From Candidatus Saccharibacteria bacterium GW2011_GWC2_48_9 (GTDB lineage Bacteria > Patescibacteriota > Saccharimonadia > Saccharimonadales > Saccharimonadaceae), in NCBI GenBank assembly GCA_001003725.1, contig LCPR01000001.1, positions 23,410 through 87,409 of the forward strand: 64,000 nt of DNA. The letters are read 5' to 3'. The number at the start of each line of letters is the position of its first letter. The first letter of the stretch is position 1. Positions 1 to 64,000 of this stretch are shown piece by piece. The notes under the pieces were generated by a model, which was not told where the DNA came from, did not search any database, and saw nothing but the letters and a program-made list of their open reading frames with translations. The translations under genes were made by a program, and so were the position numbers.

Positions 1-381
1 GTGAACATCGTCTGGAAAGTTTTTGATTTCGTTTTTCAATAAAGTATCCAGCGTTTTACTTGGCGAATTGTCGCTGGCGTGAAAAAACAACACCCGCACT
101 TCGTTTGCTGCGGAGCGAAATGTATCAAGATCGTAGTTGGTATAACTCGCGGAACCGATGATTTCTGACTGCTCTTTTTCGGCCGCAGTTTCCTCACCTT
201 CTTCTTTGCTTGCGTCGGTTTCGGCAGCGGGATCGTCTTCGGTCGTATCTTCGGTGCTACTGGACACGCTAGTACTTGTAGTGGTGGTTGCTGGTTTTGT
301 GCGGCTATCTAGTATGTAGGCGTACGTGATAGCGCCGCCAAACAATACTAAAATGCCACCAATTAGGAAATATTTTTTCAT
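1..381 (-). CDS. Membrane-anchored thioredoxin-fold-like protein, partial (runs off window start)
   Basis: Manual translation from ATG 381: MKKYFLIGGILVLFGGAITYAYIL (TM), Thr/Ser/Glu linker, then VRVLFFHASDNSPVSKTLD; TAATG overlap with ATPase stop. Confidence 0.6.
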   Translation of the reverse strand, partial: MKKYFLIGGILVLFGGAITYAYILDSRTKPATTTTSTSVSSSTEDTTEDDPAAETDASKEEGEETAAEKEQSEIIGSASYTNYDLDTFRSAANEVRVLFFHASDNSPSKTLDTLLKNEIKNFPDDVH

Positions 382-2903
382 TAATAACTTTCTCCTTTGC
401 GCCGTACCGAATGGCGCGAGTATAATTTTGATAACTCACCAACCGCCACTGGTGCGGCCACTGCCACTACACCAGTCCAAAGCAGATCATACGTAGATAC
501 GGCTGTCAGCCCGAGGAGGCTTGCTAGCGGTGTAGCTACGGTGAGAAGCTGTAGTGTTATGGTTGCAAAAAGTCCAGCATAGAAAACTCCGCTAAATGTA
601 CGGAGGCGTACAAGTGTTGACGTGTGGTCACTTCGCGCCACAAATGCGCTTGCAATTTGTAGCATTATGAGCGTATAAAAGGCAATGCTTCGTGCGTAGT
701 CTAGCCCTTGCGTGGAGATGAAGTAGGCAAACATGCCCACAGATACTACGGCCGCTGCTACGACCATCAGTGCGATGCGAGCAATGAGGTACCTCGGCAA
801 GATACTCTTGGTCGGTTTAACTGGATTTCGTTTCATGATGTTGCGGCTATGTGGTTCGAGCCCAAGTGGTATAGCAAGACTGATAGATGTGATGAGATTG
901 ATCCACAGTATTTGCACGGGCAGTAGCGCTGCCGGTAGTCCAAGGAGCAACGACAGTAGCACTATCGCGAGCTCGCTGAGATTGACGATAAGTATAAACT
1001 GGAGCATGCGTCGCATGTTGCCAAGTACTGTGCGGCTTTGTTTTATAGTCTCGAGTGTAGTTGAAAAGTTGTTGTTGAGTAATATGATGTCACTCGCATC
1101 GCGTGCGACTGCCGCACTTTGCTGTGAGCTGATTCCTACGTGCGCGTGAGTCAGTGCAGGCACATCTTCTATGGTGTCGCCTGTCATAGCTACTACGCCA
1201 TGACGCTTAAGGGCCATGAGTAATCGTTGTTTTTGGTCTGGGCTGGTGCGTGCAAACACTTTAGTATTGCGTGCGATGCGCTGAAGCTCGGCGTCACTAA
1301 GTAATGCGAGTTTTCTGCTGTCGAGTACTTCGTCTGTCGTCGAAACTATGCCCAGGCGTTTCGCTATGGAAAATGCTGTCTCGACGTGGTCGCCTGTTAC
1401 CATGCGGACAGTGATGCCTGCTCGCTGTGCTTGCTGAATCGCTTGCTTTGCGTCTGCTCGCAGGTGGTCGCGAAACGCAATGTAGCCATCGAATGTGAGC
1501 TTGGTACGTTTGGGCAACTTACTAAGTTGCGTAATTGGTTGGGAGAGTTCAACGTGCGCCAGTGCTATGACGTGACTTCCCTGTTTGGTGAGTTGGTGGA
1601 GTTGGTGAATTGCCTGCTCCTTTTCGCTTTCAGTCATGTCGGCTCGGTGAAGAATCTTTTCCGGCGCACCTTTGACAGCAAGTAAATAGCTGTTGCCTTG
1701 GTGCCAGAGGTTACCGCCGATACCAACTTCGTAGTGAAACTCGAATATCTTGGCGGGCTGCATTTTCGTTGCTTTATGGCCGGAGTTCGCTACATATTCT
1801 GCGATAGCTTGATCGTGTGTGTCGTGTTGGTGTGGTAGCACTGAATGATGCGCAATATTAAGAAGTTGTCGGGTGGCACCGTGGATGCTCCAATGTTCAC
1901 GCGCCTCGAGACGATCGCGCAAGAGAAGACCAGTTTTATCGACGGCGAGTGTGCTCAGCATGCTGGTAGACTCAATAGTGCGCATAGAGCGAAGTAATGC
2001 TCGTGAAGTGTAGAGCTTCTTAAGGCCTAGTGCGATGATGATAGACATGGCAATGGGTAGGTTTGCGGGTATGGCTGCGACGATGATAGCTATGAGGGAT
2101 TCTAGGGCATCATCGTACGACACTCCTCGAGCCAAGCTTAGGATAAGTACGACTACGCCACCACTCAATGCTATGAGCGTGAGTGTGCTAGTGAAACGTT
2201 CGATTTTACTCTGCAGTGTACTCTGTTGTTCGGCTTTTTTGACGATAGACGTGAGTAAACCATATTCGGTGTCGTTGCCTGTTGCGGTGATGATGTACTG
2301 CGCCGTACCGGTGAGTACGAACGTACCGAGATAGAGCATACTGCTTCGCTCTGGTAGTTCTGCGTCGCTATGAACAAGCTGCGCAGACTTGCCTACCGAC
2401 GCGGCGTGGCCACTCAGTTGGCTTTCGTTAACCCGAAGTTGCTGCGCATGGAGTACTCGCCCATCTGCTGGAATCCTGTCTCCGGCTGCCAAAAGTACGA
2501 TGTCTCCAGGCACAAGCTCCGCCGGATCAATATCTACCTCTATACCGTCTCGCCGCACCCGCGCACTTGCAGTTGCACTGCGCTCTATCGAGCGCAGTGT
2601 GCGTTCGTGGGTCAGGCTCTGGAAATAGTTGAGTGCGAGACTGACAGTCATAGTGAAAGTAATGAGCGCAGCTTCGACAAAATGCAATGACAGCACGCTC
2701 AGTAGTAATGTAAACGTGAGTATGAGCATGAAGATGTTTGCAAACGGCTCGCTCACTACTCTCCATAGGGAGCGACGTGCGAGGCGAATGGTGTTGCGGC
2801 CGTGTTGAGCCAGCCGTGCCTCGGCATAAATATGATGCAAGCCCTTTTCGGACGTCTCGAATTCTTTGAGCACATCTTCGGTCGCGTGTGCATGATATAG
2901 CAT
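381..2903 (-). CDS. P-type ATPase, type II-like, with degenerate motifs
   Basis: DKTG phosphorylation motif, KGAPE, MVTGD, about 10 TM segments. Confidence 0.9.
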   Translation of the reverse strand: MLYHAHATEDVLKEFETSEKGLHHIYAEARLAQHGRNTIRLARRSLWRVVSEPFANIFMLILTFTLLLSVLSLHFVEAALITFTMTVSLALNYFQSLTHERTLRSIERSATASARVRRDGIEVDIDPAELVPGDIVLLAAGDRIPADGRVLHAQQLRVNESQLSGHAASVGKSAQLVHSDAELPERSSMLYLGTFVLTGTAQYIITATGNDTEYGLLTSIVKKAEQQSTLQSKIERFTSTLTLIALSGGVVVLILSLARGVSYDDALESLIAIIVAAIPANLPIAMSIIIALGLKKLYTSRALLRSMRTIESTSMLSTLAVDKTGLLLRDRLEAREHWSIHGATRQLLNIAHHSVLPHQHDTHDQAIAEYVANSGHKATKMQPAKIFEFHYEVGIGGNLWHQGNSYLLAVKGAPEKILHRADMTESEKEQAIHQLHQLTKQGSHVIALAHVELSQPITQLSKLPKRTKLTFDGYIAFRDHLRADAKQAIQQAQRAGITVRMVTGDHVETAFSIAKRLGIVSTTDEVLDSRKLALLSDAELQRIARNTKVFARTSPDQKQRLLMALKRHGVVAMTGDTIEDVPALTHAHVGISSQQSAAVARDASDIILLNNNFSTTLETIKQSRTVLGNMRRMLQFILIVNLSELAIVLLSLLLGLPAALLPVQILWINLITSISLAIPLGLEPHSRNIMKRNPVKPTKSILPRYLIARIALMVVAAAVVSVGMFAYFISTQGLDYARSIAFYTLIMLQIASAFVARSDHTSTLVRLRTFSGVFYAGLFATITLQLLTVATPLASLLGLTAVSTYDLLWTGVVAVAAPVAVGELSKLYSRHSVRRKGESY

Positions 2904-2910
2904 AAGCTCT

Positions 2911-2919
2911 ATTATAGCA
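2911..2919 (-). promoter_or_regulatory. Extended -10 promoter (TGCTATAAT), 7 nt before ATG; probable leaderless mRNA
   Basis: Reverse complement of attatagca; no SD between it and the start codon. Confidence 0.6.
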
Positions 2920-2924
2920 AAAAT

Positions 2925-2965
2925 ACGGCGCGCCGAGTGAGTGAAACTCTCTCAGAGCGCGCCGT
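2925..2965 (-). terminator. GC-rich hairpin after greA-like gene
   Basis: acggcgcgc ... gcgcgccgt inverted repeat. Confidence 0.5.
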
Positions 2966-2993
2966 TAGGAATAATTGCAAGTTGAAGTGGTGG

Positions 2994-3464
2994 TTAGCTA
3001 ATGCGCACAAGTTGCAATTTGTTAGCTCGTAATCCGACATTCCATTCGACTGTTTCTGCGGCACTGCGGCCTACAAGACTTTGGCCGAGCGGGCTTTTGA
3101 CAGAAATACGACCATCGCTTGGATTTGCCTCAAGACTGTCGACGAGTGTGTACCGGACAATACGGCCCTTTGTGTCAACTAGGTCTACAACGGAGCCTAG
3201 GGCAACCTTGAGCGCATCGCGCTTGCGTGGTAGCTGCTTGGCATTTTCCTGTTGTGAGCGTTTGTCGGCAAGCTCTGCTTTGAGTAGTTCAACGCGCGAT
3301 AACGCTTCAATGCGCTCAAATCGCTCTTCTCGCGAATCTATGCGTTCTAATTCTCTGAGGTCATGTTCTGCGTGGTGGAGCGAATGCTCAAGGTTTGCGA
3401 TTTGTTTCTTGAGCTCTTTCATGCCTTTTTTACTGAGATAAACAATTTTCTGTTCGGTAATCAT
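2994..3464 (-). CDS. greA: GreA/GreB family transcription elongation factor
   Basis: N-terminal coiled coil, C-terminal ISVKSPLGQSLVG; start reset to ATG 3464 after AAGGAG. Confidence 0.8.
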   Translation of the reverse strand: MITEQKIVYLSKKGMKELKKQIANLEHSLHHAEHDLRELERIDSREERFERIEALSRVELLKAELADKRSQQENAKQLPRKRDALKVALGSVVDLVDTKGRIVRYTLVDSLEANPSDGRISVKSPLGQSLVGRSAAETVEWNVGLRANKLQLVRIS

Positions 3465-3578
3465 GATAGTCTCCTTTTCGTTTTTGTAGCCATCCTGTAG
3501 GCTACTGGCGATAGTATGACAAAGATATCTGAGTGTTGGCTGAATAATACTGCTTATGTACAAAATATACAACAATTG

Positions 3579-4595
3579 CTACTGCGACAGGGGTAATCGT
3601 ACAGTAAATTTGGTGAAAATACCTGGCTGGCTTGTCACTGTCAGCTCGCCGTGATGCAATTCTACGATTTTCTTTGCAAGAGGCAGTCCGAGACCATAGC
3701 CGAACTCAGCTTGCTGTGTGCGTGAACTGTCGCCTCTATAAAACCTCGTGAATATGTTTGGTAGCTGCTCTGCTTCGATACCGCGGCCCGTGTTGGTGAC
3801 GCTGATCTCGACGGCACGAACCCGACGCTTGAGCGACACGGTAACCCTACTTTTTGGCGGACTGTATTTTAGCGCGTTGTCGAGTAGTACAACGGCCAGT
3901 TCGGTGATACTAGCCGGGTTGGCTTCTATGTCGGGAATTTTTTTGACAGCAGAGATATCTACTCTATCGCCTCTTTCTCCAAGCGAGCGTATCGCCACGT
4001 CGAGCGTTTCGGTGATATTGAACGTACGCCATTCGAGCGTGCTATGCTCTAGTTTAGCAAGCTTGAGGAGCGTATTTGAGAGTGAACTTAGTCTGTCGAC
4101 TTCTTCGAGCGTGCTATGCATAACTTGCTTGTAGTCACTTTTTTTAGCGTGCGGATCTGAGAGCGCAACTTCTATTTCTGTCTTCATGACAGTGAGCGGT
4201 GTCCTGAGTTCGTGGCTAGCATCGCTAGTAAAACGAGCCTGTGCATCGTGTGCGGCTTCGATAGGTCCTAATGTGCGGCGCGCCCATACATAGCCGGCCA
4301 CACTAGAGATACCAAGAAGCGCAACGTTTGCATATATCAACATTGTGACAATATTGTGTTTAGCTTCGGTAACCTGTCGGTCGCGTACGATCTGAAAGTC
4401 AAATCCATCTTGCTCAAGCAGTGTGGTACTTTGAGATAGCCTGGTTTCAATAACTTCGAATCTTGCGTAAAGCTCACCACTTGCAAAATTGTAGACAATC
4501 ACGCTAAAAGTAACGCTCAGTAGCATGACTCCCAGCATATACCAGGTGGTCAGTTTGAGTGTGGCAGACCGAAACATATTCTGGACGTTTTGCAT
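3579..4595 (-). CDS. Sensor histidine kinase
   Basis: H-box ASHELRTPL, N-box LLDNALKYS, GLGL G2 box, 2 TM. Confidence 0.95.
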   Translation of the reverse strand: MQNVQNMFRSATLKLTTWYMLGVMLLSVTFSVIVYNFASGELYARFEVIETRLSQSTTLLEQDGFDFQIVRDRQVTEAKHNIVTMLIYANVALLGISSVAGYVWARRTLGPIEAAHDAQARFTSDASHELRTPLTVMKTEIEVALSDPHAKKSDYKQVMHSTLEEVDRLSSLSNTLLKLAKLEHSTLEWRTFNITETLDVAIRSLGERGDRVDISAVKKIPDIEANPASITELAVVLLDNALKYSPPKSRVTVSLKRRVRAVEISVTNTGRGIEAEQLPNIFTRFYRGDSSRTQQAEFGYGLGLPLAKKIVELHHGELTVTSQPGIFTKFTVRLPLSQ

Positions 4596-5269
4596 CAGTC
4601 GACCTCGAGTTTGTAGCCAACGCCGCGGACGGTTCTTAGATAGTGGACACCATGCGCGTCGTCTATTTTAGTGCGAAGATATTTTATATATACCTCGACG
4701 GTATTGGGTAAGATGTCTGCATCGAAATCCCACACGTGGCTGATGATTTGGTCTTTTGAAACAGGGCGACCAACCGAGCGCATGAGATACTCGAGGAGCG
4801 CGAGCTCTTTGACTGTGAGTGCAAGGGGTGTGCCGTCGAAAGACGCTTCGTGGAGTGAGGTGTTCAGTTGCAACTTGCCGGCAGTCAGTATGGTGTCTTG
4901 TTGCGCTACGGGCCGGCGGAGTAATGCGCGTACTCTTGCCTGCAGTTCTGCTATAGAAAAAGGTTTTGCGAGGTAATCGTCTGCTCCCGCATCTAATCCT
5001 TGGGTCTTTTGTTCTACGCTACCGAGTGCGGTGAGTAGCAATGTCGGTGTCATGATATGTTCTTTACGGAGTACTTTCAGTAATTCTACGCCGTCATACT
5101 CTCCGGGTAACAACCAATCTAAAATCAGCACATCGTAGGGCTCGGTGCTCGCCATTGCGTACCCAGCGTCGCTATCGTGTTCGACGTCAACTGCGTAGCC
5201 CTCGCCTCGCAGTGTGCGAGCCAGTGCATTGGCAATCTTTACTTCGTCTTCTACGATTAGTATGCGCAC
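4595..5269 (-). CDS. OmpR/PhoB family response regulator
   Basis: Receiver (VEDE, ILDW, DDYLAKPF) plus winged helix (TVRGVGY). Confidence 0.95.
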   Translation of the reverse strand: MRILIVEDEVKIANALARTLRGEGYAVDVEHDSDAGYAMASTEPYDVLILDWLLPGEYDGVELLKVLRKEHIMTPTLLLTALGSVEQKTQGLDAGADDYLAKPFSIAELQARVRALLRRPVAQQDTILTAGKLQLNTSLHEASFDGTPLALTVKELALLEYLMRSVGRPVSKDQIISHVWDFDADILPNTVEVYIKYLRTKIDDAHGVHYLRTVRGVGYKLEVD

Positions 5270-5276
5270 TTGTACA

Positions 5277-6509
5277 CTACTTTCGTTTTAGTCTCAGTGT
5301 CTTGAGTGACAAGCGTCCGCTATATTCCATAGCGCCGTAGCGGAATAGTCGAACCGATAGCATGATGACTATTGTGCCGAGTATGATCAATGTACTGATG
5401 ACAATAGCTGCATCGAGAACGCTAAGTGAGCCAAATGCGTTACGCAGCAACGCAGTGACGGGGGCCGTGTACGGGAAGAAAGTGAACGCTTGTACGACTG
5501 GCGCCGATGGATCGCTCAATATAAGCATGATTATATAAAACGGTACGAACATGACGAGTATAGCAAGACCAAAATACTGGCCAGCTTCTTTTGCTGTCGG
5601 CATGATCGCTCCCACAGCAATGAGTGTTCCGGTAAAGAGCATCATGCCACCTATCATTAGTAGGGCGCCAATTATCATTGCCGTAGGGTCAAATGTCAGT
5701 TGTGACAAAATATCAGCGTTTGGCAAATTGATCGATTCTGCCCCGAGCAGGAAATAGGCTGCGACCGCCGGCGACAGCATCACCACTGCCTGTACAATGC
5801 CCGCCATAAACGTAGCTAAGAGCTTTCCGACGATAAGTACTGTTGGGTTGAGCGTCGTCAAGATCATTTCTGTGACGCGGTTTTCTTTTTCTTCGACGGT
5901 GCTGTTGAGAAGGTTGTTACCGAGCATTGCTATGGTCAGGTAAAACAGGACCAAAAATAGTAACGGTGGTATGGCAGCAAACCAGCCAGCGGAGACCTCG
6001 CCATTTTCTTTGTAGGTAGTGCTCTCGGTCGATATCGTTCCCTGGGTGACAGCGATGAGCTCAGGGTTATCGATGGTGGCTGATGCGCTTATCTTGAGCA
6101 TCTGTTCGGCTACAGCCGAGTACTTACCGTTATTGAAGAGCCCGTCATCTTTTCCGTATATCTCGACGCTTTCTTTGCTGAGATTTTTTGGATAGTAGAA
6201 AAATGCATCTATATCGCCAGAGCGTACGTCTTCAATCGCCGCTTCTTTGTTGGCTACTGACTTGGCTCTCAGATTCTCGGCCACCTGAGGTAATACGACG
6301 TCAGATTCGTCTTGATATACGATAGAGAATTTTTCTTTCGCCAATTGATCGCTCGTATCGCTCGAAGATTTGCTACTGTAGAAGACGATGCCAATAACGG
6401 CTGCGAATAGCAATGGGAACGAAAGTGTCGCTATCCAGAACGATGGTTTTTTGACTGTCCTCCAAAATTCAAACGAAACTACTGTACTAAGATTGTGTCG
6501 TGAAGCCAT
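5277..6509 (-). CDS. ABC-2 type permease (NatB-like)
   Basis: VEEKENRVTEMIL, GK motif, multiple TM. Confidence 0.9.
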   Translation of the reverse strand: MASRHNLSTVVSFEFWRTVKKPSFWIATLSFPLLFAAVIGIVFYSSKSSSDTSDQLAKEKFSIVYQDESDVVLPQVAENLRAKSVANKEAAIEDVRSGDIDAFFYYPKNLSKESVEIYGKDDGLFNNGKYSAVAEQMLKISASATIDNPELIAVTQGTISTESTTYKENGEVSAGWFAAIPPLLFLVLFYLTIAMLGNNLLNSTVEEKENRVTEMILTTLNPTVLIVGKLLATFMAGIVQAVVMLSPAVAAYFLLGAESINLPNADILSQLTFDPTAMIIGALLMIGGMMLFTGTLIAVGAIMPTAKEAGQYFGLAILVMFVPFYIIMLILSDPSAPVVQAFTFFPYTAPVTALLRNAFGSLSVLDAAIVISTLIILGTIVIMLSVRLFRYGAMEYSGRLSLKTLRLKRK

Positions 6510-6511
6510 GA

Positions 6512-7267
6512 TTATTCCTCCCCTCCTTGCAGTACTGCGTCTTCGCCGTATACATGCAAGAACACATCATCCATGTTCTTCTTCTTAAACTGCGCTAATA
6601 CTTCTGGCACTGTGCCGTACGCGGCCTTGTTGCCATCTTTGAGTAGTATTAATCTGTCGCATAGTCGTTCGACTTCTGACATGTCGTGAGTGATGAGCAT
6701 AATAGTTGCACCTTTCGCACGCTGTTGTTCGATGATATCCATGAGGAGGCGCCTATTTACAGGGTCAAATCCCTTAGTTGGTTCGTCAAGAATCAAAACT
6801 TTTGGATCGTTCATGATAGTGACACCGAGCTGAACCTTTTGCTGCTGTCCGCCTGAAAGTTTGTCGACTTTGCTTTTCGCTTTGTCGGCGAGCTGTACGC
6901 GCTCGAGGTATTTCATCGACCATTCGCGGGCCTCTTGCTTGCCAAGGCCTTTAAGTTGGCCGAAGTATGTCATGACATCAATTACAGATTCTTTTTTGTA
7001 GAGGCCGCGCTCTTCAGGCAAATAGCCGAGCATTTTGCCATCTTCTGGCGTAAACTCTTTGCCGTTGATATGGAGTGTGCCAAGGGTTGGTTGATATATG
7101 CCAAGTAGCGCACGCATAGTAGTGGTCTTGCCGCTGCCGTTACTGCCAAGGAAACCAAAGGTTTCCCCTTCTTTTACTTCAAACGATAAATTGTCGATGA
7201 CTGTCTTGTCTCCGAACTTCATCGAAAACTGATCGATGGAAATAACTGGTTGAGCTGATTTTATCAC
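6512..7267 (-). CDS. ABC transporter ATP-binding protein
   Basis: Walker A GSNGSGKT, LSGGQ, ILDEP; GTG start at 7267 after TAAGGAGG. Confidence 0.95.
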   Translation of the reverse strand: MIKSAQPVISIDQFSMKFGDKTVIDNLSFEVKEGETFGFLGSNGSGKTTTMRALLGIYQPTLGTLHINGKEFTPEDGKMLGYLPEERGLYKKESVIDVMTYFGQLKGLGKQEAREWSMKYLERVQLADKAKSKVDKLSGGQQQKVQLGVTIMNDPKVLILDEPTKGFDPVNRRLLMDIIEQQRAKGATIMLITHDMSEVERLCDRLILLKDGNKAAYGTVPEVLAQFKKKNMDDVFLHVYGEDAVLQGGEE

Positions 7268-7351
7268 GCATACCTCCTTATAGACCTTACTACTATACCG
7301 CAAAACCCACTGCTCTCGCAACTCAGCCTAGGTCGGTATGGTACTATATAA

Positions 7352-8557
<1,206 letters not shown>

Positions 8558-8607
8558 GTCTTAATCCTGCGCATATGTTGTGATATACTCATTACAAAAG
8601 AGGTGTC

Positions 8608-9741
8608 ATGAAAGTACGTATAGAGATAGATACACATACATTTGTAAGATTTTGGTTAGTTATAGCCGGCCTTGCGTTGGCTGCGTTTGCTATATATAGC
8701 GCAAGGACCGCACTTGTCATCATCGGTGCGGCGCTATTTTTGGCGGTTGCGTTGCATAATCCCGTCACAAAATTAGTGAAATATTTACCGGGTAAAAGCC
8801 GTATTGTGAGTACGGCTATATCATTTACTGCCATCGTCGTATTTCTGGCTGGGTTTATTGGGCTCGTTGTACCCCCTGTTATAGAGCAGACGGCAAAAGT
8901 TGCCGATAGCGTGCCATATCTTGTCGACACCGCAAAGGGCCAATGGGGTCTCGCCGATGATATTATCGATCGTTATAACTTGCAGCCTCAGGTGGATCGT
9001 GCAGTCGAGAATATCAATCAAAATGCCAGTTCATGGGCTACCAATGCTGGTAAGACATTGATATCTAGCGTGAGTTCGTTGTTTAACTTCTTCGCAGCAC
9101 TACTACTTATGCTGGTGTTGGCGTTTTTGATGCTTGTTGAAGGGCCAAACTGGCTGCGTCGTCTTTGGGGTGTGTACAAAGATGAAGAACGTATGAAATA
9201 TCACCAGAAGCTACTGCATCGTATGCATTTAGTGGTAGCTGGCTATGTGACTGGCCAGCTAGCGGTGTCTGGCATAGGAGCATTGACTGCTGGCTTGGTG
9301 GTTTTTGCGCTGCATTTCATCTTCCCGAACATTCCGATGAATCTCGCACTACCTACCCTCGCCATTGCGTTTGTATTCTCACTTATTCCCATGTTTGGTG
9401 CAACGATTGCCGGTATCTTGATTACGATACTACTTGCTTTTAACGACGTAACGGCGGCGATTGTATTTGCAGCATTCTTCATCATCTACCAACAGATAGA
9501 AAACAATTTCATCTCCCCTACTATACAATCGAAAACAGTCGAGCTTTCTGCTCTCGCAGTGTTGGTTGCGGTGACCATAGGACTATACGTATTTGGTCTA
9601 GCCGGTGGTATTATCTCGATTCCTATTGCAGGATTCGTAAAGGTATTTGTTGAAGATCACTTTGAGCGCGCAAGGGCGTCACGCAAAAAATCACAAAAGC
9701 CACTGCACAAATTTGTTAAAAAGATCCAAGAAGAAGCGTAG
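8608..9741 (+). CDS. AI-2E family transporter
   Basis: IPMFGA, QQIENNFISP motifs, multi-TM. Confidence 0.9.
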   Translation: MKVRIEIDTHTFVRFWLVIAGLALAAFAIYSARTALVIIGAALFLAVALHNPVTKLVKYLPGKSRIVSTAISFTAIVVFLAGFIGLVVPPVIEQTAKVADSVPYLVDTAKGQWGLADDIIDRYNLQPQVDRAVENINQNASSWATNAGKTLISSVSSLFNFFAALLLMLVLAFLMLVEGPNWLRRLWGVYKDEERMKYHQKLLHRMHLVVAGYVTGQLAVSGIGALTAGLVVFALHFIFPNIPMNLALPTLAIAFVFSLIPMFGATIAGILITILLAFNDVTAAIVFAAFFIIYQQIENNFISPTIQSKTVELSALAVLVAVTIGLYVFGLAGGIISIPIAGFVKVFVEDHFERARASRKKSQKPLHKFVKKIQEEA

Positions 9742-9744
9742 CTT

Positions 9745-11199
9745 CTACTCTACGTATTCCCAGCTTGATGCTTCGGCGTTGTCTCGTACCTGAATACCAT
9801 CGGCCAGCAGTGCGTCGCGTAACTCATCTGAACGTTTCCAGTCTTTGTCGTCGCGAGCTCTCCGTCGCTCAAGAATAGTTTGTTTCTGACTATCTGATAT
9901 ATCAGCTGTGGTTGCCATGAGGTTAAACCCTAGTACTGAATCGATTTTTTCGATAAACTCTATGAGCGCCAATCTGTCGATTGTAGCAGGTGACGCCACG
10001 AGTATGTTGCCGAGGACCTTGTCTATATGAGCAAGAGCTTCTGGTGTATTCATATTGTCGTTAAGCGTTTCAACGAGTGCACCTATGGCAGCGTACGATG
10101 GCGTACGCATGGTATCAGCCGCTGGCCTGAGTGTTTCGTGGATCTGATGACGCAGTACAGCTGCCCGGCGCCAGTTATGCAGTCTTCGCTTTGCAGCTTC
10201 GAGATTTTCGAACGTGAAGTTTCCTTCGGTTTGATAACTACTTTGTAATACAAACATTCGCAGGGCTTCGGGCGAGTAACCCTTTGCTTCTAAGTCGTCG
10301 AGCGTGTAGCCGTTGCCCAGACTCTTGCTGATTTTTGTACCGTCTACCTTTAAGTGATTGTTATGCAGCCAATAGTTGCTAAATCGTTCGCCTGTCGCCG
10401 CTTCGCTTTGTGCAATCTCGTTTGTGTGATGTACGGGTATATGATCGATGCCGCCGGTGTGAATGTCGAGCGTGTGTCCGAGTAAGTCCATGGCCATAGC
10501 GGAGCATTCAAGATGCCAGCCTGGAAAGCCTTTACGAGACTCTTTAGGCTCAGTTAGTAGGTTCTCGGGGGTGTGCCATTCCATATCGCGCGTTTCGCCT
10601 GGTGGCGTAAACTTCCATAACGCAAAATCACTAGCGTTTCGCTTTTCTTGGTTGAACTCAACTCGCGCACCAGCCTTTTGTGCATCGACATCAAGGTGCG
10701 CAAAATCTGCGTAGGTAGAAAACTTACTGGTATCAAAGTAAATCCCGTCGTCAATCTGGTAGGTGTAGCCTCGTTGCTGCAGTGTATGTACAAGCTCGAG
10801 TTGCTGAGGAATGTAATCGGTAGCTTTGGTGATGTATTCTGGCTTTTTCAAATTGAGGCGTTCCATGCCACGCAAAAAATCGTCGCCGTAGAATTTCGCG
10901 ACGTCCCACGCGGTTTTGCCTTCACGACGTGCACCTTTTTCTAGTTTGTCTTCGCCGTCATCGGCGTCGCTCACCAGGTGACCAACGTCGGTAATATTCA
11001 TAACGCGGTGAACGGTGTAATTATTTGCCTCAAGCAGACGAACTAGTACATCCCAGTAGATATACGCTGTCCAGTTGCCTACTGTAAGGTGGTCGTAAAC
11101 GGTTGGTCCGCAGGTGTATAGCTTTACCGCACCTTCGTGCTGTGGAATAAATTTTTCGGTCGTGCGTGTGCGGGTATTATAAAACTGTAAACTGCTCAT
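9745..11199 (-). CDS. cysS: Cysteinyl-tRNA synthetase
   Basis: YTCGPTVY, GWHLECSAM, KISKS. Confidence 0.97.
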   Translation of the reverse strand: MSSLQFYNTRTRTTEKFIPQHEGAVKLYTCGPTVYDHLTVGNWTAYIYWDVLVRLLEANNYTVHRVMNITDVGHLVSDADDGEDKLEKGARREGKTAWDVAKFYGDDFLRGMERLNLKKPEYITKATDYIPQQLELVHTLQQRGYTYQIDDGIYFDTSKFSTYADFAHLDVDAQKAGARVEFNQEKRNASDFALWKFTPPGETRDMEWHTPENLLTEPKESRKGFPGWHLECSAMAMDLLGHTLDIHTGGIDHIPVHHTNEIAQSEAATGERFSNYWLHNNHLKVDGTKISKSLGNGYTLDDLEAKGYSPEALRMFVLQSSYQTEGNFTFENLEAAKRRLHNWRRAAVLRHQIHETLRPAADTMRTPSYAAIGALVETLNDNMNTPEALAHIDKVLGNILVASPATIDRLALIEFIEKIDSVLGFNLMATTADISDSQKQTILERRRARDDKDWKRSDELRDALLADGIQVRDNAEASSWEYVE

Positions 11200-11202
11200 G
11201 TA

Positions 11203-12189
11203 CTATATTGTATCAGACGAGAGCGCTTTGTCGGTGGCTTCTATGAGCTCCCTCACCACCTGATCTTGCGATTCATACACACGAAATCCTGCGGCATATT
11301 TGTGTCCGCCGCCGCCAAAATAGCCAGCGACACTTGCACTGATCGGTGTGTTGCTGCGAAGCTTCCCGGTAAGCTTACCGTCTGGGTAGGTTTTGAGCGC
11401 CACGGCTATTTCCACGCCAACCACAAGTCGCATTTCGTCGAGTACTAGCACGCTAGGGTTGTATGCGTCGCTATATTCCTGAATTTCATCAAATGGTATA
11501 CGAACTAACGCAAGTTTACCATCGCAGTAATATTCGATGCGGCCTATGAGCCGACCTTTGTATTCGAGAATATTCTGCGGTTTTTTCATAAATTCACGAC
11601 GGCGCTCTTCTATTTGTGAGACCTTGGCGCCGAGAGCGGTTAACTCGGCTGCAACGTGAAAAGATTCTGGCTGTACATTGGGGGTAGTGAGTCCAAGCGT
11701 GTCGGATTGCAGCGCAACCATCATACCTTCTGCGGCATCTGCATTAATGCTCCAGCCAGCTTCTTTTGCCAAATGATAGATCACTTGACTTGCCGCAGGC
11801 GCTTCCTCGATTAAGAGCGTGTGACTGAAGCTAAGGTTTGGCTCAGCCTCTGTGTGGTGGTCGATGACAAGTACATCATGTGTTTCGAGAAAATGGCGAA
11901 CTCCGGTAGATTCAAGGACTTTCGTCATCAGCACATCTGCGGTAGTGTCAACTACGATAGCGAGATCGGTGGAAGCGTCGAACGTGGTTACAACCCGGTC
12001 CCAGCCCCGGATGTAGCGCATGTACTTAGGTATCTCAACAGGACAATACATTACAACTTCTTTGCCAAGGTCGCCTAATATTTCTTCGAGCGCCAGAGAG
12101 CTACCGAGGCTGTCTCCGTCTGGGTTTTCGGCTTGAATAACAATAATTTTTTTTGCGTGAGATATAAGTTGTATAGCTAATTCGAACAT
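11203..12189 (-). CDS. DHH family phosphoesterase (NrnA-like)
   Basis: PDGDS, IDHH, GGGHKYAAG; start reset to ATG 12189. Confidence 0.9.
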   Translation of the reverse strand: MFELAIQLISHAKKIIVIQAENPDGDSLGSSLALEEILGDLGKEVVMYCPVEIPKYMRYIRGWDRVVTTFDASTDLAIVVDTTADVLMTKVLESTGVRHFLETHDVLVIDHHTEAEPNLSFSHTLLIEEAPAASQVIYHLAKEAGWSINADAAEGMMVALQSDTLGLTTPNVQPESFHVAAELTALGAKVSQIEERRREFMKKPQNILEYKGRLIGRIEYYCDGKLALVRIPFDEIQEYSDAYNPSVLVLDEMRLVVGVEIAVALKTYPDGKLTGKLRSNTPISASVAGYFGGGGHKYAAGFRVYESQDQVVRELIEATDKALSSDTI

Positions 12190-12332
12190 TATGTCTAATT
12201 GTAACAGAGGTAAGAGGTTTCTAAAACATTGACAAAAATAATAAAACTTGTTATTACAATTAATTATAACCTTATGGTCTGTAGATTGACATTGTCCAAC
12301 CTGTTGAACACTGACACCGAAAGGCACTGCAC

Positions 12333-12719
12333 ATGAATATGAACAGCGTCAGGAACTACTATCGGATTAACCGGATCATCAACCGGCTCTTCAGCTCTGC
12401 GACAGTCTTTTTAGTACTCACGTACCTATTCGGTGTAATGCTCTTCGGAGCTGCCAGCGGAGCATTGCTGCTCGGAGACGAGCATCCTTGGATGTCGCGA
12501 GCCGCGGAGCTGATCTTGCTGATGTACGTAGTCTGTGGAGTCTCGACGATGATTTTGGCGCTCATGATTGAGCTTGCCAAGCTTGTTCGCAGACTTTGCG
12601 ACGAGGAATCGAAGTTTCGTCGTCATCTCCTCAGGGAGTGGAAGGCTGAGCGAAAGCTGCGTCGACGCGTTGAACGCAAGTCTGCACGAGCAAGGGCGCA
12701 AATGCAGCGCTACAGCTAG
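12333..12719 (+). CDS. Hypothetical 2-TM membrane protein with basic C-terminus
   Basis: Two hydrophobic segments, Arg-rich tail; AT-rich upstream region and downstream hairpin. Confidence 0.55.
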   Translation: MNMNSVRNYYRINRIINRLFSSATVFLVLTYLFGVMLFGAASGALLLGDEHPWMSRAAELILLMYVVCGVSTMILALMIELAKLVRRLCDEESKFRRHLLREWKAERKLRRRVERKSARARAQMQRYS

Positions 12720-12726
12720 TCAATCT

Positions 12727-12758
12727 ACGACCCCTTACGTTAATTCGTGAGGGGTCGT
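12727..12758. terminator. Intrinsic terminator between convergent genes
   Basis: acgacccct ... aggggtcgt inverted repeat. Confidence 0.65.
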
Positions 12759-12773
12759 TGACTTTCAGTTTGA

Positions 12774-13388
12774 TTACAGAAGTCGTCGGCCCTCGAGCGC
12801 GTGGCTGAGGGTAATTTGATCTGCATACTCTAAATCAACACCTACAGGCAGGCCACGTGCGAGTCTGCTCATTTTTACAGATAGGCCATGCTGCTCAATT
12901 TGCCGCTGGAGAAAGAGCGCTGTTGACTCCCCTTCTACACTTGCATTGGTGGCGATAATAATCTCTTCCACCTCATCATCTTTGATACGGTGTAGTAGCT
13001 CTGGTATGTGCAGTTGCTCCGGGCCAACGCCATCTATCGGGCTGATTGCGCCGCCTAGTACGTGATAGGTGCCGTTGAACTGTCCTGTGCGCTCTAGCGC
13101 TATAATATCGAGTGGCTCTTCCACGACAGCAACAAGCTTTCTCTCGCGCGAAGGGTTGCTATATAGCGGCGATACGCTCTCGCTTGCATCGATGAGGGCG
13201 AACGTCTTAGGGCAGGACTTTACGCCAGTATGTAGCTGGGTGACGGCTTGTGCTAGCTTGCGGTTTGATGCATCGTTTGCACGAAGCAAGTGATACGCGT
13301 ACCTCTCGGCGGTACGCGCACCAACACCTGGTAATTTGCCAAGCTCATCAATAACGGTCAAAAGGGCCTGAGGTAATAGCTGGGGCAT
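12774..13388 (-). CDS. recR: Recombination mediator RecR
   Basis: HhH LPGVGARTA, YHVLGGAISP, TOPRIM, GDLEYAD-like C-terminus. Confidence 0.95.
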   Translation of the reverse strand: MPQLLPQALLTVIDELGKLPGVGARTAERYAYHLLRANDASNRKLAQAVTQLHTGVKSCPKTFALIDASESVSPLYSNPSRERKLVAVVEEPLDIIALERTGQFNGTYHVLGGAISPIDGVGPEQLHIPELLHRIKDDEVEEIIIATNASVEGESTALFLQRQIEQHGLSVKMSRLARGLPVGVDLEYADQITLSHALEGRRLL

Positions 13389-13395
13389 GACTAGA

Positions 13396-13698
13396 TTACA
13401 TGCCTGGCAAGTTCATGCCGCCCATGAGAGGCTTCATCTTTTCTGCTGCCACTTCTTGGGCCTTTGCCATTCCATCCCGAATTGCTGCTTCAAGCCACGC
13501 TTCGAGTTCTTCAATGTCTTTTAGATCGACATACTCAGGATTAATGCTGATATTTTCAATCTTCAACTCGCCGTTGATAGTTACCTCTACTGCCGGGTCA
13601 TCGTCGTCTCCGCCAGCTACAGCAACGATCTGCTGCTTCTTGAGTTCTTTTTGCGCTTTGCGCAGGTCGTTAATCATCTTCATTTGGTCAAACGCCAT
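13396..13698 (-). CDS. ybaB: YbaB/EbfC nucleoid-associated protein
   Basis: Size, GG..VTING motif, position next to recR. Confidence 0.85.
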   Translation of the reverse strand: MAFDQMKMINDLRKAQKELKKQQIVAVAGGDDDDPAVEVTINGELKIENISINPEYVDLKDIEELEAWLEAAIRDGMAKAQEVAAEKMKPLMGGMNLPGM

Positions 13699-13750
13699 AT
13701 CAGTATTCTCCTCCTCTGTATTACTTCCTATATAGTATACGCCATATCGC

Positions 13751-15223
13751 CTATCTTTTGTAGATATAGAGCCTGTCGGAATCTCTATGAAGCGCAGTGT
13801 CGGCTACAACGTATTCTGGTGTGCCGACGAGCTTTGATGCTGCTGATTTTGTGACAATTGCGCGCTGTCCTTCTTTGAGACGAATTTGCTGAGAAGCGGA
13901 ATCAACGGTAGTAACTGAAGGGTTTAGATTGTTTGTGCTGAGGAAGATCCGATATATATCATCTTCACTACTATTCACTACAAGCGAAGAATCTGGTGAT
14001 TTTTGTAATTCTTCTTTCACGAGCCGCAGATCGTCCCTCGAACGATTTGCTAATGGAGCATAATAATGAAATGCATAGAAGAATTGCACAGTGCTAGAAA
14101 GTATTATGCAGGCGAAGAGCGTGGTAACTGGTATGAGTGCAAATATGCGAGCGTACGGGTTGCGAGGAAATAATCTGTACCAATAGTTGAGTACGCAGCG
14201 CACCCCACTCGCCACTAACAGCGCGAATGGTACAACTAATAGATATACCGCCGATGGGTTAAATACGATAACAGCTGTAGTGAGTAAAAGCCAAGTGAAC
14301 GTAATGTAGTAAAGTGCAGCGTGGCGCCACTTGTACATTTGGTAGCAGCCTATTATCACAAAGGCGAGACTACTTAGTCCAAATACAGGGGCCAACATGC
14401 CGGTAGATGCCGTTGACGATGAAGAGAAGTCGACAATTTGCATTGCAACTAGTGATAGGTTGGTAGTGATATCGAGCGAGAAACTATCGGAGCGGTACAA
14501 TAGTTCCGAAGCAAGTGAGAGGCTTTGGTATGATGCGTATGCTACCACTGCCATGCTTATAAATATCAAGAGAGATGCTGTGGCTAATGCGCCATTAGAC
14601 GTTTTGCGGATGAGGTACCGAGCGTGGGGGTGCAATAAGCTGCCGATAATGAGCGCAAGTATGACGTAGATACTAAACGGCGTAAACAGACTGAGTGCGC
14701 CTACGAACCCGGCTGCGCACACCGAACTGGGTTTGACACCTTGCCTATGAACACCGTACGTCAATGCAAGTAAAAGTATGACAGGCCAAAACACTGCCAT
14801 GATGGCCGGCGTTGCAGTTGTGGCAAGCGAGATAAACAAAGAAGACACAATTATAATACCCGCGGTGATGATACTCGTGGTTTGCGAAAAGCGTCTCGCC
14901 AGCACAAATACCAACGCCACCGCAGATAGAAAGCCGATAATAACAGAAGGCAGCTTGGCGCTAAAACTACTCAGACCGAGCAATTCTATCGAAAATTTTT
15001 GAAGACCATGGTACGGCATATCTGTGACTAGAAAGCTCGATGGGTTACTGAGCTGTAGGCTGTCACTTTTTACCACGGAGCTATTTTCCATATCGGTGAG
15101 ACCACCAGGGACGTATAGTGAAGCAAATGTTAAAACACCCAACACAAGCACTGCAAGAAAGCCATAGCCTATCCAGAATCGCAACCGATACAGTGTGTAT
15201 TTTTTAACAGAATTTTTTGTCAT
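13751..15223 (-). CDS. GT-C / ArnT-PMT-like membrane glycosyltransferase
   Basis: Multi-TM, PYH..., SAKLPS helix pattern. Confidence 0.6.
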   Translation of the reverse strand: MTKNSVKKYTLYRLRFWIGYGFLAVLVLGVLTFASLYVPGGLTDMENSSVVKSDSLQLSNPSSFLVTDMPYHGLQKFSIELLGLSSFSAKLPSVIIGFLSAVALVFVLARRFSQTTSIITAGIIIVSSLFISLATTATPAIMAVFWPVILLLALTYGVHRQGVKPSSVCAAGFVGALSLFTPFSIYVILALIIGSLLHPHARYLIRKTSNGALATASLLIFISMAVVAYASYQSLSLASELLYRSDSFSLDITTNLSLVAMQIVDFSSSSTASTGMLAPVFGLSSLAFVIIGCYQMYKWRHAALYYITFTWLLLTTAVIVFNPSAVYLLVVPFALLVASGVRCVLNYWYRLFPRNPYARIFALIPVTTLFACIILSSTVQFFYAFHYYAPLANRSRDDLRLVKEELQKSPDSSLVVNSSEDDIYRIFLSTNNLNPSVTTVDSASQQIRLKEGQRAIVTKSAASKLVGTPEYVVADTALHRDSDRLYIYKR

Positions 15224-15244
15224 AAACAGATTTTATTATACCCG

Positions 15245-16591
15245 CTAATCGTGATGTTTGTCGAGGGACATAAACCTCAGGCGCTCTGGGTGGAAGAACA
15301 GCTGGACTTTTCCTACAGGCCCATTACGATGTTTCGCTATAATCAGGTCAGTAATATTCTGCACATCAGGATTATCTGGCTCATAGTATCCGGGACGATA
15401 AATAAAGGACACAATGTCGGCATCTTGCTCGATACTTCCGGATTCACGTAGGTCTGATAGCTGTGGTATTGGTGGAGTTCGACTTTCGACGCTACGACTG
15501 AGCTGACTTAGTGCGATAACAGGGACATTGAGTTCTCGGGCGACCAGCTTAAGGCCACGTGATATCTCACTCACCTCTTGCACTCGGTTTCCGTCGTGAC
15601 GGCCACTGCCTTGCATAAGCTGCAGGTAGTCGACGATGATCAGGCCTAGCTGCTGTTCATGTGCTATACGACGAGCTTTTGTGCGCATTTCTAGTACGCT
15701 GAGGCCTGGCTTGTCATCGATGTAGATAGGTGCTTCGGCCATTTCGCCCATCGCATCGCTGAGCTTAGAAAAGTCCTCGTCGCTGAGGTTTCCCGTGCGA
15801 ATATTCCACGCGTCAACTCCAGATGCATCGGCTAGCATACGGTCCACCAGCTGCTCCTTGCTCATCTCTAGGCTGAAAAAAAGTACGGCTTTCTGTTCGA
15901 TTGTTGCTACGTTGTAAGCAAGGTTTGTTACGAGAGTGGTTTTACCCATGGCTGGTCGTGCTGCCAAGATGATGAGATCGCTGCGCTGCAGACCAGCTGT
16001 CATATTGTCGAGGTCACGGTAACCTGTTTTGATGCCGCGAAGGGCTCCTTTATTACGATGAAGTTCTTCCATGCGGTCGAAACTTTCGGTTAGTACATTT
16101 TCTATACTCACCAAGTCTTGCTTGAGCGACTTATCGCTGACGCTAAAAAGTTCCGCTTCGGCTTTGCTAAGAAGCTCTTGCGTTTCGTACTCCTCGTCGT
16201 ATCCAAGCTCGGTAATTTCGCTACTGGCATGAATAAGCCTTCGTCGTACCGCTTTTTGCGATACGAGATCTGCATACGCCTCGGCGTGCGCTGACGTAGG
16301 GACGTAGTTCGTGAGTTCCGACAGATATGCTGAGCCACCACTTGCCTCGAGTTGATCTTTGCGCTTTAACTCATCTGTTAATGTTAATAAGTCAACCGGT
16401 TTATGTCGTTCGTATAGCCGCATCATGGCGTCAAAAATCATTTCGTGCGGTTTTTCGTAAAAATCAACAGGTTTTACCGATTCAGATACATCTGGTAGTA
16501 CTTCTTCGTCAATCAAAACAGCGCCGAGCAGGCTTTTTTCTGCATCGACGTTTTGCGGTGGTATGCGCGCGCTGATTTTTTTATTCGACAT
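15245..16591 (-). CDS. dnaB: Replicative DNA helicase
   Basis: AARPAMGKT, DYLQL, LSQLSR, SGSIEQDAD. Confidence 0.98.
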   Translation of the reverse strand: MSNKKISARIPPQNVDAEKSLLGAVLIDEEVLPDVSESVKPVDFYEKPHEMIFDAMMRLYERHKPVDLLTLTDELKRKDQLEASGGSAYLSELTNYVPTSAHAEAYADLVSQKAVRRRLIHASSEITELGYDEEYETQELLSKAEAELFSVSDKSLKQDLVSIENVLTESFDRMEELHRNKGALRGIKTGYRDLDNMTAGLQRSDLIILAARPAMGKTTLVTNLAYNVATIEQKAVLFFSLEMSKEQLVDRMLADASGVDAWNIRTGNLSDEDFSKLSDAMGEMAEAPIYIDDKPGLSVLEMRTKARRIAHEQQLGLIIVDYLQLMQGSGRHDGNRVQEVSEISRGLKLVARELNVPVIALSQLSRSVESRTPPIPQLSDLRESGSIEQDADIVSFIYRPGYYEPDNPDVQNITDLIIAKHRNGPVGKVQLFFHPERLRFMSLDKHHD

Positions 16592-18044
16592 TGACCTCTT
16601 CTCCTCCCCCCATCATAGCAGCTACGCGCGCCGCCTGACTATCTTTGGGCGGTGCTGTCATGCCAAGCACTTCCACTTCTATGCCGCTACCGCATCCAAC
16701 TGCTTCGAATATCTGTCCAAGTAGCGGACGGTATTTTGTGTCATCAAGCTTTGTTTTGTTAAACTTTCTACCAGCATATAGCACTACTTTGTCACTTTGT
16801 ATGTCAGGGGTGCACTTTGATAGGATGGCATATAGTGCCGAATGATGCTCTTGGCTATAGTCGAGCACAGCTTGCCAGTTGAACTTTGACAGATCGGCAG
16901 GACTGGCAGGAGTAGCCGCTTGACTTGGCTCACTGGTAGTGTCGGGTAAAGCGGCCAGGGCTGCTGGTTTTGGCTGTGCGGGTGACATCTCGATGGATGC
17001 TGAGCGAGCGGGCGAAGTTTTCTGTCGCTTGACAGGTGTCGCGACGATAGCTTGCTTTCTTTCGACATGTGTAGCTTGCGCGGCATACTTGGGTTTATCT
17101 ACTACCTGTGAAAGTAGAGTAACGAGCATTTTTGTTTCGGGGTGTGTAGATTTTGGAATTTCCATGAGGCCGCCAAGTACATGTACGAACTCGGGATGAC
17201 TCGGGAGTAATAGTGTCAAGTCATGTAGTAGCTGCGATGAGAGTGTCGTTGCACTGACGCCACGTGCCTGAATAGTTTGTATAGCATGTATGATTGTCTG
17301 CGCGTCGCGATGTTCTAGTTGCGTAGTGAGTTCTGCTAATTCTTCGGAAGTCGCCAGTCCAAGTGAAACTTCTAGATCATTTGCGGTTAAGACTTCTCCT
17401 GTTTTTTGGATATGCTGCGCTTGATCAAGTAAGCTCACACTGTCTCGCAGGCTTCCTTCGCCTCGCCGTGCGATAACACGCAGGGCTGCTTCCTCTATGT
17501 GTATATTCTCGGTCTTCGCAATGTTACTGAGATGCGCGATAACAGCATCTTCGGGTATCACTCTGAAATGATACCGCTGCGTGCGACTGACTATAGTGTC
17601 AGGTAGTTTATCGAGGTCTGTTGTTGCGAGTATAAACACCACGTGAGCTGGTGGCTCCTCGAGGATCTTTAATAGCGCATTGAACGCTGGTTTTGATAGC
17701 ATGTGCACTTCGTCTATGATATAGATCTTTTTGGCAGCTTGCGTCGGAGCAACGAGCGCTTTACTGCGTAGCTCTCGCACATCATCTACGCCATTGTTAC
17801 TTGCTGCATCAATTTCAATGATATCAAGGTGCTCAGACTCATCGGTATATGGGAGTTTGTTAATTTCGTGTGCCAAGATACGTGCGATAGACGTCTTGCC
17901 TACTCCGCGCGGCCCTGTGAGTAAATAAGCGTGCGAAATGCTGTCGGCGTCGAGCGCACGTTTAAGTACATCGGTAACGTGACGTTGACCGACAATTTCA
18001 TCGAGCGATTTGCTCCTGTACTTTCTATATAGCGCTTGCGCCAT
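16581..18044 (-). CDS. dnaX: DNA polymerase III gamma/tau
   Basis: LYRKYR, GPRGVGKT, EIDAASN, DEVHML. Confidence 0.97.
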   Translation of the reverse strand: MAQALYRKYRSKSLDEIVGQRHVTDVLKRALDADSISHAYLLTGPRGVGKTSIARILAHEINKLPYTDESEHLDIIEIDAASNNGVDDVRELRSKALVAPTQAAKKIYIIDEVHMLSKPAFNALLKILEEPPAHVVFILATTDLDKLPDTIVSRTQRYHFRVIPEDAVIAHLSNIAKTENIHIEEAALRVIARRGEGSLRDSVSLLDQAQHIQKTGEVLTANDLEVSLGLATSEELAELTTQLEHRDAQTIIHAIQTIQARGVSATTLSSQLLHDLTLLLPSHPEFVHVLGGLMEIPKSTHPETKMLVTLLSQVVDKPKYAAQATHVERKQAIVATPVKRQKTSPARSASIEMSPAQPKPAALAALPDTTSEPSQAATPASPADLSKFNWQAVLDYSQEHHSALYAILSKCTPDIQSDKVVLYAGRKFNKTKLDDTKYRPLLGQIFEAVGCGSGIEVEVLGMTAPPKDSQAARVAAMMGGGEEVNVE

Positions 18045-18185
18045 GCGGCTTCCTCATATCTTCTTCTATTGTAGCGCATATACCCTTGGTGTGGCTGATT
18101 GAATGTGAGAACTACAACTTTTCTTATATACAAAAATCACCAGCACACTTTGATACTGGTGATAGTCATGAAGACTCCGATATGT

Positions 18186-18701
18186 TTACAAGGCGGCTTC
18201 TACGGCTGCCCAGGTAGCATCTGGGTTGTCTTCGGGGATGATGATCGTGACTTGGTCCCCCATGCTTATACGGAAGTACGTAACGCTTGCGAGCAGAATA
18301 CGGTACTCTTTTGCATTTGCTTCCACGTAATATGCGCCGTCATGCTGCACGAGTGTACCGATGATCTGTCGACGTGCTGCCGGGCCAATTTGCTTATAGA
18401 CAAATCCGCCATCGTCGGTAATGGTAAGTTTTAACATGTCACCTTCGACTAGCTTAGACTTACTCGCGTAGTTTGCTGGTACTGGGTAGTTTTTCCCATC
18501 TGGACCAATCATGAGTTGGCCGTCAAAGACGCCCTCTACAACTTTACCCGTAACATCTTCTTGGCTGTTTCGCGGGGTGACAATAGTGTCATCTTCGCCC
18601 AGAATACTAATCAATAGCTCCTTCGCGGCGGCCAAGTTAGTCTCTGCATCTTGAATCAAGGATTTCAGTCGTTTGACTTGTTTTTCTGGTAGTTCAGACA
18701 T
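18186..18701 (-). CDS. Hypothetical protein (coiled coil plus beta-rich domains)
   Basis: Long clean ORF with protein-like composition (YPVPANYASKSKL). Confidence 0.75.
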   Translation of the reverse strand: MSELPEKQVKRLKSLIQDAETNLAAAKELLISILGEDDTIVTPRNSQEDVTGKVVEGVFDGQLMIGPDGKNYPVPANYASKSKLVEGDMLKLTITDDGGFVYKQIGPAARRQIIGTLVQHDGAYYVEANAKEYRILLASVTYFRISMGDQVTIIIPEDNPDATWAAVEAAL

Positions 18702-18893
18702 ATTTTTCTCGCAGTTCCTTGTCTGTGTTTTTATACTATCACCCCTATATATAGCGTAGCTGGGCGTATATTGTCAAGTTTCTCGATCATTTCCACAATC
18801 AAAACTGGGGTAGAGCCAATATCGTTGTGAATTTTGCTATTGCTCTTTGCTTTACTTGTATGTTAAGAGAATATCTACCTATGCATAGCCAAT

Positions 18894-18925
18894 AAAATAC
18901 CACCCGCAAATGCAAGTGGTATTTT
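18894..18925 (-). terminator. Terminator after rplL
   Basis: aaaataccac ... gtggtatttt. Confidence 0.65.
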
Positions 18926-18958
18926 TGTCCTTATCAAATCACGGCCGATGAGTGTAAA

Positions 18959-19333
18959 CTAAACGAGTTCGACTGTTGCGCCAGCTTCTTCGAGCTGTTT
19001 CTTCGCAGCTTCTGCGTCGTCCTTAGAAACTTTCTCTTTGATTGCGCTTGGTGCGCCGTCAACGAGAGCCTTTGCTTCGCCAAGGCCGAGACCAGTGATC
19101 TCTTTAACAGCCTTGATAACAGCGACTTTCTGTGCACCAGCGTCTGCTAGTTGCACAGTAAATTCAGACTTAGCGTCTTCTTCAACTGCAGGACCTGCAG
19201 CTGGGCCTGCTACTGCTACAGCAGCGGCAGCTGGTTCGATTCCGTATTCATCTTTGAGTACGTTTTTGAGGTCGTTTACCTCGAGTACTGTGAGCTTTGT
19301 AAGCTCTTCAGCGAGTTTTTTAACATCAGCCAT
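18959..19333 (-). CDS. rplL: 50S ribosomal protein bL12
   Basis: AAAVAVA hinge, GLGEAK. Confidence 0.98.
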
Positions 19334-19357
19334 AATTGACTCCTTGTATAACTAAAT

Positions 19358-19882
19358 TTAACTTGTTGCTTTGGCTTCTACGCCATCGAGTAGCGCATGA
19401 AGATTGCCAGAAAGTGCGTTCGTAACATCGTGCACTGGTGAAAGAAGTTGTGCAACAACTTGCGCCACCATTTGTTCGCGACTTGGCAGACTCGCAAGAG
19501 CCGTCACTTCGTCGACAGACAATGTTGTGCCGTCGTTGGCAAACGCACCAGCGAATGCAAGTGCAGGATGAGTTTTTGCAAAATCATTCAACACCTGCGC
19601 TGGCGCTACTTCGTCACTGTCGCACGTTGCGTATAGCAACTGACCGGTAAGTGCCGAAGTATCGGTTTCTTTATAGACATCGTTTTCAGACAATGCCACG
19701 CGCACAAGGCGGTTCTTGATCACACGGATCACGATGCCTTTTTCTCGTGCAGAGCGGCGAAGTTCTTGGAGATCAGCAACGCTGAGATCTTTGTACTTTG
19801 CAAACACTGTCATTTTCGATGTTGCGAGTAGTTCGCTAAAATCGGCAACCAAAGCTTGTTTTTTATCGCGTGTAATAGCCAT
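19358..19882 (-). CDS. rplJ: 50S ribosomal protein uL10
   Basis: VIKNRL, LASLPSREQ. Confidence 0.97.
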   Translation of the reverse strand: MAITRDKKQALVADFSELLATSKMTVFAKYKDLSVADLQELRRSAREKGIVIRVIKNRLVRVALSENDVYKETDTSALTGQLLYATCDSDEVAPAQVLNDFAKTHPALAFAGAFANDGTTLSVDEVTALASLPSREQMVAQVVAQLLSPVHDVTNALSGNLHALLDGVEAKATS

Positions 19883-19939
19883 AAAAATCCTTTCTTTGAT
19901 TGTTTCTAAGTATCGGCCGGATTGTCAAAGGTCGGTAAT

Positions 19940-20070
19940 GTGAGTTGCCGAGAAATAAAATAAGTCTCGGGTTCTCGCACTACCAAAGACTTACAAATGA
20001 ATGAATGTTTGTTTCACTCCTCGGTAGCGGATTAAGCGTTGGTTGCCCTCGGCTGCTACTGTCTCTGGTA
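19940..20070 (-). promoter_or_regulatory. L10 leader (autogenous control RNA)
   Basis: Minus strand GAGACAGTAGC...TTAA...GCTACCGAGG resembles the L10-leader core, in the rplJ 5' UTR; boundaries approximate. Confidence 0.7.
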
Positions 20071-20164
20071 ATGTCTATGAAAAGTATATAGAATCCGCGT
20101 AAAAATGTCAACAGTCTTCGCTGCTAAGCTTGATATAGTCAATGAAGTATGATATAGTAATACT

Positions 20165-21058
20165 ATGAAACAACCCGGATTAGTTACCCCGGAAATTAGA
20201 TACACGGTTCAAGACACCACAGGAACGGGCGAACGCGATCTATCCGAACAGTCGAACAACATCATGACGGCTCTTGATGCACCCATTGCTCGTGCGGGCG
20301 CATTTGACAGGACTGATAATCACTTCACTGCTACTCCGTTAGACTCGGATCAGCTGACAATTAGCGGCCTTTCGTTTGGCCGCGTCAATAGGATGTTTCT
20401 TGACTCTGTTATGGCCGGAGAGGAGCTTCAGGCGCTTTCTCCGGGTATACAGCAAGTTATTGGTGACGAAATCGCGCTTGTAGCTGAGCGGCGTATTGAA
20501 AAAAGTCGAACAAATATGAATATTCTTCGGCGAATACTAGAAGACCGCATCAACGTAGAAATAGAATACGGTACTGTTCCATCGACAATTGATACATCTA
20601 CGCTAGAAGCTGTACTCGATCTAAGAGCCGGCACGGCAAACATAGGGCAACAAGTGGAGATGCTAAATCTGCTGCCAGAAATTGGCTCACTGGAGATTGC
20701 AAAGACGACGTGTCCGTGCGACCTCGGCCTCGCAAACGATAATGCACAGCACCTTCTGCGCGAGCTCGCGGCCCTGCAGACTGCACATCCTGATTGGAAT
20801 ATTGAGCTAGTGCCACCTGACGAATCTGAACACCGAATAGTAGAACAAAACGACACTCTTATATCCTCAAAATGGATCAGTGCAACAATCGGCCTAGGGT
20901 CAACGCGTTTTGATGTTGTCACAAAACAAAGTAATTTAATATTGCCGCTAGGCAAGGAGCCCGTTGCTCACCGCAATCCCAGGATGATTGGCGGGGTTTT
21001 GTACGACATTCAGCCGCTTACTATTATGCAGTATCTGCGTCCATCAAAACATCAGTAA
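20165..21058 (+). CDS. Hypothetical protein
   Basis: 297 aa ORF with TGATATAGT 6 nt before ATG. Confidence 0.7.
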   Translation: MKQPGLVTPEIRYTVQDTTGTGERDLSEQSNNIMTALDAPIARAGAFDRTDNHFTATPLDSDQLTISGLSFGRVNRMFLDSVMAGEELQALSPGIQQVIGDEIALVAERRIEKSRTNMNILRRILEDRINVEIEYGTVPSTIDTSTLEAVLDLRAGTANIGQQVEMLNLLPEIGSLEIAKTTCPCDLGLANDNAQHLLRELAALQTAHPDWNIELVPPDESEHRIVEQNDTLISSKWISATIGLGSTRFDVVTKQSNLILPLGKEPVAHRNPRMIGGVLYDIQPLTIMQYLRPSKHQ

Positions 21059-21085
21059 TCTACCGCTTCTAGGGATAGTAAGATT

Positions 21086-21763
21086 CTATGGTATTTGCTG
21101 TTCAATCCGACTCCATATGCGTCTCGTGACTTCTGGGATGGCTAGTATTTTATTATTCTCGTAACAATCGATACGAATGAACTCAAGCGGAAACTGCTCG
21201 CAAAGAGCTTCATATGCGCCGACTGCTCGCTCCAGGTGGCCTATGTCTGCTTCGTGAACATCTCTTTCTTTGTCTGTGTAATTTCGACTACCTTTTTTGT
21301 CAACCAACTTCTGAGCATGTATCGCAGGCACGATAAGTACTACATTGAGATCTGGCTTCGGGATTTTTAGGTGAGTAAACTCTATTTCGTGAAGCCACTG
21401 ATAGTAACGCGATCTTTCGGCGGGGTCATGGATTTTCTGGCCTTGATGCGCCATGTTTGACCCTGTGAAACGGTTGGATAGTACTACTTTCCCTTCCGCT
21501 AAGTCTTTTGCGATTGACCGCGAAGCTTGAAACCTATCGAGTGAAAAAAATAATGACGGACCGTACGCGCCAAGCGTGTCTGCGTCGCCGTACTGACCGT
21601 TGAGGTACTCCTTTGCGAAATACGACGAAGATTGCGAGTACTGCGGAAAGTCATATAGCGCGATGTTGTGCCCGGTTTGCTGCAGTTTGTCGGCGATGAG
21701 CGCAAATTGTGTACCTTTGCCCGATCCGTCACTGCCTTCGATAACGATAAATTTCCCGCTCAC
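21086..21763 (-). CDS. tmk: Thymidylate kinase
   Basis: IEGSDGSGKGTQ P-loop, LDRF, NRFTGS. Confidence 0.92.
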   Translation of the reverse strand: MSGKFIVIEGSDGSGKGTQFALIADKLQQTGHNIALYDFPQYSQSSSYFAKEYLNGQYGDADTLGAYGPSLFFSLDRFQASRSIAKDLAEGKVVLSNRFTGSNMAHQGQKIHDPAERSRYYQWLHEIEFTHLKIPKPDLNVVLIVPAIHAQKLVDKKGSRNYTDKERDVHEADIGHLERAVGAYEALCEQFPLEFIRIDCYENNKILAIPEVTRRIWSRIEQQIP

Positions 21764-22486
21764 TTACTTTATTCCGTCTGCAAGGCCCTTTATCGTCTCT
21801 GTCTTCTTACGCGTATCTTTATAGGCGCGTGGCAGCATGTCCTCGGGCTTCCAGGTGCGTATTAGCTCATCTAGGTCGCTGGTGTGCTGATACTTGCCAC
21901 TCATGCCCCCGCGGCCATTGCTATAGTCTCCCTCGACTGGACCCGTTTTATGAAATATAAGCTGCCCAATACGCTCGCCGACCGGCAGTACAACCGACTC
22001 GTGCATGTTGAGATTATATATCTCAAGCGTAATGCGATTTATGTAGCCTGGATCAACCCAGCCAGCATCGAAACAGACAGCAACCCCATTGCGGCCCCAG
22101 CTGCTACGACTTTTAACTTCGCACGCACCACCGTGGGTGCGGATACCGACAAACTCGTGCGTATGAGCGAGAATTCTTTCACCAGGTTTTAGTACTATGA
22201 TTGGGTGGTCTTCGGGTATATTTCTGAATAGCTCCAGTCCATATTTTTCACACCAATCCTTGTGAGGCATTGCTTCAAGTGGGCCCTTGAAGTATCGCAT
22301 AACCTCATCTTGGTCGAACGGGTTGTAGATACCTTTTTTTTCCGATCGATATTCTTGCTTGTAAAAATAATGACCAAGCGTAAAGTCTAGACTTGCTTCG
22401 GACACATGTGCTTCGTTGAACGGTACACTCACGATTGCACCATTTTGAATAGCTGTTTTTATCTCAGTATTGCTGTATACACTCAT
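21764..22486 (-). CDS. dcd: dCTP deaminase
   Basis: SLDFTLG, RSSWGRNG, DPGYINRITLEIYN; start reset to ATG 22486. Confidence 0.9.
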   Translation of the reverse strand: MSVYSNTEIKTAIQNGAIVSVPFNEAHVSEASLDFTLGHYFYKQEYRSEKKGIYNPFDQDEVMRYFKGPLEAMPHKDWCEKYGLELFRNIPEDHPIIVLKPGERILAHTHEFVGIRTHGGACEVKSRSSWGRNGVAVCFDAGWVDPGYINRITLEIYNLNMHESVVLPVGERIGQLIFHKTGPVEGDYSNGRGGMSGKYQHTSDLDELIRTWKPEDMLPRAYKDTRKKTETIKGLADGIK

Positions 22487-22573
22487 AACTTTACTTGCGC
22501 TCTTATGAGCTGCTCCCTCACTTTTCTCTACCATCGATTGTAGCATATGGACGATCTTTGGTAAGATGATAAG

Positions 22574-23059
22574 ATGAAATATATTCTCGTCGCCTACGAT
22601 CAAAATCGTGCCATTGGCGCGCACGGCTCCCTGCCGTGGGCAGGTGTGATGAAAGCGGATATGCGTCGAGTGCGGGAGCTTACGACCGGTCATGCAATTA
22701 TTATGGGCCGTAAGACATACGATTCGATAGGCCGAGCATTGCCGAACAGGCAGAATATCGTCGTAGCTCACCATCCATTCAGTGCTCCTGGCATTGAGGT
22801 CGTAGCTTCTCTTGAAGGGGCCTACGCGAAAATTTTGCCAGACCGCAACGCGGTTGTGTTTGGTGGATCTCAGATATATGAACTAGCGCTTGCATCGGTA
22901 GATAGAATACTGGCAACAGAAATACATACAATATTCGATGAAGGTGATGTGTTTTTTCCGATTCTCGATGGCTCATGGCAAGAGGTATCGCGCGAACACC
23001 ATGACAGTGACGCAGAGAATGCGTATCCATTTGACTTTGTGGTCTACGAAAGACGCTAA
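22574..23059 (+). CDS. folA: Dihydrofolate reductase
   Basis: IG..GSLPW, IMGRKTYDSI, LPNRQN, GGSQIY. Confidence 0.97.
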   Translation: MKYILVAYDQNRAIGAHGSLPWAGVMKADMRRVRELTTGHAIIMGRKTYDSIGRALPNRQNIVVAHHPFSAPGIEVVASLEGAYAKILPDRNAVVFGGSQIYELALASVDRILATEIHTIFDEGDVFFPILDGSWQEVSREHHDSDAENAYPFDFVVYERR

Positions 23060-23077
23060 GGCGAAGACGTAGTACTC

Positions 23078-24007
23078 CTATACGGCGATTTGTGCTTTGA
23101 TCGGCGGGTGCGGGTTGTAATTTTCGAGCGTAAAATCGTCGTACGTAAAATCGTCGATATCTTTAATAGCTGGATTGATAGTCATAGTTGGGAGTGGTCG
23201 AGGTTCGCGTGAAAGTTGCTCGTCCACTTGGTTCATGTGGTTAAGGTATATGTGGGCATCGCCAAATGTATGGATAAACTCTCCGACTTTGAGTCCGGTA
23301 ACCTGTGCGATCATCATAGTTAAAAGCGCATACGAAGCTATATTAAATGGTACGCCCAAGAAAAGGTCGGCGCTGCGCTGGTATAGCTGACACGATAATT
23401 TGCCGTCGATGACCATAAACTGAAACAGCGTGTGGCAAGATGGAGGCGCATGGTCGTGACTATCAATAAGTTCTTGTATCTCCCCGACATTCCAGCCAGA
23501 GACTATGATGCGACGCGAAGTCGGGTCGTGTTTGATGAGATTGATGGCATTTGCAATCTGATCGATATCTTCACCGCCCGGCCCCGTCCAGCGCCTCCAT
23601 TGCTTACCATAGATAGGCCCGAGTTCACCCCATTTGAGCGTAAATTCATCATCGTTCTTGATATTTTGGACAAAGCGCTCCAGCTCGCGTGTCCATTCTT
23701 CTGAATAGCGCTCAATCTTATCACTCAAGCCCATATTTTCGAGGTATATCTGATACGCCCACTCATTCCATATCTTGACATCGTTTTGCACGAGATATTG
23801 AATATTTGTGGCTCCTTTGAGCATCCATAGCAACTCATGAACGACTGCTTTCATGTACAGCTTTTTTGTGGTGACTGCTGGAAATCCTTCACTAAGGTCG
23901 AACCGTAGCTGTCTGCCGAATACGCTTTTCGTGCCTGTTCCCGTACGGTCGCCTTTGACCGTACCATTTGCTTGTACATCTTGCAGCAAATCTAGATATT
24001 GTTTCAT
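23078..24007 (-). CDS. thyA: Thymidylate synthase
   Basis: [34 protein letters not shown]. Confidence 0.98.
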
Positions 24008-24044
24008 TGTTCCTCCGGATTGTTATCGTGAATGAAAATAGATA

Positions 24045-24557
24045 CTATGCACTCGGATCGTTCTTGGTATGATGATTGAGTGCGTATAAGGCGCGACTCA
24101 TTGTAATTTTCGTAGTGAGCACCAAATCTCCAAGCTCCTCGGCGTCGAACCATCGTAACTCTGGTGGTTTATCGGCTTCGGGGGTTAGTTCGTCGGTGTT
24201 GCTTATAAATATGTACGAAGAGTCGACATGGAAATGATTGCCACGACCTTCTCGGTGAATATCTACATCAAACGGCATAGTCTGTGTGGTGCCTTCTGTC
24301 TCATCACGCTCAAGCGCTATATTATCTTGGTAGGTGGGTAGATCCGTGAGATTCTGCTCACGTAAGCCAGTTTCAAGTTTCACTAGCCGTAGTAGTGCAT
24401 CGAGCGGCGTTTCGTCGACACCGATGTGTGTACTAGGGCTTAACCATGTGTAATGTTGTTCATCTCGTCGCAGTAGTACTTTCTTGCCATGTACTATGAC
24501 TGCACTGACAGTAGGATAATACTCGGCTGCACGCTGAGCGGGTGTTGTGTTTGCCAT
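24045..24557 (-). CDS. NUDIX-fold protein with degenerate Nudix box
   Basis: PSTHIGVDETPLDALLRLVKLETGL; WFDAEEL. Confidence 0.75.
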   Translation of the reverse strand: MANTTPAQRAAEYYPTVSAVIVHGKKVLLRRDEQHYTWLSPSTHIGVDETPLDALLRLVKLETGLREQNLTDLPTYQDNIALERDETEGTTQTMPFDVDIHREGRGNHFHVDSSYIFISNTDELTPEADKPPELRWFDAEELGDLVLTTKITMSRALYALNHHTKNDPSA

Positions 24558-24614
24558 ACTCCTCCTTATAGGTCGTTTCGCTCTATATAGTATGACACGG
24601 CTTGCGCTAAACAG

Positions 24615-24640
24615 AAACCCACGCGTGCTTGCGTGGGTTT
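24615..24640 (-). terminator. Terminator after rplA
   Basis: aaacccacgc ... gcgtgggttt. Confidence 0.7.
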
Positions 24641-24663
24641 TTGCAAAGGAGATCTTGCAACTA

Positions 24664-25635
24664 TTAGTTGTTTGTTTCTACCTTTATTCCAGGACCCTGT
24701 GAAGTTGAGATGCTGACACTTTTAACATACGCACTTTTGATGCTTGAAGGCTTTTGGCTCGTCAAACTATCGAAGAATGCTTTTGCGTTATCTGCAAGCT
24801 TATCAGCGCCAAACGATACTTTACCGATGCTGAGGTGGACGATTGCTTGCTTGTCGACGCGGTATTCAACCTTACCAGCCTTCGCTTCAGTCACGGCTTT
24901 GGCAACGTCTGCTGCAACTGTTCCGCTCTTTGGATTTGGCATGAGGCCACGTGGACCAAGTAGTCGTGCGTACTTACCTAGCTTTGGCATGTACTGAGGA
25001 GTAGCCACGAGGATATCAAAGTTGAGTTCTTGCTTATCGAGCTGCTTGGCGAAATCATCATCTCCGACTACGTCTGCACCAGCTTTTTTGGCTGCGGCAT
25101 GCTCAGACTCGGGTGCGAATACTGCGACGCGAATCTTTTTACCCGTACCGTGAGGAAGGCTTACGGTAGCGCGAACATTTTGGTCTGCTTGGCGAGGGTC
25201 AACACCAAGTCGTACGTGCACCTCGACAGATGCGTCGAATTTCGTAGGATTTGTTTCAGTAGCAAGTGACAATGCCTCTGCGAGAGTGTGTACTTTGTTT
25301 GCTTCGACTTTCTTAGCTACTTCTTGGTATTTTTTGCCCCGGCGTTCGATGCGCGGACGTGCAACAGGTACTGGACCTTTTTTCTTGTGCTCTTCGGCTT
25401 CAGGGTCTACAGGTGATGTGTCGCCAGCTTCTTTGCGAGCTTCTTTTTCAGCCTTTTCTTCAGCCTCTGCGATAGCTTTAGTGCTACGCTTGCCGGCTTT
25501 CGCTGGTGCGTCGTCTTTAACTTCGTGCTGCTCTGCCGATGCAATCGCTGCTTCTATCTCGGCGATTGTGTTTTTCTCAGTTACCTCGAGCTTTAGCTCG
25601 GCAGCTTTTTCTAGTAGTTCAGCTTTTTTAGCCAT
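24664..25635 (-). CDS. rplA: 50S ribosomal protein uL1 with about 97 aa N-terminal extension
   Basis: [25 protein letters not shown]; start ATG 25635 after GAAAGGA. Confidence 0.97.
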
Positions 25636-25651
25636 AACTATTGATCCTTTC

Positions 25652-25685
25652 TGTGGTGCAAGCGGCTTTTTATGGCCTCCCAGCA
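25652..25685 (-). promoter_or_regulatory. L1-binding leader element
   Basis: Minus strand TGCTGGGAGGC...GCC...ACCACA resembles the GGGAG/ACCAC L1 site. Confidence 0.6.
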
Positions 25686-25763
25686 TTGATATTACGAATA
25701 TAACTATAGCAGAATTCCTGCTAATGTTCAACCACTGCAGTGGCGGTTAATGTTGAGCTAATC

Positions 25764-25798
25764 TAAAAACAGCCCATAGTAACTACAGGCTGTTTTTA
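25764..25798 (-). terminator. Terminator after rplK
   Basis: taaaaacagcc ... ggctgttttta. Confidence 0.7.
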
Positions 25799-25814
25799 AT
25801 TTAGATCGTGCAAT

Positions 25815-26240
25815 TTATTCTACGACTTCGACACCCATACTACGAGCTGTACCCGCGATGGTTTTAATGCGTCCTTCTTCGTCAATCGCGTTGAGCAAAT
25901 CTTTCTTTGCTTCGGCAATTTCTGCGAGCTGAGCTCGAGTAATTGAGCCTACTTTTTCAGCATGCGGTTTGCCACTGCCTTTTTTGATGCCAATTTTTTC
26001 GCGAATTGCATCGTCAACAGGTTGACCAAGACTTTTCCACGCAAACGTACGATCTTCGAACACTTGCATGTGTACGATAACATCTTTGCCCATAAGGTCT
26101 TTGGTTGCATCGTTGAACGGGTTGATGAAATCCATCATGTTCAAGCCCCACTGACCCAGCGTTGAGCCAACAGGAGGTCCTGCGGTCGCGCGACCAGCCG
26201 GAATGCGTAGTTTGAGATTTCCAATAATTTTCTTTGCCAT
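25815..26240 (-). CDS. rplK: 50S ribosomal protein uL11
   Basis: ATAGPPVGSTLG, IAGTARSMG; start ATG 26240. Confidence 0.97.
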   Translation of the reverse strand: MAKKIIGNLKLRIPAGRATAGPPVGSTLGQWGLNMMDFINPFNDATKDLMGKDVIVHMQVFEDRTFAWKSLGQPVDDAIREKIGIKKGSGKPHAEKVGSITRAQLAEIAEAKKDLLNAIDEEGRIKTIAGTARSMGVEVVE

Positions 26241-26340
26241 AGTATTTTTTCCTTCTTTTACTCTAGTAATACCAGAGTGCGTAACGAAATTAGTATACCA
26301 AAAATATTCCATTGTGGCAACCTGCGCTATACTGATAAAC

Positions 26341-26898
26341 ATGAGCAGGATTCACAAGCTTCCACCGGCGCGGGTTATGATCGTTAATTTCATTGGAGGC
26401 ATGGGCTACTACGGTTTGCATTTCGCATGGGTACTTACGTTATTCTTACTTTCATTTTCCGTATTACAATACGTCGTACTTAATGGAGAAGCCGTGATGT
26501 ACAATGCGAACCCAGTAAGCGGGCCGATAGTAGGTTCGACGGGCGCTACTGCCGAGTGGCTTGGTGTGGTGGTTTCTGTAGTTTCGTTCGCAGTGGTAGC
26601 CGTCTTCTTGACACTTCTCCCGTACTGGCTTGGCTATGTATCACGTGGTATACCTCGCTGGATTTTGCGACAAACAATCTGGAAGCCGACGCTCCAAAGC
26701 GTCCATCTCACCAAGCAGGCATGTGTGGCGATTGTCTTTTTCGCATCCTTGATCTCTCTGTACAGCCCGCAGTCTGCGCCGCTCACCAACGTTCCATTCC
26801 TTATTACACTCGGTGCGTGTGCGATAAGTTCACTCTCGTTTGTAGTGCAGTATAAAATAGCTGCGTTCATGAAACTTCACGAACGCAGCGTATATTAA
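26341..26898 (+). CDS. Hypothetical 4-TM membrane protein
   Basis: Hydrophobic helices; GCTATACT 7 nt before ATG 26341. Confidence 0.65.
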   Translation: MSRIHKLPPARVMIVNFIGGMGYYGLHFAWVLTLFLLSFSVLQYVVLNGEAVMYNANPVSGPIVGSTGATAEWLGVVVSVVSFAVVAVFLTLLPYWLGYVSRGIPRWILRQTIWKPTLQSVHLTKQACVAIVFFASLISLYSPQSAPLTNVPFLITLGACAISSLSFVVQYKIAAFMKLHERSVY

Positions 26899-26916
26899 CG
26901 ATATCTACTACTTGCG

Positions 26917-27462
26917 CTAAACTTTTTTGACTTGCAGCGCATCGAGCTCTACAGGAGTGTCGCGGCCGAACATACTGACCATGACTTTGAGCTTACCTTT
27001 TTGGTAATCGATCTCACTGATAGCGCCATCAAATCCCTTGAACGGACCATCAGTGATAGATACCACTTCTCCTTCTGAAAAATCGATCTGATGTTTTGGT
27101 TCTTCGACGCCCATTCGCTTTTTAATTTTGCGAATTTCAGAGTCGGAGACAGGCGTAGGGTCTGTGCCGCTGCCGACAAATCCTGTGACACCTGGCGTAT
27201 TGCGCACAATATACCACGTCTCCTCTGTCAATTTCATTTCTACTAGTACATAACCTTGGAAGATTTTGCGATCAACAACTTTGCGCTTGCCGTTTTTGAT
27301 CTCAATTTGCTTTTCTTTCGGCACCATGACGTCGAAGATTTTATCTGCCATGTCGACTGCATTGATGCGCTGACGAATGCTCTCTGACACCTTATCTTCG
27401 TAGCCACTATATGTGTGTATTGCGTACCATTGTTTGGTTGAATCGTATCGTTTTCGTACCAT
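26917..27462 (-). CDS. nusG: Transcription factor NusG
   Basis: WYAIHTYSGYE, RNTPGVTGF, KOW GPFKGF. Confidence 0.98.
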   Translation of the reverse strand: MVRKRYDSTKQWYAIHTYSGYEDKVSESIRQRINAVDMADKIFDVMVPKEKQIEIKNGKRKVVDRKIFQGYVLVEMKLTEETWYIVRNTPGVTGFVGSGTDPTPVSDSEIRKIKKRMGVEEPKHQIDFSEGEVVSITDGPFKGFDGAISEIDYQKGKLKVMVSMFGRDTPVELDALQVKKV

Positions 27463-27468
27463 TATCGT

Positions 27469-27780
27469 TTACCCTTCTACTAGAAAATCAAATAAATATT
27501 TAAACACTGCATCGAGTAATATCACGAGCACGAAGAAGAATACCGAATACACGATGACTGCCATGGTGAGACCCCAGGTAGCTTTTCGGTCTGGCCAGCG
27601 AACTTGTCGCAGTTCTCGCCACGCGCCAATAAAATAGTTATCGCGTTGCTTTTTCTGCTTTTGCGGTTTTGCTGCTGCCAGTTTCGGCGCATCTTTTTTC
27701 ACAGATTTTTTCTTTTCATCGGTTTTTGCAACGACACGTGTCGTCACTTTTGTAGTCGATGACTTCTTCTTGTCTGCCAA
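27469..27780 (-). CDS. secE: Preprotein translocase SecE
   Basis: ELRQVRWPDRK plus TM; TTG start after GGGAGA. Confidence 0.9.
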   Translation of the reverse strand: MADKKKSSTTKVTTRVVAKTDEKKKSVKKDAPKLAAAKPQKQKKQRDNYFIGAWRELRQVRWPDRKATWGLTMAVIVYSVFFFVLVILLDAVFKYLFDFLVEG

Positions 27781-27878
27781 CGCATTTCTCCCAAAATTAA
27801 AAGCCTGCTTGCTGCAGACTGTCAAGACTAGTATAGCGCCGAACAATAACTGAGTCAAGCCATGCTACAATCGTAAGC

Positions 27879-29000
27879 ATGATAACTCTCAGCGTTTCAG
27901 TGCTTTGTGCACTTGTTGCCGCGGGCGAGATAGCCACGCTTGTGCGCCTACGCCTACTGATGGCTCGCTTTCAAAAGCGGCAAATGATAAGTGCGCCGTC
28001 GATGTTGCGCGACATGCCAAGTGTAAGCGTCTGTATACCTGCACGTAATGAGCGTCATGCAATGACAAGGTGTCTTGAAGCAGTGTTGTCGAGTACGTAT
28101 CCAAAACTTGAAATTATAGTATTGGACGACGAGTCTGTCGACAACACCTCAAATCTCATTCGGGCATTCGCGCATGATGGCGTAAGATTTATTGCAGGTT
28201 CAACTCCACCGAGTGGATGGCTCGGTAAGAACTTTGCGCTTCAATCCCTCGCAGCGCAGGCTAGCGGCACATATGTGCTTTTTCTTGATGTCGATACGAT
28301 TATTTCCCCGTACTCTATCAGTCAAATGGTTGCCTACGCAGAAGCCGAGCAGTCATCGATGATATCGGTATTGCCACAGCGCAGTGACCTTTGGCGGGCC
28401 AGCGTACTACTCGCACCGCTGCGCTACTACTGGCACATAGTGTTTCATCGTACAAGCAGGCCGGTTGTCACGAGCAACGCGTGGATGGTGCGCCGCAAGA
28501 AGCTGCTTGCTGACTTCGAAGGTTTCAAGACCATACGAACAGATGTAGAGCCCGAAGTGACGATTGCTGCGCACTATTATGCCGGCGGTGATTATAAATT
28601 CCTTACGAGTACTCATTTGCTGGGGGTGACGTATGAGAAAAAGATGAGTTCTCAGATAGAGACGGCAATTCGCCTACGATACCCGTCGCTTAGTCGGTCC
28701 ATAGTGCGTTCAATCGGAGCGTCTCTATTGAAAAGTACGGCGGCACTTAGTCCGCTGTTAGCTTTGTGCTATCTGCCGTCTGGCGTATTGCTAGCTGTTG
28801 TGCTGTATGCGCTTGGCTCTATGAGTTATTTGATGTACCTGCAGTTTGTTTGGAAAAAAGGCGCGCTACTTGGCATGTGGTTGTGGCCGCTGGTATTGCT
28901 TGGTGATGCATGGCTCACATTGGTCAGTATGATCCGTTACGAAACACACACGGTCACCTGGAAGGGCCGTTCAATTACTTCGCTGGATCAGCAGGGGTAG
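27879..29000 (+). CDS. Glycosyltransferase family 2
   Basis: VCIPARNE, LDDES.D, GWLGKN, FLDVD. Confidence 0.9.
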   Translation: MITLSVSVLCALVAAGEIATLVRLRLLMARFQKRQMISAPSMLRDMPSVSVCIPARNERHAMTRCLEAVLSSTYPKLEIIVLDDESVDNTSNLIRAFAHDGVRFIAGSTPPSGWLGKNFALQSLAAQASGTYVLFLDVDTIISPYSISQMVAYAEAEQSSMISVLPQRSDLWRASVLLAPLRYYWHIVFHRTSRPVVTSNAWMVRRKKLLADFEGFKTIRTDVEPEVTIAAHYYAGGDYKFLTSTHLLGVTYEKKMSSQIETAIRLRYPSLSRSIVRSIGASLLKSTAALSPLLALCYLPSGVLLAVVLYALGSMSYLMYLQFVWKKGALLGMWLWPLVLLGDAWLTLVSMIRYETHTVTWKGRSITSLDQQG

Positions 29001-30618
29001 CAGATGCGAGTTCGATACTAAATGTCGACCCATGGTTGAGGCGACTCTTAAGCTCAATGTGTGTATCGAGCTTGCGGGCAAGCTTCATGGCTACGTAGAG
29101 GCCTAGACCAGTGCCCCGTGTTTCTCTAGTGCGGTAATCTTCGCTGCGATAGAACTTGTCGAATACCTTTTCTCTATCTGCCTTGCTAATGCCTATGCCA
29201 GTATCAACGACCGAGATATTCACTACACCCTTCGCTTTGGTGGCTTTGATTTTGACACTGCCTTCTTTTGTGTACTTAATAGCATTTGTGATGAAGTTTT
29301 GCAGGAGCTCTGTAAGGTACAGACGGCTTACGTTAACGTGACCAAGTTGATGAGGAATGTCTAAATCAAGCGCTATCTTGGCGTGGTGGGCACTTGGAGA
29401 ATACTCTGTGTAAAGCCCGGTCAGGAGTTCATTCAGGTCAATTAATTCAGAGCCATCAGCAACACCTCGCTCTGCGCGCGAGAGTGTGCTTAGATCATTT
29501 ACCATTTTTGATAAAAAGACGATCTGTTCGTGTGCAGCTTGTAAAGATGGTCGTATGCGTGCCGGTGATGCGAGGCCTTTGTCGTACATGACATCGATAT
29601 TGCTGAGCGTACCTTCGGCAATCGTAAGCGGTGTTCTCAGTTCGTGACTCACCACGCTGATGAATTCGTCTCGCTCCTCGTCAAGATTCTTTTGTTTGGT
29701 AATGTCTCGTAAAATCAGCATGAACCCTTGATCTATATCTAGTCGGCTATGTCGCTTGCCCACTCGAATTGGAGTCACAGACACTTCAAGGCGCACTACT
29801 TCGTCGGCGTAGTGGTAGTATATATCGTCGTATACATGAGTATATTTGTTGCGCTTCATAAGGGAGAAAATATGCATTCGCTTGCCATGTTCATCACGGG
29901 TCTTAAAGACTTCATCTATGTGGTGTCCATTGAGAGAACCGTTTGTGTCAAGTATGCCGAGCGCAGCAGCATTATACATGCGCACAATACCGTGGCTGTC
30001 GACGCTTAGTACTCCCTGCGCAAGGTTGTTCATGAGGGTCGATACGCGGTAGCGTTCTAGTTCGGCTTGCGCCTTGCTCTTTTCGAGGACTGCCTGCCTG
30101 GCGCTCTGTAAGCGCATGAGTGCGGACGCAACGAGAGTGATTGATATCAGGGCGAGCACAACAATGATAATGTCAGCAGTTTGCGGCAGCCTCAGTTCTA
30201 TCGTTCTATAGATATCCAAGATAATGCCGAGGATTAAAATAGTGGCACTGAGTAACAGCCCTTTGGTTTTGTAGACTCGATAGGCCTCGTAGAGCAACAG
30301 TATCAAGGCGAGACTGAGTAGCGAGCCAAATCCTATAGAAGTAAGAATTAACCCTATGGCGACCAACTCTAGACCGATAGTTCGCGCCAGTAATACGCCC
30401 CTCGTGTCGTTGCGTGAGATTACACTATAGAGCGAAAGTAGAGCTCCGCAGGCAGCGAGCAAGTAAAATATACTATCTCCCATATATTTTGCTTGGGGTA
30501 ATACCTCGACCATCACTAAATAGCCTTGGAAAATAAATAGCAGGGTGAATACCACACAGGCGACACGTAGCCACATGCCGGTGCGTAGTACGTGTTTGTT
30601 AGGGTGCTTCCTGCTCAT
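28975..30618 (-). CDS. PAS-domain sensor histidine kinase (no adjacent regulator)
   Basis: SHELRTPL, NFITNAIKYT, DTGIGI, GTGLGL; N-terminal TMs. Confidence 0.93.
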   Translation of the reverse strand: MSRKHPNKHVLRTGMWLRVACVVFTLLFIFQGYLVMVEVLPQAKYMGDSIFYLLAACGALLSLYSVISRNDTRGVLLARTIGLELVAIGLILTSIGFGSLLSLALILLLYEAYRVYKTKGLLLSATILILGIILDIYRTIELRLPQTADIIIVVLALISITLVASALMRLQSARQAVLEKSKAQAELERYRVSTLMNNLAQGVLSVDSHGIVRMYNAAALGILDTNGSLNGHHIDEVFKTRDEHGKRMHIFSLMKRNKYTHVYDDIYYHYADEVVRLEVSVTPIRVGKRHSRLDIDQGFMLILRDITKQKNLDEERDEFISVVSHELRTPLTIAEGTLSNIDVMYDKGLASPARIRPSLQAAHEQIVFLSKMVNDLSTLSRAERGVADGSELIDLNELLTGLYTEYSPSAHHAKIALDLDIPHQLGHVNVSRLYLTELLQNFITNAIKYTKEGSVKIKATKAKGVVNISVVDTGIGISKADREKVFDKFYRSEDYRTRETRGTGLGLYVAMKLARKLDTHIELKSRLNHGSTFSIELASATPADPAK

Positions 30619-30654
30619 AGTTGCTCTTAGTATACCCTACTTAGCGTAAGCGTT

Positions 30655-31344
30655 TCAAATTGTAGGATTGTATTGCTTGAGCGTGCGTCTGTGCGCTTTG
30701 TAGTCGGGGTCTTCTGCCTCAACAAGATGCCAAAAATCCTGGCTATGATTCATTTGCTTTGTGTGGCAAAGTTCATGTACTAGCACATAATCTATCAATT
30801 GAAATGGTAACTGCATGAGTGCAATATTGAGGCTAATCGTACCGTTTGAGCTGCAGCTCCCCCATCTTGTACTTGCATGAGAGAAGCGAACCTTTTCGTA
30901 GTGGCAATCAGCGCTACGTGCGAGCGTAGCAAGCCTTCTTGGTAAATAATGTTTGGCTTCAACACGCAGTGCGGCCTGCATTGCGCTTCGTATTTCCGTT
31001 TGAACTGCCATGTCGTTTACAGTAAGCTCGTTTGGTAGCGACAGCATTATTTTTAAGTCTTGACGTTTCACCTGTAATTTTCCACCCGGCGTGACTATCA
31101 GAGAGTGGCTCTTGCCGATGCGCATGCCGTCTTCGTAGTGAACTTTGGGCGCCTGGGTGTGTAGCATGCCGCGAATGTCTTCGCGCGACGTATTGATAAG
31201 TTTTTTGAGACTTCGGCTAGTAGCGAACACTGGCATCGATGCCCGTAAGCTACCATCTGGCGCAACCGACAGCCGTATATGACGAGAGCGATGGCTAGTG
31301 CGAATGGTTATTTCACCAAATTCTTCATCGATGAGACTGGCCAT
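30655..31344 (-). CDS. YgjP/DUF45-like zinc metallopeptidase
   Basis: RWGSCS, YVLVHELCH, NHSQDFW. Confidence 0.9.
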   Translation of the reverse strand: MASLIDEEFGEITIRTSHRSRHIRLSVAPDGSLRASMPVFATSRSLKKLINTSREDIRGMLHTQAPKVHYEDGMRIGKSHSLIVTPGGKLQVKRQDLKIMLSLPNELTVNDMAVQTEIRSAMQAALRVEAKHYLPRRLATLARSADCHYEKVRFSHASTRWGSCSSNGTISLNIALMQLPFQLIDYVLVHELCHTKQMNHSQDFWHLVEAEDPDYKAHRRTLKQYNPTI

Positions 31345-31356
31345 GTGTATCAGGGT

Positions 31357-31916
31357 CTATGATATTTTAATAGAATTACCTTTGATAGTTCTGCGGTCGG
31401 GCACCTGCAGCTGGACGTCGGCGGGTCGATTTGGCTGTGCCAGGCGCCGCAACACAGTCCGTGCTTGCGAGGCAAATGTGTGCTTGCCGCTGATGACGAC
31501 TGCCTTCTCGCTCTCTCCTGGTGCAGTAAATCTGCGGACAAGGTGATCGTAGCGATCTTCTGGCAAGATAAGCTCTTTTGCGCGGTTAACGCGACTTGGC
31601 TTAGATCGGAAGAGCGTCGTGTAGCAAGCTTAGCGAGGTTTTGTCTATCGACTTTGGCTTCGGTACCGCCTTCAACAATAAATGTTTTTTTGGTTTTCAG
31701 GAGTTCGCTTATTTGTAGCCACGACAGATACTCTACTACATGCTGTTCTTCAGGGGAATATGTAGGTGGTGTGGCAATTGCTGCACGTAATTTGTCTGAC
31801 TCAACAAAAGGTGCACTGAACATGTCAGCAAATTTACTTGCAAAGTATGTTTTACCTGCCCCTGGCGTGCCGATAATAAAGACTACATGAGGTGTCGACA
31901 AGCTTAATGATTTCAT
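31357..31916 (-). CDS. P-loop kinase (AAA_33-like), broken by adapter/misassembly
   Basis: GTPGAGKT; natural-looking C-terminus (RRFTAP..VVISGKHTF) lies in another frame after the adapter. Confidence 0.75.
31603..31624 (+). other. Illumina TruSeq adapter fragment (artefact)
   Basis: AGATCGGAAGAGCGTCGTGTAG, 22 nt identical to the start of the TruSeq read-2 adapter. Confidence 0.95.
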
Positions 31917-32013
31917 ACAGATAAGTATAGCAGATTGTGGCGTATCGTGCGAAGACAGGGTGCGGTAGATAATTTACATTTTACCGCTTGCTTGATATAG
32001 TTATACGAGTTAA

Positions 32014-32090
32014 AGGGGTATAGCTCAGTTGGCTAGAGCACAGGTCTCCAAAACCTGGTGTCGCGGGTTCGAGTCCCTCTACCCCTGCCA
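32014..32090 (+). tRNA. trpT: tRNA-Trp(CCA)
   Basis: AGGGGTA/TACCCCT acceptor stem, CT-CCA-AA loop, TTCGA, encoded CCA; TTTACA-17-TATAGT promoter upstream. Confidence 0.95.
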
Positions 32091-32127
32091 TAGAAAAATG
32101 ACCATCGTGTGATGGTCATTTTTCTAT
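32090..32127 (+). terminator. Terminator after tRNA-Trp
   Basis: 17 bp perfect inverted repeat atagaaaaatgaccatc / gatggtcatttttctat. Confidence 0.8.
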
Positions 32128-32177
32128 AGACGAGCAAACATACTGGGCAGTAAACACGGTAACTATCCTATGCCTCG

Positions 32178-33566
32178 ATGCACGAGCGAGTTGTCTCTAT
32201 ATCACAAATGATATACAATCGTACGCAGTCTATGCGTATCAAAAAACGCCGTTCTCAACAAGATTCACTGGAGTCTGTCGGTCATGGGCCAGCTATCGAG
32301 CCCTACCCTGTAGCGCAAGATGAGCCGCTAACTCACGAAATCCTTCACTATCATCGAGCTCACGAACCTAGGTTCAACAAGGCGCTACGTTCTATAGGCA
32401 TGTCGGCCATTGCGGCAACGGCTATAGGTATAGGGCATGTGTACGAAGATGTTCACTCGGGGATTGAGGCCGGAAAAGCTGCTGTGCGTGACGATCGCGC
32501 GAGCATACACGAGGTATACGGCAGCGACAACGAAAGTGCGCTATATTCACATCATGCAACTTTCGTGCTAACTGGCCTCGGCACGAAGAACCCCACCGAG
32601 ACAGCGGAAACCTTGCGCTCGCACCAAGATGTCGGTAGCGTGTATGCGCTTGAATACAGCAATAAAGATCTCGATACTGCCGATATGGCGCAGCAAATAG
32701 TTGACCAGGCGGAGCAAGACGACTTGCGATATATATCGCTAGATGGATATAGCGCGGGAGGTCCGATTGCACTTGATATCGCAACTCACATATACCAACA
32801 CGAACCAGAATTGCACATAGTGTCTATCGTACTCAACAGCTCGCCTATAGGAGAAGGGAGTCTTACGCAAAGAAGTAGCGAGGGTATCGACATCATGAAC
32901 GCACTTCTATCGGTGCATGAAGACTTTGTGTACTATGAGCGCGGCAGATTGATAACCGAAGTGATAGCGCGGAGCGACCGCTACATGACCGCGCTCGAAA
33001 TAGTAGATCACCAGGGCTTTAGGTTGTACGATATCTCCACCTTCTCTATAAATGGCGTTAAGTATCTTTTCGACCTAGAAAATCTGCAAAAAGAAGTGAA
33101 GGATGTCAGTGCTAAACTCGATGAACCCGATACGGCAAGCGGTAGTTTAATTAAACATCAGGCGGATTTCATCGTCACTACAGATTACCGCCGCAATTTA
33201 GAGATACTGAGCGAACTGCGGCCAGGTGATATTGCACTGCCAGTTATCGTGTATACACGTGCCCAGCATGCTGACAATGATCGGGTGGTAGATATAGACG
33301 CAAGTGAAAAAAATTTCATCGATGCTGTCGAGCAATACGGCAACCCGTATGCTGTGATTGACGGACCTGTGCGCCATGCTAACCCCGGCGAGCTGCCATC
33401 TGAATACGCCGCAATGATTCGTGAGCGTATACAGCCTCGGGTTATCGGTACGCTAGTGTTCTATGCGCTGCGTCAATCTGCAGGGGATAGCAAGGTCGAT
33501 ACGCGAGCGCGCAACAATGCGAGCAGTGAGGACGATTTCCCTCTCGTGTCGCGGCCGGAAAACTAG
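32178..33566 (+). CDS. Membrane-anchored alpha/beta-hydrolase-like protein
   Basis: TM near N-terminus, GYSAG nucleophile elbow, late His (VRHAN); start uncertain. Confidence 0.6.
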   Translation: MHERVVSISQMIYNRTQSMRIKKRRSQQDSLESVGHGPAIEPYPVAQDEPLTHEILHYHRAHEPRFNKALRSIGMSAIAATAIGIGHVYEDVHSGIEAGKAAVRDDRASIHEVYGSDNESALYSHHATFVLTGLGTKNPTETAETLRSHQDVGSVYALEYSNKDLDTADMAQQIVDQAEQDDLRYISLDGYSAGGPIALDIATHIYQHEPELHIVSIVLNSSPIGEGSLTQRSSEGIDIMNALLSVHEDFVYYERGRLITEVIARSDRYMTALEIVDHQGFRLYDISTFSINGVKYLFDLENLQKEVKDVSAKLDEPDTASGSLIKHQADFIVTTDYRRNLEILSELRPGDIALPVIVYTRAQHADNDRVVDIDASEKNFIDAVEQYGNPYAVIDGPVRHANPGELPSEYAAMIRERIQPRVIGTLVFYALRQSAGDSKVDTRARNNASSEDDFPLVSRPEN

Positions 33567-34249
33567 CCTTCTATCTTGATGAGACTCTCGACAAACGGGT
33601 AAATAGACATGCCTCGAATCGGTTCACGATCTCCGATAAACGTTGTTGGAGTGCTATAGACATTCACGCTGTATGCGGCTTGATCTGCTTGTGTGATCTT
33701 TTCTTGATAGCGATTGGCGTCGAGACAAGATGAAAGTTGTGTTTCGTCGAGGCCAACTATCTCGGATATCTCTGCCGCGGGGAAATCGATAAAGAATGTT
33801 GCAGCGTTGATCTGCATGGTTTGGTTATTTTTACGCGTAAGTGCATCGTAGACAAAATCAGTTGTCTGCCAGTATTTATTCTGTTCGTTCCCACACATCA
33901 ATAGTTCGGTTAGTGACGCAGACTGCTCGGTGACGATGCTGAGCGGACGGATCTCCAGCTGCAAGGCATCTGTCTTGACGTAGTTGTCATAGACTTGCTT
34001 GAGTGTTTCTTCATGGTATTCTGCACACTTGTCGCAGACTGGGTCGGTATAGACTACCATTTTTTGCGGCGCGTCGTTCGAGCCAAGCTTGACACTAAGT
34101 GCGGCTGTGTCCGGTAGCTTAGTTTTTTCTTGCTCCTGTTTAATGACATTAAAGTACGTCACTGTTGCTATGACGGCTAGTATGACAATGCCTGCAACGG
34201 CCAGAATAACTTTTTCTTGATGTAGCTGGACGGATTTTGATAATGACAT
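33563..34249 (-). CDS. DsbA-like thioredoxin-fold protein
   Basis: N-terminal TM, CDKC, STPT cis-Pro loop. Confidence 0.85.
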   Translation of the reverse strand: MSLSKSVQLHQEKVILAVAGIVILAVIATVTYFNVIKQEQEKTKLPDTAALSVKLGSNDAPQKMVVYTDPVCDKCAEYHEETLKQVYDNYVKTDALQLEIRPLSIVTEQSASLTELLMCGNEQNKYWQTTDFVYDALTRKNNQTMQINAATFFIDFPAAEISEIVGLDETQLSSCLDANRYQEKITQADQAAYSVNVYSTPTTFIGDREPIRGMSIYPFVESLIKIEG

Positions 34250-34324
34250 ATTGCCTTCATTATATCAGGTTTATTACGGCTATGCTTTCTGTTATGATCA
34301 ATGAATGAGCGAGGCCAACATAGT

Positions 34325-35485
34325 ATGCATACAGTAATTATCGGCGGGGGCTTCGCCGGTATCAAGACAGCACTTGAGCTTAGCCGGTACCAGGCAGGCA
34401 AAATAACGCTTATATCTGAGCGCCCTTATTTTCTTCATCACGCATCTCTCTATTCTACTGCTACCGGACACGACCCACGTGAGTCCATGATTCCACTCGA
34501 TGAGATATTTGCCGCCCATCCAGAAGTCACTGTCGTCCACGACACACTAAAGTCGCTCGACCCAGAACGCAATCTAGCTGTTTGTCGGAGTAAGGATTAT
34601 CACTACGACAATCTCGTGATGGCTCTCGGTTCCGAGATAGACTACGGTGGCATTAAGCACGCAGCAGATCACACGTACAGCGTGCGCAATATGGAACAAA
34701 TCACCCGCTTTCACGACCATCTACACGAAACGCTCGCACGCGACCATCATGTAGACCGCAATTATGTCATTGTCGGAGGCGGTCTGACAGGAGTTGAACT
34801 AGCCGGTGCACTCAAGCAGTATATAGAGCAACTTGCCGCGCTGTATGTGGCAAAAAAAGCTAAAGTTCGTATTACGTTAGTGGAATCTGAGTCAAGACTA
34901 CTCCCGAATGCTTCCTTGCAAGCAAGCTATCATGTCGAGCGTAGACTTGCTTCTCTCGGCGTGAGCATCTTGAAAAACTGCTCAGTACACGCGCTAGACT
35001 CGGAGCAGATCACCGTAGGTAATAAAAAAATACCCACCGAAACAGTTATATGGACGACTGGCGTGCGCAACAACGTGTTTTATGCTAAGCACCCTCAGTA
35101 TTTCGATGTAAGTGCTTCAGGTCATGTGCAGGTTAATCCGTATTTAGAAGCATATCGCAATATCTATGTACTTGGCGATAATGTTGCTATACGTGGCTCT
35201 GGCCAGGTGAAAGGGGCGTACGGCATGGCGGTATTCCTTGCAGACCACCTGGTGCGTAAAGCTACGACGAATTCCTATGTGCCATATCGCGCGAAGCACT
35301 CCCCGCTTACTGTGCCTGTCGGTGACGATTGGGCGTACGCCGAGTATATGGGCGTGTACGTAACAGGCTGGTTGGGAAAACTTATTCACGAGCGCCATAT
35401 GTATGATGGATATCGCCAAATTATGTCTAAGGCTATGGCAGATGCAGCTGTTGCCTCCCATACAACAAAAATCGATAATTTGTAG
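34325..35485 (+). CDS. FAD/NAD(P)-dependent oxidoreductase (NDH-2-like)
   Basis: IIGGGFAG and IVGGGLTGVELAG, VLGD; start reset to ATG 34325. Confidence 0.85.
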   Translation: MHTVIIGGGFAGIKTALELSRYQAGKITLISERPYFLHHASLYSTATGHDPRESMIPLDEIFAAHPEVTVVHDTLKSLDPERNLAVCRSKDYHYDNLVMALGSEIDYGGIKHAADHTYSVRNMEQITRFHDHLHETLARDHHVDRNYVIVGGGLTGVELAGALKQYIEQLAALYVAKKAKVRITLVESESRLLPNASLQASYHVERRLASLGVSILKNCSVHALDSEQITVGNKKIPTETVIWTTGVRNNVFYAKHPQYFDVSASGHVQVNPYLEAYRNIYVLGDNVAIRGSGQVKGAYGMAVFLADHLVRKATTNSYVPYRAKHSPLTVPVGDDWAYAEYMGVYVTGWLGKLIHERHMYDGYRQIMSKAMADAAVASHTTKIDNL

Positions 35486-35573
35486 GTTGCGAAAACCATA
35501 ACCGCTGTCGTACAATAGAGACAAACGTGGTAAAAAAGGATGGTAAGCGGGTAGTGATCGCTGTACACACATT

Positions 35574-36797
35574 ATGAATATATTGATGCTCGGGTGGGAG
35601 CTTCCACCACACAACAGCGGCGGTTTGGGTGTAGCGTGCTACCACCTATCGAAGTCACTTGCCATTCAGGGTGCGAAAATTGATTTTATTGTCCCTTATA
35701 CCGCCGAACATCCCGATATCGACTTCATGAAAATTCATGCCGTCACCGCTATGACACCAGACGAGCGCAACGGTCTGGGCGTGTACGACAGTAGCAAAGC
35801 AGTCACCTCCAGGGAATTACCAGATATACCTGGCGGGTCAAAAAATATACGCGACCTTCAACGTAACTATGTATCTTATATAGAAAATTTCATTATACAT
35901 AACGATGTTGATGTGGTGCACGCTCACGACTGGCTGACAATGGAAGCGGGTGTTCGTGCAAAAGAACTAACAGGCGTACCCCTTATCGTGCACGTACATG
36001 CCACAGAATTTGATCGTTCCGGTGAGTTTAGCGGCAATCCTATAGTTCATGAAATAGAACAAACTGCCCTATTAATGGCAGATAGAATCTTTGCCGTGAG
36101 CAGTATTACAAAAAGTATCATTGTCCACCGCTACGGTATACCAGCCGACAAAGTTGAGGTTGTGTATAACGGTTTCGACCCTGCCTCATTCGATGATACA
36201 TATAATTACGATGCACTTACCTATCGCTACCTAGAAAGTTTGAAGGAAGAAGGCTACACTGTTGTGGCTACGATCACTCGTTTCACGGTTCAAAAAGGTT
36301 TATCACATCTGATGCATGCAGCAGCAAAAGTACTCGACCAATACGATAAAGTAGTGTTTCTTTTCGCAGGTGACGGTGAGCAGCGTGATGAGCTCGTCCA
36401 CCTCGCGGCACACCTTGGCATAAGCGATAAAGTACTCTTCACCGGATTTGTGCGCGGTAAGAAGTGGCGAGATGCGTACTCTGTTGCAGACGTATTCGTT
36501 ATGAGTTCTGTGAGCGAGCCGTTTGGATTGACTGCGCTCGAAGCTGCACATCATGACAATGCGCTTGTTATTAGCAAACAGTCTGGTGTAGGCGAAGTGC
36601 TAAATAGTATCTTCAGGTTCGACTATTGGGATACAGACCTACTGGCGGATCAGATAATCGGCCTCGCAACGTCACCAGCTATGTTACGAGCGATGAAGCG
36701 CAACGTGCAAGATGAGTATGCCAATCTGTCTTGGAACGATATCGCCGAACAGTGTATGACACACTATAGCTTGACATCAAATAAGGTAGCCGCATGA
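35574..36797 (+). CDS. Glycosyltransferase family 4
   Basis: GWELPP..SGGLG, HAHDW, SEPFGLTALEA. Confidence 0.93.
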   Translation: MNILMLGWELPPHNSGGLGVACYHLSKSLAIQGAKIDFIVPYTAEHPDIDFMKIHAVTAMTPDERNGLGVYDSSKAVTSRELPDIPGGSKNIRDLQRNYVSYIENFIIHNDVDVVHAHDWLTMEAGVRAKELTGVPLIVHVHATEFDRSGEFSGNPIVHEIEQTALLMADRIFAVSSITKSIIVHRYGIPADKVEVVYNGFDPASFDDTYNYDALTYRYLESLKEEGYTVVATITRFTVQKGLSHLMHAAAKVLDQYDKVVFLFAGDGEQRDELVHLAAHLGISDKVLFTGFVRGKKWRDAYSVADVFVMSSVSEPFGLTALEAAHHDNALVISKQSGVGEVLNSIFRFDYWDTDLLADQIIGLATSPAMLRAMKRNVQDEYANLSWNDIAEQCMTHYSLTSNKVAA

Positions 36798-38005
36798 ACA
36801 ATAAATCAATAGTACTGTATTTTCAGTTGCATCAGCCGTACCGGGTGAAGCGCTATACCATTTTTGATACAGCGCATGACCACGTCTATTTTAACGATGA
36901 GGGAGAGTCCGACAAAAATAATAAAGCAGTATTTGAGCGTGTTGCCGAAAAATCATATCGTCCCATGACGGAACTGCTTGAGAAGTTGATGTATGAACAA
37001 CCAGACTTTCGATTCTCGCTTAGCATTACTGGAGTATTTCTCGAGCAAGCCGCGCAGTGGGCTCCAGATATTATTGAGTCTGTGCAACGCATGGTCGCGT
37101 CGGGTCGTGTTGAACTTCTTTCGGAAACGTACCATCATTCGCTCGCATTTTTTCATAGTAAAAGCGAATTTGAGACGCAAGTCGCACTTCATAGAGAGGC
37201 TATCTTTAAGACGTTTGGTGTTATACCTCTTGTTTTTCGCAACACAGAGCTTGCGTACAACGACGAATTAGCAAGTTGGGCTGCGGGTCGTGGATATAAA
37301 ACAATCTTGGCAGAAGGATGGGATACTGCTCTTGATTGGAGGAGCCCGAACCATGTATATAGAGCGGCCGGTAGCGATACACTTGCCCTTATGCTCAAGA
37401 ACTATCGACTGAGTGATGATCTGGCGTTTCGCTTCAGCGACCAAAGATGGGCTGAGTGGCCACTTACAGCTGGCAAGTATATAGACTGGCTGCATTCATC
37501 AGATGATTCCGGGTCAATCATTAATCTGTTTATGGATTTTGAAACTTTTGGAGAACACCAATGGGAATCAACTGGCATATTCCAGTTCTTTGCCGACTTT
37601 GTCAAAGAGTGGAGCGTTTCGCACGGCGCGTTCTCGACCATATCTCAGGCAGTAGAGGCTCATGAGCCTGTCGACACAGTCAGTATGCCACAGACAATTA
37701 CGTGGGCAGACGCAGAGCGCGACCTAAGCGCATGGAATGGTAACGAGCTTCAGAAGGAAGCATTGCGGCATGTCTATGATCTTGAGCATGAAATTATTCA
37801 AACCGAAGATGCCGATTTGATCGCAGATTGGCGCAAATTGCTCACGTCCGATCATTTCTATTACATGGCAACAAAATGGCATGAAGACGGCAATATTCAT
37901 GCATATTTTAGTCCGTACGATTCTCCGTACGATGCGTTCTTATCGTACATGAACGTCATACGAGATATCCGCTGGCGTGTAATGCAGCATCGAAAAGGAT
38001 TGTAG
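36794..38005 (+). CDS. Glycoside hydrolase family 57
   Basis: HQP, ETYHHSL, FRNTEL, DFETFGEH. Confidence 0.93.
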   Translation: MNNKSIVLYFQLHQPYRVKRYTIFDTAHDHVYFNDEGESDKNNKAVFERVAEKSYRPMTELLEKLMYEQPDFRFSLSITGVFLEQAAQWAPDIIESVQRMVASGRVELLSETYHHSLAFFHSKSEFETQVALHREAIFKTFGVIPLVFRNTELAYNDELASWAAGRGYKTILAEGWDTALDWRSPNHVYRAAGSDTLALMLKNYRLSDDLAFRFSDQRWAEWPLTAGKYIDWLHSSDDSGSIINLFMDFETFGEHQWESTGIFQFFADFVKEWSVSHGAFSTISQAVEAHEPVDTVSMPQTITWADAERDLSAWNGNELQKEALRHVYDLEHEIIQTEDADLIADWRKLLTSDHFYYMATKWHEDGNIHAYFSPYDSPYDAFLSYMNVIRDIRWRVMQHRKGL

Positions 38006-38007
38006 CA

Positions 38008-39957
38008 ATGGCTCGGCCAATCGTCCTTAGTAACGGAGAGCTTCACGTGGGTATTAATAATTTTGGCCTTGTCCACGATTTCTATTACCCGTATGTAGGT
38101 CTAGAGAACCATTCTGCAGGCAAAGATCTGCGACACCATGTAGGTGTGTGGGTCGATGGCGAGCTTAGCTGGCTTGATAACAATGCCGAGGATTGGCAGA
38201 CGAGCTTTTCCTATCCACATAAAGGCCTCGTAGGTCACATCACCGCAGTAAACCAGCGCCTAGGAGTTGTCATAGAGTTTGATGATGCTGTGGACGCACA
38301 TATGAACGCATTTTTACGCAATATTCATGTAGTTAACTCTGTGGACACGCCTCGAGAGATTCGCCTCTTCACGCACCAGGCTTTCGCTATAGGTGACTCG
38401 AGGAGCAACACAGATACAGCGCAATATCTGCCAGACAGTAACGCTATCATGCATTACCGTGGTAAGCGTGTGTTTGTCGTGTCAGGTATGTTCGACGATA
38501 TGCCGTTCGACCAGCATGCCGTTGGCATATTCGGCATCGAAGGCAAAGAGGGTACTTGGCGCGATGCCGAAGATGGCGAGCTATGTATGAGCAACGTCGA
38601 ACATGGACGAGTTGATAGTGCGCTGCGATTTACGTTGCAGCTAGAGCCTCACGGTTCTGGACGGGTGCACTACTGGATTGCTGCAGGCACTTCTATGCGA
38701 GATGCCTTGCAGGTTAACAAATCTATTCAAGAAAAAGGCGTCGATCATTACATGCATAGTACATTGGACTGGTGGCATAAGTGGCTCGAGCCTGCGCACC
38801 AGGTGACAGACCGCATGGAGGTCAAGTACCGCGACGATTTCTTGCACAGCTTAATGATTATCAAATCTCAAATTGATAAGCGTGGTGCAGTGATGGCAAG
38901 CACAGATTCCGGCATGCTCAATTATTGGAGAGATGCTTATGCGTACTGTTGGCCACGAGACGGTGCGTATGTACTGTGGCCGCTTATCAGGCTCGGCTAT
39001 ACAGAGGAGCCTCTGCGATTCTTCGAATTCTGCCGACGAGTGCAGCATCCTTCAGGATATCTAATGCATAAATTCCGTGCCGACGGAGCTCTTGGTTCGA
39101 GCTGGCATCCATATGTACACGGCGACATTGTTGCGCCGCCTATTCAAGAAGACGAAACAGCGCTCGTACTATTTGTCTTCGCGCAGTATTACGGCATGCA
39201 CAAAGACGAAAAACTACTAGAAGATTTTTACGCGTCCATGGTGAAACCAATGGCTATGTTTATGGCTGATTTTATCGACTCTTCTACAGGACTACCTAGA
39301 CCTTCGTACGACCTGTGGGAAGAAGTGTTTCTCACTACTACGTACACTACTTCTGTGGTCTACGCGGCGTTACTTGCGGCGGGCGACCTTGCAGAAGCGG
39401 CTGGCGACGCAGACAATGCCGTAGCATGGCGTCTTGCGGCCGATGATATATACGAAGCTGCGCACAAGCATCTCTACAATAAAAGTCGCAAATCATTTTA
39501 CAAAGGTATTTTAGCCGATGGACGCAGTATCACGTACGATGAGCGCATAGATGCCTCAAGCGTATTCGGCGCGTTTATGTTTGGGCTGTTTCCAGCAAAA
39601 GAAACTGAGCTGCAGAGTGCCCTGCAATCCCTGCTAGATGCTTTTCCTACGCACGAAGGAAGCTATGGATTGCCACGGTATGAGGGTGATAATTATTTGC
39701 GAAACGAACACTCCGGCCAGGGGAATTCATGGTTTATCTCATCTTTATGGCTCGCGCAGTACTGTGTAGAAGCGGGAGATGACCAGACGGCGCATAAGAT
39801 CCTAGAATGGGTACAGTCGCACGCGCTCAATACTGGCGTACTTGCCGAGCAGGTCAATCCAGTTACCGGTGAACTTCTTTCCGTAGCACCGTTAACATGG
39901 AGTCATGCCGAGTTTTTAGCGACGATTCTCGATATGATTACGGAGCCTGAGGAATAG
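38008..39957 (+). CDS. Glycoside hydrolase family 15 (glucoamylase-like)
   Basis: YCWPRDG, QEDETA, DLWEE, PLTWSHA. Confidence 0.92.
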   Translation: MARPIVLSNGELHVGINNFGLVHDFYYPYVGLENHSAGKDLRHHVGVWVDGELSWLDNNAEDWQTSFSYPHKGLVGHITAVNQRLGVVIEFDDAVDAHMNAFLRNIHVVNSVDTPREIRLFTHQAFAIGDSRSNTDTAQYLPDSNAIMHYRGKRVFVVSGMFDDMPFDQHAVGIFGIEGKEGTWRDAEDGELCMSNVEHGRVDSALRFTLQLEPHGSGRVHYWIAAGTSMRDALQVNKSIQEKGVDHYMHSTLDWWHKWLEPAHQVTDRMEVKYRDDFLHSLMIIKSQIDKRGAVMASTDSGMLNYWRDAYAYCWPRDGAYVLWPLIRLGYTEEPLRFFEFCRRVQHPSGYLMHKFRADGALGSSWHPYVHGDIVAPPIQEDETALVLFVFAQYYGMHKDEKLLEDFYASMVKPMAMFMADFIDSSTGLPRPSYDLWEEVFLTTTYTTSVVYAALLAAGDLAEAAGDADNAVAWRLAADDIYEAAHKHLYNKSRKSFYKGILADGRSITYDERIDASSVFGAFMFGLFPAKETELQSALQSLLDAFPTHEGSYGLPRYEGDNYLRNEHSGQGNSWFISSLWLAQYCVEAGDDQTAHKILEWVQSHALNTGVLAEQVNPVTGELLSVAPLTWSHAEFLATILDMITEPEE

Positions 39958-39958
39958 T

Positions 39959-40597
39959 ATGCTCGGAACCCCTCTTTTAACACTCCGTCAGAAAGACCGA
40001 ATATCGCTCGCCTTTAAGCAATTTGCCAAAAAATCACAGGTCATGTACATGGGTGGTGTCAAGCAGCATAGCGTCGAGTATCACCTCGTACGCGGCTTTA
40101 CAGCATCTCATACGCATAAAGACACTGACCACTGCATAGGCACTTTTCTGCATCACGATTTTATATCCCTGCACCGCGAAACACCTATTGGGCGTGTGGT
40201 AATTACCGAAGTTGATCTCCATACGCTACACCCATTCAGCCACTTCTTTATCGTACCTAGCCTACTGGTTAGAGATTGGTTCGATTCTATACTAAAACTG
40301 TATTCGCACCATAGGCATGCCCCCTATGCCCCCCATGACGGATTTTCTCCGCGCTTTAAGGACACGCACACCATACTCTCGCTCCCTACGTATTTTGCAA
40401 AGTCACTGTATTTTGCGAGCGAAGAGGTGGCAAAATGCATTAGCGCTATGCAGCAACATCAATACATATACGAAGTTATAGACAATAGCTTGTTTGTGTA
40501 CAATCTCGAGCAAACAGAACCGACAGAAAAGTCCATAGATACACAAGTGCGCTTTTCGTGTGCGCTGGCTACGGCACTAGAGACACGCAACAAATAA
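39959..40597 (+). CDS. Hypothetical protein
   Basis: ORF starts 1 nt after the GH15 stop. Confidence 0.7.
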   Translation: MLGTPLLTLRQKDRISLAFKQFAKKSQVMYMGGVKQHSVEYHLVRGFTASHTHKDTDHCIGTFLHHDFISLHRETPIGRVVITEVDLHTLHPFSHFFIVPSLLVRDWFDSILKLYSHHRHAPYAPHDGFSPRFKDTHTILSLPTYFAKSLYFASEEVAKCISAMQQHQYIYEVIDNSLFVYNLEQTEPTEKSIDTQVRFSCALATALETRNK

Positions 40598-40620
40598 CCC
40601 CGCGGTGTTCGCGGGGTTAT
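40594..40620. terminator. Bidirectional terminator
   Basis: ataaccccgcg / cgcggggttat. Confidence 0.75.
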
Positions 40621-40625
40621 GTTGT

Positions 40626-40832
40626 TTAGCTTTTTCGCTTCTTGATCTCGTTACGACCGAGGTTTTTCTTGGTTTCGGTGTACGTTGCATGTTTACGAGC
40701 AACTGGATCGTACTTTTTAAGCACTAGTTTGTCTGGGGTGTTCTGGGTATTTTTGACCGTATAGTACGTGCGGTGACCAGACAAGTCACTCACGAGGCCG
40801 ATCAGCTTGCGCTTTGTATTCTTCTTTGCCAC
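40626..40832 (-). CDS. rpmG: 50S ribosomal protein bL33 (Cys-free)
   Basis: [19 protein letters not shown]. Confidence 0.92.
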
Positions 40833-40921
40833 TTCAACTTCCTTATTAGATTATCCACGAGGGATTTGATAAGACTTTCAAAGTAAGATTATAGCAAAAT
40901 CACCACTGATTAGCAAGCGAT

Positions 40922-41416
40922 CTAGCGAAAGTTGACAAATTGCAGCGGCACATCCACCTCTAACTGACGTACATGTGCCATGACAGACTGCAGTTCATCT
41001 TTACTTGCGCTCGTAACGCGCAGTTCTTCTCCCTGAATAACCGGCTTGGCTTTTTTAAACTCGTCGCGAATACTCTTTGCAATGAACTTGGCGTTCTCCT
41101 GTGTGAGACCTTTTTTGAAAGGAACTTCTTTGGTAGCTCGCATATTCGATTCGTGAATATCTTTCGTAAGGTCGAGAACCTTACTACTTACTTCGCGTGC
41201 GGCGAGTTTCTTGCGAATAATATCGAGCACCGCATCTATCTGCCACTCATTTGCTCCAATCACTTTAATTCCCTCTCGGGCACCCATCCACTCTATACCG
41301 GCGGGTGTGCCTTTGAAATCATAGCGACTGGCTATTTCTTTTTCTGTCTGCATGAACATGTTGTTCATCTCCGACTTGTCGTAGTCGGATACTATATCTA
41401 AGCTAAAAGTACTCAT
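40922..41416 (-). CDS. yajQ: YajQ family nucleotide-binding protein
   Basis: FSLDIVS, RYDFKG, IQGEELRV, DELQ, LQFVNFR. Confidence 0.92.
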   Translation of the reverse strand: MSTFSLDIVSDYDKSEMNNMFMQTEKEIASRYDFKGTPAGIEWMGAREGIKVIGANEWQIDAVLDIIRKKLAAREVSSKVLDLTKDIHESNMRATKEVPFKKGLTQENAKFIAKSIRDEFKKAKPVIQGEELRVTSASKDELQSVMAHVRQLEVDVPLQFVNFR

Positions 41417-41521
41417 ACTTCTATTGTAACAAATCGGCGCAATACACACTGAGCGAGGTCCGGTACAGGTAGCCTAGAAGTTGTCTGTGTGGTATAGTTG
41501 TTCATGATTTACCATACATGC

Positions 41522-41596
<75 letters not shown>

Positions 41597-41649
41597 TGGT
41601 ATACAGAAATGCCCTTCATAGCGAAGGGCTGTTTTTATAACAGTACGCT

Positions 41650-41964
41650 TTACTTGCGCTTACGAGTAACGGGCTTTTTGGTAGCCGCAGTCGGCTGGTT
41701 GTTTCGTGTTGGCTCTACAGTAGCGATACGTAGAAGAACAAATGATTGTAGTAGCGCCCATGCGACTGCGTTGACGAGAAAAACTACCACACATACAAAT
41801 GCGCCAAGCAATATCTTTTGGCCTAGGTCATAGTTGATGAGCCCAATGATACCCGCACTTAAAACCAAAACTAATGTAACGCCAAGGTATGCGTGCTGAA
41901 GTTTCTGGCGTGAGTCTGTTTTTTCGCCCCATTCGCGGACGCTTGATGAAATAGTAGAAAACAT
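41650..41964 (-). CDS. Small 2-TM hypothetical protein
   Basis: Two TM helices and basic tail; AAAAGGAG upstream. Confidence 0.75.
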   Translation of the reverse strand: MFSTISSSVREWGEKTDSRQKLQHAYLGVTLVLVLSAGIIGLINYDLGQKILLGAFVCVVVFLVNAVAWALLQSFVLLRIATVEPTRNNQPTAATKKPVTRKRK

Positions 41965-42072
41965 GTAGTATAACTCCTTTTACATAAATTTAACACTTTT
42001 ATTATAATAAGTCAATTCTATGATGTTACTCTTGTAAAGTGACCCTGTTTTCGGTAAAATGGTGAATGTTAC

Positions 42073-42149
42073 GCCGCTTTAGCTCAGTTGGTTAGAGCAG
42101 CTGTTTTGTAAACAGCAGGTCCTGGGTTCGAGTCCCTGAAGCGGCTCCA
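42073..42149 (+). tRNA. tRNA-Thr(TGT)
   Basis: GCTGT-TT-TGT-AA-ACAGC arm, CCA; TTGTAA-17-TAAAAT promoter at 42032-42060. Confidence 0.95.
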
Positions 42150-42193
42150 CGACAAGGTAATGAATATCATTGCTTTGTGTATGGAATACATAT

Positions 42194-42278
42194 GCCGGAA
42201 TCGTGTAGTGGCAATCACAGGAGACTGTAAATCTCCCGCCTTTCGGCTTCGTAGGTTCGAGTCCTACTTCCGGCACCA
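42194..42278 (+). tRNA. tRNA-Tyr(GTA)
   Basis: GGAGA-CT-GTA-AA-TCTCC arm, long variable arm, A73-CCA. Confidence 0.93.
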
Positions 42279-42350
42279 AATAAAATTGCGACCGCATGGT
42301 CGCTATTTTATTTTATAATAATTCGTCGTACGCAAAAGAATCTCTATGTA

Positions 42351-42976
42351 TTACATTACTACCTTGCGAGGCTGCTTGACTTGCTTTGGTGTGCCAGTAG
42401 GCGCGGCATGAGGCGCAAGTAGTTTCTTAGCTTCATCTCGTGCTAAGTCGGCGCGTATCTGGTCGCCGTCGCGCTCATATGCATCTGCAAGAATTCGTAA
42501 TGACTGAGGATTTTTCCGTTCGTCGAGCTCAACTGCTCGCTCCAAAGATAAGATAACTTTCTTTTTGTGCCCGAGCTTTTCTTGAACTTTAGCGTACGCA
42601 ACATGGCGCGACGGTACACCCTCCTCCATTGCAATAGCTTGTTCGAAGGCCAGCGTTGCCTTATCGTACTTTTCTGTTTCGTAGTATATCAAGCCGACAT
42701 TGTGTAGGCTCGAAGCACTTGGCTCAAGACTCTGGGCAATTTCAAAGCACTCGATAGCATCGGCGTAGGCCTGCTGCTTGGCATAGAGTATTCCAAGCCT
42801 ATTATATGCCGTAGCGTTACGCTCATCGACGCGCAGTATCGTTAATAGCGCTTATCCCAAAGACGATCCAGTTTATCGGCAAATTTGATTTTAGTCTCAG
42901 AGGCTACTTCGTGGATTGTCTGCCTGTGAAACACCACCGCGAGGCCAATGATAATGAGTACTAAGAGTCCTAACAT
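42351..42976 (-). CDS. TPR-repeat membrane protein, frameshifted near 42852
   Basis: N-terminal TM ORF 42842-42976 (MLGLLVLIII...DRLWD); TPR part ALLTILRVDERNATAYNRLG in another frame. Confidence 0.75.
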
Positions 42977-42982
42977 CAATAA

Positions 42983-43723
42983 TTATTGTATCACAAAACG
43001 CATAAGTTGCAGTTTGACGTTTCCGTTAAGCCGCAGTGCTTCATCGATCGCAAGAAGCGTTTCTGCTTCATTGCGTAATTTTGTTGCGAAACGTGAGCGC
43101 ATGAGCGCATCGTACATCATCAAGCTGGCATCGATAAGCTCGAGGGCATTTTCTCTTTTGTCGCCGACTTGCTTAACTATACATAGTCGCTGGTATGCGT
43201 CGCTTGAGATAAATTTCTTTGCAAGCTCAAAGGTTTTGCTCCGCTGTTCAAAATAGTGGTTATCACTTGCGAGCCGATTCATTTCAGAAGAAATGTTACC
43301 CGCCATAAAACGAATGCGCGCCTCTTTGTCGGCGGGAAGGTCTATGCTGGCGGCGGGACGCATGCTAATAAGCTGACAGCGAGATCGTATAGTAGGCAGC
43401 AGCTGCGGCGGAGTGTACGTGCATAGCACTAGGTGTAATCGCTCCCTTGGCTGCTCGAGCAATTTCAGTAGCGCATTCTGCGACTGTACGGTGAGCTTAG
43501 CGGCATCGTCAATCAATACTATTGTTCGTACCCCTGGCTTACTAGACCGGACATTCAATTGCATATCTCGAATGTCATCGATATAAATACCAGTACTAGT
43601 CTTCGATTGGTTGAAATGATGTTCAACTATAAGCAGTTCGTCCTTGGCCTCTATGCGCTGCTTCACGTACGCACGCAAATCCTCACCTTTTTGCCCAGTT
43701 ACGATAAGCGCGTGCGGAAGCAT
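42983..43723 (-). CDS. holB: DNA polymerase III delta-prime-like clamp loader subunit
   Basis: IDDAAKLTVQSQNALLKLLEQP, TIRSRC. Confidence 0.8.
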   Translation of the reverse strand: MLPHALIVTGQKGEDLRAYVKQRIEAKDELLIVEHHFNQSKTSTGIYIDDIRDMQLNVRSSKPGVRTIVLIDDAAKLTVQSQNALLKLLEQPRERLHLVLCTYTPPQLLPTIRSRCQLISMRPAASIDLPADKEARIRFMAGNISSEMNRLASDNHYFEQRSKTFELAKKFISSDAYQRLCIVKQVGDKRENALELIDASLMMYDALMRSRFATKLRNEAETLLAIDEALRLNGNVKLQLMRFVIQ

Positions 43724-43728
43724 CGACC

Positions 43729-44880
43729 CTACACTGCCTCTTGGAACTCTGCAGGAACTGGCGCCTCAAATACCTTTCGAATACCACCAGGAAGTGTCAC
43801 TTCTAACTTGTGGGCATGAAGGTACATGCGATCGGATGCTTCTGAGCCATAAACTTTATCGCCCACTATCGGCGTACCGAGATAGGCCATATGTACGCGA
43901 AGCTGGTGTGTGCGCCCTGTTTTTGGTCTTAGGGCAACTAAAGAGTGTGCTTCGCTTGACTCAATAACCTCGTATACCGTTTCGGCAGTCTTGCCTACTG
44001 CGTCAACGCGAAAGGTGCTTGGTTGGGATGGATTGCGACCGATTGGTAAATCGATCTTTGCCACTGCTTGCTCGGGCACGCCCGACACGACTGCTGCATA
44101 TTCTTTTTTGATAGTACGATTGGTAAACTGCTGAGAAATCTTACGTGCAGCTTCGTCGTTTTTTACCATCAGCAACACTCCACTAGTATCGCGATCGAGC
44201 CGGTGAACAATACCTGGTCGGTTGGTTTCGCTTTTATAGGTGGTCTTGGGCTTAATAAGGTCTGCCGCTGTATACTCTTCTACGAGCGCACCTTTTGCAT
44301 GTGTCAGCAAGCCAACCGGCTTATTGATAACGAGGACATCGTTGTCTTCATAGAGAATTTCAATATCAGGCTTCTCGATAGCTACTTCTACTGTCGCTAT
44401 CGTAATATCGTCTGTCTCTTTGACAGGGTATTTAGATGAGGTCTCAACTTCGCCGTTGACACTCACTTCACCCCGTAAAATACGTTTTTTATAGGTGCTG
44501 CGAGATTCTTTGCCGAAGCGCTCCACCATAGCAATGTCAAGCCTGGCAGACTGCGGTTCATCGCGCAGTAAGTACACTTCTTTGCCACGATACGGCAGCG
44601 CATATGTCGTTAAGATTGCGTCGCCCGGAAGCGGTAGCAAGTTGTAATAATGCTCTATGCCAGATTCCTCGGCCATTTCTTGGATATAGTCTTCGTCGTC
44701 TTCGGCAGAATTGTCCACCAGTATAGCGTACTGTTTCTTTCCGCACGTAAAGCGAATTAGCGTGTTTCGCTCCTGTGGCTTAGATTTGGCGATGCGTTCG
44801 ATATGTCGCGGCATCACGTCATCTTTTACTTCGTGAAACAATCGCAATATCGCGATGATGTCGGATGAGTCAAATTTCAT
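43729..44880 (-). CDS. RluA/RluD family pseudouridine synthase with extra N-terminal domain
   Basis: S4 domain, VINKPVG, HRLDRDTSG, GRTHQLRVH. Confidence 0.95.
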   Translation of the reverse strand: MKFDSSDIIAILRLFHEVKDDVMPRHIERIAKSKPQERNTLIRFTCGKKQYAILVDNSAEDDEDYIQEMAEESGIEHYYNLLPLPGDAILTTYALPYRGKEVYLLRDEPQSARLDIAMVERFGKESRSTYKKRILRGEVSVNGEVETSSKYPVKETDDITIATVEVAIEKPDIEILYEDNDVLVINKPVGLLTHAKGALVEEYTAADLIKPKTTYKSETNRPGIVHRLDRDTSGVLLMVKNDEAARKISQQFTNRTIKKEYAAVVSGVPEQAVAKIDLPIGRNPSQPSTFRVDAVGKTAETVYEVIESSEAHSLVALRPKTGRTHQLRVHMAYLGTPIVGDKVYGSEASDRMYLHAHKLEVTLPGGIRKVFEAPVPAEFQEAV

Positions 44881-44884
44881 TAGT

Positions 44885-46006
44885 TCAGTTCCTTGGCCTG
44901 AGGCCTACAGCTTGCTGCACACCTAGAAGCGTCGCGTTTGCCTGTTTGTTCATTGTTGATTCAGATGTTGCGAGCTTTGCGAGCAGCGCTTGGCTATCTA
45001 TGTTCGTGAGGCGCACCTGGAAGCCTGTCAAAAACTGCGATAACTCGTCGGCGACAATCTTCTTAAAATCTCCGTAGCGTTCGAGCCCTTCAAACGCAGC
45101 CGCTACTTCTTGCACGGGTTTGCCCCGCAGAAGTGCTAATATATCAAGCAAGTTTGAAATGCCCGGCTGGTTGGTTGGGTCATAGCGTACGCTAGCTTTG
45201 TCGTCGGTAGTGGCTGACATGACTTTCTTGGCAGCTATAGACGGATCGTCACCCAGAAAGATGACGCCTTTGCCTGTCGCATCTGACTTACTCATCTTCT
45301 TGGTAGGGTCTACAAGATCCATGATGCGAAGTCCTTGGTCTTTGCCGAAGAACTCGTGCTGTTTTTTGACAGGCTCGGGTATAGTGAAGAGTTCACCGAA
45401 GCGATGATTCATTCGCCCTGCAATATCGCGTGCGAACTCGAGGTGCTGTGTTTGGTCGTCGCCGACGGGTACATACTTCGCACCATAGAGCAGGATGTCG
45501 GCAGCCATGAGAACTGGATAATTAAATAGACCTAGTGAGGCGATATTTGGGTTCAAATCAATTTCTTCACCATCCTCCGTAGTTAGAGGTTCACCGTTTT
45601 GAGATAATAATATTACCGGCTCTTCAACTTTTTGGCGTTTCTCTTTGAACTGTGTCATGCGCGACATCTGCCCAAACCCAGTAAAGCAATCCAGAATCCA
45701 AGTTAGCTCACTATGCGCAGGTACATAGCTCTGCCGGTATAAGTGAATGTTGTCGTTGTCGAGTGGCAATCCAGCGGCCGCGTAAAGCTTCGCGTTGTTC
45801 ATGATCTGGCCTTGTAGCTCGCTGTGGTCAATCGGCGTCGTGAAACTATGCAAGTCAGGTATGAACATATTAACCTGGTAATCAGCCGAGCGAGTCTTCG
45901 CCATATCAATAATAGGTAGCATTGCACCGAAGTAGTTGCCTATGTGCAAATCGTTATTCGCTCGAAGGCCAGTGAGTATTACAGGTTTGGTCATTGTGTT
46001 CTTCAT
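44885..46006 (-). CDS. trpS: Tryptophanyl-tRNA synthetase
   Basis: HIGN, YPVLMAADIL, VGDDQ, KMSKS. Confidence 0.97.
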   Translation of the reverse strand: MKNTMTKPVILTGLRANNDLHIGNYFGAMLPIIDMAKTRSADYQVNMFIPDLHSFTTPIDHSELQGQIMNNAKLYAAAGLPLDNDNIHLYRQSYVPAHSELTWILDCFTGFGQMSRMTQFKEKRQKVEEPVILLSQNGEPLTTEDGEEIDLNPNIASLGLFNYPVLMAADILLYGAKYVPVGDDQTQHLEFARDIAGRMNHRFGELFTIPEPVKKQHEFFGKDQGLRIMDLVDPTKKMSKSDATGKGVIFLGDDPSIAAKKVMSATTDDKASVRYDPTNQPGISNLLDILALLRGKPVQEVAAAFEGLERYGDFKKIVADELSQFLTGFQVRLTNIDSQALLAKLATSESTMNKQANATLLGVQQAVGLRPRN

Positions 46007-46710
46007 TATACCATAATCTCCTCTGTTACGCTTGCCTTAAAGCCCAGATAGTCTGTCTGTTTTTTATACGAGTTGTTTCCTGTCATGATTGGCACGAAAC
46101 CAAGTTCATGCTCTTGAAAGTTCACAAAGCTTTTGGCTTGTTGTGGCAAGATCTCTTGTTTGTATATTTTTCCGAGCATTTTATAAAGCTTCTTATGTGG
46201 GTAAGGCTGTTCGTGCATGATAAAATTTTGTATATCTTGCGCAATTGCAGCGAGCAGTGCGGGGGTGATGGCTTTGTTTGGCACTTCGTAACCGATTATA
46301 TTGTCACCTACCGTCGCTATGTCCCCCATGGGCTGCACCTGAAGGATCGTATCTATGTGCGACGCTCTTAGGAATTTCTTTTTTATATCGCTACTTAAAT
46401 CGTGAACGATTAAGCAGTTAGGTTGCACGCAATTGGTCGTATGCATATCAAGTACAATGTCTGGCTGAGTAAGGTGTATATATTCTTGAATCTCACGAGC
46501 TCGGGTTGCTTCATATTCATCACCCCCGATACCGTAGCTTCGATTCAGGTCTTTATCTGTATAGCGTAGACTCTTTGCGTACGCTCTCGGATTACCGATA
46601 ACAAAATCTATGCTTTCAAGCAGTACTGAGCGCTGTTTGAGTAGTCTTTCGTATAACTTTATACCGAGAAGCTCATTGCCATGTGTTGCTGCTAGTATTA
46701 AAATTCTCAC
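46006..46710 (-). CDS. Aspartoacylase / succinylglutamate desuccinylase family deacylase
   Basis: THGNE, GNP, RY..DLNRSY, LDMHT zinc-deacylase motifs. Confidence 0.88.
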   Translation of the reverse strand: MRILILAATHGNELLGIKLYERLLKQRSVLLESIDFVIGNPRAYAKSLRYTDKDLNRSYGIGGDEYEATRAREIQEYIHLTQPDIVLDMHTTNCVQPNCLIVHDLSSDIKKKFLRASHIDTILQVQPMGDIATVGDNIIGYEVPNKAITPALLAAIAQDIQNFIMHEQPYPHKKLYKMLGKIYKQEILPQQAKSFVNFQEHELGFVPIMTGNNSYKKQTDYLGFKASVTEEIMV

Positions 46711-47325
46711 TTCTTTTCCTTCCTCACCCTTGCTGCTAGTATAAGCGCATTTCGCGAACTCACAAGGCCTGGAAACTGCTGCATAAGTGTCGCTTTTCCC
46801 GGCACGAGCGACTTACTCGCAGGGTCCTCTCCGATGAATAGACCCTCATTTCCATATCTGTCTTCGTGGTACACAGCGTCGGTATAGGTTGCGTGAGCCA
46901 TTGCTGCAGCCATATCTCGCAGCTCCTCTTCCTCGACGAGGGGATATAGTTCACTTGATTCTCTTTGAATCATTTTTATCACTGCAGGATTCCTCGTGTA
47001 CGTAGTCAGGTACTCCGGGCTATACTCATTGATTAATGCACGAAGCATAGACGTACCGATACCCTGACGTTGCACAGATGGATGAACTACTCTTCCTGCA
47101 AGTTCAAGCGCTCGCCCGCCAAAGACATCCTCGTATCATAGAGAAAGCCATGAGCCCACCCCTGTCGTGTACAAGTTGAACCATGTCGGCAGTCTGAATG
47201 TGGCTTATACTATCTTCTCGCATTTGAACACTGTCGCCATGGCCAAAGCCGATGCCTGCAAGATGCGCCAGCTGGTCAACATCTTTGTTGGTAAATTGTT
47301 CTGGTGTTTTTGTAGTGGTACGCAT
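46707..47325 (-). CDS. GNAT acetyltransferase split over two frames; candidate +1 programmed frameshift (about 205 aa)
   Basis: Frame 0 from ATG 47325 (SD AAGGAG) to TGA 47104; +1 frame carries LELAGRVVHPSVQRQGIG (motif A) and YTRNPA to 46707. Confidence 0.75.
47118..47133 (-). promoter_or_regulatory. prfB-like +1 frameshift cassette with UGG in the A site
   Basis: Minus strand CGAGGA-TGT-CTT-TGG-C versus prfB AGGGGG-TAT-CTT-TGA-C. Confidence 0.5.
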
Positions 47326-47494
47326 TCTTTTCTCCTTATGCGTTACGATTATAGAAGAGGCCACTGGCGGCCTCTTTTATATTTTCAATTTTTGCATGCT
47401 ATTTCAAAACACAAAACAAGCCGTCCGGAGAAAGGCGGATACGCCAATTTTTGTACTGAGTGGCTGATGCGGTCATACGAAGATAATATACTAA

Positions 47495-48343
47495 CTACCA
47501 CGACTTGGCAAGCATTATTTTGCGAATCACTTCCGCATATGCTCTGCTGCGATTGACTTCGTGACCCGCTACGATGGCGTGCACGACACAATTTGGATTA
47601 TGTTTTGCTATAGACTTGTAGTACTTCTTGATGACATAGGGATCAAGCCTGCCGTAGACCAACGATGTAGGTACGTTAGTTTCGATAAGCCATTCGAATG
47701 CAGATTGATTTTCTATAGCCATCTCTATCGAGCGTGCTACCGAACGAATGTTTTTATCGTCTACTACAAAATCTGCGTCTATGAACTTAACTCTTCTCGC
47801 GTAGTAGTTGAGCTTTTTGGTAAAGTCGGGCTTCTCGCGAAGGCTACGAAGCGCATTTTTGTAAAATGTTTCACCGTCGGGCAACTTAAACTTGTTGAAG
47901 ATGTAACGGGGTTCAGACTTATATAGCGGTGTACTACACAGGATTAAACCCTTGAGCCGAGAAGGGTACTTTTTTGCATATTCTATGGCAACCAATGCGC
48001 CGAGCGAGTGTCCGACAACAATAATATCTCCAGTGACCTTGTGGCGGCGTAGTGTGGCGCGCAGGCTTATCGCCTGTTCCTCTGCGTTGTAGCTGCGCCA
48101 GTCTGGCTTAGGCGACTCTCCGAATCCGAGTAAGTCTACCGCGACTACTCGCGACTTCGTGGGTAGTATATCGAACGTGGCAGCCCAGACCTTGTGTGTT
48201 CGTGCAAGCCCGTGTACGAACACAATCACAGGCGAACCCGTCTCTTCTGCAGCTTTATCAAACCCCACGTGAAGAGTGTGAGGCAATCCAAGTACCTTGT
48301 GCACGAGATTTTCACGTAGCATATAGTTCCAGTTTGACACCAA
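47495..48343 (-). CDS. Alpha/beta hydrolase
   Basis: VHGL, DLLGFGES, GHSLG, late His; start uncertain. Confidence 0.9.
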   Translation of the reverse strand: MVSNWNYMLRENLVHKVLGLPHTLHVGFDKAAEETGSPVIVFVHGLARTHKVWAATFDILPTKSRVVAVDLLGFGESPKPDWRSYNAEEQAISLRATLRRHKVTGDIIVVGHSLGALVAIEYAKKYPSRLKGLILCSTPLYKSEPRYIFNKFKLPDGETFYKNALRSLREKPDFTKKLNYYARRVKFIDADFVVDDKNIRSVARSIEMAIENQSAFEWLIETNVPTSLVYGRLDPYVIKKYYKSIAKHNPNCVVHAIVAGHEVNRSRAYAEVIRKIMLAKSW

Positions 48344-48376
48344 AAAACCCTACCGTCAAATCGATAGGGTTTTTTG
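48341..48376 (-). terminator. Terminator of ribosomal superoperon
   Basis: caaaaaaccct ... agggttttttg. Confidence 0.75.
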
Positions 48377-48391
48377 TTTCTAGAAAGTCGC

Positions 48392-48790
48392 TTAGCGCTT
48401 CGAGAACTGTTCGCGCTTACGAGCAGAGCGAAGACCATACTTCTTGCGCTCTTTCTCGCGTGAATCGCGTTTGAGCATCTCTGCCTTCTTGAGTGTCGGA
48501 CGCAAATCTGCGAAACCAACTGTAATTGCTTTCGCAATAGCCAGTTTGATTGCATCGACTTGTCCTGCGAATCCGCCACCGCTTACACGGATAGTGATAT
48601 CGAACTCTTTTTGCTTACCTACGACTGCCAAAGGGTCTGTAATTTCTGCAAGCATCGGCTTGTTACCAGAAAGATAGTCTTCAGCAGGCTTATCGTTGAT
48701 TGTCACATTACCCTTACCTTTGTAAAGACGGGCGCGAGCTGTTGAGCTCTTGCGACGACCAAGTCCGTAGAAATACGTAGCATCAGCCAT
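48392..48790 (-). CDS. rpsI: 30S ribosomal protein uS9
   Basis: GRRK, ERKKYGL..AR..QFSKR. Confidence 0.98.
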   Translation of the reverse strand: MADATYFYGLGRRKSSTARARLYKGKGNVTINDKPAEDYLSGNKPMLAEITDPLAVVGKQKEFDITIRVSGGGFAGQVDAIKLAIAKAITVGFADLRPTLKKAEMLKRDSREKERKKYGLRSARKREQFSKR

Positions 48791-48791
48791 A

Positions 48792-49235
48792 TTACTTTAC
48801 CTCAACTTTCTTTGGGGTTTGTGCAGTGTGTGTATGTTCACTGCCAGCGAACACTCGGAGGCGGTTCATACGATCTGCCTGCAGTTTGTTCTTTGGTAGC
48901 ATGCCTTTGACTGCACTTTCGATGATGCGCTCTGGGAACTTCTCGCGAACTTCTTCGAGACGTGCATCTTTGATACCACCAGGGAAGCCAGAGTGACGGT
49001 AGTAAATCTTCTGTCGCTCTTTATCACCTGTTACCGGCACTTGCTTTGCATTGATAACCACCACGTAGTCACCTGCGTCCATGTGCGGCGTATAGGTAGG
49101 CTTGCTTTTACCTACAAGTAGCTTAGCGATAATAGTGCTGAGACGACCAAGTGGCAATTCACTCGCGTCTACAAGGTACCATTCGCGGCTGATTTCGCTA
49201 GGTTTCTGGGAGTAAGTTTTTGCATTAACAACCAT
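48792..49235 (-). CDS. rplM: 50S ribosomal protein uL13
   Basis: LGRL, YTPHMDAGD, GMLPKN. Confidence 0.98.
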   Translation of the reverse strand: MVVNAKTYSQKPSEISREWYLVDASELPLGRLSTIIAKLLVGKSKPTYTPHMDAGDYVVVINAKQVPVTGDKERQKIYYRHSGFPGGIKDARLEEVREKFPERIIESAVKGMLPKNKLQADRMNRLRVFAGSEHTHTAQTPKKVEVK

Positions 49236-49621
49236 TACTTAGTCTCCTTCTCTACCGGCTTGATTTCATCAACAAACCCGATTGTCGCAAGTTGTGCACC
49301 GTCACCGACACGTACACGGGTACGTTCAACACGAACGTGACCACTTGTACGAGCAGTAAGCTGAGGAGCAATTTCGTCGACGAGCTTATAGGCTGCTGCC
49401 TTAGTAGATAGTTTTGCGATAACGAGACGACGGTTATGAAGATCGCCTTTTTTCGCTTTTGTGATGAGCTTTTCTATGTAACGCACCAATTCTTTGGCTT
49501 TTGGCAACGTAGTTTCGATCTTGCCGTGTTCGACAAGGCTCGTCGCCAGACCTTTCATGAGTGCGCGGCGTTGGTCGCGCTCACGACCGAACTTACGCCC
49601 TTTGTATCCATGTCGGTGCAT
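49235..49621 (-). CDS. rplQ: 50S ribosomal protein bL17
   Basis: MHRHG..GRK, IETTLPKAK. Confidence 0.97.
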   Translation of the reverse strand: MHRHGYKGRKFGRERDQRRALMKGLATSLVEHGKIETTLPKAKELVRYIEKLITKAKKGDLHNRRLVIAKLSTKAAAYKLVDEIAPQLTARTSGHVRVERTRVRVGDGAQLATIGFVDEIKPVEKETK

Positions 49622-49622
49622 A

Positions 49623-50546
49623 TTACAGTTCTAACTCCGCTAATTTATCTTTTACTTCATCAAGAGCTTTTGAGCCAAAGCCTTTAAGCTCACGAAGATC
49701 CTGCTCAGTCAAGGTCACGAGATCTTGTACTGTGCGGATTTCGTTATTGATGAGCGCGTTCGCTGTGCGCGCTGTGAGGTTAAGTTCCTCGATAGGCGTG
49801 TTAAGCTCACTTGCTTCATCGTCTTCAGTCTGCCCAAGGGCAGGTGCAGCTTCTACAGTTGTGCTTCCGGCAAGCGCAGTGTACTGGTTTACCAAGATAG
49901 CAGCTGCTTCTTCGAATGCTTCTCGTGGGCTAAGCGTACCATCGGTATCGACAGTGACAATCAGCTTATCGAGGTTAATTTCCTGGCCAACACGTGTTGC
50001 ATCGACTTTGTAGCGTACACGAAGTACAGGGCTAAACACTGCGTCGAGTGCGATGTGGTCTGAGTGAACACGACCTTCGCTTGACTCTTCGATTGTGCGA
50101 TAGCCTCGGCCTGAGCCAACAATCAAATCGATTACTACGTTTGCTTTTGGATCGTCAATAGTACAGATGATTTGTTCAGGATTGATAACCTCAACATCGG
50201 CTGTAGTTTTGATATCACCAGCAGTAACGGCACCAGCACCTTTTTTCTCTAGTCGTAGTTCAACTGGTTGATCTGTATGAACCTTAACGCGTACGTTCTT
50301 CAGGTTCAGGCTGATATCAACAACATCTTCTTTGATGCCTTTTACAGTTGTAAACTCGTGTGTTGCGCCTTCGATCTTGAAAGATACGATCGCACCACCA
50401 GAGATACTCGAAAGTAGGACGCGGCGAAGGCTGTTGCCCAGGGTGTTACCGTAACCAGCGTGCAATGGCTCGATCACAAATGATGCACTAGTGTTGCTGT
50501 GTTCATCTATGCTTGCGAGTGCAGGGTTGTGAATAACTTTTGTCAT
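49623..50546 (-). CDS. rpoA: RNA polymerase alpha subunit
   Basis: GYGNTLGNSLRR, HEF, GFGSKALDE. Confidence 0.98.
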   Translation of the reverse strand: MTKVIHNPALASIDEHSNTSASFVIEPLHAGYGNTLGNSLRRVLLSSISGGAIVSFKIEGATHEFTTVKGIKEDVVDISLNLKNVRVKVHTDQPVELRLEKKGAGAVTAGDIKTTADVEVINPEQIICTIDDPKANVVIDLIVGSGRGYRTIEESSEGRVHSDHIALDAVFSPVLRVRYKVDATRVGQEINLDKLIVTVDTDGTLSPREAFEEAAAILVNQYTALAGSTTVEAAPALGQTEDDEASELNTPIEELNLTARTANALINNEIRTVQDLVTLTEQDLRELKGFGSKALDEVKDKLAELEL

Positions 50547-50566
50547 AGTTTCTAGGCTCCTTACCC

Positions 50567-51184
50567 TTATCGTGAGTAATACTCAACGATGAGCTGTTCG
50601 TTAATATCTACTTCCGCTTCTTCGCGCTTTGGATTTCCGCTGACGGTAATAGTCAATTTCTTTTCGTCTGCTTTCATCCAGCTCAGAGGACCCTGAGTTG
50701 AATTTGCAATGACGTCGTTTACCTGTGTGAAGTACACAGATTTTGCGCTTTTCGGTCGTACGGTAATCACGTCACCCTCTTTGAGGCGGATTGACGGGAT
50801 GTCGACTCGGCGACCATTGAGCATAAAGTGTCCGTGGCCGACAAGCTGACGTGCTGCACGACGGCTAGAAGCGAATCCTGCGCGGTATACTGCGTTGTCC
50901 ATGCGGCGCTCAAGGAGCTGAAGAAGATTTTCACCAGCAAGACCCTCTTTGCGAGATGCTTCTTGCATAAGACGGGCAAATTGCTTTTCGAGCAATCCAT
51001 ACGTACGTCGTACTTTTTGCTTCTCGCGAAGTTGCGTCAAGTACAAACTAGGCTTGCCTTGGCGACCATGTGCATGCTGTCCTGGGATACCAGATTTGCG
51101 AGCCATGATTTTATGCGCTTTTGGATGCAGTGCGTACCCTTCTCGGCGGGACTGCTTAACAATAGGAGATGTATCTCGTGCCAT
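50567..51184 (-). CDS. rpsD: 30S ribosomal protein uS4
   Basis: LREKQK, ERRMDN, ARQLVGHGH, IVEYYSR; start ATG 51184. Confidence 0.98.
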   Translation of the reverse strand: MARDTSPIVKQSRREGYALHPKAHKIMARKSGIPGQHAHGRQGKPSLYLTQLREKQKVRRTYGLLEKQFARLMQEASRKEGLAGENLLQLLERRMDNAVYRAGFASSRRAARQLVGHGHFMLNGRRVDIPSIRLKEGDVITVRPKSAKSVYFTQVNDVIANSTQGPLSWMKADEKKLTITVSGNPKREEAEVDINEQLIVEYYSR

Positions 51185-51185
51185 A

Positions 51186-51548
51186 TTAAGCTCTCCTCGC
51201 TTTCTTCGGTCGTACGCCACCATGTGGCACGCCCGTTACGTCTTTGATGCTGTCGACAGCGATATCAAGATTGCTCATCGCACGGATCGCTGCATCACGG
51301 CCCAAGCCGACTCCGTGAAGGCTTTTAGCGCCCTCTGCGGCTTTTTCTGCGGCAACTTGCGCTGCATAGGCAGTGCCTTTTTTGCTTCCACGGAAACCGC
51401 AGGCGCCAGCACTTGCTGCTGCAAGAACGTTACCTTTTTTGTCGGTGAACGTTATGATTGTGTTGTTGAATGTTGCTTGGATGTGCAATTGACCAGCAGG
51501 AACTGATCGACGTTGCTTTTTCCTAGCAGATGTTTTAGCTTCAGCCAT
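51186..51548 (-). CDS. rpsK: 30S ribosomal protein uS11 (apparent internal deletion)
   Basis: ATFNNTII, DVTGVPHGG. Confidence 0.95.
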   Translation of the reverse strand: MAEAKTSARKKQRRSVPAGQLHIQATFNNTIITFTDKKGNVLAAASAGACGFRGSKKGTAYAAQVAAEKAAEGAKSLHGVGLGRDAAIRAMSNLDIAVDSIKDVTGVPHGGVRPKKARRA

Positions 51549-51568
51549 GTCTTTCTGATTCCTTTCCT

Positions 51569-51955
51569 TTAGGTCTTACTTGCTGCTTTAGGTTGTGAGC
51601 CACCAACAGACTGTGCACGACCCTTACGAGTACGAGCATTAGTCCGGGTTCGCTGGCCACGTACTGGCAACCCAGCCTTGTGACGGAGTCCGCGGTATGC
51701 GTTCACGTCCTTCAGGCGCTTAATATTGTTAGTAACCAAGCGCTGTAGGTCGCCTTCTGTGGTGTAGTCGCCATCGACTACTTCACGTATACGCTGTTCT
51801 TCAGCCTCGGTGAGATCTTTCACCCGAGTGGTCGGCTCAATGTTGGCCGCCGCAAGGATGGTCGATGCAAATTTCGGACCGATGCCGTATATATACGTCA
51901 AAGCGATCTGAACTTGCTTTTCAGAGGGAATGGTTACCCCAGAAATTCGAGCCAT
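51569..51955 (-). CDS. rpsM: 30S ribosomal protein uS13
   Basis: [22 protein letters not shown]. Confidence 0.98.
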
Positions 51956-51957
51956 GC

Positions 51958-52074
51958 TTAACCCTGCCTTTGCTTATTCTTAGGTTTTTTCTTGTTGATG
52001 ACACGAAGTCGGCCTTTACGCCGTACCAGTTGGTCATCTGGGCTGATTTTTTTCACACTCGCACGAACTTTCAT
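51958..52074 (-). CDS. rpmJ: 50S ribosomal protein bL36, Cys/His-free (absent from ORF track)
   Basis: Manual translation [38 protein letters not shown]. Confidence 0.95.
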
Positions 52075-52123
52075 GAGCGTCTACAAAAACTCCCTTCCTT
52101 AAATTTTATTGCGTATAGGCAAC

Positions 52124-52369
52124 CTACGCCGCAGAGCGTGCAGGTTCATCCCGAAGTCGAAAGCTGATTCTACCCTGTGTGAGATCATACGGGGTCATCT
52201 CTACTTCAACTTTATCGCCCGGAACTAGACGGATATAGTGCTTTCGCATCTTACCGCTAATATGAGCGATAATTGTATGGCCATTCTCAAGTTCTACCTT
52301 AAATTTAGTACCAGGCAGTGCTTCGACTACCTTTCCTGTCATCTTAATTACTTCCTTTTGACTCGCCAT
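52124..52369 (-). CDS. infA: Translation initiation factor IF-1
   Basis: [14 protein letters not shown]. Confidence 0.97.
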
Positions 52370-52496
52370 AAATTACAATATTTGATTATACACCAAAAGA
52401 TACTAAGAGTAAAGCGCTTTTAGAGCAAATCCGTACACGATTAATCTGTACGCCTTTCAATATAACTATTGTACCAAAACGCTCGAGCACGTCAAG

Positions 52497-53148
52497 TTAC
52501 TCTTTTGCCACAGCTCGTATTGTAACCCTTTGATCGTAGGTGTTTTTAGCAGGAATCCAGTTGCCTGTACACGAGATGATATTGAGTCCTTCGGCCGTAC
52601 TGCTTGCGGATTTTGTCATGCGATTCATACCACCCTTATTAAGATCTTCGAGGCTTACGATTTCTTTCTCTTGCACAAGGTACGTAAACTTTGTGCCATC
52701 GCCTCGCTCAACTATAATTTCATCGTTTTTCTTCAGGTCGCCTAGTCGCTCGAATACACCGCTACTAGTGGGCCCCTGGTGTGGCTGATTTTTCATACCA
52801 ACCCACATCGTGAATATTGCGCGGCGTGTCTAGCTCGCTGTTTGCCTTTGTACCTACAGAGAAAACACGTGCTTCGTCGATGTATAGCGACGGGATAGAT
52901 AAGTAGCGTGGCTGTTCCGTCGACACAACATGCTTACGAACATCTTCAAGCGCAATGGTTGATTCGTCGACATCTGGGTTTACCGCTGCAAGCGCAGCAG
53001 GTATCGGCACTGGAGGTTGCTCACCTGTAGAATAATAGCGGTAACCGAACCACCCAGCGACCGCAAGAATTGCTATTAGCACGGCAAGCGTAAACCATCT
53101 TCCTAAGTGCAGGTTTCTTTGCTGCCGTATTTCTAGTCCTGCCGCCAT
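52497..53148 (-). CDS. Class F sortase, frameshifted near 52773
   Basis: TM anchor, PRYLSIPSL, GWY..S..PG, then GVF..L..L..IISCTG..R in another frame. Confidence 0.8.
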
Positions 53149-53178
53149 TTTCCCTCCCTACGTACGCTGTGTTAGTGT

Positions 53179-54591
53179 TTATTTGTAATCGTCGTATGTT
53201 ACCATCAACGCACGGCTGTTGATCTGACGTAGGCTCTCAAGCGCTACAGTGACGATAATAAGGAGACCTGTTCCACCAATGGCGAGGTTCGCATTGGTGA
53301 TGCCGGTAAAGTTATACAGTAAGTATTCTATGGCGAACGGCGTGACGGCTATAAGACCAAGCACTGTTGCCCCGAATAGTATTAAACGATTCACTACTTT
53401 ATTAAGATATTTTTCTGTCTGAATACCTGGACGAATACCTTCTATAAACGCACCTTGTTTTTGAAGATTTTCTGAAATCTCGTTGGAGTTAAAGACGATA
53501 CCAGTATAAAAGTACGTAAACATGATGACGAGCAAGAAGTACAGCACGGGATAGATAAACGCTTCCATAGAGTCGCCGGTAAATGCCCCGGGGTTTGGTG
53601 CTTGAAACCACTTTATCAAGTTGTCGGCTATATCTGCATATGCTGGATTGTTGCTCGACTTAAGCACTTGCCCAACGAATGCTGGCAAGCTAAGGAATGC
53701 GACGGCGAAGATTACAGGTATAACACCGGCCGCAATCATCTTGATAGGCAATACGCTCTTAATACCGCCATAGCTACTATTACCCTGCACTCGCTTCGCA
53801 TAGTTGATAGTAACAACACGCTGCGCCTCGTTGATTTTTACGAGTATATATAACATGAGTAAAGAGAAAGACGAGAGTGCAAGTACCACATAGAACATGG
53901 TTGGATTGACCGGTACGCTAAACCAGCCGAATATACTGAGTGCACCCTGTGACGTATCCACTAGGGACGTCCATAGCGTTGAAAGCGTTGTTGGCAGCTG
54001 GCTAATAATACCTGCAAAAATCAGCATACTGATACCGTTACCGATACCACGCTCAGTTATCAGCTCACCAAGCCACATCAAGAGCATAGAGCCAGCTGTC
54101 ATAGCAGAGACGGCCACAAGCCAGTCGGAAACCGATGCTTCTCCTAGTGATGTCGTGTTACCCGCAAGCACCGATTGACGAAGTACATAGATAATAGCGA
54201 TAGACTGTATCACTGCGAGAGGTAGAGCAAGCATACGCGTCCACTGGTTAATCCTGCGTCGACCCGTCTCACCATCCTTATGCAGTTCTTCTAGCCGAGG
54301 TATAGCCTTGGTGAGTAGCTGCGTGATGATACTTGCAGTAATGAACGGGCCGAGACCAACAAGGACAATCGAGAGCTGACTCAATGCACCACCAGATAGC
54401 AAGTTCAAAAATCCGCCAAAGTCACTCGATGACAGAAAGCTCGATATGATATCTTTGAGTTGTGAAGGCTCAGCCAGAGGTACAGGTACGTGCGCGAGTA
54501 GTCGGTACACGGCCACCAACGCAAGTACAATCAGCATGCGTTGCTGCATGTCTTTATTTTTCAGTGATTTGAAAATATTTTTCCAGTTCAT
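53179..54591 (-). CDS. secY: Preprotein translocase SecY
   Basis: GLGPFITASI, GIGNGIS, GIRPG, GGTGLLI. Confidence 0.98.
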   Translation of the reverse strand: MNWKNIFKSLKNKDMQQRMLIVLALVAVYRLLAHVPVPLAEPSQLKDIISSFLSSSDFGGFLNLLSGGALSQLSIVLVGLGPFITASIITQLLTKAIPRLEELHKDGETGRRRINQWTRMLALPLAVIQSIAIIYVLRQSVLAGNTTSLGEASVSDWLVAVSAMTAGSMLLMWLGELITERGIGNGISMLIFAGIISQLPTTLSTLWTSLVDTSQGALSIFGWFSVPVNPTMFYVVLALSSFSLLMLYILVKINEAQRVVTINYAKRVQGNSSYGGIKSVLPIKMIAAGVIPVIFAVAFLSLPAFVGQVLKSSNNPAYADIADNLIKWFQAPNPGAFTGDSMEAFIYPVLYFLLVIMFTYFYTGIVFNSNEISENLQKQGAFIEGIRPGIQTEKYLNKVVNRLILFGATVLGLIAVTPFAIEYLLYNFTGITNANLAIGGTGLLIIVTVALESLRQINSRALMVTYDDYK

Positions 54592-54759
54592 ATGTATATC
54601 TCTACCCTTTACATTCAGTCTCTATGTTCGTCGCTCTGACGTATTTCCATACTATTATACTACAAAATATGTTGTGTCACTATGAATAATATAAGATGAC
54701 GTACTTACCTAACCACGGTGGTATTGCCATAAACGATATAATATGCTATAATATTATCA

Positions 54760-55458
54760 ATGACTAATCCAGATATGATGCTACGTCGTCAAGAAGCGCC
54801 TCCCCGGGAAATGGCTATAGGACTTGGCGTGGCAGCGGTGGGCCTTACGCTCGGACTTGGTCTCGGTACCATAGCCTCCAATCAACCTGCGATTGAACGC
54901 ATCGTCGAAGCGTATGATGGAACAAGCCAGCTTGAGGACAATGTTCGCTCTTTCATGAATAACTTCGTAGAAGACGACCTCAGGGTAAATTGCGATGGGG
55001 ATGAAAGCATGAGCGGCCCTGATCTCATCACGAATGGTTATGTTATGCCTGCACACCTACTCTCATACACACACTATCCGGACGTGATAACCTTAAGCCC
55101 GGCGATTTGTCAGGATATCGAGAGGGCGGAAATTACTCGAACACTCGATCAAGAGTCAGCTGCAGCTACGCTGGTAGCTTCACACGAGTATGAGCATATT
55201 GCACTAAAAAGTTCTGACGAGGCTGAAGTCTCCTGCCGAGCTGTCGCAAAGTTTGCGTCACGGCTAGAAAACGTAGGACTCGAAAAGTCTTACGCATTAA
55301 ACTATACGATGTCGACTGCACAGGCTTCTTACTTAACCGCCCCTCCCGAATACATCGACACAATCAATTGCAGTCCTGGCGGCAAATACCTCGCAGACCT
55401 TGAGACGGCGGGTCATGAGCCTATCGTATATTACAACTATCAGTATTTGTTCAGCTAA
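54760..55458 (+). CDS. Membrane-anchored putative zinc metallopeptidase (HExxH)
   Basis: TM helix, HEYEH followed by DEAEVSC; own TGCTATAAT promoter. Confidence 0.65.
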   Translation: MTNPDMMLRRQEAPPREMAIGLGVAAVGLTLGLGLGTIASNQPAIERIVEAYDGTSQLEDNVRSFMNNFVEDDLRVNCDGDESMSGPDLITNGYVMPAHLLSYTHYPDVITLSPAICQDIERAEITRTLDQESAAATLVASHEYEHIALKSSDEAEVSCRAVAKFASRLENVGLEKSYALNYTMSTAQASYLTAPPEYIDTINCSPGGKYLADLETAGHEPIVYYNYQYLFS

Positions 55459-55478
55459 CTTACTTTTGAACACGCAAA

Positions 55479-55506
55479 CAAAAAAGCTCCTAGCGGAGCT
55501 TTTTTG
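55479..55506. terminator. Bidirectional terminator after rplO
   Basis: caaaaaagctcc / ggagcttttttg. Confidence 0.8.
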
Positions 55507-55519
55507 TAGGTTTACCCGA

Positions 55520-56002
55520 TTACTTCTCTTCTTTTGATGCTTCTTGTGCAGATTTCTTCAAAGGCGTAGGTACCTTCTCGAATGAGCCGCCAGCTTTTGT
55601 AACAGCTTCTTGCACACTCTTTGATGCAGCCTGCACCTTGAGTGTCACCTTGGCTGTTAGCTCGCCGCGCGCAATAACTTTCACGGTGTGAAAAGGTGTT
55701 GCGACGTATCCTTGCTCAAACAACGTTGCGTTGTCGGCAGTCTTACCCTCAAATGTATTGAGGTGGTCAAGGTATACAACCTGCGCAGGAGCTTTCATAC
55801 TCTTAAATCCACGGTTTTTTGGCGTACGCTGGGCAAGCGGACCTGATCCACCTTGGAACATTGCGCGAAGTTTTTTACCAGTACGAGAATTTTGACCTTT
55901 TGTACCACGACCAGCAGTTTTACCACCGCCAGCCGAAATACCGCGACCAACTCGTTTTCTGTCTTTGTTAGACGAAACTTGTAGTTCGTTGTACTTAGTC
56001 AT
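55520..56002 (-). CDS. rplO: 50S ribosomal protein uL15
   Basis: RVGRG..GKTAGRGTKGQ, FQGG. Confidence 0.97.
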   Translation of the reverse strand: MTKYNELQVSSNKDRKRVGRGISAGGGKTAGRGTKGQNSRTGKKLRAMFQGGSGPLAQRTPKNRGFKSMKAPAQVVYLDHLNTFEGKTADNATLFEQGYVATPFHTVKVIARGELTAKVTLKVQAASKSVQEAVTKAGGSFEKVPTPLKKSAQEASKEEK

Positions 56003-56610
56003 TATTTAGTCTCCTTCTTGGTTGCCTTCTTTGGAGCGTTAAGCCACTGGTCTCGAGGAACGAGCGTCTTGAGTGCATCGATAGTTGCATAGGCGATGTT
56101 CACCTTGTTGGTTGAACCGAGGCTCTTTGAAAGCATGTTGCGGATACCAGTCACACCGATAACTTGTCGTACAACACCACCAGCGATAATACCAGTACCT
56201 GGCGCCGCTGGCTTGATGAGTACCTGTGCACCGCTTACTTTGACTTCAGCGTCGTGAGGGATTGTCTCTCGTGCGATAGGCACAGTGATGAGATTCTTCT
56301 TCGCAACATCTGTCGCCTTAGCGATCGCTGTTTGTACGTCTTGTCCCTTTGACACGCCGACACCAACTTTGTCCTTGCGGTTGCCCACTACGACAAGTGC
56401 CTTAAAGCGGAAACGGCGTCCACCTTTTACCACGCGCGCTACACGGTCAATGTTGATGACAACTTCTTCAAACTCTTTCGGCGCAGCGTCTGCTGCATTT
56501 CGTCGGTCATCGCGACGACCACCACGCTGCGGTCGGCCACCGCCTTGGCGGTTACCGGCTGCTGGGCGAGGGGTAGTATTTGCTGCTGCTGGGGTAGCTT
56601 GCTCAGCCAT
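56002..56610 (-). CDS. rpsE: 30S ribosomal protein uS5
   Basis: RVARVVKGGRR, APGTGIIAGG; start ATG 56610. Confidence 0.98.
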   Translation of the reverse strand: MAEQATPAAANTTPRPAAGNRQGGGRPQRGGRRDDRRNAADAAPKEFEEVVINIDRVARVVKGGRRFRFKALVVVGNRKDKVGVGVSKGQDVQTAIAKATDVAKKNLITVPIARETIPHDAEVKVSGAQVLIKPAAPGTGIIAGGVVRQVIGVTGIRNMLSKSLGSTNKVNIAYATIDALKTLVPRDQWLNAPKKATKKETK

Positions 56611-56611
56611 A

Positions 56612-56965
56612 CTAGAACTCCAATCCTTCTTTACGTGCAGCGTCTGCAAGTGCGCTTAGGCGACCAGCGTACTGGCGGCCGTTGCGATCGAATACGACTG
56701 CGGTTATTTTAGCTTTCTTTGCTTTCTTGGCAATATCGGTACCAATTTTTGTAGCAAGTTCAACTTTCGTGCCGGTTACTTTTGCGCCGACAGTAGTTGC
56801 CGCTGCAACAGTTTGGCCATTTTCGTCATCGATAAGCTGTGCGCTTACATGTACGTTGCTGATAGTGACAGTAAGACGAGGACGCTCGGCAGTACCAGAA
56901 ACCTTTGCACGAACACGGCCTTTTCTGAGCATCTTGTTCTGTGTTTTCTTTGCTAGATCAGCCAT
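56612..56965 (-). CDS. rplR: 50S ribosomal protein uL18
   Basis: RPRL, FDRNG..Y.GR, GLEF. Confidence 0.97.
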   Translation of the reverse strand: MADLAKKTQNKMLRKGRVRAKVSGTAERPRLTVTISNVHVSAQLIDDENGQTVAAATTVGAKVTGTKVELATKIGTDIAKKAKKAKITAVVFDRNGRQYAGRLSALADAARKEGLEF

Positions 56966-56967
56966 GA

Positions 56968-57501
56968 TTACTTACCTGCCTTTCCTGCCTTGCGAAGTAC
57001 AACTTCGTCAGCATATTTGATACCTTTACCCTTATACGGTTCAGGCTTCTTCAATGAACGAATCTCTGCGGCGACCTGACCGACTTGTTGTTTGTCGATA
57101 CCGGTTACAGTGATGGTCATTTTTTCATTGGTAATGTTTACACCTGCAGGTGCTTTGTATTTTACCGGGTGGCTAAAGCCAAGACTCATATCGAGCTCGT
57201 TGTTGCTTGTTGCTACGCGGTAACCGACACCGTTAACTTCGAGTTTCTTCTCGAAGCCTGCAGTAACACCGACTACTGCGTTATTTAATAGCGCGCGCTG
57301 CAAGCCATGTTGGGCTTTTGCGATACGCTCATCATCGTTGCGTGTGACTTTTGCCACGCCATCTTCGACAGCTACCGTCACGTCGCTCAGATGCGGTACA
57401 GTCAATTCACCTTTGGTGCCTTTGACTGTGATAACATCTGAGTCGACCGTGATTGTCACGCCTGATGGAATCTCGATTGGTAGTTTTCCGATTCGACTCA
57501 T
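56968..57501 (-). CDS. rplF: 50S ribosomal protein uL6
   Basis: MSRIGKLPI, PEPYKGKGI. Confidence 0.98.
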   Translation of the reverse strand: MSRIGKLPIEIPSGVTITVDSDVITVKGTKGELTVPHLSDVTVAVEDGVAKVTRNDDERIAKAQHGLQRALLNNAVVGVTAGFEKKLEVNGVGYRVATSNNELDMSLGFSHPVKYKAPAGVNITNEKMTITVTGIDKQQVGQVAAEIRSLKKPEPYKGKGIKYADEVVLRKAGKAGK

Positions 57502-57515
57502 ATTACTTCTCTTTC

Positions 57516-57734
57516 TTAATTATCTAGCTGCTCTAATTCATTCCTGAATGCACCGTAGCTAGCTTTTAACTGTTTTGCCTTGATCGACAATTCTGCCGCG
57601 AGCACTATCGGGTGGATTCCATTTTCAAGATTTCTCTTGATCATAGAATCCACATCGCGTGATAGCTGCTCTGCCGAGTCCAATGATTCTTTATGATCAT
57701 TAAATTCTTCCGAGCTTCTACCCTGCTCCGACAT
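57516..57734 (-). CDS. Small helical hypothetical protein inserted between rpsH and rplF
   Basis: ATG 4 nt after the rpsH stop, 72 aa, fills the gap up to the rplF SD. Confidence 0.6.
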   Translation of the reverse strand: MSEQGRSSEEFNDHKESLDSAEQLSRDVDSMIKRNLENGIHPIVLAAELSIKAKQLKASYGAFRNELEQLDN

Positions 57735-57738
57735 ACTA

Positions 57739-58140
57739 CTAGTAAACCTTGAGTAGTAGCTCACCACCAAGACGCTGCTTGATAGCTTCGTGGCCTGGAA
57801 TCACACCCTTTGATGTTGATACCAGCACGATACCACGACCGCTCTTTACCTTTGGAATCTCATCTGCTTTTACGTAGACGCGACGTCCTGGCTTTGAGAG
57901 TCGAGTGATCTCACTAATGGTGCTGTTTTCACCTGGTTTATTGATAGTAATTACCAATGTGTCACGAGGCTTGCCAGCTTCACGTTTGATTTTCGCGAGG
58001 TAACCGCTCTTAACGAGCTGTTTCGCAATCACTTCTTTCATGTTGCTCGCGGGAACGCGAACTTCTGTTTTGCCAACCATTTTCGCGTTTCGAATGCGAG
58101 TGAGAAGGTCGGCGATTGGATCTGTAGTTTGCATAGACAT
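57739..58140 (-). CDS. rpsH: 30S ribosomal protein uS8
   Basis: DPIADLLTRIRN, SKPGRRVY, GGELL. Confidence 0.98.
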   Translation of the reverse strand: MSMQTTDPIADLLTRIRNAKMVGKTEVRVPASNMKEVIAKQLVKSGYLAKIKREAGKPRDTLVITINKPGENSTISEITRLSKPGRRVYVKADEIPKVKSGRGIVLVSTSKGVIPGHEAIKQRLGGELLLKVY

Positions 58141-58157
58141 ATCTTATTCCTTCCTTC

Positions 58158-58427
58158 TTACCAACTACTCTTAACAACACCAGGGATTTCACCCTTAGAT
58201 GCTTTTTCGCGGAAATTTATACGGTTGAGACCGAAACGGCGCATGTAGGCGTGTGGACGACCACTGAGTACATCTCGGTTTTTCCAACGTGTAGGACTAG
58301 AGTTACGAGGTAGTTTTTGCAAACCTTCCTGGTCACCCATCTCTTTGAGTTCAGTGCGTTTAGCCTCGAACTTCTTAATCATCTTCTTACGCTTTTCGTC
58401 GCGCGCGATGCTAGATTTCTTAGCCAT
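58158..58427 (-). CDS. rpsN: 30S ribosomal protein uS14, long Cys-free form
   Basis: [22 protein letters not shown]. Confidence 0.97.
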
Positions 58428-59014
58428 TAACGTCGTCCTCCTTCTTTCTCAAACGGTACGCCGAACTTCTCAAGCAATGCTCGTGAATGTACTTTGTCTT
58501 CGTTTGCGATTACAAATGTCACTTGCAAGCCGTGGATCAACTGTGTTTCGTCGAACGTAAGTTCCGGGAAAATAGATTGATCATTGATGCCGACGTTGTA
58601 ATTGCCGCCTTTGTCAAACGCTTTTGCACCGACTCCGTGGAAGTCACGGATGCGAGGCATTGCAATATTGACGAAACGATCAAGGAATTCGTACATTACG
58701 TTACCCCTGAGAGTAACATTGATGCCGATTCGGTTCATACCTGCGCGGATCTTGAATCCTGCAATAGACTTCTTAGCCATGCGATCGATTGGCGCTTGAC
58801 CTGTTACCTTAGTCAAGGTATTTTTGACTGCTTCGTAGTAACGTTTGTCGTCTTTATTCTTACCAAGTCCTACGCTCACTACGATTTTCTCGAGCTTCGG
58901 TACCTGGTGTACGTTGGCGAGTCCGAGTTCGGCCTGAAGTTCTTTTTTAGCTGTATCGTTATACAAAGCTTTCAGGCGAGGAGTGTAGGCAATGTCTTTT
59001 GTAGCTGTTGCCAT
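58427..59014 (-). CDS. rplE: 50S ribosomal protein uL5
   Basis: [15 protein letters not shown]. Confidence 0.98.
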
Positions 59015-59334
59015 TATTTGATCTCCTTGTTCTTTAGTTGACGAGCAACACGGACTGTCTTGCCGTCATCTGTTTTCTTGTAGCCGATACGACTAGTCTT
59101 TGCAGACTTTTCGTCGACAACAAGTGCTACCTTGTGTAGTGGCGTAGGGACGTGAATGTCTTTGAGGCCACCGCGCGGGTTAAGCTGACTTGGTTTTACC
59201 TTGCGGCTAGCCACGCCGACGCCCTCTATGAGGACAGCGTTTTTCTTTGGAAGCACGGCAACGACTTTACCAGTTTTGCCTTTGTGCTCACCGCTGAGGA
59301 GTTTGACTATGTCATTCTTGATGATACGTGACAT
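59014..59334 (-). CDS. rplX: 50S ribosomal protein uL24
   Basis: KOW G..KGKTG; start ATG 59334. Confidence 0.95.
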   Translation of the reverse strand: MSRIIKNDIVKLLSGEHKGKTGKVVAVLPKKNAVLIEGVGVASRKVKPSQLNPRGGLKDIHVPTPLHKVALVVDEKSAKTSRIGYKKTDDGKTVRVARQLKNKEIK

Positions 59335-59335
59335 A

Positions 59336-59704
59336 CTAGAGTACCTCCGGAGCCAAGCTGATGATCTTTGAGTAGCCTTGGTCACGCAGTTCGCGTGGCA
59401 CAGGGCCAAAGATACGGGTAGCTTTTGGATTCTTATCTTCGTTAATGATTACTGCGGCATTATCGTCGAAACGAATAGTCGAGCCATCTTTACGCTTGAT
59501 TTGATTGCGTGTGCGAACGATCACAGCTTTTTGAACGGTCTTCTTCTTGACGTTACCGCCCGGATTAGCTTCTTTGATCGTTACGACTACGATATCACCG
59601 ACGTGTGCAAAACGACGCCTCGTACCACCAAGTACACGGATGATAAGGGCCTCTTTCGCGCCACTATTATCTGTGATTTTGATGCGTGATTCTTGTTGTA
59701 ACAT
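59336..59704 (-). CDS. rplN: 50S ribosomal protein uL14
   Basis: DNSGAK, TRIFGPV, SLAPEVL. Confidence 0.98.
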
Positions 59705-59988
59705 TACGCAGCAACCTCCTCGACATCGTCTTTAAGTTCAATAGCACCACGAGATTTCTCTTCGATGATATCAAGCTTAAAAGCCTTAGTCTTTGAGATT
59801 GGGCGCGTCTCAACGATACGAACCTTGTCACCAAGCTTCGATTCGTTGCTTTCGTCGTGTGCGGTGTACTTACGGTTCACAGAGTACTGCTTGCCATAAA
59901 TAGGGTGCGTTTCACGACTAGTTACAGTGACGGTAATGGTTTTGTCGCGAACATCCGATGTCACGATACCAGTCAATGTCTTGGCCAT
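59704..59988 (-). CDS. rpsQ: 30S ribosomal protein uS17
   Basis: [19 protein letters not shown]. Confidence 0.97.
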
Positions 59989-59989
59989 A

Positions 59990-60226
59990 TTACTTGTCTC
60001 CCTTCTCGGCTAGCTCAGCTGCTCGGATAGCAGTGTGCAAGCGCGCGATTGCTTTGCGAGTAGCAGTGATAACGCGTGGATTTTGTAGTTCACCCGCTGC
60101 GAGACCGCGGCGAGATTCTATCATTTCCATTTGTTTAGACTCGAGGTCCTTGCGGAGGTCTTCGGCTGTCTTCACTTCAGAGGCTTCTTTAGCTTTTTTG
60201 GTAGCTTTTGGTGCTGCACTTGCCAT
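59990..60226 (-). CDS. rpmC: 50S ribosomal protein uL29
   Basis: LQNP..RKAIARLHT; position in operon. Confidence 0.9.
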   Translation of the reverse strand: MASAAPKATKKAKEASEVKTAEDLRKDLESKQMEMIESRRGLAAGELQNPRVITATRKAIARLHTAIRAAELAEKGDK

Positions 60227-60228
60227 AA

Positions 60229-60642
60229 TTACGCCTCTTCTCGCTTAATGAATTTAGTTTTCACGGGTAGCTTGTGAGCTGCGAGGCGCATTGCTTCGCG
60301 AGCTACGTCTTCTTGCACGCCCTTCATCTCAAACAGGACAGTACCTGCCTTGACTTTGGCCGCGAAGAATTCTGGGTTACCTTTACCCATACCCATCTTA
60401 AGACCTACAGGTTTGCGGGTCACAGGGATATGAGGGAAGATACGAATCCAGATCTTACCACCACGTTTGATGTGGCGCGTCATTGCCTGCCTAGCAGACT
60501 CTATTTGACGGCTCGTAACATCACTGTTTGACTGCGACTGCAGTGCGTAGTCGCCAAAAGCGATATAGTTGCCACGAGTTGCCAAACCATCGTTTTTACC
60601 TTTGAAAGTCTTACGAAACTTTGTACGCTTTGGGAGTAACAT
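60229..60642 (-). CDS. rplP: 50S ribosomal protein uL16
   Basis: [18 protein letters not shown]. Confidence 0.98.
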
Positions 60643-61280
60643 TATGCATCACTCCTTTCGCCCTTGTAGATCCATACTTTTACGCCGATGATACCGACAC
60701 CTGCGCACATTGCGCGTGCAGAGTGAAAATCGATGTCAGCGCGAAGTGTATGTAGTGGTACTGATCCTTCAATAGTCTTCTCTCGGCGAGCCATCTCTGC
60801 ATTATTGAGACGACCAGCAACCTCGATACGAATACCTTTGGCGCCTGCGTTGATAGTGTTCTGTGCAGACATCTTTGTAGCACGACGGAAGTTGATGCGT
60901 CGTTCGAGCTGACGTGCAATGTTCTCTGCAACGAGTTTTGCAGACAATTCAGGACGCTTCACTTCTTCGATATTGATGCGAACCGGAAGGCTTGCGATCT
61001 TTTCGAGGTTTGTCTTGAGTTCTTGCACCCCAGCGCCGCCGCGACCAATCACAACACCAGCTTTTGCGGTGTGGATTGTAACAGTGACTTGATTTGCAGA
61101 TCGCTCAATCTCGATACGGTGAATAGTTGGGCGTGAAGCGAACTTCTTCTCGATCAGCTCTCGCATACGAATATCTTCTGCGAGCCACTTGCTAAAATCA
61201 CGCTTGTTTGCGAACCAGCGAGAATCCCAGTTTTTGTGGACCTGTAGACGGAAGCTAATAGGGTTTACTTTTTGTCCCAT
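60642..61280 (-). CDS. rpsC: 30S ribosomal protein uS3
   Basis: [17 protein letters not shown]. Confidence 0.98.
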
Positions 61281-61281
61281 C

Positions 61282-61701
61282 TTACTTCTCCTCTTCTTTC
61301 TTAGCTGGCTCTGCTACTGCATCGGCCTTCTTAGTTGCTGGCTTCTTCTTTGGCTTTTCGACACCAGAAACCTCTACTAAGATATGAGTAGTTTTCTTCT
61401 GGAACGGCAAAGCCATACCACGCATGTGCGGTTTGAAGCGCTTTAGTCGTGGACCAGCTGTTACACTCAGTGTGCTAATCACAAGAGACTTACCGTCGAG
61501 CCCGTGATTGTTGGTTGCGTTGGCAGCCGCAGAAGCGATTGCTTTTCGCACAGGAGTAGCCGAGCGGCGAGGCGTGTGATCAAGGATTACCATCGCATCT
61601 GCCACAGTACGGCCACGAACCAAGCTAGCAACGATACTGACTTTTCGAGGAGTCAGATCGATACCCTTGATGTATGCGCGAACTGTTAGTGTATCAGCCA
61701 T
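61282..61701 (-). CDS. rplV: 50S ribosomal protein uL22
   Basis: TPRKV, SAAANA, GPRLKR. Confidence 0.97.
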   Translation of the reverse strand: MADTLTVRAYIKGIDLTPRKVSIVASLVRGRTVADAMVILDHTPRRSATPVRKAIASAAANATNNHGLDGKSLVISTLSVTAGPRLKRFKPHMRGMALPFQKKTTHILVEVSGVEKPKKKPATKKADAVAEPAKKEEEK

Positions 61702-61967
61702 TATTTTCTGTCCTTTCCACCGTGTTTGCGGAACTTGCGTGTTGGGCTAAACTCACCGAGCTTATGGCCAACCATGTTTTCCGTAACAAACACAGGAACG
61801 TGTACGCGGCCGTTGTGTACGGCAATAGTGCGACCAACCATTTCTGGTGTGATAGTACTAGCGCGAGCCCACGTCTTGATAACGGTACGATCGTCTGCAC
61901 CAAGCGCTGCCACTTTGCGAGCGAGCTTGAAGTCGACGAATGGACCTTTCTTCAGTGATCGACTCAT
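61701..61967 (-). CDS. rpsS: 30S ribosomal protein uS19
   Basis: [21 protein letters not shown]. Confidence 0.98.
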
Positions 61968-61970
61968 ATA

Positions 61971-62810
61971 TTACCTCTTCCTCTTCGCGTCATGGCGACT
62001 GCGGACGATTAGTTTTCCTGTATCCTTGCGACGTCGCGTACGGAAACCGAGTGTCAGTTGACCCCATGGAGTGCGTGGTGGTTTACCACTACCATGTCGT
62101 CCACCGTCACCACCACCGTGCGGGTGATCTGCGGCATTCATCACAACACCACGAACGCCTGGGCGCTTGCCCTTACGTCGGTTTCGACCAGCTGAGCCAA
62201 TCTTAACGTTTTGGTGTTGAACGTTACCTACGACACCGATCGTCGCATCACACTCTAGGCGGAAGCGACGAACTTCACCAGAAGGTAGCTTCACAAGTGC
62301 GTAGTCGCCCTCTTTGGCCATAAGTTGTGCTTTTGTACCAGCTGAGCGTACCATCTGGGCGCCTTTTCCGTGCTGGATCTCGATCGCATAGATCTGAGTA
62401 CCGACAGGAATACGTGCAAGTGGCATGCGGTTCGATGCTTCAATAGGAGCTTCTTTACCGCTGGCAATTTTCTTGCCTTTAGTCATCTGGGTGTCCGCAA
62501 GTATGTAGTGGTAGAGACCGTGCTGGTCTTTGACACGTGCAATACGAGCAGATCGGTTAGGATCGTATTCGATCTCTTCGATAGTCAACTCAAGACCTTC
62601 AGCGAGACGGTGGTCAAGCAAGCGATAGTGTCGTTTTACACCACCACCACGGTGGCGAACTGTAATACGACCCTGGTTGTTGCGACCAGCGTTTTGCTTC
62701 TTAGTCTTAACAAGACTTTTTAGCGGTTTACGCGTAGTGATTTCGCTCATATCTTGGCTAGTCATTCCGCGGCGTGCAGGAGTAGTAGGATTGTACTGCT
62801 TAATTGGCAT
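61971..62810 (-). CDS. rplB: 50S ribosomal protein uL2
   Basis: EYDPNRSA, RGVVMN..DHPHGGG. Confidence 0.98.
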   Translation of the reverse strand: MPIKQYNPTTPARRGMTSQDMSEITTRKPLKSLVKTKKQNAGRNNQGRITVRHRGGGVKRHYRLLDHRLAEGLELTIEEIEYDPNRSARIARVKDQHGLYHYILADTQMTKGKKIASGKEAPIEASNRMPLARIPVGTQIYAIEIQHGKGAQMVRSAGTKAQLMAKEGDYALVKLPSGEVRRFRLECDATIGVVGNVQHQNVKIGSAGRNRRKGKRPGVRGVVMNAADHPHGGGDGGRHGSGKPPRTPWGQLTLGFRTRRRKDTGKLIVRSRHDAKRKR

Positions 62811-63130
62811 TACTTCTTCTCCTCTGTTTCTGCCGGCTGGTCAAAGACTTGGATAGAGCTGCCTTCAGCAAGCTTTACGTAGGCCTTCTTTGAATCTTTA
62901 CGCTTAGTGGTGCCGGGATAGCGGTTTTTGCCTCGTGAGAAGCGCACTGCCTTGCCCTGCTGTACTAGTGTTTTGATGCCAGCGACCTTTACTTCGAATT
63001 GCGCTTCTACGGCAGCAATGATTTGCTGTTTGTTCGCAGTAAGCGGTACATCGAAGATGTAGGTATTCTTATCTGTAATTTGTGTATACGCCTTTTCAGT
63101 TGGGCGTGGGATAACGCTAATGAGTGTCAT
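62810..63130 (-). CDS. rplW: 50S ribosomal protein uL23
   Basis: PTEKA, ANKQQI, KKAYV. Confidence 0.95.
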   Translation of the reverse strand: MTLISVIPRPTEKAYTQITDKNTYIFDVPLTANKQQIIAAVEAQFEVKVAGIKTLVQQGKAVRFSRGKNRYPGTTKRKDSKKAYVKLAEGSSIQVFDQPAETEEKK

Positions 63131-63744
63131 TATGCCTCTCCTCCGTTAGTCAACCAAGTTTGAATGACAGGCAACGCCTTTGCACTGATAAGGATATGAT
63201 CTGCGTTAAGCACATCAAATACATTCAGGAAAGTCGGGCTTACCAAACGAATTTGTTGAATATTACCCGTCGCTCGGATAATCTCTGGTGTCTTTTCGGT
63301 CACCACGAGTACTTTACGATCGAGTTTTTTATCTGCCAAGAATTTTACGACTTCCGCTGTCTTGCCTGTAGTCTTAATGTCATCAATGACAATCTTGTTT
63401 GCTTGGCTAGCGAGCGTCAGCGCTTGCTTGACTGCAACACGTTTTGAGGTTTTTGACAGCCTCTTCGTGTAATTTTCGTTGCCACGTGGACCAAATACGA
63501 TACCACCAGTACGCCAGATAGGGTTTCGTGTCGAACCAAATCGTGCACGTCCAGTACCTTTTTGCTTCCATGGCTTTTTACCACCACCACGTACTTCACC
63601 ACGAGTTTTCGTAGTTGCACTTGCTAGGCGGTTGTTTGCTAGATACGAATCGTATGCTAGCTTCAGTAGTTCGTGGCTAGGCACTTCTACAGCGAAGACT
63701 TCACTAGGAAGAGTCGTCTTCTTTGTTGTCGTTGACTCAGCCAT
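63130..63744 (-). CDS. rplD: 50S ribosomal protein uL4
   Basis: TRGEVRGGGKKPWKQKGTGRAR. Confidence 0.98.
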   Translation of the reverse strand: MAESTTTKKTTLPSEVFAVEVPSHELLKLAYDSYLANNRLASATTKTRGEVRGGGKKPWKQKGTGRARFGSTRNPIWRTGGIVFGPRGNENYTKRLSKTSKRVAVKQALTLASQANKIVIDDIKTTGKTAEVVKFLADKKLDRKVLVVTEKTPEIIRATGNIQQIRLVSPTFLNVFDVLNADHILISAKALPVIQTWLTNGGEA

Positions 63745-64000
63745 TATGCCTTACCTCCGATTACTACTAGGCCCTTGCGTGGTCCTGGCACAGCGCCTTT
63801 AAGACCAATCAAGTTTGTCTCCGCGTCGATGTACGCGACTGCGAGGTTCTTGACTGTCACTTGGTCGTGGCCCATTTGCCCCGCCATGCGCTTGCCTTTG
63901 AATACCTTCTGTGGATACATGGATCCGATTGATCCAGGCTTACGGACGTTGCCGTTTCCACCGTGAGAGCTTTTGCTTGTATTAAAGTTATGACGTTTTA
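63744..64000 (-). CDS. rplC: 50S ribosomal protein uL3, C-terminal part (truncated by window)
   Basis: Manual translation ..RKPGSIG..KVFKGKRMAGQMG..KGAVPG. Confidence 0.97.
   Translation of the reverse strand, partial: KRHNFNTSKSSHGGNGNVRKPGSIGSMYPQKVFKGKRMAGQMGHDQVTVKNLAVAYIDAETNLIGLKGAVPGPRKGLVVIGGKA

Follow-up and report, generated by a model that had tools for sequence, protein, structure and literature searches.

Escherichia coli trpL and pheM-pheST are classical leader-peptide attenuators, and an attenuator of the same kind was reportedly described for trpRS1 of Streptomyces coelicolor by Vecchione and Sello in 2010. These systems combine a short translated leader containing the cognate codon with mutually exclusive terminator and antiterminator structures, and they control the cognate aminoacyl-tRNA synthetase. 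Predictions of classical attenuators also exist for trpS and leuS of Streptomyces (PMC1262725). In prfB, which codes for RF2, the frameshift site AGGGGG-uau-CUU_UGA_C carries a Shine-Dalgarno-like element 3 nt before CUU, on which tRNA-Leu(GAG) slips from CUU to UUU; a C follows the A-site codon and the 0 frame ends early. The yeast element Ty1 shifts by +1 at the hungry-codon site CUU_AGG_C, with CUU in the P site, the sense codon of a scarce tRNA in the A site and C as the next nucleotide; regulatory hungry-codon frameshifting in bacteria was treated only as a possibility in a 2016 review of recoding (PMC5009743).

The window examined here is a stretch of 64,000 nt from the 1.07-Mb, 98%-complete genome of a Candidatus Saccharibacteria bacterium. 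On its minus strand, to which all coordinates below refer, genes coding for a GNAT-family protein, an AspA/AstE-family deacylase and tryptophanyl-tRNA synthetase (trpS) form, as judged from their sequences, a genuine operon of a tiny symbiotic bacterium. Saccharibacteria are reduced epibionts, generally thought to obtain their amino acids from the host. Our preferred explanation of the region, to which we give a probability of roughly 65%, is a tryptophan-starvation operon with two sensors of charged tRNA-Trp. The operon apparently reads a shortage of charged tRNA-Trp twice, by a leader-peptide terminator switch and by a +1 frameshift at a Trp codon. The whole case rests on comparative and computational work: the existence of these elements, their conservation and their linkage to trpS are demonstrated by sequence comparison, from which we infer that they respond to Trp-tRNA. 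The original prediction of a three-gene unit linked to Trp supply is borne out by the Trp-codon attenuator and by the A-site Trp codon rather than by the start/stop overlaps that it stressed, which matter much less than the attenuator and the frameshift.

The whole upstream unit, composed of a promoter, a leaderless leader ORF and alternative helices, spans positions 47347-47511. The promoter (47483-47511) consists of a -35 box TTGCCA (47511-47506), a 17-nt spacer and a -10 box TATTAT (47488-47483), and agrees with the consensus at 10 of 12 positions in a consensus scan. Its -10 box ends only 6 nt before the leader ATG and a leaderless transcript is therefore implied; relatives also have a -10-like box upstream of the leader ATG, at a distance of 6-9 nt. 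The leader ORF (47399-47476) has 25 codons and encodes MTASATQYKNWRIRLSPDGLFCVLK, with a single Trp codon at codon 11 (47446-47444). The attenuator RNA, delimited by a covariance model and pairing statistics, extends over 47347-47426. Its region 2 (47426-47406) pairs in the antiterminator with region 3 (47385-47366), which comprises an A-rich tract and a 5' arm. Pairing across relatives defines the terminator stem, formed by AGAGGCC (47375-47369) and GGCCTCT (47362-47356) and followed by the U tail UCUAUAAU (47355-47348). This tail is weak in the window genome and in its congener L070, while relatives possess canonical U tracts. At minimum energy the window leader folds into the antiterminator form, and a simple terminator scan of the window reports a hairpin solely on the opposite strand.

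According to the proposed mechanism, the promoter would start a leaderless mRNA at the leader ORF. A ribosome stalled at the leader Trp codon would cover region 1, region 2 would pair with region 3, and the resulting antiterminator would let RNA polymerase read on; a ribosome reaching the leader stop would allow the 3:4 terminator to form.

The covariance model, named R1, matches the window at 47347-47476 (E = 1e-13) and has matches in 159 of the 401 genomes of the order. When 40 fresh matches were chosen by RNA score alone, trpS was found downstream on the same strand in 39. The remaining one precedes an AlaX-like gene and pheS, and in its leader the (Tyr/Phe)-Trp-Phe of trpS leaders is replaced by Phe-Leu-Phe. 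Homologous leaders with one Trp at codon 9-13 occur at about 60 loci; a leader ORF with a Trp codon in this interval and a terminator after it was recovered at 23 loci by script, and at 36 of the 40 fresh loci. The antiterminator, with 18 pairs, is 91% paired (slid controls, 40-55%) and shows compensatory two-sided changes at 8 of these pairs; on each of five measures the observed value is matched by at most 8 of 500 shuffles, and on four of them by none. The terminator stem is 88.5% paired across 18 sequences, compared with 35-57% in slid controls, and region 2 copies the terminator 3' arm from locus to locus (GACGG with CCGTC, GGCGG with CCGCC). Antiterminator and terminator helices are mutually exclusive, and this exclusivity is supported by covariation. 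Helix 1:2 is 76% paired with little covariation, region 1 starting 4-7 nt after UGG.

The element combines three parts of a classical attenuator: a translatable leader with the cognate codon, an intrinsic terminator and a covarying antiterminator. It differs from those described by its predicted leaderless leader mRNA, by a single Trp codon set in a conserved (Y/F)-W-F-T-D-T context, by the variable enzyme genes inserted before trpS and by its lineage, the Patescibacteria, for which the literature searched holds no description of a leader-peptide attenuator of such type. It also differs in having no Rfam counterpart: no family matched the window at the gathering threshold or positions 44500-48500 at E <= 1, Trp_leader (RF00513) and T-box (RF00230) included, and a T-box or another known RNA family was dismissed on this basis. 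With just one Trp codon in the leader, mostly flanked by Tyr and Phe codons, the specificity of sensing may be aromatic and not limited to Trp. A conserved Trp-tRNA sensor before the sole trpS would mean that these epibionts still monitor amino-acid charging by a classical ribosome-coupled switch.

Examination of relatives revealed that the genes between the attenuator and trpS vary: GNAT with an AspA-like deacylase, GNAT with an M20 deacylase at the same position, a racemase, a dipeptidase, or none at all, the attenuator directly preceding trpS in about 24 of 40 loci. The racemase (Asp/Glu) and the dipeptidase (M15, D-Ala-D-Ala) are D-amino-acid-type enzymes. The first genes of other cassettes, coding for proteins of 286, 354, 308 and 411 aa, have no Pfam match, and no significant match to PDB sequences was obtained for the 354-aa and 286-aa proteins; the 286-aa family was also considered as a TrpRS relative and is unrelated by profile comparison. 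Variable cassettes under one attenuator point to activities of the cell when tryptophan runs short.

Such a neighbourhood could be the product of ordinary packing, that is, inherited synteny in a compact genome with a constitutive or tolerated frameshift and enzymes unrelated to Trp. The block rpsI ... trpS-rluD-holB is indeed syntenic across the order, and a crude gene model of the whole genome allows a stop/start overlap of 4 nt or 1 nt between about 12% of neighbouring genes on the same strand (76 of 653 pairs). Moreover, GNAT and deacylase exist apart from trpS, and unshifted, in one clade of 17 species. Packing alone, however, leaves aside the Trp-codon attenuator at the head of the unit and the substitution of the AspA-type deacylase by M20 at the same position. 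It also fits poorly with genome G134, where the attenuator (with tandem Trp codons), the shifted GNAT and the deacylase have been relocated as one unit away from trpS, and with the CTT_TGG motif, which arose at four positions or genes, all between attenuator and trpS. We consider it an unlikely explanation.

The GNAT gene is read in two frames. Its 0-frame part (47122-47337) starts with a Shine-Dalgarno sequence AAGGAG (47337-47332) and an ATG at 47325, and runs for 68 codons through the Leu codon CTT (47124-47122). The +1-frame part (46707-47120) has 137 codons from GGC at 47120 to TGA at 46709-46707, and contains motif A (QRQGIG), YTRNP and YHxDRY. The two are joined by a cassette at 47104-47132 made of GAGGA (47132-47128), the spacer TGT, the slip site CTT_TGG_C (47124-47118) and a 0-frame TGA (47106-47104), so that the frame break has the form of a prfB-like site, GAGGA-tgt-CTT_TGG_C. 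The heptamer is conserved in about 14-15 GNAT loci of 6-7 GTDB families, and in 14 loci it occupies the same place in GNAT. A total of 17 shift sites were identified, with CTT_T at 16 and TTT_T at one, and UGG is the A-site codon at every site. The motif recurs elsewhere within a GNAT gene (L042), in a racemase gene (L118) and in a gene of no assigned family (L117), each time between attenuator and trpS. A Shine-Dalgarno-like core (GGAG, GAGG or GGGA) at a spacing of about 3 nt accompanies about 11 of the 17 sites, while L009, L032, L033, L041, L042 and L118 have a weak one or none. A genome-wide search for frame breaks of the same geometry returned 12 candidates, among which GNAT is the sole true same-family one; another, C28, turned out to be the def/fmt junction.

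In every database entry found, these genes have been split or cut short by the gene caller, and all 19 protein clusters recovered from a set of 5.8 billion proteins are C-terminal fragments. The splitting of GNAT is what a pseudogene or an assembly error would give, but the same heptamer break is present in 14 independent assemblies, both halves are stop-free and conserved (39-51% identity in relatives for the N-terminal part), the site is devoid of homopolymers and the joined protein is modelled as a single domain. On grounds of conservation this explanation is rejected as barely credible. The GNATs of L030, L007 and L015 are unbroken: the joined protein aligns without gaps to that of L007 and with a one-residue gap to that of L015, and the unshifted L030 reads ..YRKCL-GG.. 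across the junction. The lack of a homopolymer also rules out transcriptional slippage. An earlier shift at a rare Arg codon (CGA/CGG, by quadruplet reading) was considered because this codon is conserved; it was rejected because the conservation is that of the Shine-Dalgarno-like GGAG and because L030 stays in the 0 frame as far as ..CL.

In the mechanism that we favour, completion of GNAT would require a +1 shift at GAGGA-tgt-CUU_UGG_C: peptidyl-tRNA-Leu(GAG) would slip from CUU to UUU while the A-site UGG waits, the arrangement of prfB except that a Trp sense codon stands where prfB has UGA. Unshifted ribosomes would release a 73-aa GNAT fragment. Shifted ribosomes would complete GNAT and stop on the deacylase start codon (GTGA), and both enzymes would therefore be made together.

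Where its Shine-Dalgarno-like element is present, the site shares the spacing of this element with prfB; it further shares the P-site codon able to re-pair, the predicted tRNA-Leu(GAG) slip, the C after the A-site codon and the early end of the 0 frame, together with unbroken relatives and a break that recurs across species. A further parallel lies in the factor for the A-site codon, charged tRNA-Trp, which is made by the TrpRS of the same operon. In the A site stands the sense codon UGG rather than an in-frame UGA, and for this reason the site, which probably works like that of prfB, is not a member of the prfB family. Unlike in prfB, the shifted gene codes for an enzyme upstream of trpS and not for the factor itself, and the Shine-Dalgarno-like element is not universal. 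The genome possesses a tRNA-Leu(GAG); its own prfB is without a frameshift and was unusable as a positive control for SD-CUU_U shifting. Ty1, which has the same P-site CUU, A-site sense codon of a scarce tRNA and following C, differs in being eukaryotic, in having no known response to amino-acid supply and in lacking a Shine-Dalgarno stimulator.

UGG may simply be a generally slow codon, in which case the shift could be constitutive. We tentatively suggest, at somewhat less than even odds, that CUU_UGG_C acts as a kinetic sensor of charged tRNA-Trp, equivalent to the autoregulatory frameshift in prfB but built on a sense codon. Together with the attenuator it would form a two-step check, at transcription and then at translation, that limits starvation-specific enzymes to true Trp-tRNA shortage; under the same reading, the role of GNAT and deacylase would be to recover L-Trp from host-derived forms that are acylated or blocked in another way. 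If true, this would be a natural bacterial regulatory use of hungry-codon +1 frameshifting. Our literature search found no paper on frameshifting or attenuation in Saccharibacteria. The old question of whether cells use frameshifting at aminoacyl-tRNA-limited codons as a signal is made directly testable by the cassette, which is about 40 nt long and portable, with natural variants (the unshifted L030 and the pheS-linked Phe-Leu-Phe leader) as possible controls.

Both enzymes look intact in sequence and in predicted structure. The joined GNAT matches Pfam PF00583 at 26.7 bits (cut-off 20.7), while the separate ORFs score nothing, and its AlphaFold2 model (pLDDT 89.5) is one GNAT fold with the frame junction in a beta hairpin. 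Pfam score, motif A and modelled fold are those expected of the GNAT family; Foldseek returns small-molecule or generic amino-acid GNATs. The second gene (46006-46710) codes for a predicted 234-aa zinc amidohydrolase of the AspA/AstE family (Pfam PF24827, 68.7 bits). Among 22 homologues, residues H10, E13, R57, H90 and E142 are invariant and R70 is kept in 20. Alignment to aminoacylase 3 spans HGNE, DLNRS and DxH. The AlphaFold2 model shares its whole-chain fold with human aspartoacylase and mouse aminoacylase 3 (PDB 3nfz, with N-acetyl-L-tyrosine) at TM 0.65-0.70. The protein retains the HxxE...H zinc site as well as both carboxylate-binding Arg residues and the catalytic Glu; E142 would be equivalent to ASPA Glu178, by its position in the model rather than by a residue-level check. 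Zinc ligands, carboxylate-binding Arg, catalytic Glu and the modelled two-domain fold are those expected of the AstE/AspA family. In contrast to these relatives of about 310 aa, with which it has 20-22% identity, the deacylase is short.

The original prediction named N-acyl-Trp salvage and reversal of acylated Trp-tRNA as candidate activities; salvage of N-acyl aromatic amino acids is the predicted activity that best fits the fold matches. Recovery of L-Trp by the pair, from N-acyl or other Trp derivatives, is a proposal that we hold to be rather unlikely. EctA and DoeB of ectoine metabolism likewise form an amino-acid acetylation/deacetylation pair with GNAT and AstE/AspA-family folds, and structures of this type appear among the fold matches (6sk1 for GNAT, 6twl for the deacylase). 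Here, by contrast, ectoine genes are absent, and the two genes are overlapped and would be co-induced; one shared substrate would make such a pair futile. In contrast to GNAT toxin/antitoxin pairs of the TacT or AtaT type, the partner of this GNAT is a zinc hydrolase and not an RHH protein.

The same regulation could serve another purpose, the pair being an inducible countermeasure against a TrpRS poison or wrong substrate (a Trp analogue, an aminoacyl-adenylate mimic or D-Trp) rather than a means of Trp salvage. A TrpRS inhibitor would itself cause low-Trp-tRNA induction, and the D-amino-acid-type genes found at the same position elsewhere would suit such a role. Precedents exist as well: the attenuated trpRS1 of Streptomyces confers resistance to indolmycin, and aminoacyl-nucleotide antibiotics are acetylated by GNATs of the MccE type. 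We nevertheless rate this purpose as very unlikely, for the genome has no resistance-type second trpS, the fold searches return generic amino-acid GNATs and N-acetyl-L-amino-acid amidohydrolases, and the data hold nothing substrate-specific.

The trpS gene (44885-46006; TIGR00233, 265.7 bits) is the only one in the genome, which also holds a single tRNA-Trp(CCA). Its conserved start is the ATG at 45994-45992 (MTKPVILTG), relatives beginning with M-T/S-K-P-V-I-L-T-G. A second in-frame ATG at 46006-46004 overlaps the deacylase stop TAA (46008-46006) and creates the TAATG junction, whose existence we confirm. The caveat in the original prediction that trpS might have an independent promoter is upheld: an extended -10 box, TGgTATAAT (46005-46013; TATAAT 46010-46005), lies before the gene at conserved spacing. 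The distance from TATAAT to the trpS start is 9-10 nt (6-11 nt over all loci examined), whatever gene lies upstream, and TATAAT 6-11 nt before ATG is a genome-wide signature of leaderless mRNAs, present at 82 long ORFs. Because the deacylase TAA lies inside this conserved box, the TAATG overlap is a by-product of the box and not a conserved feature. The gene would be transcribed in two ways, by read-through of the attenuator and, as a leaderless mRNA, from a -10 box of its own.

A translational chain running from the frameshift through GTGA to TAATG had been put forward as the main route that raises TrpRS when Trp-tRNA is short. Both overlaps exist, re-initiation at the TAATG ATG on read-through mRNA is plausible in that no Shine-Dalgarno sequence precedes ATG 45994, and the in-frame ATG within TATAATG is also found in L010, L011 and L030. 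As the main control of TrpRS, however, the chain does not hold up. Nearly all relatives retain a separate -10 box and a leaderless start for trpS, and in most relatives either GGAG lies between box and ATG or the deacylase is followed by a gap of as much as 69 nt. Attenuators often adjoin trpS with no gene between, GNAT and deacylase also lie away from trpS (G134 and the clade of 17 species), and the deacylase has a Shine-Dalgarno sequence of its own. No Rho RNA-binding domain was found in the 98%-complete genome by a search in which control genomes were positive, which rules out Rho-dependent polarity as a link between frameshift and trpS. We regard the chain as quite unlikely to be the main route.

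The first junction of that chain fared better. The GNAT +1-frame stop TGA (46709-46707) does overlap the deacylase start GTG (46710-46708) as GTGA, and only frame-shifted ribosomes reach it, the 0 frame ending at 47106-47104 and the +1 frame alone running to 46707. Coupling of GNAT to deacylase would hence depend on the frameshift, as had been proposed. This overlap is kept in all eight of the relatives' loci examined, either as ATGA or as the 8-nt ATGAATAA.

The genes studied here belong to a minus-strand run made up of rpsI (48790-48392), an alpha/beta hydrolase gene (48343-47495), a GNAT gene read in two frames (47325-46707), a gene for a 234-amino acid AstE/AspA-family protein (46710-46006) and trpS (46006 or 45994 to 44885), with rluD and holB at its end. 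The original prediction was of a translational chain through all three of the GNAT, deacylase and trpS genes, and the overlaps on which it was built can be read directly from the window sequence: GTGA at 46707-46710 is common to the GNAT stop and the deacylase start, and TAATG at 46004-46008 is common to the deacylase stop and an ATG. Such overlaps alone are unremarkable, since a 4-nt or 1-nt overlap is permitted at 12% of same-strand junctions, as counted on a crude gene model, in this 1.07 Mb, 98% complete Candidatus Saccharibacteria genome. The comparative evidence supports a link of the module to Trp through an attenuator and a frameshift at a Trp codon, not through a chain into trpS.

Examination of the minus strand upstream of the GNAT gene revealed a putative promoter (TTGCCA, 17 nt, TATTAT) ending 6 nt 5' of the ATG of a 25-codon leader ORF (47476-47399), whose single Trp codon lies at 47446-47444 and which is followed by a leader hairpin at 47375-47356. 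A script recovered homologous leaders at 23 loci, each with one Trp at codon 9-13, often within (Y/F)-W-F-T-D-T, followed by a terminator. In an alignment of 18 leaders, the terminator (regions 3:4) was paired in 88.5% of cells against 35-57% in slid controls, with 2 pairs changed on both sides, and the 18-bp antiterminator (2:3) in 91% against 40-55%, with 8 pairs changed on both sides; helix 1:2 reached 76% against 24-57%, with little covariation. Region 2 is a copy of the 3' arm of the terminator and changes jointly with its partner (GACGG/CCGTC, GGCGG/CCGCC). The window's own terminator has a weak U tract. No Rfam family, T-box included, matched the region.

A covariance model of this RNA found matches in 159 of the 401 genomes of the order, mostly one per genome, with some tandem pairs. 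Two Trp-codon attenuators in tandem, about 360 nt apart and sometimes with a small ORF between them, precede the trpS operons of four loci (L101, L115, L129 and L130), and tandem pairs were also matched in G167, G387, G220, G305, G355, G309 and G193. Among 40 matches fetched by RNA score only, trpS lies downstream on the same strand in 39, directly next in about 24. The sole exception is L131 (G467:C4:80626-85450, minus), in which the attenuator precedes pheS together with a gene for an AlaX-like editing protein. The leader there (MDTIIANKGFLFTDT.., also given as MDTIIANKGFLFTDTIVAVSSVRL) carries Phe-Leu-Phe at the place of the (Tyr/Phe)-Trp-Phe of trpS leaders, and reads like a natural codon swap. 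The pheST operon is a known case of an attenuator upstream of synthetase genes.

The second element is a frame break within the GNAT gene. Its 0 frame opens at ATG 47325 behind the Shine-Dalgarno sequence AAGGAG and terminates at TGA 47106-47104, and the remaining 137 codons are held by the +1 frame; the GTGA junction with the deacylase is therefore reached only by ribosomes that shift frame, just as had been proposed. The same codon is broken at 14 loci, at an invariant heptamer that reads CTT_TGG_C in 13 of them and TTT_TGG_C in L038, with the 0-frame stop 2-12 codons further on and a Shine-Dalgarno-like GGAG, GAGG or GGGA usually 3 nt 5' of it. The window's own cassette is GAGGA-tgt-CTT_TGG_C (47132-47118, minus). 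In the unbroken relative L030 the sequence is ..YRKCL-GG.. (cgg aaa tgt CTC GGT GGG), so that reading stays in the 0 frame up to and including Leu and the +1 frame takes over at Gly; together with the gap-free alignment of conceptual joined products to a second unbroken relative (L007), this fixes the predicted slip position. The conceptual trans-frame junction is ..SMIRGCLGGRALELAGR.., and the unshifted fragment would end in ..CLWRASA. The GNAT break is the sole genuine one of such geometry in the genome.

Several observations argue for the two GNAT halves making one protein. The single ORFs had no Pfam match, and the joined product matched PF00583 above the cut-off. A model of the latter, built on the CGGN=G reading, which departs from the slip model at residue 69 alone (Trp for Gly), reached a pLDDT of 89.5 and a pTM of 0.83, with the junction inside a beta hairpin of a single GNAT domain. 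Its fold matches are small-molecule GNATs, namely IAA acetyltransferase, EctA, RimI, phosphinothricin acetyltransferase and N-acetylglutamate synthase. Related clusters in a collection of 5.8 billion proteins were C-terminal fragments in 19 cases out of 19.

The layout of the cassette is common to the prfB site (AGGGGG-uau-CUU_UGA_C), but a Trp codon stands where prfB has a stop; the genome's own prfB (G000:C12:6667-7221) carries no programmed frameshift. At prfB-derived and Ty1 sites, +1 shifting is known to depend on the speed of A-site decoding, and starvation-specific products of shifting at hungry codons were mentioned purely as a possibility in a 2016 review of recoding (PMC5009743). The window's site would act like those of prfB and Ty1, with a Trp sense codon in the A site. 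By analogy, peptidyl-tRNA-Leu would slip by +1 on CUU_UGG_C while the A site awaits Trp-tRNA; likewise, as in classical attenuation, a ribosome held up at the UGG of the leader would mask region 1, allow helix 2:3 to form and let transcription proceed. The genome encodes a tRNA-Leu(GAG), one tRNA-Trp(CCA) (32014-32087) and one trpS. On comparative and computational grounds, these elements are present and conserved, show covariation and lie in linkage with trpS, and both may respond to Trp in these cells. Attenuators have been predicted upstream of trpS and leuS in Streptomyces (PMC1262725); a literature search returned no paper on such an attenuator or frameshift in Saccharibacteria.

Frame breaks with the CTT_TGG motif occur at three additional places, all between attenuator and trpS. 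In L042 (G454:C13, position about 1487) the broken gene is again of this GNAT family, with tat CTT_TGG_C about 10 residues further upstream than usual, and in L117 (G430:C8, oriented position about 618) GGAG-tat-CTT_TGG_C interrupts a gene of unassigned family; both look like independent origins. In L118 (G312:C22, oriented position about 567) tat CTT_TGG_A splits an Asp/Glu-type racemase (0 frame ..KEQLYYLW..; +1 frame GDKKFTHIVIACNTAH..); here the device sits in a gene unrelated to GNAT.

A survey of gene neighbourhoods revealed that the linkage recurs in relatives. The AspA-like protein is encoded in 25 of the 151 genomes of the family but not in two congeners; for its full-length homologues, the gene immediately after is trpS in 10 cases, and a GNAT homologue precedes in about 11. 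An order-wide GNAT search added 13 genomes, which belong to about 11 further GTDB families, with the gene order almost always rpsI-(hydrolase)-GNAT-(deacylase)-trpS, and in a scan of all GTDB species this GNAT was confined to Saccharibacteria. One clade of 17 species carries an unbroken GNAT and deacylase away from trpS, and G134 has a broken GNAT and deacylase after rpsO.

The genes between attenuator and trpS vary: GNAT with the AspA-like deacylase, GNAT alone (trpS directly following in L030 and L038), GNAT with an M20 deacylase, or an uncharacterised protein with a partner. The latter proteins, all under a Trp attenuator, form families of 286 aa with an Asp/Glu racemase (L101, L115, L132), 354 aa with an M20 deacylase (L104, L107), 308 aa with an M15 D-Ala-D-Ala dipeptidase (L110, L138) and 411 aa with a histidine phosphatase (L114, L130). 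None of the four families matched Pfam, and a PDB sequence search of the 354- and 286-aa proteins gave nothing significant. In L041, L104 and L107 the slot immediately ahead of trpS is filled by an M20 (ArgE/DapE-type) enzyme instead of the AspA-type deacylase, a non-orthologous replacement. Finally, an ORF of roughly 65 aa with a good Shine-Dalgarno sequence stands between attenuator and trpS, without GNAT or deacylase, in the congeners G055 (L074) and G533 (L092) and in L073 and L086.

Judged from sequence and models, GNAT and deacylase both look active. Motif A is intact in the GNAT, as is a signature specific to its family (YTRNP / YHxDRY); in the deacylase, the AstE/AspA catalytic set (H10, E13, R57, R70, H90, E142) is invariant or nearly so across 22 homologues. 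Along its whole chain the deacylase model (pLDDT 85.8) can be matched to human aspartoacylase and to mouse aminoacylase 3 (TM 0.65-0.70), an aminoacylase 3 entry with bound N-acetyl-L-tyrosine being among the matches, followed by succinylglutamate desuccinylase and DoeB. Since, under Trp control, an acyl- or amino-acid-handling enzyme is recurrently paired with either a deacylase, a racemase or a dipeptidase, the most economical reading is tentatively that the pair recovers L-Trp from blocked forms (probability about 0.3); alternatively, it could act against TrpRS poisons or D-Trp.

As for trpS itself, a TATAAT-like box lies 8-11 nt 5' of its start (M-T/S-K-P-V-I-L-T-G) in nearly every relative, irrespective of the upstream gene, and in most deacylase-bearing loci the deacylase TAA stop is the TAA of the box. 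Across the whole genome, an exact TATAAT stands 6-11 nt before the ATG of 82 long ORFs, as a sharp peak. Such a peak is typical of leaderless mRNAs, which seem common in this genome. Because of this conservation and the genome-wide peak, TGgTATAAT (46013-46005) is best read as the -10 box of trpS, ATG 45994 as its conserved start and TAATG as a by-product, which bears out the reservation that trpS might have an independent promoter. In the window no Shine-Dalgarno sequence stands ahead of ATG 45994, and re-initiation at ATG 46006 could still take place on read-through transcripts. Premature 0-frame termination is unlikely to act on trpS via polarity, since a search of the 98%-complete genome for a Rho RNA-binding domain (PF07497) came up empty. 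The original prediction thus holds in part, as to both observation and interpretation: the three genes do form a module with a tie to Trp, but the translational chain into trpS is not supported. In the window's TrpRS, about 28 aa (..KVEEPVILLSQNGEPLTTEDGEEIDLNPN..) are also inserted at 45520-45640, codons about 125-150, a stretch which most relatives lack and at which their matches break into two pieces.

Follow-up and report, generated by a model that had tools for sequence, protein, structure and literature searches.

We found that a GNAT gene in the window (the whole 64,000-nucleotide stretch of DNA that was analysed) is divided between two overlapping reading frames, and that its full-length product, a GNAT-fold acyltransferase of about 205 amino acid residues, most probably requires a programmed +1 ribosomal frameshift at the heptamer CUU_UGG_C. 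Judging from sequence comparison, we place the probability of this reading at about 0.87; the slippage step, the role of a Shine-Dalgarno (SD)-like tract, and the efficiency of the site are proposed conditionally, on the model of well-studied precedents. The same split and the same CTTTGG hexamer were present in 35 related loci, which places the feature far beyond chance, and a prfB-like +1 frameshift in a GNAT gene heading a GNAT-deacylase-trpS unit, which an earlier note on this DNA had proposed for the head of the trpS operon, is strongly supported by the comparative tests. A full-text literature search returned no earlier description of the site and no account of frameshifts in either Saccharibacteria or Patescibacteria, although subscription journals lay mostly outside its reach and an earlier report is possible.

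The first of the two frames, ORF1 (47104..47325, minus strand), consists of 73 codons and a stop, running from an ATG at 47325, preceded by a Shine-Dalgarno sequence AAGGAG read at 47332..47337 (minus strand), to a TGA at 47106-47104, and its translation, MRTTTKTPEQ...MAFSMIRGCLWRASA followed by the stop, covers the N-terminal third of a GNAT (beta1-alpha1-alpha2-beta2-beta3). The fused protein takes codons 1-68 of ORF1 (M...CL), and the 0-frame tail WRASA, which lies between the shift site and the stop, is not conserved. ORF2, in the +1 frame, spans 46707..47120 on the minus strand and comprises, from GGC onward, 137 codons and a stop TGA (46709-46707); the product of this part, GGRALELAGRVVHPSVQRQGIG..., supplies the remainder of the GNAT, from beta4 and motif A to the C-terminus. 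The +1 frame itself opens after a TGA at 47138-47136, and its translation, YEDVFGGRALELAGRVVHPSVQRQGIG...ARVRKEKK, continues to the stop at 46707. As the earlier note had pointed out, the only start-like codon of ORF2 lies inside motif A: no ATG, GTG, or TTG was found in the +1 frame upstream of the GTG at 47075. The sequence of the overlap is CGAGGA-UGU-CUU-UGG-C, in which, all on the minus strand, an internal SD-like tract CGAGGA (47128..47133; GAGG core at 47132-47129, 4 nt 5' of CUU) is followed by an E-site codon UGU (47125..47127, read from the sequence) and by the shift heptamer CUU_UGG_C (47118..47124) with CUU (Leu) in the P site, UGG (Trp) in the 0-frame A site, and GGC (Gly) as the +1 codon. 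Re-reading of both frames reproduced every coordinate and sequence given for them in the earlier note.

Downstream on the same strand, an AstE/AspA-family (aspartoacylase-like) deacylase gene (46006..46710, minus strand) begins with a GTG that overlaps the ORF2 stop (GTGA), and the start codon of trpS, encoding tryptophan--tRNA ligase (44885..46006, minus strand; TIGR00233, 265.7 bits against a cut-off of 176.75), shares 1 nt with the stop of the deacylase gene. On the other side of the GNAT gene, the interval to the upstream alpha/beta-hydrolase gene contains a GC-rich hairpin at 47350..47381, after which the minus strand reads TATAAT. This arrangement, found by a consensus scan, which is weak evidence, probably marks a transcription-unit boundary, so that the GNAT gene would head the unit.

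The split was found at the same codon in all 35 related loci (29 distinct sequences), whose amino acid identity to the window ranges from 41 to 96%. These loci come from independent metagenome and MAG assemblies: DNA for the first 23 was taken from species genomes and metagenomes, and L032-L034, L036, L038, L039, L046, L057, L059, and L066 were added later. The distance from the ATG to CTT is 67 codons in nearly all relatives, with about 138 codons thereafter. The hexamer CTTTGG is invariant in the 29 distinct frameshifted loci, placing UGG in the A site throughout, and the seventh base of the heptamer is C in 27 and T in 2, giving GGC and GGU, respectively, as the +1 codon. Ten codons downstream, in the ELAG motif, the Leu codon is CTT (11 loci), CTC (11), TTA (2), CTA (1), or CTG (1), and the Gly codon is GGA (10), GGG (9), GGT (4), or GGC (3); thus, unlike CTTTGG, adjacent synonymous sites vary freely. 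Both halves of the gene are under purifying selection, with dN/dS values of 0.03-0.2 for ORF1 and 0.11-0.21 for ORF2 (estimated by the Nei-Gojobori method from sequence pairs whose dS was 0.5-1.3), indicating that each half is translated in its own frame. The expectations attached to the original proposal were borne out, in that the split persists across relatives, CTT-TGG-C is conserved at the DNA level, and the upstream purine or SD-like run is present in most lineages.

The position at which the frame must change can be narrowed further. The +1 frame opens 4 codons before the site in the window and in L005, L006, and L020, and the 0 frame closes 3-6 codons past CTT, at 3 codons in many loci. 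Both frames are therefore open together over only about 7 codons, to which the frame change is confined, and the heptamer is the sole invariant part of this zone. Moreover, in-frame relatives carry TGT CTC GGT GGG (L002), TGT ATT GGG GGC (L025), or TCG CTC GGC GGC (L027) at the corresponding position, and their sequences read as the predicted ..C-L/I-G-G.. junction without the extra T; the ..CL-GG.. junction that had been anticipated for the shifted product is thus seen in genes that need no shift.

Protein searches gave a view consistent with a split gene. With the fused sequence as query, only C-terminal ORFs were retrieved, their N-termini being junk +1-frame translation ending in ..VFGG. 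A HMMER search of public protein collections, seeded with an in-frame homologue and clustered at 50% identity, yielded about 45 clusters of C-only ORFs beginning at the site, about 12 of N-only ORFs ending in ..CLW[RQ].., and about 15 of full-length proteins; in these collections, gene callers render such genes as fragments or as a pair of ORFs, which makes the finding relevant to annotation. Where matches came from species genomes, all the real ones belong to Saccharibacteria (Saccharimonadia), including MAGs of the Ca. Saccharimonas aalborgensis type, and all identifiable loci among the 35 are likewise from Saccharibacteria.

The fused 205-residue product, which had been predicted to arise as a full-length GNAT through a CUU to UUU slip, passes Pfam Acetyltransf_1 (24.5 bits; cut-off, 20.7), and ORF1 alone has no Pfam match. 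GNAT motif A (Q/R-x-x-G-x-G/A after beta4) is present as QRQGIG. An AlphaFold model of the in-frame L002 protein, for which the input alignment was composed of ORF1 and ORF2 translations, shows a single GNAT domain (pLDDT, 96.3; pTM, 0.90), in which the shift site corresponds to the beta3-beta4 turn (residues ~67-71) between the strands 58-68 and 73-81. The matches listed by Foldseek against the PDB (top 50) are GNATs only (E, ~5e-7; TM, 0.45-0.55) and of generic kind, and NCBIfam gave no match for the GNAT. Since the break falls inside a beta-hairpin of one confidently modelled GNAT domain, the model indicates that the natural product is a covalently continuous chain.

These observations bear directly on the possibility that no recoding takes place, the break reflecting a pseudogene, an assembly indel, or a split GNAT made as two separate polypeptides. 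Gene callers do annotate the two halves separately, and the window assembly contains an artefact elsewhere, namely an Illumina adapter at 31603-31624, which is why independent assemblies matter here; yet 35 independent loci show the identical break, purifying selection acts strongly on both frames, and a T3 run is not prone to indel errors. A pseudogene or an assembly error was accordingly ruled out by the conservation and the dN/dS values. As for two polypeptides, the +1 frame lacks any ATG, GTG, or TTG upstream of the conserved GG.A.ELAGRVV.P segment in the window, L005, L006, L008, and L020. Independent initiation of ORF2 cannot explain the translation of this segment in these five loci, where no start precedes the conserved beta4, and was rejected; the position of the break in the beta-hairpin of a single domain also speaks against two chains. 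Taken together, we regard an account without recoding as very improbable. The same protein could in principle be obtained by correction at the RNA level, that is, by loss of one U through transcriptional slippage or editing, or by quadruplet reading of CUUU by a tRNA-Leu with an enlarged anticodon loop. Transcriptional slippage sites are homopolymers of about 7 or more A or T; no such run is present at the site, where the T3 run is too short, and the in-frame occurrence of CUU-UGG in ordinary genes makes obligatory quadruplet reading of CUUU unlikely. These routes, which would give the same protein outcome, are considered even more improbable, and a ribosomal +1 frameshift remains the preferred reading.

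In the proposed mechanism, ORF1 would be translated up to the point at which peptidyl-tRNA-Leu is paired with CUU in the P site and UGG has moved into the A site. As long as no tRNA has entered there, tRNA-Leu may re-pair from CUU to UUU or, alternatively, Gly-tRNA may bind the +1 codon GGC directly, and decoding would go on in the +1 frame to give ...RGCL-GGRALELAGR.... Ribosomes that do not shift would terminate 3-6 codons further on, releasing a fragment of 70-73 residues. The SD-like GGAG or GAGG located 3-4 nt upstream would probably aid the shift by pairing with 16S rRNA, as in prfB. The precedents are the prfB site AGGGGG-UAU-CUU-UGA-C, at which slippage on CUU-U, together with an SD and a weakly pairing E-site codon, has been analysed kinetically (PMC2377451), and the Ty1/ABP140 site CUU_AGG_C with GGC as the +1 codon (PMC5009743).

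GGAG, GAGG, or GGGG stands 3-4 nt 5' of CUU in 21 of the 29 distinct loci; about 8 have a weak SD-like tract or none (only GAAG, GGAA, GCAG, or AAAG), so that the tract is not obligatory and is at most an aid. Upstream contexts resembling that of prfB are AAGGAG-TTA-CTT (L038), CGGAGG-TTA-CTT (L039), CGGGAG-TAT-CTT (L059), and GCGGAG-TAT-CTT (L034), and the window has CGAGGA-TGT-CTT and its close relatives CGGGGA-TGT-CTT. The tract overlaps conserved Arg codons, and coding constraint is thus a confounder; CGG is rare among the Arg codons of the window (76 of 1062) and never used at the Arg of ELAGR. By analogy with prfB, the internal SD-like tract is probably a stimulator that pairs with the 16S anti-SD. 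Of the 26 distinct frameshift loci tallied, 19 have UGU or UGC as the E-site codon and the others CAU, UUA, UAU, UCA, or CGA. When RNAalifold was applied to 13 diverse loci, no conserved 3' RNA structure was found (no covariation and 2 invariant pairs, at -1.46 kcal/mol). CUU-UGG is not avoided among the 66 ORFs of the window (3 in-frame cases against about 3 expected), and a glycosyltransferase-like gene at 28389 contains an in-frame CUU_UGG_C without an upstream SD-like tract. This absence of avoidance suggests that the heptamer alone is probably not highly efficient. No prfB gene lies within the 64-kb window that might have served as an internal control.

Given a frameshift, its output may either be set or respond to tryptophan. 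In the latter case, a low level of charged tRNA-Trp would leave UGG unread and raise +1 shifting; more ribosomes would then pass through ORF2, giving more GNAT and, via the stop/start overlaps, more deacylase and TrpRS, in a feedback analogous to a T-box or an attenuator. We consider this Trp-tRNA sensor possible and put it forward tentatively. It would accord with the presence of UGG in the A site of all 29 distinct loci, although UGG is partly forced, because CUU-U followed by Gly GGN automatically gives UGG, and its conservation is therefore not independent evidence. The Gly/GGC position is invariant only in the frameshifted genes. The beta3-beta4 turn varies among in-frame relatives (..CLGG.., ..RRDGYGSN.., ..LERPQA.., and ..LAEPAA..), whereas in frameshifted genes the turn Gly is fixed and encoded by GGC or GGU, which points to a constraint on the signal rather than on the protein.

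The gene order also bears on sensing. In nearly every locus trpS lies downstream of the GNAT gene (at least 19 related loci), usually separated from it by a gene for an N-acyl-amino-acid amidohydrolase, which is AstE/AspA-like in most; in the deep-branching L032-L034 and L036, a non-homologous M20 peptidase replaces the AstE/AspA deacylase and trpS is still downstream, and in L023 and L002 trpS directly follows the GNAT gene. Stop/start overlaps chain ORF2 to the deacylase and the deacylase to trpS, 11 loci having an ATGA or GTGA in which the stop of ORF2 and the start of the deacylase gene overlap, and in L023 ORF2 overlaps trpS itself, so that ribosome flux through ORF2 could feed downstream translation. 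Neither a T-box nor another Rfam leader was detected near trpS, an Rfam scan of the window at gathering thresholds giving only tRNAs and an L10 leader. Hungry-codon +1 shifting is itself established in E. coli (PMC2377451, PMC5009743). Against a sensor, the linkage of the GNAT gene to trpS is kept in the in-frame homologues L002 and L027 and hence does not depend on the frameshift; the clade of L008-L012 and L020 has promoter-like sequence and another gene between GNAT and trpS; and CUU-UGG is not avoided elsewhere in the window. The window contains one tRNA-Trp(CCA) gene, and Trp accounts for 0.89% of codons. The fuller proposal, that CUU_UGG_C is a natural 'hungry-codon' sensor setting the output of GNAT, N-acyl-amino-acid deacylase, and TrpRS in amino-acid-auxotrophic, host-dependent Saccharibacteria, appears doubtful.

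A constitutive shift that sets a ratio or corrects the frame comes close to an even chance. According to this account, an ancestral 1-nt insertion at the shifty CUU-U was tolerated and then fixed, leaving a fixed, low output without sensing. Such a set-ratio or corrective class is recognised (PMC5009743), and in-frame relatives work without a shift. In-frame and frameshifted forms are also interspersed on the family tree, as if the state flipped easily, and this lends weak support, the tree being quick and poorly resolved: 11 state changes are needed on it, of which well-supported branches force only 1. Mere tolerance, however, fits less well with the retention of the split across about 45 clusters at 50% identity, past dS saturation, and with the extra conservation of the +1 codon and the SD-like tract, which implies selection on the signal. 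On balance, a constitutive set-ratio role seems somewhat more likely than responsiveness to Trp-tRNA.

To our knowledge, if prfB and the genes of phages and mobile elements are set aside, very few programmed +1 frameshifts have been described in bacterial chromosomes, and all the classic efficient ones that we know of have a stop codon in the A site. Here, the A-site codon is a sense codon for Trp, and the site, which heads a unit containing trpS, is conserved over a wide range of Saccharibacteria, represented by about 45 protein clusters at 50% identity. It may also matter for physiology, since it makes the question of natural hungry-codon frameshifting directly testable. If the sensor is real, it would be the first conserved bacterial aminoacyl-tRNA-responsive frameshift that makes a functional trans-frame protein, and a means of controlling an aaRS operon without a T-box. 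In addition, GNAT, TrpRS, and an N-acyl-amino-acid amidohydrolase of either the AstE/AspA or the M20 type form a conserved trio that points to an uncharacterised Trp- or aminoacyl-related pathway in these obligate epibionts. The site should be of interest both to specialists in recoding and for the biology of the candidate phyla radiation (CPR).

Among known systems, prfB shares with the present site the P-site CUU followed by U, an SD-like tract 3-4 nt upstream in 21 of the 29 distinct loci, a weak-pairing E-site codon (UGU/UAU), C after the A-site codon, a functional product completed from the +1 frame, and deep conservation. The A-site codon is, however, UGG (Trp) here and the stop codon UGA in prfB, so that the competitor of the shift would be Trp-tRNA and not RF2. 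Furthermore, no autoregulation by the product is evident here, the gene families are unrelated, and the GNAT gene changes frame at codon 68-69, within a folded domain, whereas the shift of prfB is near the N-terminus. Lacking a stop codon and the RF2 logic, CUU_UGG_C is not a member of the prfB class. Antizyme offers a conceptual likeness, in that a +1 frameshift serves to sense, and to respond to, a metabolite related to the pathway of its product, but it belongs to eukaryotes, shifts with a stop codon in the A site, employs pseudoknot and nascent-peptide modulators, and has had its sensing shown experimentally. The hungry-codon shifting of E. coli studied by Gallant and colleagues likewise moves ribosomes into the +1 frame while a sense codon in the A site awaits a scarce aminoacyl-tRNA; those shifts are errors arising in reporters or at ad hoc sites, in contrast to a conserved site required for a gene product. 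A 2016 review (PMC5009743) noted that starvation-type hungry-codon frameshifting could yield functional trans-frame proteins, but that 'no examples are known'. The heptamer itself most resembles that of Ty1 and ABP140, since it likewise has the form CUU_NGG_C, presents a sense codon in the A site, continues with GGC in the +1 frame, and involves no 3' RNA structure; a nearby 0-frame stop is a further likeness to ABP140, where it lies within a codon or two. It differs from the Ty1 site in being bacterial, in a UGG read by the only tRNA-Trp rather than an AGG read by a rare tRNA-Arg, in a presumed slip onto UUU instead of UUA, and in a probable SD-like stimulator, a feature specific to bacteria. 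Collectively, on these likenesses, CUU_UGG_C can be described as a bacterial hybrid of the prfB and Ty1 sites.

The heptamer CTT TGG C, at which ORF1 would pass into ORF2 of the GNAT gene by the proposed +1 frameshift, also occurs in frame at 28389-28395 (+), within ORF 27879-29000 (+), an ordinary gene for a GT2-like membrane glycosyltransferase. The two sites are identical at 16 of 17 nucleotides (CTTTGGCGGGCCAGCG), and the peptide encoded at the glycosyltransferase site, LWRAS, is the same as that read in the 0 frame at the GNAT site. No SD-like tract was present 5' of the glycosyltransferase heptamer. This copy could be used as a naturally occurring negative control to gauge how efficient the heptamer is by itself.

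Single relatives of the GNAT gene showed variations of their own. In L006, a locus 96% identical to that of the window, three nucleotides are deleted in ORF2 (L006:2701-2800), with loss of Leu from GGRA-ELAGR, and 31 codons, as compared with 6, separate the shift site from the end of the 0 frame; the shift site is intact. The in-frame homologue in L002 lacks the usual stop (L002:2770-2881) and carries a non-conserved C-terminal tail of 36 residues that reaches nearly to trpS. Another homologue, closely related to P0023 (an in-frame protein), has its break at the β3-β4 turn too (L030:1270-1340, and likewise in L031), but in a different form, TGC CTG GGG GGG GGT, containing a run of nine G. This break, found with an identical protein sequence in two independent assemblies (L030 and L031), might reflect phase variation, a sequencing error in the homopolymer, or a shift site of a second kind.

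Elsewhere in the window, 31603-31624 contains AGATCGGAAGAGCGTCGTGTAG, the first part of the Illumina TruSeq adapter; it is an assembly artefact that probably interrupts a gene there. A ribosomal protein L10 leader (RF00557) was matched at 19948-20086 (-), just above the gathering threshold (46 versus 44 bits).

The combination of GNAT, N-acyl-amino-acid amidohydrolase and TrpRS (L027:1614-3116, L032:3019-5131, L034:2934-5052 and L036:3148-5222) is kept also in loci that have an M20 peptidase, unrelated by homology, in place of the AstE/AspA deacylase. In L027, the TrpRS (500 residues) carries a fused YbaK-like tRNA_edit domain, and genes for chorismate mutase and prephenate dehydratase lie nearby in L030 and L034, respectively. 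These features suggest an uncharacterised function in which Trp, other aromatic amino acids or aminoacyl compounds are involved.
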